NCBI GenBank assembly: GCA_000826855.1
Contig: JTLS01000011.1
Location: 1-52,937 of the forward strand
Length of the DNA stretch: 52,937 bases
Direction: 5' to 3'
Source: Basidioascus undulatus
Lineage: Eukaryota
The notes below the pieces were generated by a model. The model had not been told where the DNA came from and did not search any database. It was given only the letters and a program-made list of their open reading frames with translations. A program made the position numbers and the translations under genes. Below, in pieces: positions 1-52,937 of this stretch (positions within the stretch are counted from its first letter, which is position 1; each line of letters begins with the position of its first letter).

Positions 1-1632
1 CGTCCGCTGCTCCTCCCCCCCCAGCGGACACGCCCCTCCCGGCGCTCCTGGCCGACGCAGAAGCCTCCCTCCTTTCGTCCTCCACGTCCTCGCGCTTCGA
101 AGGCAACTCGTCCTTCGCCTTCGGCTCCGACGCGCAGAAGAGCTTCGAGCCTCGGTTCGCGACGCCGCTGCCGCCCACGCCAAAGGGTACGGGGAAGGGA
201 AAGGCGCGTGAGCGCACGTGGGGCATCGAGGAGTGGAAGAGGCTCGAGAAGGCGTATCGGGCGGAGAGGCGCAGCGTGGGCGAAGGCCAGAAGGTCTGGG
301 AGACGGATGTCGCGAGAAGGTTCTTGGAGAGCGAGGAGGTGCCGGAGGAGGAGAGGTGCGGCGAGTGGGATCCGTGAGTCGAGGATCTGCTCTTAGGGTC
401 GTTGACGCCTCCGTGAAGATCCACTGACACGCTGCTTGTGGCCCGACAGTGAGAAGATCAAGCTCCGCGTCATCGCCCTCGCCCGGCGTCGCTTCGCCTC
501 GGACAACAAGGACACCAGTCGCCGCCGCACGTCTACCGCGCCCTCCCCGCGCAAGGCCCGCGCCACGCCCGTGCCTGCGACGCCGTCCACGCTGGCACCC
601 TTCTCCCCCACGCCGTCGCTCCTCCAAGGCAGCTACACGCCCATCTATCCCACCCTTCCCTCTGCCTCCACTTCCATCCAACCATCCGCTCTCGGCTCGA
701 CGCGGCTCGCACACCTTGCGGAAGAGGGCGCGCAGCCGAAGGATACGCCGCAGAAGACCGAGCAGGCGCACCCGCAGCAGCCGAGCTCGACGAGGAAGCT
801 CCTCAGCTTCATGTTCAGCCCCATCTTCGGCGCGTCGCCTAAGGTCGCCCCGTCGCCGGAGTCTAAAGCGTGTGAGGAGCCAGCAGCCGAGGCGGTCGAG
901 CCCGAGCGCGAGCAGCAGAACGAGGCGGAGCAAGAGGAGGACGACGCTGAACACGCGAAAGGCGTTGCGCAGGCGGAGGAAGCGAAGAAGGCGGAGGAGG
1001 CGGAGGCACCCACGACGTCGGCCACGACTCCTGCCCCGCCAGCAGCTCCCGCTCCGCCAACTCCCGCCGCTCCGGCGACCGCCGAGCATGCGTCTAGGCC
1101 AGTGCGCGAGGCGTCTACCACTTCCGCCCCGCGCGAGATGACGTCCGTCCAGCGCCGCGCGCTCGCAATCTCCTCCCCGGCCTCCTCCACCGCGTCCCCC
1201 GCGCCGATTGAGCCGCCGCGTCCGATCCGGCACCCCGGCTCCTTCTGGGCCAAGTACCTTCCCACAGCGGCGACGGCCGCTACGGGCGCGACGTACTCTG
1301 CCACGCACGCAGAGCGCGGGATCCCTCCGCGCAAGATCATCCCCGTCCCGCCCCCGCGCCCGCCCTCGAGAGTCCCCGCCAAGCGCAAGGGCGTGCCCAC
1401 GCCGAACGGCGTGCGCGTGCGCAAGGCCGTCCGCGGCCTCGAGCTCGCGGAGGACGCGCGAGAGCGCGAGTGGAAGAGGCTGAAAATGTTTGACCGCAAG
1501 CGGAGCTCGAGCGGGCTGAGGAATGAGGTCAGGTTCGATGATGATGAGGAGGGAGAGGTGGCGGGTGAGAACGAGGGTGAAGAGGAGAAGGAGAAGGAGT
1601 CGTCGAAGCGGTGGTGGTGGAGGAGGTCCTGA
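1..1632 (+). CDS. 5'-partial hypothetical protein, mostly low-complexity Pro/Ala/Ser/Glu-rich, with one short structured-looking block
   Basis: Upstream exon reads ...RTWGIEEWKRLEKAYRAER...CGEWD. A GTGAGT..CTGAC..CAG intron (374-449) joins it in frame to the ORF ending at TGA 1632 (EKIKLRVIALARRR...KRWWWRRS). The start lies outside the window. Confidence 0.65.
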
Positions 1633-1938
1633 GTTTTGCATCGCGGTAACGGATCTGTTTGTTTTGCTTTCTTCGGGTTTCTCGCTATGTTTCTATGCTT
1701 CATGTTGTTCACTTGCTTCGCTAGCGTGCAGGGTCGCGCAAAATTGCAATGCCTTTTGCCTGTAATGGCTGCACGGGACGCGAGCCCGGCAATACAAGCA
1801 AGTGTGCTCCTCGCAGTAGAGTTACGCTCGTTCAACCTCACACAGCAAGCCGGCGGTTACAACACATTGAGGTATCCTATGATTGAACAAAAGCATGGAC
1901 GGCATAGACTCCCCGCATCCATATCACGACGAATCCAC

Positions 1939-2854
1939 CTAGATTGACGTTGGTAGCGTCTGCTCCCACATCTTTTGCATGTCCATCATGATGTCAATCA
2001 CGTCTTCGAAGCAGGCGTAGCAGGCCGCGCGGCGGTCGCGCGTGTACGCGATCTCGGCCTCGGAGGCCTTGGCGTCGGACCGGATCTGCGTGCCGAAGTG
2101 CCCATCGACGTCTGTAATGAACATTGCGACAGCTGATTTCCACCACGCTTGGTAGTCGCAAAACGAATGGCAGTGTTCCTCCCGTCGCTCCGTCAGCGTA
2201 ATCTATATCCAGGTGCGTGCGGAGAAACGCTACGGCTTGACGGTAGCGCTCGCGATGAAGGCAGGTGAGGCGGTGGAGGTAGATCGACGGCAGAGCTGGG
2301 CTTGCTCGTCAGTGAGCTCGTCGACGCGAATATCAAGCGTAAGCGTTGAGATGTGCACAGCGACCTCGTCCCACCCGTGATGGGCGGCGAACGCGAACGC
2401 GTCGATCGGGTGGCTTCGTGCGATGAGGAGGACTGTGCGCGAAGGCCGTTGAGAACGACGGGAGAATCGTATTTATCCCCGAGCTTGACAATTGAACGGA
2501 TCAGTTCCATGGTCTCGAATTTCGGCGGGGGAGAGAGATGGCATAGCATCGCGAGGAAGGGCTCGAGAAGGTCGGCTCGATCGTCGAGGTCGACGATGGT
2601 TGTATGGTCGAGCGAGCCAGACGTGACCGCATGTGGGCGCTTCGCGGGAGTCTGGAGCACGTCAGAATCTCCAGACTGAGGAAGACTGAGCATTGTGTTG
2701 AAAACGCTCGAGCCCGCGCGGAAAAGGAGGGGCTTGACGTTGAAAAGGACCTTGTCCGGGGAACGAAGCGAAAATTCCGTTGGGGCTGAGGAGAAGAGAG
2801 CCGATAACCTGCCGGAGGATGCCGACGTTTGAAGTCGGCCTCCGAAGATGACAT
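1939..2854 (-). pseudogene. Frameshifted BTB/POZ-domain gene (fungal accessory type)
   Basis: BTB-like segment FSLRSPDKVLFNVKPLLFRAGSSVFNTMLSLPQ...IVDLDDRADLLEPFLAML...LGDKYD. The ATG at 2854 is in a different frame from this segment. The expected continuation (HPIDAFAFAAHHGWDEVA) needs another frame change. The C-terminus ...MWEQTLPTSI* ends at 1939. I saw no splice sites that reconcile the frames. Confidence 0.6.
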
Positions 2855-3232
2855 GACAGTTTGTGGGAAGATGCTGTGGCGTAAGCGAGAGGTGCAAGGC
2901 GTTAAGAGATGACCGTGACGTTGAGAAAATGGGTAGCTGGAGCTAAAGGAGGGATCAGGGAGGGACGCCGCTCATGCTTGTTAGTTGCCAGCTTCTCGCC
3001 CGTAGCCCGAGCATCTTCGCGTTCAGGATACTCGGACAAAAGACAGCAATGGTGGATGAGTTTAGCTCTGGACGCTGCACAAGTAATAATCTAGGTTTCC
3101 GCATATGGCCCGGCGTTGCTTCGCGGCGGGATAGTACCCTTCTTGGCGTCCAGTGTGGGACAACGGGTGGGTGACAAGGATCGTCGATCCAACAACAGAT
3201 TCAACACAAATATATATCAGGAACAGGAGTGT

Positions 3233-4515
3233 CTACTCCATGTCAAAGAACACGAACTCGGCCTCGCCGTTAACACCCTCGATAGTAACCTCCTTCGCGT
3301 CGCCCTTGACCTCGATGAAAGCACCGTCGCCCTCCCGGAGCTCGACGCCGTTGACCTTGATCTTGGCAGCGTCCGCGGGGGTGGTGTATCCGCTCGTCAT
3401 GGCGAGGTGCACGTAGCCCTTGCTGCGCTCAAGCGTGTGCTTGACCGACGCGCCCGTGTGGAGGACGGACGCGTACATCGACAGCGGCGACTGGAGGGGC
3501 GCGGGGCCTGAGGTGTCTCGGTCCTGGGAGACGGTCGCATTGGTGTGGGGATGCAGGACAGGTGCGAGCGCGTTGATCTTGGACTCGCGGGGGAAGTGGC
3601 GGGTCTGCGGTGGGCGGAGACGTTGGTGAGCACCTGACGATAGCCGCGACTGGGACGTACATAGTAGATCGGGGTATACGACTGCTTGTTGTTCGGCGGA
3701 ATGGACCAGATCTATAATGCGAAGAGCGTGTCGACGTCTTCCGATGCGATCACGCAGCAGCCTCACGCACCTGAAGGAAGTGCACAGGGCGATCCTTCGA
3801 CTCGCAGTATTCGGAATGACGGATTCCGGTACCCGCGTAAGTAAGCTGTTTATTTCAATACCGATCAGTGGAGAACTTGTCACGGGATTCAGCCAGCGAC
3901 CACGTACCTGCAAGTCTCCGGCCTTGAGCGTCTCTACGTTGCCCATGCTGTCCTGACAAACGGGGCGGTGTATGTCAGTTCGTCATCTAACAGCATTAAA
4001 GACTCCGATGAACCTTGTGGCCCAGTTCCCCTCCCAAAACATAGCTCCAGATCTCAAACCTGCCCTTCCATGCCAAGGTCAGTCGCAGTCCCTTCGACCA
4101 TCTGCAGTGAATACAAAGCATACCGAGCGTGTCCGTGGGTAGGGAATCCTGTGAATTCAGAATGAATTAAATCATGTTCCCTCGGCTGGACCCTTAATCT
4201 ACGCACCACTACCAGGAGCGACACGGTCCTCGTTGATAACACGCAGCGAACCCCACTGCTCAAACCGCGGGTCATAGCTGTTGAGGGTGTCATTAGCTCA
4301 GAGTTCACGTACACGGGGATAGTGAAGGTATGAACTAGTCCGCGAAGGAGAACGTGTGGAAGGTCTGTTTGATTGGAGGGGCAGCTGAGGGTGAGTGAGG
4401 AACGCGAGTGGAAGACGGAGCACAAAGAAGTGCGCACCTTGAGCCAACCGTGGTCTGCACCACCACGCTCTTTGGAAGGACGGATACGGACACTTGCGGT
4501 AGTCGCGTTGAACAT
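3233..4515 (-). CDS. Pirin-family cupin protein (YhhW/quercetinase-like); possible CUG-initiated extension to 4656
   Basis: Spliced translation: RPSKERGGADHGWLK|TFHTFSFADYYDPRFEQWGSLRVINEDRVAPGSGFPTHGHARFEIWSYVLGGELGHKDSMGNVETLKAGDLQLTYAGTGIRHSE...HFLQIW...LREGDGAFI...AEFVFFDME*. Iron-binding HxH and HxE residues are present. All introns are GT-AG. Confidence 0.92.
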
Positions 4516-5725
4516 GGTGCTAGAGAAGCGGCGACTGAGGAAAGCGGACGTCGGGAGGAGGAAAGAGGGCGCGAGTCGGAGAGCCACGATGGCGACGATG
4601 AGGGCCAGGAAGGCGGGAAGCGCGGCACGAACGGCGGTAGCGATGATTGAAGCCAGGGTGGCGGCTTTTGTGGGTTTCGAAGGTGAAGGTGAGTGCACAA
4701 GGCCAATAAATACAGTGGGAAGGAAAGGGAGGACGATAAGATGGGGAACACGGAACGTCAGCGCGTCAGCTCGCTGACAACAAGCTCGCTGACTTTCGCG
4801 ATGTGACAATTTCAGCTGACAGCTTCGCTCTCCGGCGAAACCGCAAGGCGCCTTACATTGCTTCAACAGCAAGGCAACCAAAGTACTCTGCAGAGAGTTG
4901 AAATAATCCTGTTTAATGGTACTCTGTGTTGTGTGTTTCATGCTCCACCGCCGTCGCATGTAAGAAAAGTCCACTCAACCGTCATGGGAGCGGTGTTCGT
5001 CGACCGAGATAACAGTGACAAATCCAACAAATGCACAACAGCCCCTAAAGGACCCAATAGATTTTGAAAATTGAAGACAAACTCGAAAATGAAGAATAGC
5101 CGGTAATCCCTAGCTCAGAGAAGGAGAGCGACAGCGGCGACAGCAGCGAGTGAGTGCGCGCCGTTGGTGTGCGAGGTGGCAGCGGCGTCAACAGTAGTAG
5201 TGGGAACGGCAGAACTGAGGTAGAACTGAGGTAGATTTGGGGCAAGGTGGTGTGAGTGTCCCTCCCACAGACCGATAGATGAATGGGAAGCTTACCTAGT
5301 CGCGGTCGACGTCGCCGACGAGCCAATGATGGCAGCAAGCAGAGGCGTGGTGAGCGTAGTCAATGAGCGAGACAAAACGGTGGGAGGTCGGTCAAAGGGC
5401 AGCGGCCCAGCGCGGTTTGGCGCAATTATTGTTCAAGCAAGTTTTACAACGCGCTCTTCCGCCTGTCTGCCCAAGTCTGCTGTCTGCCTGAGTTGACGTT
5501 GATACATTTACCACCTTCTCATCGCCCGCAGGCACTTTGATATTTTCTTGCTTAATGAAGACCAAAGAATCTTTGTGGTGGAAGTTTGGCAACTCATGAG
5601 CCACGCATTAGACTAAAGGGACAGCTAGTTGGCGTCCAAAGCGAGAGTGTGGGACGCATGATAACGTACAGCGTGCGCCGAAACAACATTTCCAAGTATT
5701 GCAAGTGAATATGGCGAGAACAAGG

Positions 5726-6460
5726 CTAGTTAACGAAATCCGGGCGATATACTAAGGAATGTGTAAAAATCCCATAAAAACTGTTGCGGTTCAACCAGCG
5801 GGATAAACGAGCCCAAACCAGAACGTCCCTTAGTGTTGAGGAAGCTCCCACCTCACGAGCCTCACGTCCAACGTCTCCTTCTCCTGCCTCCAACAAACAC
5901 GACAACCTTGCCCGCCCTAGGGTTGGCACCCACAGACTCCCTCATGAGATCCCTGACAACCTCCCTCCCCGCCTCGTACTCGACCTCGATCCGCTGCATC
6001 CCGCCTGGAACATCTAGCAATCGCAGCAGCCCCGATTCGGTGCCGGAGGGCGAGGAGGTGAAGAGATGGGCCGTATTTGGATTGAACGCGCCCAAGATCG
6101 ACGACAACCTCGTGTTCGCCTTGTCGGTTAGCGCTCGAGCCTCTTCGATCGTCTGATACGAGCGGTGCCTGCGCCACTAGCGTGGGTTTGCGCGCCGATG
6201 TCGAGCATGAGGTGCGACGTGTAGGCATGTACGGCAGGCCGTGCGGAGGGATTGATGAGGAAGGACTGGAACGAAGCGAGCTGGCTTGGTGTGGTGAGTG
6301 AGATTGTGTGCAGAGAAGCGGGGCGAGTCAGGCAGTGGAGGGTTCGCGAAGCGAGAAGGAGCGGGAGAAAAGGGGAGGCGCGTGAGGGAGAGCCGGCAAC
6401 CAGAAGTCGGTAGTGATGAGCTATAAGCTCGAAAAGCTTTTCGGGAAGGTCAAGTAGCAT
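5726..6460 (-). pseudogene. Frameshifted F-box-like accessory gene
   Basis: Starts MLLDLPEKLFELIAHH...LLLASRTLHCLTRPASLHTISLTTPSQLASF, a fungal F-box-like N-terminus. The coding-like sequence continues across three reading frames (YQTIEEARAL..LSSILG; then LLEAGEG..RPDFVN*) with no intron signals. Confidence 0.5.
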
Positions 6461-6819
6461 GTACGGGGTGGCTTCGAAGGAAGGGGAATGGAGAAGGGCG
6501 AAGTGGAAGAGCAAGCAAGTCGCCGCAGTTCGGACCTTTGGGTCGTGTAGGCCGCCTCGCCGTCACATAAGAAATGTATCGCCTTTCTTTGCTCTATGTG
6601 GAGCAGAAGTCGGTAGATTGCACGTACACAGCAGAAGCCAAAGAGTCTTGGGCCTCCCGATCGGAGCTGTGTTGCGTCCATGAAAGCCCGGGTTGAAAGG
6701 TGCATCCCCTTGAAAGCTCGACTCTTCTCATCTTCGCTTGGCAAAGGCATATAAAGGGTGCGCAGTTTGGAGCTCGTTGAATTATGTGACGCATGTTGGA
6801 TTCACGAAATACCGCAAGC

Positions 6820-7995
6820 TCAGGTTGCCCTTCCAACCGGCTCTTCCGGCCCCTGCCCCACAACCTCTATCCCATCGCCGTGATGCGCTACCGTGATGCT
6901 GGGCACATCACCCCCCGCCTGCCTCACCTCTGCCTGTCCAGCTATCTCAAGCTCCGGTGAAGGCTGCGGAGGTACCGCCGAGTATGTGTGGCCCTCGAGC
7001 GGATAGGGCGTAACGTACATCGGCCTCGAGGGAGTACCCGGCTGCGGGCCGGGCACCCAAATGACCATGGGTTCGGAGGAGTAAACCAAACCATGGCTCG
7101 GCTCAGCAGGGGGGAGAGGTGTGAGGGTCGCGGGTTCTTCATTGGAGCGCAGATATGAGGCGTAGGATTGGACGACGAAAGCGAAGTAGAGGTGCAGCAG
7201 CTGTCCCACGAAGAGACTCTGCAAGTCACGAGTCACGTGAGCATGGAAACCGGAATGGGAATGGAAAGGGAAAGCAGGAATGAGGAAAATTAGACGAACA
7301 GCAGAGCATCCGGCGATAGTAGGAATGTCGACATATGTGTAGGAGGGGCCGTTGATCTGATTGCCGTATCTGTTGTACGAGTAGTCGACCTCGGTGTGGC
7401 TGGATCGGATGCAACACAGTGAAAAGAATGCATGAAATGAGGAAGTATCCACAGCGTGACATTGGCCGGACCCAGGCGTGAAAACTCACATCGAGTTGAG
7501 GATGACGATGACGAGGCCCCAGACGCTGAGCGCGAGGCTGATGGCGAAGGACGCCTGATGGGGCGGAACCAGCGCGTCATTAGAAAGCCCCTCAAGATAT
7601 TTCAGGCACTTCAGCATTACTCACCCAGTACAGCTTGGTCACTGTCCCCATTCCGCCTGCCTTCCTTCTGCTCGCAGCCACGAGCCCCCCGATGCTAAGC
7701 CCCACTTCAAAGGCCGACCACAGCGCCGATAGCAAAGCCTGTACGAAAAGCGGAATGCCTGTTCCACGCTCGAATCCGCGGTTGAAGAAGTAAGAGAGTC
7801 CCCCTTGAATGAGGAGTAATACGGTGATGGCAAAGGCGACGAGGGAGGCGACGAGGGCGAGGGAGAAGATCGTGATAGTGGCGGGACGAAGAGGTACTAG
7901 GGAGTGGCGGCAGCGGAGGATCAGAACACAATTTTCAGGGTTGAGAAGAAGATCATTGGCCCACTGCAGAAGCAACAGGACCGTGGAAGTCGCAT
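6820..7995 (-). CDS. Multi-pass (about 4 TM) membrane protein with N-terminal CCxCIPLR motif and Pro-rich tail
   Basis: ATG 7995 MRLPRSCCFC|IPLRPATITIFSLALVASLVAFAITVLLLIQ... is followed by further hydrophobic segments (ASFAISLALSVWGLVIVILN; LFVGQLLHLYFAFVVQSYA). Introns are GT-AG. Stop at 6820. Confidence 0.7.
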
Positions 7996-8867
7996 GATCG
8001 CTCGATGGGAACAGACCAACGCATAAAAGGTGGCTGTCGTTCTTGAAGGGCAGAACGGCAGTAGGATTGCCGAGAACGGTAAAGCGTGGGGGAAGAAGTA
8101 ACGAGCGACGATGGTCAGTGGTTCAAAGATCCAAGAGAAGGCGGTAAGAGGGAAGAGAGACGAGGAAAATAGACAGGAGAAGTGCGTTCACCGGCAGGGC
8201 GCGCGCACAGGCCGCCTGTTGAGACAGCATACAAAGCACCGCATTTCAGGCACAAGCACAAAAATGCGGAGGTTTGTCAGGCGGCCTGGCCTTGCATTCG
8301 TCTTTGATTATTGTCCAGTTATCGGACTCTGAGCTAGTTATCCGAAAGCACTTCGCATTAGTACTTGGACGTGTTGGAGGAGGCCCGGATTACTGGCATC
8401 GCGACCGCTAGTTGCGTGCAAATCGTGCCGGTTGAGGCGTGACAGAACACGCTTTCGAGATTTGTTGAACCTCCTCAATCCATAAGCTAATTCACCTTTG
8501 GAACTGAGCTTGGTTTGCCTAGGTAAACTACAGACATTGTGCGCAGAGAACCGCGCCGCCGTCATGAAGACGGCTGCCCCTGGTAGCAGTAAATCTGTTG
8601 CTCATCGCAGCGGACCAAATTCTTCAACACGAAAATATTTCATATAACGAGTACAGCCCTGAAGGGGTCTTTTCGCAAAATTCAGTACACAAAGGCAGTG
8701 CTTTGCTGTGGACGCGTTCAGCGGCATTCGCCACTTTCGAATACAGTTTGGACATCCATCTCATATCTAATGGCGACTGGTACACGGTCAACATACTGAT
8801 TCGTTACCTTTTCCTTTTGATTATGAAACCGGATGAGCCTGATGACGAGTCCAGGCTGTATTCGAGA

Positions 8868-8898
8868 TGGCAACTTGTGCAGGTGGCAACTTGTGCAG
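8868..8898. repeat. 16-bp tandem duplication (TGGCAACTTGTGCAG[G]) x2
   Basis: Read directly from the sequence. Confidence 0.85.
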
Positions 8899-9120
8899 TC
8901 CTCGGGCGTCCCAGTCTGTGCCGCTGCTCCTGCCGCGTTCAACATCACACGGGCTGCCCTAAACTCCGCCACTGCGTATGGAGGGAAGCGCCACACTTTA
9001 TGACATATTATAGGGGCCCTAATATCAACACAGCACTTTGTTGAGAATGTGATGGGAGCGTGTCTTTCTGCGTAGGTCAGACGAGGACAGCCGTGAGTAG
9101 TGTGCGGGCATTGGTCTACT

Positions 9121-9156
9121 TCCTGAATCCCTTGCCATCCTGAATCCCTTGCCATC
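9121..9156. repeat. 17-bp tandem duplication (TCCTGAATCCCTTGCCA) x2
   Basis: Read directly from the sequence. Confidence 0.9.
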
Positions 9157-9964
9157 TGGGTGGTGTATTCCGATGATTAAATACACAAGTGAGAGTTTAA
9201 GCAGCATCCAAAATGCCTGTACGACCTTGCTTGCCGGTCCTTGATGCAGTGCCTGCCATACAGGCAGCCTTTTGTGGTACACAAGTATGTTTTATTCCAG
9301 TTTCACAGGCTCGTATGTTGCTTCATCGAAAAGGCGAGCTCAATGAAGCCGGTACGCGCAAGTTTCTGCCGACTTTGCGAATATCGAGTAGACGCATGAA
9401 GAGTGCAACAAGAGTCGGACAGGACGAGCTAGGCCTCAAATATTGGCTTGGCCTCCCTCAAGCCCGTCCTTGTCCTGACGGCCTGGATGGATGACCAGGA
9501 TCGCGACTGTCTGATCACAATGTACGCCGATGGTGTGCTTGGGGATAGGACAGATGGGACGACAAAGAGTGACTCTTCATGTTCAATTTAATTGCTGTTC
9601 ATTTGGAGGTTCATGGGTGACCGGAGGCGCACACACACGGACTGGCGCTGCTCTTCGCGCTCTGGACCAAGTCACCTGGCGTCAGCCTGGGCCTTAGGAT
9701 ATGGCGAATACCTGGGAGCGAACGTCAGATGACAGAAAGACTGTCTAGCGGAATACTTTAACATGAGTCATTGATGATATAATGTGAGCTCACAGACGGC
9801 GAAGCGAAGGTCGAACAGTGGGCTTTACAGGCCGCGGAACCGGGACCCACGCAATGGTTGCATACTCGTGCTGCTGGCTAAGGATCATTAGCCCTTTTTG
9901 CAGTCCACGGTTATACTTTGGCCTACCAATGGCAAACGGTGTTCATTGAGTGCACGTGTCAAGC

Positions 9965-11057
9965 ATGAGCACGGTGCCAGCTGCCCAGTTCATGCCTTTA
10001 CACGCCAGTACCAGCAATCACTCGACGTTGACCTCTCGATGCCCGCAGACTGACTCCGTGCATCGCCGGAGCTACACTCTTTGGACTGGGTGACGTCCTT
10101 GCTCAACAAGGTGAGCTGGTCTGAACTGAAAGATGATCATCGGAAGCCGTGCTGAATTACTATCTTACGCATTGGTATTGTCCGATAGCGGTTGACCAGC
10201 GCGGTCGTGATCATGATTTTGCTCGCACTGCGCGGCTAGTCTTCTACGGCGGGTACGTACAGAGCAACAAGAGCATTCAAAGACATATTGGAAATGACCA
10301 TGTAATACTTTTCAGATGCATTTTCTCCCCGATAGCAGTCAACTGGTGAGCCGCTTCGACGCTGCAGTGGCAGCGCAGTCAATCGTGATACCGTTACCCC
10401 CGCCTTAGGTTCAGACTTTTGGATTGCTTGCCCTTCGAGGGCAGGGTGTCGAAGGCGCTGGCAAAAGTGCGGAATCCTCGTTCGCCTATTTCAGTCAGAA
10501 GATTTCGCTGAAGTCTGACTGCGGAAACAGGTCGCTGTCGACCAAGCTGTCTTCGCACCCTGCGCCGTTGCGGGCTTCTTCACCATGACTACTCTTCTAG
10601 CGGGCGAGGGAACTGATGTGGCGAAGGAAAAGCTGGACAGGGTTTGTCTCATGTTGCAGAAGACCCGGCTCTCATGCTTCACATGCTGACACGAGCCGCT
10701 CTTCAGAACTGGTGGCCAACGCTGCAGCGCAACTGGGTGCGCTGTCTCGGAAGTTCTCTACCCATGACTTGAAAGCTGATATTCCAAGCGGCCGACAGTC
10801 TTTGTATATTCCCTACCAGACTCTCAACATGCTGTTTGTTCCGCTGCAGCACCGCCTTTTGGCCGTCAATGTCAGATCCTCTCCCCGAAAGCCACTCATC
10901 CATGGCGCGTCACTGACTGATATCCGTCTCACAGCTCTGTTCCCTCTTCTGGAACACCTACCTCTCTGTCGTCGCGAACTCTTCGCCTAAAACCACAGCG
11001 CCTGGGTTGGAGGAAGTCGCAGAGCAAGCGCTGCGGAACATCGAGGCGGCCATTTGA
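9965..11057 (+). CDS. SYM1: Mpv17/PMP22 family membrane protein (SYM1-like); start codon unresolved
   Basis: Spliced: LTPCIAGATLFGLGDVLAQQ|AVDQRGRDHDFARTARLVFYGG|CIFSPIAVNW|FRLLD...KALAK|VAVDQAVFAP...EKLDR|NWWPTLQRNW|SLYIPYQTLNMLFVPLQHRLLAVN|LCSLFWNTYLS...AAI* (TGA 11055-11057). The first confident exon starts near 10049, so the 5' coordinate is approximate. Confidence 0.8.
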
Positions 11058-11408
11058 CGGCGTGCGACTGCCATTTACCATAGAAACGGCGGCCATGGTT
11101 GCAGGCCATCCGCATATAATTGATCATTTTCTGCAACATTTTCGCGTGAATATTGCACATACACGGCACTTCAAACCTAATCAATTGCATATCTTATCAT
11201 TGGAAAGTGAAACGTGCATGAGCGCCGCCAATCGCGGCGCAGCAGCGTCTGCACGTGAGCGTACCCTGCACCGTGCCAACAGCATTCTCCCGTTGGCTTC
11301 GACGCAAGCAAGCACGATAGGTGCAGCATGGACGAGTGTACCTTCCGCTCCCCAAGCCGTCTGGGTTCCTGAGCGTCGTCCGGTCAGCTCGGTCCAGCTC
11401 ATGTACAG

Positions 11409-11415
11409 TATAAAA
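11409..11415 (+). promoter_or_regulatory. TATA box of the GDPD gene
   Basis: TATAAAA about 130 nt upstream of ATG 11543, followed by a pyrimidine-rich leader. Confidence 0.5.
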
Positions 11416-11542
11416 GCCGACACCGACAGAGACGACTTGTTTCTTTTCAGCCACATCTTTCCCGCCGCGTTTGCCTGGGAGCCCGCTCTCCGTCTCTCCT
11501 CTGATCCTACCTTACCGTCGATCGCCAAAGCCAACGCCAGTC

Positions 11543-13369
11543 ATGGTCGCCTCTGCTCTCGCACTGCCGCTCATGGCACTCTCGGTGTCTGCCGCCCCTG
11601 CGGTAGCACCTCGTTGGGGCTGGAACTGGAACAAGCCCAGCCGCGAGTTCAAGAACTACTACGAGTTCTTTGACCTGGAGGGACACCGTGGGTCGAGGGG
11701 TGACACGATCGAGAGCACGTTGCCGGCCTTCGCGAGGGCGCTGGTTTCCGTACGTCTGCAACTTGTTACTTATCGCTTCGAGAATCTTCTTACTCAAACC
11801 ATTTCCTATTGACAGGGTGCTACTACTCTCGAGTTTGACGGCGGCGTCACTGCTGATGGGGAGGTCGTTATCTGGCACGGTCAGTCTGTTTGACATCAGG
11901 CTCGGTGCTTCGAGCTGAGTCCAATACGTCGCGCAACAGACGAGTCCATCCAGGGTACCTTTTGCTTGATTTTTGGTCAAAATTTCAACGGCTAACGACT
12001 GAATTACAGGCGAGAAGTGCAAGGATACCGCTCCCGTCGAAGAGAACGACCCTCTGTTCCCCTACGTCGGCAAGGTCTGTTTGCAATCCGCTGTAACCTA
12101 GCGCAGTGCTCACTCTCGGCTCGTTCCAGCAAGTCGCAAACCTGACGCTTGCTCAGATCAAGGCGAGATCTCTCCGGACCTCTGCTGATCTCGCTGTCAC
12201 TGACCGATGCCCGCACAATCTGGACAGACGCTCGACTGCGGCTCGCAGCGGCTCGACGACTTCCCGTTCCAGGTCCTCCACCCGGGCCAGAAGCTTTCTA
12301 CTTTCCAAGGTGAGATATCTTGTTCTATTTTGAATCGTCTGCATCTTACTCACCATGAGAAACTCGCCCTTCTCAGAGCTCCTGGACTTCGTGAACTGCG
12401 CCGACCCGTCGGGCAGCGTGCTCTTCAACCTCGAGTCGAAGGTTCGCATGCTTACAAGAGTCAAGCTGGCTCAGAGAGTTTTCATGCTAAGATTGGTCGT
12501 ATTCGCAGATCAACCCGATCGAGACCAACGCCACACGCTCCGTCGACGACTTCGTCACTGCCCAGCACGCGGTCATCACGAAGAATGGCCTTGTCGAGCG
12601 TTTCACTTACCAGTCCTTCGGTGCGTCACTCACTTCCCCCTTTTCACGTCTGCCTCTCACACTCACACCATCTCCCGGCAGACTGGCGTACCCTCATCGA
12701 GTCCAAGAAGCGTCTTCCCGCGCTCCGCACCTCCGCACTGATCGACGACACGACCGCCTACGCCGAGGACGGCGGGCCCTCCTCCTGGCTCGGCGGCGTC
12801 AGCCTCGACGACTTCGAGGGCGAGGAGGTCGGCGAGAAGGTCTCCCGCGCCGCGTACAGCATCGGCGCGCAGATCGTCAGCCCCGTTGCGAAGGCGTACT
12901 CGAGCAAGAGTATCGACCCCAACATTGAGGGGTACGCGTGTTTCCCTAGGCTATTTGGTTTTGGCGTTGACGAATCTGTTGGTGACTTTGCAGCTATGTG
13001 AGCTTCACTACCCCCGCTATGGTCAACGCTGCACGCGAGCTGGGTCTCCTTGTCAAGCCGTGGACCCCCAACCGGTCTGTCTAGGCCTTCCGTCCATTCG
13101 CCCACTTCGTCGACTTACCAGCTGTCCCACAGCCTCAACATCATCCAGGAACTCGTTGATATGGGGGTTTCGGGAGTGATCACAGATTGTAGGTCGCCCG
13201 GTCCTTCTCTTTCTCCTACGACCGGTCGTATGCCGACTGCGCCTGCACAGACCCCTACGAGGTCTACCGCTGGGCGGAGGAGCAGACGGACCTCAAGCTT
13301 GCGCCGAAGATGGATAAGGAGCGCGTGGAGAAGTGCTTGGCGAAGCACAACCAGCTGCACAGCCTGTGA
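11543..13369 (+). CDS. Secreted glycerophosphodiester phosphodiesterase (GDPD / PLC-like phosphodiesterase)
   Basis: Signal-peptide-like MVASALALPLMALSVSA. Motifs FDLEGHRGSRG..ESTLPAF, TLEFDGGVTADGEVVIWHD, NLTLAQIKTLDCG, FNLESK, QSFDWRTL, VKPWTPN and GVSGVITDYP. Stop TGA 13367-13369. Includes a GC-AG intron (12163-12227) and a 15-nt exon (11940-11954). Confidence 0.92.
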
Positions 13370-13554
13370 GGGGGGGTATGGGCGTGGACGTGAAGGACGG
13401 ATTAGGGATGAGAGGTCGCGGAATACTATGGATAGACTTGCTTTGCCTTCGGAAAGCTATGTTGATTCGGGTTTGAAACCCTTGAAGCAGAGTGTTAGAA
13501 CAAGAAGAAAACACAAAAGACAGTCAGAAAAGCAGCGTGTGCGAAAGCAGAGCA

Positions 13555-15369
13555 TCAAATATCCAGCTCGCCCAGCGCCTCCTGCTCTTTGCGCTGCTTC
13601 TCCCTCGCCTTCTCCACCCTATCACTAATAGCATCCACGACTCTATCCAGCCCCAACCTCCACCTCGCACTAACCGGCACGACATCCACGTCGTCGCCCA
13701 AGACCTTCTGCGCATGCTCTTCGAGCTCCCTCAGCTTCTCGTGCGCCGTCCGCACCTCCACCTCGTCCGCCCCGTCCCCGCCCAGCAAGTCCGCTTTGTT
13801 CGCCACGACGACGCGTCCGCGCGCGGAGAGCCCAGGGAGGTACGCCTCGAGCTCCGCGACGAGGGTGTCGAGCTCGTGCACGGGCGAGGCGGATGCGAGG
13901 TCCAGCACGTAGATGAGGACGGGGCTGCGCTCGATTGAGCGCAGGAACGAGTGCCCCAGCCCCTTGTTGAGCGACGCGTCGGGCAGCAGACCCGGGTTGT
14001 CGAGCAGCGTGTACCGCAGACGCTCGGGGACGACATCGTTTTTCCCTGGACCGGGGACCCACTCTGCCCCCGCCGCCCGCCGCTCGTCCTCGAGGAGCAC
14101 TTCGTCCCGCGTGTCCAGCACCTCCCGGCCCTCCTCCGCGCCGATGAATCCGCCCCCGACGCGCGCCCGCACGACTCCGATTTGAGGGTTCAGGGTCGTG
14201 AACGCGTAGCCGGCGATCTCGGAACGCCGCCCTGTTAGCGCGCGCAGGAGCGTTGACTTGCCCGCATTGGGGAACCCGACGAGTCCCGCGTCGGCGAGGA
14301 GCTTGAGCTCGAGGTTCAGCGTGAGGTGAGCACCGCGCTGACCGCGCCGTGCGAAACGCGGGAAGCGCACGGTGGTCGTGGTGAATGCGGGGTTCTGCGT
14401 GAATGTCCGTGAGCGTGTCGCGTTAGACGGAAAGACGTAAGATGGTTAGACGTACGCCTGAGCCGCCCGAACCACCCTGGGCAACGAGCACGGGCGCATC
14501 CGACGGCTTATCAAAGTCCAAGTCGACCTCCTCCGGCGGCGCGCCCCTGGCCTTGATTCTCTCCTCCCTAAGGACCGCCTTCTCCGCAGCGAGGAACGCG
14601 GGGTTCTCCATGTTGCCCTCCTCCGCGCCGGGGTAGTGCACCCACAGGCGCGCGCGCCGCGCGTCCTCGTCCTCGTCGGGCGCCTCGTCCGCCTCCCGGT
14701 ACACCTCCTTCACGACCGTCCCCACCGGCACGGGGATGATCATGTCCGCCCCGCGCCGCCCGATCCGGTAGTCGCCCAGCCCGTGCCCGCCGTGCAGCGC
14801 TCGGATGCGCTTCGGGACGGTCGCGAGGGAGGAGAGCGAGGAGGTGGGCTGGAAGTAGATCGACCCGCCTTGCCCGCCGGAGCCGCCGCTGGAGGGAGGC
14901 AAGGTGAGGGGTGAGTGGGGATGAAAGAGCGAAGGATGCCACGAACCTGGGTGGACCGAGACCCGTAGCGGTCTTAGCGAAGGCGACAGCCCCGTTCCCG
15001 CCATTGCCTAAGGTAGCGCAAAAAGCGGTTAGCGTGCGAGGAGACGCGTTAAGAGAAGACGCTCACCAGCTTTGACATCCACCACCAACCAGTCTATGAA
15101 CCCGCCCGTCCCTTTCTATCCACCCAAAAAGCAAAACAACATCAGCATACATACACCCTCCAACCCCCAACCCAAATTCGCTGACCCACCTGCTGCCTCC
15201 GCTTGAGGTCCTTCTTCCTCCGCTCGCGCAGGAGGTCGATCTCCTCTTGCGTAGGTATATCACGCTGAGGCGCGGAGCATGACAGAGGTCGGCCGATGAG
15301 GTAATTGACTAAGCATGGAGCTGTCGTTGGCCGTCTTCGGTGCAGTCTGGCTGCGATTGAGAGGGACAT
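13555..15369 (-). CDS. MTG2: Mitochondrial Obg-family GTPase (mitoribosome assembly)
   Basis: Gly-rich Obg fold (FIDWLVVDVKAGNGGNGAVAF, GGSGGQGGS, IPVPVGTVV). G-domain LELKLLADAGLVGFPNAGKSTLL, AGYAFTTLNP, DNPGL, GLGHSFLRSIER, NKAD, VSA. Arg-rich presequence-like N-terminus. Confidence 0.92.
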
Positions 15370-15692
15370 GGTGAGAGCGAAAGCGAAGCGAGAAGACTAG
15401 GCAAGGAGGACGAGCTTCACGAGCAGGCGCGGCGGGAATTTACCGCAGCCGGCACCGGCGCTGCCTGCTGACCACTCGAACCCGGCAGATGATTGTTTCC
15501 AAGGAACCTTGATGTATAATTTCTTAAGATTCACATGCGTTATCCTGTACAGACTAGAAGAGAGACCTCAAAAAACGTAGAAAGTGTACCGCCTGCCTTG
15601 GGAACAGCACTGCGACGTCCGCGAGCGGAGGCCTTATCCGCCCGCCCTCATCATCTCGACCTCCCCTCCCTACACTCACCCGCTCACGCACA

Positions 15693-18653
15693 ATGACAAT
15701 ACTCACATTTGCGCCGTTCCAGTCTCAAGTCCCTCCGCAGTTGTGGCACTCGCTCACGGCTCTCAAGCTCGACGTGCTCCGCCTCGACGACGCGCCGCGC
15801 GACATCTGCGCTGGGTACGCGCCCGCACGCGAGACCGTTGACCGCCTCACGGGCGAGAGGGTCGGGCTCGGGTGCTGGGCTATGGTGGAGGATATGGAGA
15901 GGTGCGCTGTTGTTCCTTTCTTGTGCTGGGACTTGCATGGGCTGCTGTTCGAGAGGTGCATGGCTGCACTGGCAGAGGCACAGGAAGTTCGGTTATCGGA
16001 GAGCTCAAGAGAGCTCGCAGTGGGGAGATGGCCCTGGTTGAACAGGACAAGACAAGGGAATATCTGTGGTTCTGACAGTTACCTGTTTTTCTTCTGTAGT
16101 GCTCCCACAAATGCATTCCCCATCCACGGCACACTCAAGAACTTGTGCGTCCCCGCGGCGCTCGCCCTTGATGCTGTGCCAGGCTGAGCGCGAGCTCCTC
16201 CTTAGCAACACCCTCGAAGACTTCAAGTCCTCGGACAAGGCAGCCCTCTTCGACTCCGTAGCGGTCGAGGTACCCATTCCCCCCTCCCACCAGCACAACC
16301 GCTGACCACCTCGTCACAGATCGCCCACGCCCCGTCTACCTCCGCCCTGAACCGCCTCCTCCTCCTTACCTTCGCCGACCTCAAGAAGTACAAGTACTAC
16401 TACTGGTTCGCATTCCCCGCCCTGCTCTCCCAGCCCGCGTGGGAGGTCGCCGAGCCGGGGCTGCAGCTGGTGGACGAGGCGCTGGCGGCCCGCGTGCGGG
16501 AGCGCTTGACAGAGGGGGAGTGGTGCTTCTTGGTGAAGGGTGTGGAGAAGGGGAATGTTGAGGTGGGATGGGTGGACGACTGGGAGACTTTCTTCGAGGG
16601 TGTGCCAGAGGACGAGGTGCGTCCTCTTCTCCGTCCTTCCAGCCAGACCTCGCATCCGCTCAACTCATCGGAGACAATTAGAGGATCCTAGCCTTCCACG
16701 ACCCCTCCACGACCTCCTCCCCCGGCTGGCCGCTCCGTAACCTCCTCTACCACGTCCGGCGCCTGCACTCGGTTTCCCGCGTGCGCGTGCTCGCATGGCG
16801 CGGCGACGACGGCGCGCGCAGCCTCGTCGGCGACGTCTTCCTCCTGGATGGGGCTGCCGCGCCCCCACCTGTACCGCAGGGCCAGACGCCCCAGGCTGTC
16901 GGGTGGGAGAAGAACGCGCAGGGGAAACTTGCGCCCCGTGTGGCGGACCTGGGACCGAGCATGGACCCGAGGAGGTGCGTCGGAGTGGGATGACGGCGGA
17001 ATTGAGATAAGGAGCTGATGCTGGGACGGGGCTGGAACCAGACTGGCGGACCAGGCGGTAGACCTGAACCTGAAACTCATGAAATGGCGGTGCGACCCGG
17101 ATCCAGAGCTGATCTTGCAGGGATGAAGGCTGAAGCCTACGATCGCACAGTATTCTGCCCGAGCTCGACCTCGACCGCGTCTCCTCTACGCGGTGTTTGC
17201 TCCTAGGCGCCGGTACGCTCGGTTGTTACGTCGCGCGTACGCTGATGGTGCGTACAGTCCATCCATCCAATTCAGCGTGCAGCCACCCGACTAACGACTA
17301 GTGAACCCCTTCCTGTCAGGGCTGGGGCGTCCGCACCGTGACGTTCGTAGACTCGGGTCGCGTCTCATTCTCGAACCCCGTTCGCCAGCCGCTGTTCGAG
17401 TTCGAGGACTGCCTGGATGGGGGGAAGCCCAAGGCAGCTTGCGCGGCGGAGCGGCTCGCGAAGGTGTATCCTGGCGTGGTGCGTCCTCCCCTGCTTTCTC
17501 TTTCTCGCTGTCGCTGCCCTATTTGCCCTGGATTATGCGCTGATCGTTTTGGGTTGAGTAGAACGCCACGGGCCACACGCTCTCGATCCCGATGCCTGGG
17601 CACCCGGTGCCGAAGGGGCAGGAGGACAAGGTCGCCGCGGACATTGCGACGCTCGAGAAGCTCTTCGACGAGCACGACGCGGTGTTCCTCCTCATGGACT
17701 CGCGCGAGAGCCGGTGGTTCCCGACTCTGTTAGGTGCTGCGAAGAACAAGGTGCGCGCCCCGGACCGTCAATTTAGGACGAAGGAATGATTCTGACATGC
17801 CGGCGGGCCGGTGTGGGGGCTCAAAGATCGTCCTCAACGCCGCACTCGGGTTCGACAGCTACCTCGTCATGCGGCACGGGTCGGGCGTGGGCGCGCAGCT
17901 GCCCGAGGGACGAAAGCGCCTCGGGTGCTACTACTGCAACGATATCGTCGCGCCTGCGGACGTGCGTGGGGGCTCCTTCGTCTTCTTTTCGACCGCTTGG
18001 CTGACTGGATTGCACGCTGACTTTGGGCCGGGCGGAGATAGTCTCTGACCGATCGGACACTCGATCAAATGTGCACTGTGACCCGCCCCGGGCTGGCGGG
18101 CATGGCCGGCGCGTCGGCCGTGGAGCTCCTCGTTTCGGTGCTGCAGCACTCGCAAGGGTCCGTCACGTCCATCTTCTCTCAGACCACTCTTTGAAACTAA
18201 TGCTGTTGGTGCGGAACCCGAATAGGATCCTCGCACCCGCACCGCCGCCGCCTTCCACCGCGCCCGAGCAGAAGACCGCGGAGACGGAGGCTGAGTCCGT
18301 CCTCGGCGTCGTCCCGCACCAGATCCGAGGCTTCCTCGCTCGCTTCCAGACGATGCTCATCGCTGGACAAGCGTACGACCGGTGCACCGCCTGCAGCGAT
18401 ACGGTGCGTACCTCCTCCGGTCCCGCCCTTCTATCTACTCTTCGTTTCATTGGCAGAATCTGACCAACGGTGACCCGACCAGGTCGTACGCGAGTACCTC
18501 GACAAGGGCAAGGACATGCTGCTCAAGGCGTTCAACGAGTCGGACTACCTCGAGAAGCTCACGGGGCTGGACAAGATGAAGGCCGAGACGGACGCGGCGC
18601 TCGAGGCGGTCGATTGGGGCGTCGAGGGCGAGAGCGGGGAAGACGACTTCTGA
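15693..18653 (+). CDS. ATG7: Autophagy E1-like activating enzyme Atg7
   Basis: [133 protein letters not shown], and catalytic [12 protein letters not shown]. Stop 18651-18653. Confidence 0.97.
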
Positions 18654-19654
18654 GTTGCTGGGGGCAGGCTGCTTTCTTGTTTCGGTGATTTCCTCTTGGG
18701 CGTTTCTTCGGGGTTTCGGGGCCTTATTTTGCGATTACTTTCTATAATATCACGTCGAAAATGACACGATATACCAGTTCCAGTTGCTTCACGAGTGATG
18801 CATCGTTCGAGCAGAGCTGTCACCTGCGGCTGCCGTTCTGCATACTGCGTCAAGTCTCTAATACCAACACGTGGACGGTAAACAACAAGACGGTTACGCT
18901 GGCGTGCTTCCCTACGAGGTATCCGCATCGGAAACCACCGAGCCGGCGTGCGCAAAATAAGGACCCTGCCCATCGTGCGTGTCGAGGTGCGACCGCGGCT
19001 GCTGCTTGGTGTATACCGACATCTATCGGTTGCAGCGGGTCGCGTGTCTCCGCTTCTGTTCCGCGACGTGCTGATCGAAGAGGAGAACACGGTCAGGCAT
19101 TGGCGCCGCGATGGCATAGTGCAACGCAGCGCTTTCCTTCCACTCCCTGCCTTTGCACCGTACCGACTGCTTTTAAAATCGTAGTGGGTGGGAGTTAAGG
19201 GCTTCGCAGAAGAAGAGACCGTCATTGCGAGAGGCTAATTGAATGCTTCAAAAAAAGTGAACACGTCCAGACGCTTCGAATTCGGAAACGACGTACTGAG
19301 ATCCAAACACTCAGCCATTGGTTGCAATCCAGGAAGTCCAGTACCTGTGGTATCTTGTAATAAGTACCAGCTGAAATGAGAGAGGGAATATGGCGGTACC
19401 GCAGCGGTGGTGTTGATGGCGAAAACGGCGATCAAGTAGCTGACGCCGTTCTGCGGGTACGACGGTCCGAGCCGTGAGCGCTCTGCTTGCATCGATCTAT
19501 CCAGAGGGAACTTTACGTTGATCATCATCCTAGATAACGTGAATGATACCCCGTGGCGTCCCAATCTGCGGCGGTTCCAAGTGAGCTTAGTGCCCGCCAA
19601 GAACAGCGCAGCGTCGCACAGCACTCACTTCTAAAGTTTGGCTAGTCAGACAGA

Positions 19655-20486
19655 GGACGATTCCGTCAGTGATGCCGCAAGTCTTCACGCCGGTCGAGGT
19701 ACGTCGCCCTCTCGACAGATCGGAAACGGATCTTGAGATTGCCCCGCATACAGGACCTCGTCAAGATACTGCCGAAGGTTTACTACTTCGAGTACTTCCA
19801 GAATCCGGTAGCTGCAAAGGAGATTCTCGAAGATGTGAGCTTATACCTATCCGGATACATTGGCTGCGTGACTGTCCACTGATACACGCTGTCGTCGTCT
19901 AGCTACCGACCTTTCTGAGCCTCGTCTTCCGTTCCGGCGACACCTGACCCACGAGCAAACTGTATCGTCCGGGGGGTCTTCGTGCAGAAAAGGAGAGTGG
20001 CGCTGTAGCAACTGCTGATGTGCTTTCTGAGAAGGTGAGCCCTAACTCCTTTTCCGCCACTTCCAGTTTCCTATTGCAGCAAAAATAATGCTCTTGCTTG
20101 TGCGGCGACTTGGCAGGAGCTCGACTTTTACCTGAACGCGTTCCGAGCTCATGGAATCCAAGGACCTTAAACTACTACAAGGCCGACATGGTGCGCTGGA
20201 AGGAGGAGCAGTCGGTTATCGGCCAGCCTCTTCCCTCGGACATTCCGTACCTCTTCATTCTCCCCGACAAGAACCGCACGCTGCCGGTAGGATGAGCAAG
20301 TAGTATGTAAGACTTACGCTTTGCTTGCACTCCCTGGAATCCCCACTGAACTGGCTTATACTTACGTCGCATGACCAGATTGCGAAGGTGGAACCGATGG
20401 TGGGAGGCGGCCACTGGGCGCATTGGGAGCAGCCGGAGAAGGTCGTGGAGATTGTGGAGAAGTGTATCCCCGAGAAAGGCCTCTGA
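19655..20486 (+). pseudogene. Degenerate, probably 5'-truncated alpha/beta-hydrolase (epoxide hydrolase-like)
   Basis: Spliced remnants DLVKILPKVYYFEYFQNPVAAKEILED|LPTFLSLVFRSGDT* (in-frame TGA 19945-19947), LNYYKADMVRWKEEQ...IPYLFILPDK, and GGGHWAHWEQPEKVVEIVEK. I found no convincing HGxP or GxDxG nucleophile exon upstream. Confidence 0.65.
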
Positions 20487-21403
20487 TATGTCGGTAGAAG
20501 TAGAGGTGTTCTGGAAACCAGACATAGACGGGAATATACGTCTCCTCGAGGTGATCTTTCTGAGTATTATACCTGCACGTGTTGCATTCTTTCTGAAGTG
20601 CAGCGTGTGTGCTGTTTCGTGTATATACAGAGCCAGACAATCCATGTTCATCCATTCAGGAGTCATGGCTGTACCGCAGACCCAACTTGCTCTGATCCGC
20701 ATTTCGATGAAGACCTCACGTTGTTCAACTGCGAATCAGACGCACTTGTGCTGCTAGATGCAGTCAAAAGACGTCCATCGATCAATGTCCCACTGCTCAG
20801 GTCACTTCAATGGTTTGGCACACCCATTCCCCATTTTCGGGCATTTGGATAGAACCCAGTGGACGGCGCAGGCAATGCAAGGCGAGAGCGGCAGTACACG
20901 TTTTTAGAACGCGACTGCCATCGGTATGATCTAAGATGGGTTGTCGGAGGAATTTGCGGTTAGATCGACAGACTGCTCAACATAATTCTTTACCTGCTCT
21001 CCTCACCTGGGGAAGGCCTGGTAAAGAAAGAGAAGACGGGCAGTGACGTTCGATACGCGACTGGAAGCTGGAAAGTACATATAGCAGCTCGTGGCCCCGA
21101 GCGTGTTTGCTGTGGTCGTTCACAATTCCAACTGAGGCGCTCCTTCAGTGAAAACTAATATTTTACTCTCAGGATGTTAGTTCTGGGGAGAAGAGACCAA
21201 GTAAGGCAGAGAGGGTCAAGGTGGGCGAGCGACGGCCCGTCGATGCCCGTCCACCCGGCGATCCGCCTGCTTTCCAGCTCTCCTGCTCGCTTCCACCGCT
21301 TGGCCTTGAACCACAATCATCTCCGCCGTACATCAAGACTCTAACAGGCCTTCCGTCCCCCTGAATCACACTCCCCTTCCCATTGCAAACCACACGCTCA
21401 AGC

Positions 21404-23311
21404 ATGTCCGACACCGAGTCCAACGCAGGCGCCGGCGCCGAGACCGGGGTTCGTCCATAGCTCCACTCATTCCCTAGCATACACTCACCCCCTCCCTTCT
21501 ATAGGACTTGTTCTACGATCCAATCGACCAGCTCCAGTCCCACGGCATCAACGCGCAGGACATCACCAAGCTGCGCGCTGCGGGCATTACCACCATCCTC
21601 GGTGTCGTCCAGACCACTCGGCGCAACCTGTTGAAAATCAAGGTGAGTCTCTCGTACAGTTCTCCAGGGTTTCAGGGGATGGGGCAGCTGGTTGGAAGTC
21701 GACGCATGCAGCCGCGCTATTGTCGCTGTCCGCGGGGGACCTGAGACTGTGTCGTCCACTACTTCACGCACCTCTTCTAAACGATCTCTTGACCTCTGAC
21801 ACTGCCTTTTCTCGATCGCCAGGGCCTCAGCGAGGTCAAGGTCGACAAGATCAAGGATGCTGCGAACAAGCTTAGCAGCGCCGGCTTCATCACCGGCCAG
21901 GAGTGCATGGTCCGCCGCGAGAAGGTCCTCAATATCTCGACGGGATCGAGAGCCTTTGACGGTGCGCATTCCACCAGCCCCCGCCTCTCCGCTGCCTAGC
22001 ATTCGAGCTAAGCCGAGCCAAATACGACAGCCATGCTCGGCGGTGCGTTTTCATCCTCTCACTTGCCGAGCGCAGCTCGCTGACGACACTATCGGAACGC
22101 AGCCGGAATCCAGTCCCAGTCGATCACCGAGGTCTACGGCGAGTACCGCACCGGGAAGACGCAGCTCTGCCACACGATGTGCGTTGTCTGCCAGCTGCCC
22201 CCGGACATGGGAGGTGCGAGCGGCAAGGGTGCGTCTCATCTTAATCCTCCCATCTCTGCGTGTACACGGAATGCTGACAGGACGAGTTGGCGAACAGTCG
22301 CCTACATCGACACGGAAGTGCGTCGCGATCTCGACGCATCCCGTAGCTAGGCGGTCGTCGTACTGACTTCCATCTCGCTAGGGCACCTTCCGTCCCGACC
22401 GCATCCGCGCCATCGCAGAGCGCTTCAATGTCGACCCGGTGAGCCTCCTTCAGACCACGACGCGGGGTAGTCTCCCCAGCTGATCGACCTGAACGTCCAC
22501 AGGAAGCCGCACTCGAGAACATCGCTGTCGCTCGCGCTTTTAACTCCGAGCAGTGGGTCTTCTTCCCGTCTGAGTTTGCTGAACCGAGCACGGGGACTGA
22601 TATGGCGCGTAACTGCGCTCACAGCCAGATGGAGCTCATCCAGCTGCTCGCTGCGAAAATGGTCGATGAGGAGGGAGTCTACCGTGTCAGTCTTTCACCG
22701 CACAGCCAGTCCTCGAACGGCTTAGACTCATCCTCGTACCTCCTCAGCTCCTCATCATCGACTCGATCCTGGCGCTCTTTCGCACCGACTACTCCGGCCG
22801 CGGCGAGCTGTCTGAGCGCCAACAGAAGCTCAACCAGGTCCGTTTGTCTTATTTCTCTTGTTGAGGAGAATCAGGGCTGACGCCCTACCGCAGATGATGG
22901 CTCGTCTCCAGCGCATCTCGGAGGAGTTCAACATCGCGGTGTTCATCACGAATCAAGTCCAAGCCGACCCCGGCGCCGCTCTCGCCTTCGCCGCTGCCGA
23001 CAAAAAGCCGATAGGGGGACATGTTTTGGCTCACGCGAGCACGACTCGCATTTTCTTGCGCAAGGGGCGTGGAAACGAGCGCATCGCCAAGGGAGGACTT
23101 TCAGGTTCTCGTGTCATCGCAACCCCGGCCCGTGTACTGATTGTCTTTCTTCCCCTCCAGCTCGCCGACAGTCCAGACATGGCCGCGCGTCCAAGTTTCT
23201 TTTTTTCCTTTCGTCAAGGCAGCGTGTGCTACTGAATCCCGCCCCTTTTGATCTACACAGGAAGGCGAAGCGACGTACAGCCTCGGTCTGGGAGGCATTG
23301 AAGACGCATGA
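21404..23311 (+). CDS. DMC1: Meiotic recombinase Dmc1
   Basis: Spliced: [72 protein letters not shown] (Walker A)..[21 protein letters not shown] (Walker B)..[92 protein letters not shown] and DSPDM are DMC1-type rather than RAD51-type. Confidence 0.96.
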
Positions 23312-25184
23312 TTCCGAAGCATTGCAGCGCAGCCCCTCGAACTGCGAGCTCCCGCACATCCTCTAAGCGTTCTCGCTCTGCAGAAATGCGTCCATTTCGT
23401 TCGATGCAAGTGTCTTGCCTCCGTGTGCGAAGCTTCCAACATCTTGGAAAGCGGAAAGCGGCATTTTGCTCAGTCCTCCGCGTCGGGAGGCACAAACTAC
23501 AACTGTGATCGGGCATGCTCGTACCAGTTGCAGTATTGAGAGGTTCATGGGCAGACAGATGCTGCCTTGGAGAGGAGATGTGCGCGAAACACAAATTATA
23601 CAAGAGCAGACGAAACTACATCTAGAAACGGAAGCGGAAGAGTTCAAGGCAGAGTGTAGGGAAACGAAGTGAAGTCAAGCGGTCATAATCCCACGTCATC
23701 CACCGCCATATCTGCAACCGCCTCTTCGCGGACGGTCTGTTGGAGCTCGGATGATCGGACGACGCGGTCGTGAAGGCCATCGTTGACGCGGAAGGTCAAA
23801 AGACCTGTTTCAGTCGACACGATCAAAGCTCAGTCACGTCGAGACAATTTCCAACAAAGCAAGAAGGCCGAAAAGAAAAGGGGGGAGGGAACTCACTTAT
23901 GTAGACGTTGCTATCCGGAATGTCCGCGTCCTTGAGCAGGCTTAGCGACCACGCCGGCACGTCCTGCGGCAAGCTGGGCACGCCCGCCTGGCGCCAAAGG
24001 CCTCATCGAGCACCTCCCCGCTCTCGCGCTCAAGGAGTGCTCGAAGGATAGCAGTAGCGCTGGATTGCGCCGTGCGAACTGCCACACCCAGTGCCTCGCC
24101 GGACGAGACGCAGGATTCTCGCTCGTCATGAACCCAACGAAGCGCTCGAGCAGGCTGACGCTCGCTTCCGCCTCGTTCTGCGGCGCCGTGCGCTGGACGG
24201 CCCATCGTACGGCAGCGCATCGCCCGATGACTCGATGCGGATGGGGACCCGAAGAACAGGATGATTCTCAGACGCCGAGGCTGGAGTTGAGAGCCGGTTG
24301 CAAGAGACCGCGCCCGGTAGCGTAGCCGTGGTCAACAGCGGGCTCTTCAAGTTGGCGGTGTGTTAGGTAGCAATCGCGAGAGGAGCCTTCTAGTAATGTC
24401 CGCTTTGTGAGTCCAGAGATTCCTTGAAAGGCTTAAACATTCGTCAGGCTCGTCACGCTTACCCTCCATAGTGCTGATCTTCGTTGGTGGAAAGCGCGGG
24501 CTAAGTATCAGTAGCAAGACAAGACCTGGAGGTGAGGTAACAGGCCGACCGACTGTCTTGTAAGACCAAGTAAAAGCGAGCATTTTCGGGATCCCACGCA
24601 GTGAAGAAGGAAGGAAAGCAGCACGGAGAGTATAAAGCAAAAAGGAGCAGGATGGATCGAAGTAGACTGGTCCCGCAACAGCCAGCTAGTCAAAATCTGG
24701 AGACACCCACCAGCTTAGAATCAGACTCTGATGCCGCACATTCCCGCACCCAAAGTTCACCGCAGAAGGGAAGATATAAGGATATCAGTGGAAATGTTAC
24801 GTTTTGAATTGTTTCGAAAAGAAACAAGGATGTAGAGTCAGGTAAGGCGGATCAGAGCGTGCAAACCCAAGCAAGTGTTTCCTCGAGCTACAAGTGGGAA
24901 GTTTCTCATAGGGAAGAGGCAGCACATAATTTTATAGGCTCTGACAGTTATGACACCCTGAAGCTGAAGAGATCCCCCGTAAAGTTCACTCTGAGGCTGC
25001 TAGTTGTGACTTGCATGACTGAGCGGCCGACGCCCTTCTTTTTCCACGCGGTCGAGACATGACAGGTAGGCAAGCAAGGACGATGTTAGGAGAAGGAGTA
25101 TGCATTTCGGAAAAAGGGAACGACCGAACAAAGGGTCAGGGTATCGCGTATCGGAAGGAATGCACGGTCGAGCTCGCAGGTCGC

Positions 25185-25490
25185 TCATGCGCCTTGACGC
25201 CGCCGAGGCCGAGGCTGTGAGTCGCTTCGCTCTCCTGTGGAAAGGGACGTCAGTAGCACGGGGAATCCTGGTATGAGGAAGAGTGAGGCGGAAAACGCCG
25301 CCATGTCAGGGCTGTCGGCGAGCTGTCTCGGGGGAAGGATCGAGGAGACACGAGAAACTTTCCTTCGCAACGCGCTCGTTGCCACGACCCTTGCGGAGGA
25401 AGATGCGGGTCGCGCTGGCGTGGGGGGCTTTTTGTCGGCAGCGGCGAAGGCGAGAGTGGCGCCGGCGTCGTCTTGGACTTGGTCGGTGAT
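25185..25490 (-). pseudogene. Inverted, diverged 3' fragment of DMC1 retaining the last two introns
   Basis: The minus strand encodes [22 protein letters not shown]/(frameshifting loss of IGGHVLA)/[28 protein letters not shown]|..SLGLGG..GCATGA. It is colinear with DMC1 ~22945-23311 and has intron-like spacers at the same two positions. Confidence 0.9.
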
Positions 25491-25695
25491 GCTGCCGACC
25501 TTCACATCCCTCTCCCTCTCCTTGGGGGCTGACGCCTGAATACCGAATCTTAATCCAATCTTTTTCCAACTTGCACAGCTTATAATCAAGTTTCAGACCA
25601 CAAGGGATTGCTTGGTAGATTTTGCCTCGCCTTCCTATCTATAGAATATGAGAGGAACTCAGGCGATACACATTGGATGTTGGGGTGCAAGGACA

Positions 25696-28096
25696 TCAGT
25701 ATGACTTCGGAAGCCCGAGAACCCTCTGCGATACATAATTCCTGTATTGCATGCATGAGAAAGCGCTCGACATGGAGAAAGCGGCGAGGACTACTCACAA
25801 GATCATCTCCCTCGAAACGGGTGCGATGCGAGGCACGAACACTTCCCGCAGGTAACGCTAGAAGAGCATACTTGTTAGTATTCTTACGCTTGATCCCTGA
25901 GGTCGTTAACGGGCTTACCTCCACATGATATTCCTGGGCGTACCCCATGCCGCCGTGCGTCATGACGGCCCTCTCGCTGAGTGATGCAGTCGCAAATCAG
26001 CAATGAAGTACCGTCCGGGTGGGAAAATTGGCACGTACCAAGCTCGGAAAGCTGCCTCCGCCGCAAAGTACTTCGCGGCATTGCACCGTGCGCCGAGATC
26101 AGTGTCGCCCGCGCCGAGGCCGGCGGCCATGTTGTCATAAGCCCTTGCGGCTGCGTAGGTGAGCAGCTTGCCAGCTTCAAGGTCAATCCAGGATTGCTTG
26201 TGAGGCACAAGAGATTAGCCGCGATTTTTCCCGTAGGCAGTAGTACTGATCTCAATACTTACAGCCAGCGGATGTTGGATCGCTTGGTTTTGGCCAACTG
26301 TAGTAAGTGCACCCATGGCAGTCGTCAGCTTCTGCCAGGAATATCCTCAAGACCAAAAGCGCACGCACTGGCCCTGTCGAATACCACTCGCTCGGAGGCG
26401 TAACGTGCAGCGCGGCGGAGACCAGCGTAGCCGAGACCTGTGAACAAATGCAGTCAGTACGGCGTGAGTTGCCCAACATTACGGCTCCCTTTGCCCACCG
26501 AGAGCTTCGCCAGCGAGTAAGCACCGTTCCGCGTTCATGCCGTGAAGGATCCTAGGGAAAGATGTCAGTGTGCAGGAGATGTACTATCCGCGCTTCAGAC
26601 GCACTGCTTGAATCCCTTCCCTTCCTCCCCGATCCGATCCTCTACCGGTACTTCGAATCCATCGAAAAAGACCTGCAGCGCACTCAGCCTTTCAGCCGCG
26701 TAACTTCGGAGCGTGATTTGGCCGACACGACGAACCTGGTTCGCGTCCACGGCCCTCCCTCCCATCTTGGCAATGCGCCGCAGCTCGACGCCCTTTCGCG
26801 GCGTCACGCCGTCTGCTTCTTTCAAGTCCGCGAAGAACAGCGAGAGACCCTCGGAAGGCTTCTTGACTTCTGCGAGTGGGGTCGTGCGCGCTAGGAGGAC
26901 CATCTTTTGCGCTACTTGAGCTGACCTGTGGGTTTGAGGACATCCTCAGCAGCTGAAAAATGTAACATTGGCAGTGTAGCGAAGGGGCATACGAGATCCA
27001 GCTGGAGGGAAGGATGCATCGTGAGTCGACAGGGCCCCATAAGGTAGCTCGAGAAGGACCGAGTACCTACATTTTTGCGCCGTTTATGATGTACTTGTCC
27101 CCCTTGCGCTCAGCACGAGTTTGAAGCTTCAAGGTGTCCAACCCGGAGTTCGGCTGTACCCCACGCCACAGGACGTATTAGTTAAATCTCCACAAGCACG
27201 CCGGCTGCAGTCCAGCTGAGAGCGTACCTCCGTTACCCCGAAGCAAGCGCGCTGCTTCCCCTGAATGATCGGCGAGAGCCAGCGGGCCCGCTGATCCTCG
27301 TTCGCAAAGGTCCAGACTGCAAACGACGGGGTCAGATTTAGGAACGAACGTATGCATGGAGGATACGAACCAGGCTGCATGGCGTAGACGTTCGCGTGAA
27401 TGGACTGTGCTCCGGCGATGCCTGCACCAGACTCGGATATGGTTTGAAGCTGTCTTATGACCATGTAAGAAGGCTGCGCTATAGGTAGGAGAAGATGGAA
27501 ACCGTTGAAGGTGCTTACCATGACGGTCGCCTCGCTGATGCCGAGACCTGAGCCGCCGTGCTCTTCGGGCATGCAGACTGGGGTTTCCTTAATCAGTATG
27601 TCCTCGTAATGGATCTAAACCAAAAAAAAAAACGTACTGCCAATCCATCCGCCGTCCGCCAGGTCACGATGGAGATCATGCGGGTAGCTCCCTTCCCTGT
27701 GGTAGGAGGTCCCAGGTCAGATAGGCTCCTGAACATGCACATGCAAGAACTAACTGGTCTTTCTTGGCCCAGTATTCGTCCGGATATTTCTTACAGATCT
27801 CCTGAATAACTGACCGACAAATGATTGTTAGCCCGATGCAAAAACAAACAGAGGCCAAGGCCACGTTTGCACACCTTGTCGCACTTCGATTTGCGATTCC
27901 GTAAGTCCGTCCAAAGACATTCCACTGAACCTGTTCTCAACCGTATGATGAGCATCAAGGCCAAAGACGCGGATTCTGGAGGCAGTGTTACGCACTCTGA
28001 CGGGCGCACTTTCACCCGGCGCGACGCCGAAGACGCAAACGAGCGCGTCAAACCGCGCGGTGCAGCGTGGGCCAGGCGACTGAAACGTGCGAGCAT
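25696..28096 (-). CDS. Mitochondrial acyl-CoA dehydrogenase
   Basis: Presequence MLARFSRLAHAAPRGLTRSF. Motifs MPEEHGGSGLG, GAQSIHANVY, FGVTEPNSGLD, INGAKIWIS, IAKMGGRAV, IGEEGKGF, LHGMNAER, YHSLGG-antisense region encoding ERVVFDRPV, HGGMGYAQEYHVERYLRE, and MILNYVSQRVLGLPKSY*. Includes a 9-nt exon (26993-27001). Confidence 0.92.
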
Positions 28097-28483
28097 GTTC
28101 GACTTGATCTCTCTGGGTGTATCGGGATGATGGAGGAGTATGAAGAAGAAGGAGCTACTTGTTGAGGGTCCGGCCAACTGCGTCGTCGGCCCGGGACGTG
28201 TGGAGGGGGTTGCCGCTCCGCTCACGTGTAGTGTGCTGGACACCCGTTTTATGCCTCATGACCATCGTCGTTGAAAAAAAAATCATGTTATGGACAGTGG
28301 ACCGAAAATACGTTTCAAGCATGGGCCAGCAACGTGAAAACTGTGCATGTGATGGGAAGCGAGACGGCGGACGACGGAAGCTGCAAATGCTTATACAGCA
28401 TTTCCCAACAAACTTAAGGCAGGCTCCGCTCCATCTTCCTTGTCGAAGTTCGCCGCACACGCTCATAGCCAACATTGCACACC

Positions 28484-31400
28484 ATGGCCGGCACCAAACG
28501 AAAGGCCACCTCTCAGGCACAGAAGTCTTCAAAGGTACGTGGGCACATGGGAAAGTTACGCGGCGGTGTGTCGCTCACTCTCCGTCCGTGAACAGCGCGC
28601 AGCTCGGTCGCCTTCCTCCTCGGAGAACGAGGCGTTTCAGAGCGACGATGGCGAGGACTTGCTCGCCCGGGCCCAGTCCATGATGGACGATATTGATGGG
28701 GACAACGATGATGACTCGGAGGACGACGAGATCGAGGCCGCTTCCGATGAGGAAGGCAAGGGCTTCGAGGATCTCGAGGCGGACGGCGGCGAGGACGAGG
28801 ATGTGGAGATGGACGGAGGGGAGGGCAGCGACGCGCGGCCACGGCGAAAGCATCAGGGCCTGTACAAGGCACCGACGATGGAGGAGGTTCAGGCGCTGAA
28901 GGAGACGGGCGAGCTGTTCAAATCGAACGTGTTCAAGATGCAGGTGCGTCCCTTCCTTCGCAGCCAATGACTGCACTCCCCCTCTGATTATTTCTTCCAC
29001 GCCTCAAGATCGACGCTCTCCTCGAGCAAACTGCACCGCCGCCTCCCCCTCCCGCCCTCGCGTCCGCCCTTCACTCTCTCCGCGCACACCTCCTCGCCCT
29101 TCCGACCGTCAAGCCCCTCCCGCCGGCCACAGCGCGCAAGAAGGCCGGCTTCGCATTTCCGTACCCCGACCCGCCCAAGGACGTCCAGTGGAAGCTGGCG
29201 TTTGACAATCCGAAGGACGTTCAGGTTGTGGGCAGCTGGGCTTTGCGGACGGGTGTGAAGAAGAAGGGCGAGGCCAAGGGCTGGGAGGTCGGCGTCGGCG
29301 TTGTCATGCCGGAGGTGCGTTCTCCTGGCATTTTGAAGAGCATGCGGAGGCTGGCTAAACCGATTGCGCGGAATTATAGGAGCTGTTCCAGGAGAAGGAC
29401 TACCAGAACGACCGCTTCTTCCAGAAGCAGGCGTACTACCTCTCCGTCATCGCTGCATCCATCAACAAGTCCAAGGCGCTCGGGCTGTCCGTTTCCGCCC
29501 ACCTGCGCAATGACGACGCTCGACTCCCTTCGCTCCTCCTCACCTCTCGCAAAGGTACCTCTTACGCAGCGCCTTTTCTATGCATTCCACGCTAACAGTC
29601 CCATTCATTCCAGACTCCGCAAACCCCCTCCCGTCCTCCCTGCACATCCACCTTCTTCCCCTCCTCTCTACGCATTCTCCGCTCCGCCCTACTCAAAAGC
29701 TCTCTCCCGCGCGCCTCTCCCCCCTCACCTCCCACGCGCTCATCCTGCCCTCGCTCATCCTCCCGCACCTCGTGCACCTCCACGCGCTCGCCGAGTCCTC
29801 GCCCGCCTTCCGCGAGGCCGTCCGCCTCGTCAAGATCTGGGCGACGCAGCGCGGCCTGCCATGGATCGCGGAGGAGGGCGCGGAGTGGGTCATATGCGCG
29901 CTGGTGGGCGGGGAGGAGCCGGTCGGGAACGGCAAGCCGCGTGGACGGCTGGGGAGGGGCCTGAGTTACTACCAGGTGTTCCGTGGAGCGATCGACTTCC
30001 TCGGTATGTCCGCATTTAGGTATTCGGTTGCTGGAGCCTCTCAGCTGACGCTCGGTGGCATCTTCCAGCCAAGCACGACTTCACCGCTGAACCGGTTTTC
30101 ATGAAGCTCATCCCCTGCAGCCGCCCCGTAAGTGGTTCTCTCTCGAAGTTGCCGAGAGCTTCGCTTACGCTGCGTTGCTGGCGCCTCAGCTTCCTCGTGA
30201 AGACTTCACTTCCACGTCCAGCGGCGTGCTGGTCGACCCGACGGGAACGCTGAACGTTGTGGCGCACGTCATTCCGGAGGATCTCGAGCTTGTGCGTACC
30301 TGGTCGATTGCGACTATCTCGCCCGTACTGATATGTTCCCTCTATGTGCAGATTCGGCATGAGGCGGCGGTTACGCTCAAGCTGCTTGACGACACTCAAG
30401 ACCGCTTTGACGACACGCTGCTCCGCAACCTGCGCGAACCTACCGTCAAGTTCGATTTGACGGCCCGGTACGCTCAATAAAGGTCTTGTGTGATCGTGAT
30501 CGCGCAATGCTCACAGTACCTCGTTCGAGCAGCGTCGACATACCCTCATTCTTGCTTTCGCAGTCTAGCGAAGGCTCGGACGCTGCGTCTTCCCACTCCG
30601 ACCTCCGCATCCGACTGTCCTCTGTTCTCCGCCGCGCCCTCGGCAACCGCGCACGTGCCATTTCCCTCACCCTCCCCCGCGACTCCACCACTGCCGTGCT
30701 CGGTATCGTCCTCGACCCCGCGCACACCGCACGCCTCGTCGATCACGGCCCGCCCGCCGAGGACAAGGAGGGTGGCGAGGTATTCCGCAAGTTCTGGGGC
30801 GCCAAGTCCGAGCTGCGTCGTTTCAAGGACGGCCGGATCACTGAGAGCGTCGTTTGGGACGCAGGCTTGACTGCGGGCTGGGAGAGCCGCGGCCTCGTGC
30901 CCGTCCACGTCGTTCGCTGGATCCTGCGCCAGCACTTCGGCATCGCGGACGTCGAGTTCGTCGCTGAGGACTTCGCGGGCGTTCTCGCGCGACCAAGCGT
31001 CCAGGGCGTCCCGCGCCAGGCGGATTTCTCGGCGGCGCTGCGAGCGTATGATGAGCTCCAGAAAGCCCTGCGCGACATGGAGGGCCTCCCGCTTTCCGTG
31101 CTCAACGTCTCTCCCGCCTCCCCCCTCCTCCGCTACACCTCCGCGTTCCCGCCTTCCCCTGTCGACCCGTCCGCCTTCGGCACCATCCCCGACGCCGCCA
31201 AGTACATTCCCGTCGCGGACATCGTTCTGCAGTTCGAGTCTTCCGGGCGGTGGCCCGACGACCTGCTCGCGATCCAGCGCATGAAGCTCGCCTTCCTCGA
31301 GGCGACCGCGCGACAAGTCATGGACGCGCTGCCCGGCACGCGTGCACAGGTCGTGCTCGACTGGCCGGTCTCGAACGAGATGGCCGACCGGTGCGCGCTG

Positions 31401-32748
31401 GAGCTCGTGACCGGGGACGGGTACGCATTCCGCGCGCGCATCCACCACGACCGCGAGCGCGTTCTCCTGGAGCGCATCATCGCCGACAAGAAGAACCAGC
31501 TCGAGTCGCACCGGAAACAAGCGCAGCTCGCGCACGATATCCACCTCACGTCCTTCAACCGCCGCCCGAGGCACCACGCCGCGATCGCTACCGTGCACCA
31601 CCTCTACCCGTCCTTCTCGCACACCGTCCGCCTCGTCCAGCGCTGGTTCGCGGCGCACCTGCTCAGCCCGCACGTCGCGCCCGAGCTTGTCGAGCTCCTC
31701 GTAGCGTACGTCTACCTCGACCCCGGCGCGTTCCAACCGCCGGTCAGCGGCGCGACGGGCTTCGCGCGTACAGTCCTGCTTCTCGCGCGCTGGAAGTGGC
31801 GCACCGAGCCCCTGCTTGTCCCCCTGTTCTCCGCCGCAGCACAGGAGGAGGCGGGCCGCGTTGCGTTCCCGCTGGACAAGCGCGAGAGGGCCGAGAAGGC
31901 GTTCGAGAAGCTTCGCTCGGCAGACCCCGCCATGAACCAAGCCACCATGGTCATCGCGACAGAGGCGGACACGGCCGGGCGCTGGTGGGCAGGCGGGAAG
32001 CCGAGCAGGCTCGTCGCCGCTCGCATCACCCAGCTCGCCAGGGCAACGTATGCAGCGCTGGAGTCGGGCGCGGTTGATGGCTCGCTGGACGTCATGGTGC
32101 GCTTTTACGTCTCGTTTACTGTGTAGGCTGCAGCTGAACATGACGGTCGGCACGCTGCAGTCCCTGTACAAGACGCCGCTTACCGACTACGACTTCCTCA
32201 TCAACCTCAACCCCGCCGTTCTCACCCGCCACGTCGACGCACTCTTCGCGGACGAGTCCGTCCTCGCCAGCAAGACCGTGTTCAAGAACCTTCCCGCCTC
32301 AGCTGAGAATTCGGTATACGGCGATGAGGTCCGGGTGGACTTCGACCCTGCCAGCGAGCTGCTCCGCGACCTGGAGGTGCGCAGCGTGCCTTTCGCTACG
32401 CTGCTTGTCCAAGTGCTTCGACTGACAGTGCATCCTACAGCGTATCCACGGTGATTCAGCCGTGTTCTTCCACGACCGTCTCGGCGGGGCTGTCATCGCA
32501 GGGCTTTGGAACCCGGCCCTTCGCGAGGGCAGGAGGTGGAAGGTCAACCTCGGCTTTTCAAGCATGCCCTCAAACAAGGGCGACCAGGAATTGGTAAGTT
32601 GCAGCGAAGGCCTGCAAACGTTCGAGTGGCTGATGGTCTGCTTCTCCGCCAGGGCGCCACGGTCGAACTCAACACGGGGGCTGTGTTGAACGAGATTGAG
32701 CGGATGGGGGAGGGGCTGGTCGCTGGGGTGGAGCGGCTGAAGCAATAG
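28484..32748 (+). CDS. UTP22: U3 snoRNP / 90S pre-ribosome protein Utp22 (Nrap/NOL6)
   Basis: Acidic N-terminus. Motifs ELFKSNVFKMQIDALL, VVGSWAL, LFQEKDYQNDRFFQKQAYYL, FRKFWGAKSELRRFKDGRITESVVW, QFESSGRWPDDL, TVRLVQRWFAAHLL, YDFLINL, IAGLWNP and EIERMGEGLV. Stop TAG 32746-32748. Confidence 0.96.
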
Positions 32749-33726
32749 AGAATACAGCTGGCTGTTTTAGGAACTCCCCTCTGTCTGCCTTTTGAGGGTT
32801 GGTCTGAAGGTTGGTCGACTTTGACGGCACTGCAAGTGACTGCCGGCGTCTCGCCCTCTCGGGTCCCCGTCGACTCGGCTGTGCATTTGCCCGCGCCTTG
32901 GCAAGATAGGCGTGCCAGTCACTTTTTCGGGGTGACCTACTGGCCGAGGGCTTTTGTCGGTGAGTCTTCTACTGCCCCCGCTGTTGTATCGGTCCTGATC
33001 GCGTAGAACCTGGCGGGGTAGAGAGCGTTCTTCGCTACTACCGCTCTTTTTCGACGATTTGCACACGGAGCGAATTTCCCGCCCAGCCAGAAGGCTTCCA
33101 CCTGATCGTCGCCACCCTGAAGTTCTCTCTCTTCGGCATTCCTTTTCCTTGCGCGATCTGCGCTCGCCCGCTGTCGACGCTGCCCGGCTCGCGCGTGCGC
33201 CGACCACTCTTACGTGCTCCCCGAATGCTTACGAGCTCAGCTCGGACACGAGTGCAATATATTCAATATTCCTCTCCTTTCCTTCGTGGATGGCTGCTGA
33301 CGCTGCGCGGACAGCTGCAGTGGCGCCGAGCGCATCGTCAACGTCATCATGGACCAGCGGTCCGATCTTACGCCCGATGCTGTCCGCGATATGCTCGAGG
33401 CGTACCTCGCTCCAGACCGCGATGCGCCCATGGACCCGCACCTCGCCATTCACGGCACTGTAGACCGCTACGCGAAGTCTCATGCACCCGGGTGCGACTA
33501 AGCTACTGCATACAGTTTCATGAATACACTAACAGCTTCCTCGCATGAAAATTCTGCCGCAAAGTGGAGTCCTCTAAGAGTCTACTGCAAATGAAGGCAC
33601 GTTGACAGGGCGACACCTTTTTAAACCCCGCAGCACCGCCGCAGCCCCGTAATATTCAACCTCGATCGCGCGTCGCGTCTCGAGGTCGAATCCGCCTTCT
33701 CTTCATGCCATCATCTCGAACCAACG

Positions 33727-36161
33727 ATGCAGCTGACGATACCCCTCTTCCATTCCTCGGGCTACACGCCACTCGGTCGGCAACCGGCGTTTCGCGACCG
33801 CTTCTCGCTGAGGCGGCTGGCTGGGTTGGTGGTCGCGACGCTCTGCGCAGCCGGAGCGCTCTTGTGGTGGATAGACATCCGATGGTCGGATGAGATTAGC
33901 TTTACTGGCGAGAACCAATTTGACCAAGACCTGAGAGCTCTGGTCGAGGGCACAACGGGGTACTTTGTCCGAGATTGGAGGTGCGTGCTGCCTGCCGCTG
34001 CTTGTCAAAAGAATGCTAATGCTTCACGTCCTCACAGTCTTTGGCGTGAGAAGACGAGGCTTTCTCCATCGTTTCAAATATCCGCTGACCTAATATCATG
34101 CAGTCGGGTGGAACAACCTCCGGTGAGACGTCCTCAGCTCCACCCAGCTCGCGGGTGCCGTGCTGAGCTCACGATGCACCCAGATACATCATCGAGAATG
34201 CTCTCCTGCATGCCCAACTACTGAACAGGACACTCGTGCTGCCTGCTTATATCTATGCTCGGACGTGTCTTGTCGATCAGTACGCTGCAGCCGTCTTGAC
34301 ACGTTTTCGGAGTCGGCTGACACAGTCCTCAAGATCTGTTTGTGCCTCCGTAGGCCAGCAGGTCGATCGCCGGACTTACATCGGTACGCAGTATGTTTTC
34401 AATTTTCATTAAGGCCCTGACATTTTCATCAGGAACTGGAGTCGACGATAACCTCAGCGAGGAAGAACGGCAAGGCTGGATCCTGCCGTTGCAGGTGGGG
34501 CGGTGTCGCTACAGCAGTCTACCCCGTATGCTGATAATCGCTTGCATTTCTACAGATGATGCTCGACGTCCCGCATCTTCGAAGGACATACGGGCCTGTG
34601 GTGACTTTTGCCGAGTTCCTGTACCTTACCGGGCAAGACCCGTCCCAAACGGGACAACGCAACGGCACGTGGGACGTCTTGCACAACGGGGATTTGACTT
34701 ACGGCCCCATCGAGGAGGGGTTGAGTGTTCGGAAGAGCCTGCTGGTTCCATGCCATCCTGACCAGGACTATTTAAAATCAGATCTTTCGACTCGCCGTCT
34801 TACGTCCGGGTCGACGAGCTCCCCTCTGCTCCTTCTTCCGATCGAGATGCCCCGCTTCCCTCCGACTTCCTGCGTCCCGGAGACGTCGCGGGCGCTTTCA
34901 ATTTTAACTCCCTCGTCGCAGACCTCAGTCACGTCCGACGCCGGGTGTACGCCGGACGGGGCCTCGACCTCGGGGACGATCCGAATGAGCTGCTGGCGTC
35001 GGTCGGTTATCGCGTGGTTCACACCTTCGAGTGAGTGGCATGTTTTACCTTCTTTAAGTGCCCAGGAAGGGGTGCTGAAGCGTTAGTGACGTGCAGCCCA
35101 GCGGACTGGGTCGTGAAGACCCCTCTGCGTCCTGTAGCTCAGGTCGCGTCCGAGTCCGTACTTCGAGGACTGCGAGAAGATTTCGGAGCTCAGACGGAAC
35201 AGATCTTGCACTTACAGGTCTGTCTTCTCGGTTTGGTCTGTGTGTCCTTGATTTAAGCTGACCTCCACGACCGTTGCGTCGCACTGTAGGGCGAGAATCA
35301 CAACGACCGCCCTCCGGCAGCGCTGCGCTTCACCTCTTCCGAAAAAATATCCGCGTTCGCGTCGCTTGTTCTTCGTGATGTCAGACCGCCGCCGGTCTAC
35401 TTCGCCATTGCGGGACGCGTCGACCACCGCATGCGCGTGCGCACTGGCGGACGAGCTTGGATGGCAGCGCATGCTCGAAGAGGGGACTTTGTCAAGGTGA
35501 GTAGTCGATGTCTCGTCCTTCAAAGGCATCAAAACCTGACTCTCCAAGTTTAGCTCGGTTGGTCAGGCGCAGACGCGGTGCGTACCACCGGTGACGCCCA
35601 GCCTGTGTTCGCCGTGCTGAGAATATGAGTTGCCAGGACGTCCAGGAGCAGTTGAAGCACATCACCTCCAAGCTCAAGATCGGTCGGGAAACTCTCGCCG
35701 CGGAACCTCCTCTGCTGCAGCGCGCTGGGCATGAACAGCCGGAGGCATTGTCAGTTCCTCAGCTGGGTGACCCGTGCGTGTTTCCAGTTCTACGCCTCCA
35801 CTGCTCTGGGCTGAGCAGTTGAAGCAGCTTCTTCCTCGCCACCGACGAGCGCGACCCGGACGCACGGGACATTCTCCGGCGCGGCGGGGGCGTTCTCTTG
35901 CAAGATCTGCTCGAAGGGGAGGATCTGCGAGATCTTGGTGCCGCTGCGCATTTGGGCGACACGATGTCGGTGCTCGCTCAGGCTGTCATAGCCCGAGCCG
36001 CGTTCTTTTACGGGAACGTACGTTTTGGACAATTGTTCTTTTTTACATGCCAGAAGTCTGACGAGCAAATTAGCCTACAGATGCACTCGTCCGTGTCTGG
36101 GGGTGCGCAGAACATGAGGGCGGCGGCGGGGTGGGATTCGAGATGTAGTTTGTTGGACTGA
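33727..36161 (+). CDS. Type II membrane O-fucosyltransferase-like (GT-B) protein
   Basis: N-terminal TM (LAGLVVATLCAAGALLWWI). Spliced RDWSLWLGWNNLRYIIENALLHAQLLNRTLVLPAYIYAR, AAHARRGDF, FFLATDE and FFYGNMHSSV resemble O-FucT-type motifs. Uses 8-nt and 19-nt exons. Stop TGA 36159-36161. Confidence 0.75.
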
Positions 36162-36862
36162 TATCAAACCCTCGAAGTCTATTGAGCATATGAGGCCTGC
36201 GAAACCTTCAGAAGCCCACGTCCAAACACACGATCAAGGTGAAGCGATGCAGCGCGAAGGCAAATCAGTGAGCCGCAGCGGTGCGACATGTTGGAAGTTA
36301 TCGCTGTTAACGCATCTTCAACAAAACAACTGCCAGGAACATGTCACTGGGAGAAAAAAAAATCCTTTAAGGGACACTGGGTCCGATGAACGGTAAATGC
36401 CAAGGAAGCATTGCAGCTGGTGTTTCGAGCTCGTAGGTACTGCTGTCAAGAAGCCTTATCGGATTTGGTTGAGGATATAACTAAACCTTGAGATACCTGC
36501 TAAGTCCCTAGCTCATATGCCAAGCAAAATTCAGTCAAAGGGCGGGGTAAGCTGGCTAGCGAGGACATCGACAGGCTACAGAAACGGCAAGCCACACTCT
36601 GCGAGGGGGGCGCGCGATGTGGAAGTCTACAAGACTCGGGAGTGCATTCTTCTATGCAACTGGTTGTCTGCCATTTTAAAGTCCGTTACGCGGTCGTGTA
36701 TGAAATTCACTCTCACACTGCGATGCGAAGGCAGTCAATGAAATGCATTGCGGCGTTAAGCCGAGGAGCCCTTTCGGCACACTCCCAAGATTTGGCCGGT
36801 GTCGCGAACGCGTCTTCTCCCTTCACCAATCTCACCCTTTCCACCTTACGGCCGCGACCAGC

Positions 36863-38555
36863 ATGGCTGAAGCCACCGAGCGCAACGTCCCCATCGTTCT
36901 CCACTCTCTCTCCGCCCGCCATGCGATTCCCGAGGAGACGTACATGATCCCGGCCTCCTGGCGCCGGTTCCAGCTCTCCGAGCTCATCAACAAGGTCCTG
37001 GCGAGCGACAAGGCCGTTCCCTTCGATTTCTTCGTTGGTGAGACTGCCGGTGGCGAGCGGCTGCGGGGGAGCCTGGGCGACGTTTCTGCCACTGGAGTGC
37101 GTACCGTTAGCTTTCCAAGGCGACCGCGCTCGTAGCTTACCCTTGCTCCGTGCGCCCTCCAGGAAGAGCTTATCCACCTCACCTACCTTCCCTCCATCCT
37201 TCCCCCGACCCACCTTTCTACCTACAACCACGACGATTGGGTCTCGTCCGTTGCCATCACCCCCTCGCCTCAGCCGGCCGCCGGCAAGCACTTCCTTACT
37301 GGCTCGTACGATGGCGTCGTACGCGTCTGGAACGGCGCGAGCGAGACTGTCGCCGAGCTGCGCGGGCACGAGGGGCCTGTTTCTGGCGTCTGCTGGGTTC
37401 CGACACAGGGGCAGAAAGATGTCGAGGAGGGCGAGCAATGGGTCGCGAGCTCAAGCCATGACCGGACAGTGAGGGTGTGGAAGGTGCGCACGTCTACTGG
37501 GTACACTTCTTTCCACGGTACTCACCTATGCCGGCACAGATTCCCTCCCTCACCCCCTCTACCAATGTTCCCCCCCCTTCCACCGTCCTCACGCTCCCTC
37601 TCCACACCGCCGCTGTCTCGTCCGTCACCTCCGCCCTTCCCTCCTCTGGCTCCGGCCCCGTCATGCTTCTGTCTGCCGGCTGGGACGGCCTGGTCGGTCT
37701 GTGGGAGGCTCGCGTTCCGAGCACGCACGAGGTCCCCGAGGAGGAAGATGTCGAGGATGGCGGGCGCAAGAAGAAGCGGAGAAGGAATGCGGGAACGGAC
37801 GGCGGCAAGCGGAAGGTGCGTGTCTCGGGCTTTGCTGCCCTGGCTGCCGTGTTTACTTGATCGCTAACTGTGTTGATTGTAGGCGCCGCTGCATGTCCTT
37901 AGGGGCCACACCGGGACGGTGTCGCGCGCTGTGTTCTCGTCTCAGGACTCTTCCGTCGGGTTTAGTGCCGGACACGATCACACGGTCCGGTCATGGGACT
38001 TGGATATGGGTGTCGAGACCGCAGTGCGGGTGCGTCTCTCCACATCGCATCTCCTACTCGAGTCCGGGGATGGACTGACAGTGCGCCCTTCTGCAGCACG
38101 CTTCGACTGTCATTCGGTCCATCGACGTCCTGGCTGGTTCGAATGTCCTCGTCACCGGTCACGCAGACCGCACTGTCTGCCTGTGGGACACCCGCGAAGG
38201 TTTGTCAAACCCGCCCCCATTCACCTTCCCCCAACACCAGCTCACGGAATGTCCATTAACAACAGAGGCAACCAACATCTCCGTCCGCCTCGTCTCGCAC
38301 ACCTCGCACATCTCCACCGTCCGCGCGCACCCGACCTCCCCGCACCTCCTCTCGTCAGCCGGCCTGGATGGCACGATGCGCCTGTGGGACGCGCGCAGTC
38401 CCAAGCAGCCGCTCTTCATGGTCGTGCGCGCGCCGGGCAACGACAAGGGCCCCGAGGAGAAGAAGATCCTTGGCATGGACTGGGACGGCGAGGTGCTGGC
38501 GAGCGGGGGGGAGGACTGCGCGATGCAGCTCCACCGTGCGGAGGCGAGACAATAG
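36863..38555 (+). CDS. YTM1: Ribosome biogenesis WD40 protein Ytm1/WDR12
   Basis: NLE/UBL domain (YMIPASWRRFQLSELINKVL..VPFDFFV..LRGSL), then HDDWVSSV, FLTGSYDG, SAGWDG, LRGHTG, GHDHTVRSWD, TGHADRTVCLWD, SAGLDGTMRLWDARS and LASGGED. Stop 38553-38555. Confidence 0.93.
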
Positions 38556-39551
38556 ACGCTTTTGCCTTTGCTCTGATGCTTTCGTGCGTTGCGGTCTCGA
38601 ACTGCCTTATAGGCGGCTGACTACCTCCGTGTTCTCGGGAGACCGTTTTTGGTGCGGTGAAACCGATCGATGAGGAAAATGCATGTCGTGGTGCAAGGTA
38701 CCACCACTCTTATATCGCTTTTGAAGTAGCGCGGCTGGGATATCCAAATTGCGCATGTCCTCGGTCATCGGAAAGGGACATGCGATGCGTCTGTGCGTGG
38801 CTTGGACCAGAGCGGCTTCACCGATAGCCAGTAATGCAATGGCCCTCAGAGTACTCAACAATCAAGTTCCCATTGCACCTCTTTCAACCCCGACCCTGTC
38901 TTCAACTCGCTCCCGACCGTCGCGCTCGTTCTCTTCACTGTCATTGTGCGCCCGACCCACTCCCCTTCCCGCTCCCAATCCCGCTTGTCTCCGCCCCGAT
39001 TCCACTCGCAGAGGGGTGGCCAGAGACTGCCCTTGGCGCAACGAGTTCCTCTACGGCATCGAGTGCCCGGCTGGAGAGGTAGACGAGGATGCGGCCGATG
39101 CGGACGTAGAACAGTATCACGGTTGCGAACGCTGTTCCTAGTCGGGTCATGGTGGTGGTAGGCGTAGAGATTTTTTGCAAAGCAGGACGGATTCGAATCA
39201 GCGAGCAAGAACGGCCCGGAAGTTGTGCTGCTTGATTCACTTGCGCTCGGCGGACGTCATGGCGGAAGAGAATTGAGGACTAACGGAAGGAGGCTCGGGA
39301 AAAAGTGCTCCGGCCGGTCTAAGGACGGCGTAGCAAGGTACAAGAAGAGCTCAGAGTGGCAGTCCGCAGCCTCACGTCAATCAGGCTCCGTCAGACAACG
39401 CGCTGTTCCCTCTCGCATGTGGTATAATCTCGATAGGTAACTCTACAACACGGCACCAACAGAAGCACAAAGAAAGTGAAGCACAAAGAAAGAAACAAGC
39501 ACACAAATTGTACCAACCCCAACCGAACGTTCTCCCGTCCTCTCCATCCCA

Positions 39552-42500
39552 TCAGCGGGACGTCTTCCGGATCGTCCGGCGCTCGCCCGAGCCGGTGATC
39601 TTGACGAGGCCGTCGGTCTCGAGCGAGCGCACGACCTCGCCGAACTCGGTAGGGTCGACGTTGACGGACGACTGGTCGTTGAGCGCCTTCGACACCTGGT
39701 CCCAGCGCATCGTCCGCCCCGAGTCGAGGATCGCGAGGATCTCCTTCTTGAGATCGCTCCGCTGGCGGCGGCCATGCAGGCCCTGGCCGGTGGCTGTTCC
39801 CGCCGGACACAAAGCGTCAGCAAAGTTTCGGTCTCGACGTATGAATGGCAGGGCGGAAGAGCAGCAAACGCACTGAGCAAGTCCATGTCGATGAGGCCGG
39901 ACGACGGGTCCGTGGCGCTCTCCTTGAGAGCCTCGCGGATGAGGCGCACCGCCTCCTGGACGTCCTGGAGCTCGACGCGGTCCGAGAAGCGCATGCGCGC
40001 GTGCGCCTCGGAGAGACGGATCATGCTCTCGAGCTGGCGCGTCGTCGCCGTGATGCGGCGCTCGGACGAGCGCGGGTCCTCACCGAGCTGGCGCAGCGCG
40101 ACGTACTGCTTCACGAGCTCGTCCGCCGCGTTCGCGGACAGGACCGGGTTGATCTTGTTGCGCGCGTAGGTGATGTAGGCCGTGAGGGTCTCGAGAGACT
40201 GCGAACCCCCATCAGCATCGCGTTCGGCTCGAGAAAGAATGAAGGGGGAGGAAGGGAACGAACCAGGATGTCCGTTCCCGCAGTTTCCATCGCGTCCTCG
40301 AGGTACATGCCGATGAGGTGCTTCGCGAGCCGGCGGTCGTTGGACTCGTTGATCTGGTCAAGGACGAGGTAGAGAAGGTCGAAGCGGGAGATGAGCGTGG
40401 GTGGGAGGTCGATGTTGCGCGTGATCGGCCACTGGAGGTTGTACTTGGACCCGACCGGGTTCGCCGCGGCGAGGATCGACGTGCGCGCGTTCAGCGTAGT
40501 GATGATCCCCGCCTTGGCGATCGACACCGTTTGCTGCTCCTGCACGAGAGGCGACGTGGTATGAGCAAGATGACCGGCGGGGAAGTGAGAGTGGGGAACG
40601 AACCATCACTTCGTGCAGTACCGACCGCGTTGCGTCGGACATCTTGTCGAACTCGTCGATGCAGCATACACCGCCGTCGGAAAGGACGAGTGCACCGCTG
40701 CGGAATCAACCCTCCTTAGTCAGTATCTTGTCTGCGCCAGGCAGCCTACTCAAACGGTCGACGAACCTCTCAAGAACGAGCTGCTTCGAGTCCGGGTCGC
40801 GCGTCACGTAGGCCGTGAGACCGACGGCGGACGAACCCTTGCCGGACGTGTACACGCCGCGGGGGGCGATCTTGTGGACGTACTACCTCGGCCCACCCTC
40901 TCAGTCAGCCAAAGCTCTTGTGCCGGGAGTTAATGGATGCGGGAACTGTGAGGCACCTGAAGGATCTGGGACTTGGAAGTACCGGGGTCGCCGACGAGAA
41001 GGACGTTGATGTCCCCACGGTACCTCGGCCCACCTCCTCCGCCACCACGCGCGATGCTCTTGTTCGTCCCGCCAAACAGCTGCAACAAGATCCCCTTCTT
41101 GACATCGTCCATCTCCCAGATACTCGGCGCGAGACTCCGCGCCAGGAGCTCATACGCGTCCTCGCGCGCCGCGACCTCCTTCAGCTTCTCCTCGAGCTCA
41201 GCTGCGATCGTGCTGCGCCCTGCGGCGGAGTCCTCGCGGGCGGCAGCCTCGGCCTCCTCCTCCTCCTCGCCCCCGACACCGACGGCGACAGGGACCTTGC
41301 CTTCCGCGCCCTCGCGCGTGGTCGGGTCGAACCCCATCCGGTGAGCGTCCGACCGCTTCACGTGCACCACGTCCAGGTACGTCTTGTAGAGCGACTTGAC
41401 GGCCCGCTGGCGCGGGTTCACGCGCACGGGGAGCGAGCGGAAGATCCCCATTACGGTCACCCGGTCGCCTGGCTTGGAGAGGTCGACGAGCTCGTCGTAC
41501 ACGCACAGAGAGACCGTGTGCGGCGTCTGCCCGTCTGGGACCGCATCTGGATACTCCCCAACCCAAACGTAAGATAAGCGAACGCTGGAGGGAGAAGAGG
41601 GAGCGATCAACGCACCGGGCGTCTCCTGCAGGCGCACGACCTGCTTGTCGGCGAACTCGGAGCGGTTGTGGATGAGGCTCATCGTGCCCTGGAGGTTGCA
41701 CACCGCGCGCGGGCAGCGGTCGGGCTCGGCGATCCGCCCGCGGTCGATCTCGACCTGGTGCGTGTGCCCGCAAACGAGGCAGCGGAAGAAGGCTGGGCGG
41801 ATCGAAGCGACAGTCAGAGTCTGCAGTTGCGGGTGATGTGGGGGAGCATGAGGATGGCGGGGGCGCACCGTTCTTCATGTCCGGGATGACGGACGTCGCG
41901 CGGATGACGAGACCCTTGACGGCCACGAGCTTGTCGGTGTCTTCAAAACGCGCGCTAGTCAGTCGCCTGCCACGCGGACCTCGTGAGCAGCTTCCAGGAA
42001 GATCGCACGCACCCTGCGGGTTGAGATCGCGCATGTTGATGGCGTTCAATCCGAACGGGCGGACCTTGTACACGCGTCCGCCCATCTCGCCGAGCTCGTC
42101 GTCCCACGCCTCGGCGCCGAGGCCGTCGACGTCCGCCTCGGCGTCCTCCTCGCTGAGCTCGATGAGCGTGTCCTTGAGCGCCTGGTCCATGATCGGGATG
42201 ATCTCCTGTGGGTACTTCTGCACTTGCGAGTACAGCTTCCTGGACGGCGGGTACGCGTCCAGGTCGCGCAGGTCCAGGTTCAGGTTGGTCTGCGCGAGAA
42301 CGCGTAGGGCGTCAGAAGATGGGAATGAGGGTGTAGGGTGGATGGAGGGACGGAGGCGCACCTGCGACGTGAGCCGCATTTTGCGGAGGAGAGCCTCGTA
42401 CTTGCTCTGCTCGGCCGTGCTCGGGTCCGCGAGCGCAGGGACGCTGATCCCGCGCTTGCGGTCGTAGTCGCGCCTGTACTTGGGCTTGAATCCGCGCAAG

Positions 42501-43343
42501 AACTCGCGGAACCTAGGTCACACCATGCCTCGTGTCAGGCTCCTTCTGGCGAAGCGGACGAAAGGGAAGAGGGAAAGGGCAGAGGGAAAGGGCACTGGTA
42601 CTCACGCGCTAAGGGACTCGTTGATGCCGACGTTCGTGCCCCAAATGACCTTGACCATACCGTCCTCGCCGATCGCGTCCGACGGCGGCTGCTGCGCCGA
42701 GAGCGTCGGGTCGCTCGCGAGCCGCGTCACATCAGACATGGGCGCGCCGCCGCCATCGCGCCGCCGCGTGCGCTGAGCCGAAGGCGACGTTGGCGGCTGC
42801 GACGAGTGGATGTCGCCGCGCCTGTTGCGCGGACGCGGGGTCCCGTCGGAACCACTACAAGCGAGGTTGCGGGAGGCGTCAGCTTGGCGTGGGGGCTGAG
42901 AGGGGGAATGGGAAGACGCGTACGGAGAGAAGAAGAGGGGCTCGTCGGACTGCTGCCCGGCCGCAGCGGACGCCTCACTAAAGAGGCGCCTTGCGGAAGA
43001 GCCAGGCGCGCCTCGGCGCGGGGAGGAAGTCGGGTATTGCAAAGGGGAAGAGACCTCTGGTGTGCCGTTCCCCAACACCTGATGAGCCCGACGCGCCTGC
43101 AAATACGATATAAGTCGCAGACGTACCGCTGTTGCGCAACTGGGTAGCTCTCGGCGTCCGTTCGCCTCTGGAGACAGGCGTGTCGGTCGGGAAGCGGAGC
43201 GGGGAGGACGAGCGGACGTTGTTGGCGGGTATCGCGGCGTTGAGTGGCCCGCCCGATGAAGGGAAGTTGAGAGGCGAGGATGAGCGGACGGCGGGATTGG
43301 CAACCGTGCCGTCTGACATCTCGGCGTCTTGATTGTGCGACAT
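39552..43343 (-). CDS. MCM4: DNA replication licensing factor Mcm4
   Basis: Ser/Pro-rich N-tail (SSPL repeats), VIWGTNV, NMRDLNP, Zn finger [106 protein letters not shown] and [17 protein letters not shown]. Confidence 0.97.
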
Positions 43344-43473
43344 CACGGGAGAGTGGAGCTATGAGGAAGCGGAGGGTATGTAGTAGGGAGGGGAGAAGGA
43401 CGAGGGGGGGAAGGGAGAAGCGAGGCGGCGAGGCGAGGCGCCCTTGTCTCAGAAGATTAATGAAGGCGCGCCG

Positions 43474-43507
43474 ACGCGTTCACACACTTTCACACACTTT
43501 CACGCGA
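43474..43507. promoter_or_regulatory. MCB-like elements (ACGCGT 43474-43479; ACGCGA 43502-43507) separated by a TTCACACACT tandem, in the MCM4 divergent promoter
   Basis: Motifs read directly, about 130-165 nt upstream of the MCM4 ATG. ACGCGT is the MBF-bound MluI cell-cycle box of replication genes in ascomycete yeasts. Function here is inferred. Confidence 0.55.
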
Positions 43508-43716
43508 CGCATCTCACTATCCGGCGCAGGAGTGGTGCTGGAAGAAACCTATGGGGTTTGGTCTACTCTCTCACATATAAACTTGTGAAGATTCAGAGCT
43601 ATATCCAGTTCAAAAAGACAGGAGAAAAAAGGGGCAAAGAGCAAAGCATAAGAAAGCCCCACTCGGGGGTCGAACTTCTTTCTCAACAACCTCTGTCACA
43701 CTCCTTACATTCCAAC

Positions 43717-44254
43717 ATGCCCGACGTGATCGACATCTCCGACTCCTCCGACTTGGACTCGCTCCCGCCCGCCTCAACCGCCGCACACAACGCAGCGCAC
43801 GCCGCCTCCTCCTCCCAACCCACCAAGCGCAACTCCACATCCTCGACCGTTTCCTCCAAGAGCAAGGGCAAAGGCAAGGGACAGGGGAAGGACGAGCAGC
43901 GGGAAGAAAAGTATCCCCTTATAGACCGGTATTTGAAGACGATGGAGTATGGGGATGAGATTCCGATCAAGGGAGGCACGTGCGAGATCTTCAATCAGGG
44001 TGGGACGATTTACAAGATGCGTTAGAAGATGAGAGGGAGGATGTGTGGGAGCGGGGCTGACAGGAACAGGGATGCAGTCCCAAAGGAATCGATCGCTATG
44101 GGCGATGCTGGATAAGGTGGAGGTGAGCCAAAAAGGGGAGGGGGAAGGTGTGGGTGATTGGTTTCGGGAAAAGGTGCTAAAATGCTGCGAATAGGGCGAG
44201 CAGGAGTGGATGCGGAAGTACTTCGACGATACGTTCTGGGACGAAATCCCGTAA
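43717..44254 (+). CDS. Small (about 131 aa) orphan protein, 3 exons, divergent from MCM4
   Basis: ATG in CCAACATG context after a CT-rich leader. Predicted introns 44000-44069 (donor choice uncertain) and 44123-44194 give MPDVIDISDSSD...YPLIDRYLKTMEYGDEIPIK...MQSQRNRSLWAMLDKVE|GEQEWMRKYFDDTFWDEIP*. Confidence 0.65.
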
Positions 44255-44526
44255 CGATATGAACATCAATCAAACAGTCATTTACGTATCACCGTGTATG
44301 CCTTTTAAACGACAGGAAGCCTGTCCATGGAATGGTGATGTGGTCTTGCAGTGTGCAGATTCCTCTCCTGCGGCTTGTGAATGAACGCTACGCACTGCAC
44401 AGGTATCAGAGGCATACGTCGCGACATTGTAATCAGTATACCAGCCTATCTAGCAAGCCCTTGGGCGACCAGAAATATATTGATAAATTATCAGAGGGTC
44501 CCATCTCATCAGGAGCGCCACGTCCT

Positions 44527-44582
44527 TGCGGTGATGTCCGAACTGCGATGATGTCCGAACTGCGGTGATGTCCGAACTGCGG
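44527..44582. repeat. 17-bp minisatellite (TGCGRTGATGTCCGAAC) x3.3
   Basis: Units 44527-44543, 44544-44560 (one G>A) and 44561-44577, plus a partial TGCGG. Confidence 0.92.
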
Positions 44583-45690
44583 CGCCTCTGACCTGACATG
44601 TGGAAAATACTAAGCTGCACCGCTTTGGTGGTTCGTTCGCTCTGGAAAAATGCTAGATACCATAGGCTGCTCATTCCTGGATGATCAAGGTCGCATCGAT
44701 GACAGTCAAGCCAAGCTAAGCGCCTCGTGGGGCTCGACGTATCGCCTGTCTCTTTCGATCTGGCGCACTACGTAAATGTGTCTGCGTGTGCTTTGTGTGA
44801 GTGGGTGTGGCAGTGCTGCTCTGAATCCCTCAATATGCAGGTCATCTGAATTTTTAATGCGGCCATCTGAAAAGCTGTATTCCAGCAGTTTCTCGCAGTC
44901 CCTATCCCGCTAGCCTGCGCTGCGCAAGCGACTGATCATCCTCGGCTTAGAAGACCATCCGTCCAGGAGCTACGACCAGAAGTAGGGGAGATGGTGTTCT
45001 TCGTCGTGGTGAGTGATTGCTGCCTACGATTTAGGCAAGGCAAGATGGTTGTCAGACTGCCAGCCAAGTACAAGTGCCCCGTTGTTGGCGTCGTTGATAG
45101 GACGCTGTGGGAGCTGGCCTTTCTTCCAGATTTCCGCATTACGCTTGCCGCCCGCAGGTCAGACAGTAGTGTGATCCCGTTCACGGCTGGCTCTCATTAG
45201 GGGGTTGATCAACTGGTCACGTCCCCAATGTGCTGATGATTCTTTTCAGTCTTCCTTATTCTTTTATGCCTTGCACGCTTAACGGTTAGTGGGGTCTCTT
45301 TACTCGTGCCACTGACCGACCCGTGGCTGTGGGCACTTTGACAAGTCTGCTTTGCAGGGCAGCCAAGGTAAAGCTTGGGCGTTCGTGGGAGCAGCTGCCG
45401 TCTAATGAATTCAGAAGGATTTAGTCCAATGGGACGCTGACGAGGCTCTCGGTGCGATCTGTCAGTTTGAGATGCCATTCGATTCCAAGGAGGGTACAAA
45501 GGGACTGTGCGTTATGGAGAGGTCTCCCATACGACATTTGCGAGCATGCAAGCAAGTGGCTCCGCCGTCACCAACCGTCACGCGTGCCGCCGTCCTTTAT
45601 TTCCGCACCGCCATCATAACCCACTCGCCACCACGCTCCCTTCGCCACCACAGGCTCGCTGGTCCGATCGAACTCACTATACCCTCCAAC

Positions 45691-46548
45691 ATGACACAAC
45701 TCTTCGAAATGGTCCTCCCGCGTCTTTCCCCCGAGATCCACGCGCTCATCATCGCCGAGGTCGGCGCTCTCTCGCATCCGCTCGCCTACTCCAGAGACTC
45801 TAAAACCCTCGCGTCGCTCTGCCTCGTATCGCGCCACCTCAATTCGGTGGCAACCCCACTGCTATATGGGCCGATCAATCTCTGGAGATGGGCCCAGGCA
45901 GAGAAGCTCGCCAACACTGCTCAGTCGTACCCCAGCTTCTCGCTCTCACCCACTCGTTCTCCTCAACCTAAGGATACGCTGATATTCTTCTGCCGCGGAT
46001 GCGCAATTTGCGGCGCCTCTACATGTACTATCAGCGGCCGCTCAAGCACCGCCCTTCCCTTCTTCTGGAAGAGTGCAGCTTCCCGACCAGCAATCTTCCC
46101 GGGATAACTGAATATGTGTCGCACATGGTCAAACGCCTTGTGTTGGTGGACATCAACTTTCATCTTCCGCTCGCGCTGGAAGCGCTCCTGGGGATGCCAC
46201 GCCTTACTCATGTGGCTCTGATCCAAGTCAACACCTACCGCGAGGAACCATATTTCCATGGCATCGCGCAGTTCCTGGCTCGGGCGCCTGCGCTGGACAA
46301 GCTCATTTTTGGGATAGAAGTTGACTACGCTGGGCCAGAGGACGACATGGAGCAATTCTGGGCCATAGTAACAGAGGCGGTGCCTAGTGCGTTCCAAGAC
46401 AAGGTGGTTTGTCGTGGAATCTGACCGGTATGAATGTTTCCCTGATGGCATCGTTGATGGGACGCTGTGGGAGGCCGAGGAGTGGGTGAAATATGGGGGG
46501 TGTTCGACTCTGAGTGGGATTGTGGCTGTTGGAGCAGTTGAGAGCTAG
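45691..46548 (+). pseudogene. F-box-like/LRR-like accessory gene with frameshifts and a stop
   Basis: LPRLSPEIHALII...TLASLCLVSRHLNSVATPLLYGPI. A frame change near TACCCCAG (~45930) gives QLLALTHSFSST*(TAA 45969)GYADILLPRMRNLRRL..MPRLTHVAL. A further shift near 46410 gives ..DGTLWEAEEW..*. Confidence 0.6.
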
Positions 46549-47550
46549 AGGCACAGCGAGCATGATTTTGATGAACCATCGCAAAACCTCTGAATCGTCA
46601 GCATTGTGTCAACCCCTTAGCTTACATCTGCCTTCAGTCGAAGCTGCTCCCGCAAATGCCTGACATTTTAACCTGCAAGAACAGCAGCCTTCCTCGCCGC
46701 CATGTCTGCACGTAGTCAGCGTACCCCGCCCCGGCCGCCCGGGCATGCCTGCAGCAGCTGCAACAGGCCAGACGGAATGTGACGGCATTTGCTTACGGCC
46801 GTTACATACACTATGAGAAGGTAAATTAGTATCCAACTGACACTATCTGTTGCAGCGCATGGAAGATTTTTCTCACTATGTTCATGCAAGTAGTACACGC
46901 AGTTCAGTATATATTGCTTTTCAAAGCAGAACTATGCTTCTCTTGCTTCTCCAGGGATCAATCCTCCTTCATGCAGAGCTAGCTACTCTTTTCAATGGCT
47001 GCGCGTCGCTTTCGCCAATTCCAGCCTTTACCCTGTCTGGCCGACCCGAAGGAACGCTCAGGTTGTAGATACTGAATCTGAAGCATCAAAGAGTATTGTG
47101 CAGGGCTCTGCCTTCTGATTCACATTCACACCCGCAGTGTCACGGAGCAATGCGTGCCAAACAGTGCACCCTCTCACCTCCTGCACACCGGTGATATACA
47201 ACCAGAGCCGACTCTCCCTGATCAACCGACAGCCTATAGGCATCCTGTTTGGTTCTGGGACGTGTTAGTGAAGTTCGATCATCAAGAGGCAGAGCGCAGA
47301 ATTGGGCTAAACCTAGGGCTGTTCAATTGCCAACGTATTCGAGGCAGCTGGGGCACGGATAGTTTCAATTGTACTGAAGATCACCGAAGGCAGCGCCCCA
47401 GCGGAGCATTGACGGCGCAGCAACAACGGTGCAATGTTGACGCATAAAAGTGGGCGGAGCCCGTTTAATCCTCGCCAAATTCTCTTCTCGCGAAGCCTGT
47501 CCTCCCCCCACGATCATTCCTACAGCACCGTCCTCACCACCCACCCGATC

Positions 47551-48609
47551 ATGCCCATTCATGAGCAGCGCGCCCTGACTGTGGCACCCATTCAACTACC
47601 CCCCGAGCTCCTGCACCGCATCTTCGAGCTCGCTGCCGAGCCCCCTTACCCGCACGCCTACACCTGCGACTAGGCCTTCCTAGCTTCGCTCTGCCTTGTC
47701 TCTGGGTCGCTACTGTCGATCTCTCGCAGGCTGCTCTATGAGTCCGCTGTAATCTGCAGCAAAAGGCGGCTGGCGGCATTCCTACAAGGGTTGCAAAGCA
47801 AGCTGCGCTTCCTTCGGCCGTCGCTCGCTTGCATTTCCGCGCTTTGAAGACGATCACAATACGGAGTGCCTGTGCAAGTTGGCTGCTGTCCTTTCGCTCG
47901 TTGCCGGGGGTTTGAAACATCTTGCCGTGGACCGTTGGGACGTATCTAATGAGGATCCGGCTCCTCCTCCGTCTACGCCCGATATCCTTAGCAAAATGAC
48001 ACTTCTCGAAGAGCTCGTCTGTCTTGGTGCCTGCGTCCCTCGACACCAACGCTTTACCACATCTTCAGCGCTTTTCGAAATTTTGGCCTCTCAAATTCAC
48101 ACGAAGTTGTGCCTCCACCAATCCTCACACATCTTCTCACAAGCGACGTTCATCCGCTGTTCGGTCAATTACTGATCGACAAGGAGGACGAATATCTCGT
48201 TCACAATGGGACTTTTATCAAAACCTGTTACAGCCTAGAAGGATGCATCTTCCTCGCAGGTAGCTTGCACTTCTACATCGCCGGCATCGAGATTATGCGG
48301 ACTCGCACCCGCGCTTGGTGGACTACGGGCTGCACTGGCGGGGTGGTCTTTATTACTGAGAGCTCGGTTGAAGAGCGCATGATGGACCTGGCTGTCGATA
48401 GAACCATTTGGGAGCAGCGTGAAACGTCCTTGAGGATACAAAGTGGGGAAGGGTGCAATGGACGGGAGAAGTCTTGGCCGATGCGAAGCCGCAGAGTGGA
48501 TGGACAGGTTGGAACGCCTCGATGCAGTTGGCTGGTGATGCTATGTGTGGCTGGTCTGGGCCGGTCTGGGCCGGCTGGTCTCGTCCTATCCGTGGACGCT
48601 CTGCTCTAG
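47551..48609 (+). pseudogene. Second F-box-like accessory pseudogene
   Basis: QLPPELLHRIFELA..CD*(TAG 47671-47673)AFLASLCLVSGSLLSISRRLLYESAVI shares the LASLCLVS motif with the 45691 gene. Further frame changes follow downstream. The 3' limit is approximate. Confidence 0.6.
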
Positions 48610-49595
48610 AACCTGCCTGCGCACATGAATGTATCCTATGGGTCCCTGTGTTACTGTCAGTGTGTATGGCGGTCGCTCGGCCTCAGGTGTTGCCGCCGAC
48701 GCAATGAGCCTGTAGCTGACACAACTTGGCACCACGTCAAACCGCGGTGGCCTTGTGCAAACTTCCAAGTGAACAGGTGGAGTACCCTTGCTTTCATGAT
48801 TATTCTGTTTAGGAATATGTTGGAATATTTGAAAATTGGAACAACATGCTTGGGTGGGGTAGTGGTAACCTGGGTCGTTGCCATTTGAAGTCGACCCGCC
48901 CCGTGTTCGATTCACGGTTCAAGCATTTTTTGTTGTCTTTGTCTCAGGCATTTCCTTTTTTTCCGGTCCATCGGCCAGTTGGATCCGTGTGGAGTATGGA
49001 GTGTGGCATACTATGGTCTGCTGCCGTTTGATGCCAGTACTGTGCTGATGCTCATTTTGCACGTAGGGCTCAACAAGCAGATCACGCTCAAGGACTCACG
49101 CGATTCAGCAGCCCTCTTCTTTGCTTTTTTAAACAAAGCTACACCTCTCAGAATAAGTAATGGAGAATCTGAACAACGGTCGGTCGTTCAGTTCCAGAGT
49201 CGTAGACTTTTGAGTTTATCAAGCCAGCGCACGCGCGGCAGCCTCGAGGGATGTAGGTATCGTGAAGTGCTGCTCGAGTTAATGAAGATGCAGGCTGAAT
49301 AAAGTGTGAATGTTGGTGAGTAAATTGTGAGGGGAGGAAGGAGTTGTCGCGGACGGATCGTAAAGCTTGGCCGTGTCGACGTTGACGACGTTGCAGTTCC
49401 GTTGTGCTGCTAGTGCGCTTCAACATCGCGCCGCTTTTTGAATACCACCAGCTCCCAAAGTGCACGTAAATCTCCTGAAATACTTTGAGCGTTGTTGTGG
49501 TTTCACGCGTCTGCCTATTCATGTGAGTTGGTGCCGTAAGCAGTCAGCTTGCGGCCGAGCTCATCCAGGCGGCATCTATAAGGTAGTATGCTCCA

Positions 49596-50761
49596 CTAGA
49601 TGCGCACAAAACCCTGAACAGCTCCAAACGTCCGCTGTACAAGTAAAGTCAGAAGAATCCCTGCCACGAAAGCAACGGTCAGCGTCAGGGGCTGCTGCTG
49701 CCCCGACAGCTTTCTGACGAGAACCGTCTTCGTCGATGGCTTGATGGGCTTGCCGTCCGGCCCGTAGCCGGGCACGTCATACGAGAAGGGCTCGGAGAGA
49801 GGCTCCGACGAGTTGACAAAGTCCAACGGCAAGCTTGGGAGGCCGTCAAGGCTGTAGGAGAAGAGCTTAGTCGAGCAAGCGAATGCAGCGGTCAGGGATC
49901 CAAAAGAAGCGCAAGCGCACCTCTGTGTGTTGGTCATCTTCCAATAGTCCCTCATGCCCTGCCCCTTCTCAATCTTCTCCCTCCGGGACATCCCATTCTC
50001 CAAAATATGGCGTGCTACTCACGCTGGACAGTCAGCTCCTCCGCGACATACCGGCGCAGCGTCGAAGCGGACCTACCTTCCAAATACTTATACTTCGGTA
50101 CCGCGTAGCCACAGCTCGTGGCCACCTTGAAGATATCGACTTCTATGATCGCTCGCGCCCCGGGAAGACGGCGAGGCGAGCCGGGCGGTACGCGCTCGTT
50201 GAACTCGGGCGTGTCGCGCAGGTAGACCGTGCCGTTCCCGAAGAGTCGCAGAATGCGAGGGGGACCATCAAATGCGCAAAACCTGTTATTCCCGTGTTTG
50301 GAGGTTGTGAGTCACAAGGTACTTTGAGGAGGAGGTGACCCTGCAGCTCGCCAGAAACAGACACGCACATGACTGTGATCCGGCCGTTCCCCGGCTCGTT
50401 AATGTGCGAGATAGTCTCGGTCCCGCTCCCCGTCAAGTCCAAGTACCAGAAGGTGTTGGCATCGACGACCTTGAACGTCTCCTCCGAGTGGCCCTTAGGA
50501 CTCAGATTGACGTGCTTGCCTAGAGGCGCCGGGGGAGAATACAGCCCAGTTTCAGCGCTTGGCTTCCCACGGGGAGAATCCAGGATGGGCGTGGAGCTTA
50601 CCGTTGAGCGGTGCGGTGGCAACGAAGAGGAGCTTTTGCTCCTTGATCCAGTCTTTCACAGAGATAGATTGTGAGTCATGCTGTACTAGCTGGGCAATTG
50701 AGGACAGCAGCGCGAACGCACCGAAGCAAAAGTCTGGGATGCTGTTGTAGTATTTCACCAT
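49596..50761 (-). CDS. Pyridoxamine 5'-phosphate oxidase-like FMN-binding split-barrel protein (YLR456W/YPR172W-like) with a C-terminal TM anchor
   Basis: MVKYYNSIPD..WIKEQKLLFVATAPL..HVNLSPKG..WYLDLTGSGTETISHINEPGNGRITVM..AFDGPPRILRLFGNG..PGARAII..VATSCGYAVP..YWKMTNTQSLDGLPSL. Hydrophobic LTVAFVAGILLTLLV lies near the C-terminus. Confidence 0.9.
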
Positions 50762-52284
50762 ATTCGCGCGCTCCCCGAGAGCGTCGCAAGGCGACGAGAA
50801 GGGACCGGTTGAGAAGAGGAGGGGGGAGAGGAGGGAAGGGAGAAGAGGAAATGGGGAGGAAACAGTGGGGAGATAAGATATGATCTTACAGTCGTGTGCG
50901 GGGAATAAGGGCGCCACGCATGGCGTAGGCATGCCTGCAGAATTATGGGCCGGTCCGGCATGGTCCGCATGGTCCGCATCGGACCTTTCGGGTCATATTG
51001 CTTGCGAGCCTCAGCCTTTGATGCAAACGTCCAAAATACATGAATGAAGTGAAAGGCTTTAAACGACTTTTGACCTTTCATTCAACCGAAAGTGTAACTG
51101 CAGGCACCACGGGCTCGAATCCGGTCTGAGTGGCACGCTTTCGAGCTCGAGTTTCTTCTGCTCGTTGAGTTGTGCATGAGCACCTTATGACCTTTTTACG
51201 CAATGAATCATCAAGACGATACCTCTTTGCATACATAGACTGAACAGGAATTTACATGACTTGACAGCTCCTAAACGGAGCTCACTCCGAGTCGCACGGT
51301 GGCCTAGGACGTATGTGCAGCGTGGTCTTTCCAAGTACACGGCGAGTGGGACGGTATGCGCAAGCACTTGTTATTGAACTCAAAGTGTTAGGTACTGTTC
51401 ATGTTGAATGAACGGGATATGCTGAACCTTGAGGCAACATGGAATACTTATGAGCTTGCAGTCACTTCCAGCATGCGGTATTCGAAAACGCGGCTTGGCT
51501 GTGTGTGGAATGTGGGAAGCACCTCGCTGTCTTTCAACCATTTATCGCTCGTACACTTCTAAGACGTTGGCGTGCCATGGATCTTTCGAGCTGCGCTGTG
51601 CCCCGTGCAGCGATCCGCTCAGCCTAGTTAGCCGCGATCCCTTGGACACAGCTGGGACGGAATGGCCGGTCTTTGCGTTGCTACATAAAAATCTCTCAAA
51701 TACATATGATATCCTCCTCTAGTTCGCATCGTCCGGTCGCCACTGTTGAGTCGCAGTTCACGGGTAGACGTGCAGACAGAGGCATCGCCCGTCTGCTTGC
51801 GGTGCAACAGCCTGTGTCCGCCAGCAGCACCGGCTGCCAGCCATCCGCATTAACTTTGACTGGGAACGACTTGGACAAGAACAAAGCAGATGCCTGATTT
51901 TGCGCACTCAAGTTGAAGCGGCGGCGCTTAACCTCCCACCGGTTGTTTTTTCCTCAGTCTTATGTAATTTCGCGCTGATCTCGCGGCTCGAGAGCTCTCC
52001 CTCCCCTCCCTCCATTTTTCCGTCCTGAGGTACCGTAGGTTGTATGGCAGTGAGTGACCCCTTAGTGCACGTACACAATATCAGTACCCCAGCGAAGGGC
52101 ATTCCCAACGAAGTTCATATCTGGGAATGCGAGTTCTGCTAATTAAAGCGCTCAAGCTCGACAATGCAGCGTGCAGCAGCACCCATGCCGTCTCTAGAGA
52201 TTGAAGCATCATGTCAAATCTACGGATATATCACTGCACGCATTAAAACAAAGACATATCGCGTCCGCTCAGAGTAGTGTCCGC

Positions 52285-52927
52285 TCAGGACGGCAAGTGG
52301 AACGGCAGCGAGCGATGCAGGCGCGCCGCGATCTCGAGGAAATTGGGCTCGTTGTCGGGCGTGAGGAAGCCGTGGCGGATGAAGAAGTCAATGAGGACTA
52401 CCGGTACGGTGAGGAAGTGAGATTCCCTGGCAAATGGCGAGCTGAGAAGGGGGGTAGGGACGGACCGAGGGTACAGTTATACTTGAACTCGCCGGCGAGC
52501 ATGAGGCGTTGGATTTCGGGAATGGGGAGAAGCTGCGAGGGGGTTGGTCGGATGTGTGAGGAGTTTGAGTGTATGGAGATAGTGAGGAGTGGGGACGCAC
52601 TTCGAACGATTCGACTTCCCCGTCCCGCGGTTTGGGAATCACGGCGGGTGAGGCAGTGTCCTCGGGCGCGGGGACGGGCAGGTCGTAGACGTATCTGCGC
52701 CGCGTTTCAGCCATGAGCACAAGCGGTCCAAGCTGCATCAGAGACGGGGAAACGCACTCGACTTCAGGCTGCAGCCACCCCCTCAGCGTCCGGTAAAAGT
52801 ACGTGATGACTCCCACCGCCTTCACGTTCTGTCGCACAAACTCCTCCTCCAGGTCCGCCTCCTCCCCGCACTCCTTGACGACCGTGCTCGCGGGCGAGTC
52901 GCCAAACGCGATCCCTCCTGCGACCGT
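52285..52927 (-). CDS. 5'-partial Nudix hydrolase (YJR142W/Tnr3-Nudix-like)
   Basis: TVAGGIAFGDSPASTVVKECGEEADL (Nudix box)..LQPEVE|YVYDL..PKPRDGEVESFE|..GEFKYNCTL|VLIDFFIRHGFLTPDNEPNFLEIAARLHR..*. Stop at 52285-52287. The gene continues beyond the window. Confidence 0.88.
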
Positions 52928-52937
52928 CTGTGCCAGA

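Follow-up and report, generated by a model that had tools for sequence, protein, structure and literature searches.

The DMC1 gene of the fungus Basidioascus undulatus, read here within a window of 52,937 nucleotides (the whole stretch of DNA analysed), carries two neighbouring introns near its 3′ end, introns 11 and 12, whose 5′ ends are GG and GC, respectively; both exist, and both are removed exactly where they were first placed. The whole reading that we regard as probable is that intron 11 is a genuine U2-type intron with a GG 5′ end and intron 12 an ordinary GC-AG intron, both being removed precisely to give a Dmc1 protein of 336 amino acids. A GG-AG intron beside a GC-AG intron is a validated further case of a known rare class, and intron 11 looks like a rare tolerated variant, with no sign of a dedicated meiotic switch. 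The features of the gene are as follows.

21404 to 23311, forward strand: DMC1 of Basidioascus undulatus, from start to stop codon, the joined exons encoding 336 amino acids
22894 to 23091, forward strand: DMC1 exon 11, 66 amino acids, with the C-terminal letters ...GNERIAK
23092 to 23160, forward strand: DMC1 intron 11, 69 nt, GG..AG, phase 0, donor context aag/GGAGGA
23135 to 23141, forward strand: branch motif TACTGAT of intron 11, with the branch adenosine at 23140 and a distance of 20 nt to the acceptor
23142 to 23160, forward strand: pyrimidine-rich tract (23142 to 23157) and CAG acceptor of intron 11
23161 to 23184, forward strand: DMC1 exon 12, 24 nt, LADSPDMA, joined to both neighbouring exons in a contig of run X3 (see below)
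23185 to 23260, forward strand: DMC1 intron 12, 76 nt, GC..AG, phase 0, donor context gcc/GCGCGT
23232 to 23236, forward strand: branch-like CTGAA of intron 12
23261 to 23311, forward strand: DMC1 exon 13, 16 protein letters followed by the TGA stop

In the gene model, DMC1 is divided into 13 exons and 12 introns of 56–180 nt, and introns 1 to 10 are all GT-AG (10/10), with donors of the type GTNNG[TC]; the first-pass annotation had rightly described the upstream introns as uniformly GT-AG, but had counted nine of them instead of ten. A CTGAC- or CTGAT-like branch motif, read by eye, lies upstream of the 3′ end in most DMC1 introns. The assignment to DMC1 comes from exon-by-exon comparison with the NCBIfam models, in which TIGR02238 (DMC1) scored above the RAD51 model in four of the five exons tested, with 115.6 bits against 81.6 bits for TIGR02239 in exon 11 and 45.3/25.3, 50.3/35.6, and 52.1/38.7 bits (DMC1/RAD51) in three others, the Walker-A exon giving a tie (67.1/68.1 bits). 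Scored singly, these five exons, which comprise 229 of the 336 residues, together give about 330 bits, the cut-off of TIGR02238 for a whole protein being 447.7 bits. Among the matches listed in a protein search with exon 11, the best ones are named Dmc1, and the C-terminus of the spliced protein aligns with 18 Dmc1 homologues with zero gaps after ...RIAK. The conserved junction ...ERIAK/LADSPDM... is restored, as had been claimed, by an intron at 23092–23160 that starts with GGAGGA and ends with CAG, a placement on which the gene model and the skip in the X3 contig agree; the same two sources support the next intron, 23185–23260, which starts with GCGCGT and ends with CAG, the skip being read as GC..AG.

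The nature of these introns was examined in the contigs of three sequencing runs over 22800–23400: X1 (2014, study P1), X2 (2025, study P2), and X3, which shares its sample with X2, is listed as 'DNA?' with no RNA record, and consists of contigs only, with the growth stage unrecorded. The contigs of X1 and X2 cover 22980–23400 with zero differing letters, the word depth being 18.4 in X1 and 56.4 in X2, and list no variant at 23092–23093; the sole difference listed in 22800–23400, G>A at 22978, comes from contigs of the diverged DMC1 fragment described below. GG at 23092–23093, the pair of bases for which a check had been proposed, is therefore found in two studies eleven years apart and is no assembly error, although the assembly may have been made from X1 or X2, which leaves at most one of them independent of it. 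In X3, contig record 11 (1233 nt) skips 56, 69, and 76 nt, corresponding to introns 10, 11, and 12, the first as a GT..AG skip, the second as a joint 23089 to 23159 (69 nt, with two ambiguous letters), and the third as a joint 23184 to 23261 (76 nt, GC..AG). The X3 depth falls to zero in the bins inside these three introns, the share of sampled 31-letter words found in X3 over 21300–23400 is 0.39 against 0.41 expected from exons alone, and the contig is 108 nt longer than the upstream exons in spliced form, which fits a 5′ UTR of 108 nt; on these grounds, X3 is transcript-derived. None of the three joined forms (0/3) occurs in the DNA runs X1 and X2, and no contig with a retained intron is present among the X3 contigs, which can drop rare forms.

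The two ambiguous letters at the joint of intron 11 permit only the placements AG..CC, GG..CA, or GG..AG, so a GT, GC, or AT donor is impossible, and GG..AG is preferred as the sole placement with an AG end behind the pyrimidine tract. An antisense intron at 23092–23160 was also considered and ruled out, since the minus strand reads CT..CC. The same two letters of microhomology, together with the listing of X3 as 'DNA?' and not as RNA and the possible descent of the assembly from X1 or X2, are what could be cited for an artefact, be it an assembly error at 23093, template switching by reverse transcriptase, or an intron-less DNA copy. Nevertheless, GG stands in both DNA runs, which differ in year and study; the junction gives back the reading frame and exactly the spacing seen in orthologues; one GT..AG and one GC..AG intron are likewise skipped in this contig; the joined form is missing from the DNA run of the same sample while the introns are missing from X3; and even a retrocopy must stem from an mRNA spliced at these sites. 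The artefact reading is largely refuted by these observations and, in our estimate, is highly improbable in any of its forms.

Apart from its first two letters, intron 11 has the sequence features of a U2-type intron. The 3′ signals noted in the first-pass annotation (TACTGAT, a pyrimidine tract, and CAG) are all present, so that branch motif, tract, and YAG end correspond to the U2 type; at the 5′ end, the admissible placements start with AG or GG and not with GT or GC, a departure by which the minor GG-AG class is defined. The U12-type donor and branch consensus, compared by eye, was found neither in GGAGGACT nor in the 3′ region of the intron. In intron 12, the donor GCGCGT departs from the local consensus GTGCGT only in its C at +2, and the exon base before it is C and not G. 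Retention of intron 11 would add 23 residues in frame without a stop, as had been noted from the translation; a stop-free frame of 23 codons has a chance of about 0.33, and thus the open frame of intron 11 by itself means little. The fold of 23072–23180 (−27 kcal/mol, z-score 0.15, with 105 of 200 shuffles equally good) contains no meaningful structure. The GGAGG at the start of the intron (23092–23096) is the reverse complement of CCTCC (23154–23158), just before the final AG, and in the fold of lowest energy the donor region is paired to the pyrimidine tract, a fold no better than those of shuffled sequences; this complementarity of the intron ends is regarded as chance. A search of the 52,937-nt window with Rfam gave zero matches, so no snRNA was found there. 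On the preferred reading of a genuine GG-AG intron, the 69-nt intron 11 would be recognised as a unit, like other short introns of this genome, through its normal branch motif, pyrimidine tract, and CAG together with G at +1 and G at +5 of the donor; the mismatch at +2 would be tolerated, probably at some cost in efficiency, and the product would be the 336-residue Dmc1 with its standard C-terminus.

The strength of the donors was assessed with a position matrix built from 17 local GT donors, ten from DMC1 and seven from UTP22, the latter obtained by a homology-guided junction search. The UTP22/Nrap gene lies at 28776–32736 on the forward strand and has about ten short introns. In this search, which is a rough census, all nine junctions between HSPs have an in-phase GT..AG solution (40–400 nt), seven of the nine with a GTNNG[TC]-type donor, and at least one further intron (30190–30351) has no solution. 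The junctions near 29555 and 32063–32133 lack the usual GTNNG[TC] donor and could hide further unusual introns. On this matrix, the GG site of intron 11 scores −3.0 bits, or 0.4 bits when position +2 is left out, the 17 training donors giving 2.6–9.2 bits without +2. The GG donor is thus weak by local standards, and something beyond the donor may be needed for its use. Both locally invariant donor positions, G at +1 and G at +5, are kept in the GG site, the latter being present in 17 of the 17 local GT donors. The canonical 5′ end of U1 can pair or wobble-pair with A at +3 and G at +4, and the local consensus at these positions, G and C, pairs less well; given this pairing, the GG site may be less poor in base-pairing terms than its matrix score suggests. 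A U1 5′ end that differs so as to pair with G at +2 would account for the use of the GG donor, and a variant U1 has been put forward for animals rich in GA-AG introns (PMC7072748).

The GT at 23113, presented in the first-pass annotation as the only in-phase fallback donor, is indeed in phase, but it is not the only one, since the GTs at 23134 and 23143 and the GC at 23128 are in phase as well. With any of these three as donor, the intron would be no longer than 33 nt (33 nt from the GC at 23128); use of the GT at 23113, which scores −2.0 bits, would add 21 nt in comparison with the removal of the full 69 nt. With the donor matrix, no in-phase donor better than the GG site was found in intron 11. 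Another GT belongs to a block that is also present in the inverted partial copy of the gene.

23105 to 23115, forward strand: GT-containing block GTTCTCGTGTC, 13 nt inside intron 11, present in the fragment with one extra T

This block could be a possible helper site or plain residual homology. As a helper, U1 snRNP would bind CAG/GT at 23102–23106, 13 nt inside the intron, and the spliceosome would then cleave at the upstream GG. The poor quality of the GG site as a donor (0.4 bits without +2) speaks for such an arrangement, as does the fact that the GT at 23105 and the next nine bases are common to the partial copy. The rival is motivated by a precedent in human FGFR genes, where splicing of GA-AG introns is described as requiring a canonical GT 6 nt away; a dependence of this kind on canonical sites was proposed as general by Burset and colleagues (PMC7072748, PMC4176328). 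The FGFR introns resemble intron 11 in having a purine at donor +2 and a canonical GT a few bases off; nevertheless, the FGFR site lies 6 nt upstream, whereas the nearest GT of intron 11 is a weak one, 13 nt downstream. With 2.3 bits, the GT at 23105 is itself a weak donor; it is out of phase (+1) and has no G at +5, a base present in all 17 local donors. The shared block is accounted for by the common origin of the two copies, whose overall identity is 79%. Taken together, we consider a helper site unlikely, though it deserves more credit than any other alternative treated here.

The partial copy itself lies downstream of DMC1 in the opposite orientation.

25185 to 25491, reverse strand: broken partial copy of DMC1, from part of exon 11 through exon 13 to the stop codon

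Exon 11 of the copy has a gap of 19 nt, and its intron 11, only 40 nt long, is without a branch motif; its identity with DMC1 over the aligned columns is 79%, and the arms of the inverted repeat reach complementarities of 91% (66 nt), 90% (30 nt), and 83% (41 nt). Read as reverse complement, its junctions are AAG/GAAAGT and GCG/GCGTTT, with donors GA and GC, in agreement with the first description. The further proposal that the copy mirrors the non-GT donors is reasonable for intron 12, where C stands at +2 in both copies, but carries less weight for intron 11, which is poorly alignable and has G at +2 in one copy and A in the other. The C shared at +2 makes it the simpler reading that the GC donor of intron 12 would be older than the duplication. 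For intron 11, the donors of both copies share G at +1, A at +3, and G at +5, and with the different +2 base and the poor alignment, the partial copy appears to say little on whether the ancestral intron already lacked T at +2. The alignment also places TTCTCGTGTC inside intron 11 of both copies, as had been pointed out; it is a shared 10-mer directly preceded by GT in both. Between copies that are 79% identical, this sharing is best taken as residual homology, which is unremarkable and gives no evidence of function. The partial copy is situated just downstream of an acyl-CoA dehydrogenase-like gene on the minus strand, and a Pfam search with seven frames around DMC1 and the copy gave only an acyl-CoA dehydrogenase C-terminal domain (25960–26214, minus strand). 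A 173-nt contig of X3 (depth 5.06) covers the exon-11 part of the copy and 112 nt upstream of that part, and on this evidence the stretch (within 25185–25600, minus strand) appears to be transcribed, perhaps as the 3′ UTR of the acyl-CoA dehydrogenase-like neighbour.

In the comparison with other organisms, a read-through from exon 11 to exon 12 matched 726 proteins at E ≤ 0.001 among 1284 candidates, and no close Dmc1 orthologue was found among the best 120 of the 726 matches, the top identity being 82% over exon 11 alone. The best database identities of UTP22, 47% with Botryobasidium and 44–46% with Wallemia, place its nearest sequenced lineages among deep Agaricomycotina and Wallemiomycotina and suggest that the source belongs to a deep-branching lineage of basidiomycetes lacking close relatives in the protein database. 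Long frames at 39443–42517 and 13555–14445, both on the minus strand, resemble an MCM helicase and an Obg-type GTPase, respectively, by motifs read by eye. A metagenome scan yielded 503 stretches and 340 relatives, from which 80 DMC1/RAD51-like loci were kept, with no close relative among them; 78 of the 80 read through ...K/xxDSP without an intron at the position of intron 11, and the other two, the RAD51-like loci L051 and L052, have there a GT..AG intron of 32 nt. In most metagenomic DMC1 loci (L003, L008–L012, L014–L018, L020–L038, and others), ...AK-xx-DSP is followed by an intron starting with G. As this intron comes right after DSP, unlike introns 11 and 12, the positions of the latter are apparently not shared with those metagenomic, probably ascomycete, genes.

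The absence of a close orthologue among the protein matches listed, the broken partial copy nearby, and the occurrence of non-GT donors in two of the 12 introns could also be expected if DMC1 were decaying, on its way to loss as in the lineages that lack Dmc1, with the non-GT donors disabling it. This explanation is the hardest to sustain and the least probable of those considered, since the frame of 336 amino acids is intact, the exon-by-exon scores with the DMC1 model are good, and the X3 contig shows the gene to be expressed and exactly spliced.

A more specific role was envisaged in the first-pass annotation, namely that, owing to the weak GG and GC donors, a stage-specific activator of splicing is required for full-length Dmc1, with the protein produced only in meiosis. 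The very weak donor in the matrix is consistent with such control, and a transcript retaining the intron in frame would escape nonsense-mediated decay. Meiosis-specific control of splicing is described for MER2, HOP2, SAE3, and others in Saccharomyces cerevisiae (PMC7969001, in the sections consulted), and in the human CPSF3 gene, a GG-AG junction was seen in testis transcripts only (Parada et al. 2014, PMC4176328, in the part consulted). The CPSF3 case resembles intron 11 in its GG-AG ends and U2-like context, testis being the organ of meiosis, and differs in gene and kingdom and in that the CPSF3 junction is an alternative one, while removal of intron 11 is the sole route to the conserved protein. 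On the other side, the single transcript contig, from an unrecorded growth stage, is fully spliced at introns 10–12, with no retained form, and the splicing of yeast DMC1 is reported to be independent of Npl3 (PMC7969001). Introns of the Mer1/Nam8 type in S. cerevisiae are comparable in having weak 5′ splice sites in meiotic genes.

The donors of Mer1-type yeast introns are not known to depart from GT, and the Mer1 enhancer motif is AYACCCTY. This motif, with up to one mismatch, has zero matches in introns 11 (23092–23160) and 12 (23185–23260), a difference from the yeast introns that also counts against the proposal, although the test is a weak one. Over the whole window, the same search gave 141 matches against 99.8 expected, the largest shuffle reaching 134, and this mild excess is probably due to composition or codon usage. 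We know of no Mer1-type regulator in the lineage of B. undulatus. A stage-specific gate on Dmc1 splicing finds no support in this analysis, and we consider it rather improbable. The same low credence applies to the idea that the GG donor is kept and not just tolerated, its low strength tying functional Dmc1 to a splicing factor or condition at meiotic entry.

For the preferred reading, in which intron 11 is a tolerated GG-AG intron of the U2 type, there is a precedent in another basidiomycete. The manually corrected annotation of Ganoderma lingzhi (PMC11590231) includes 20 GG-AG introns (0.0217%), 35 GA-AG introns, and 1706 GC-AG introns (1.85%), and its authors report that sequencing confirmed 10 non-canonical types picked at random. 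The GG-AG introns of G. lingzhi have the same terminal dinucleotides and likewise lie in protein-coding genes of a basidiomycete; that of B. undulatus differs in being located in a conserved meiotic recombinase, beside a GC-AG intron. The latter, intron 12, belongs to the major non-canonical class, GC-AG, and is unusual only in the C before the donor. In other groups, no GG-AG intron is reported for FlyBase release 6.04 in the consulted part of PMC4528330, and U12-type GG-AG introns are described in SLC12A4 of macaque and cow and in SLC25A30 of rat (PMC2831892, in part); these share the end dinucleotides with intron 11, which is without the U12-type donor and branch consensus according to the comparison by eye. 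GG-AG is not mentioned in the main text of PMC7072748, PMC13149111, or PMC6310983, and, judged by title and abstract opening, none of the papers listed in a search on DMC1 and non-canonical splicing deals with a non-GT DMC1 intron.

In practical terms, gene predictors limited to GT and GC donors cannot build intron 11, and the likely outcome is that the C-terminus of DMC1 is mis-modelled or the gene is called broken; such mis-annotation can distort the inventories of meiotic genes from which cryptic sex is inferred in poorly known fungi. For the study of splicing, the intron offers a transcript-backed case in which a GG 5′ end with poor donor context is still accurately spliced in a short fungal intron, and it constitutes a simple test case for how position +2 is read. 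If the GG donor were kept, the form retained outside meiosis, with 23 additional amino acids, would be an isoform without activity or with a modulating role, and, if that were true, the strand-exchange enzyme of a deep-branching basidiomycete would be subject to a splicing gate that evolved independently of the Mer1 system. Should splicing prove to be stage-dependent, meiotic splicing control would extend beyond budding and fission yeast.
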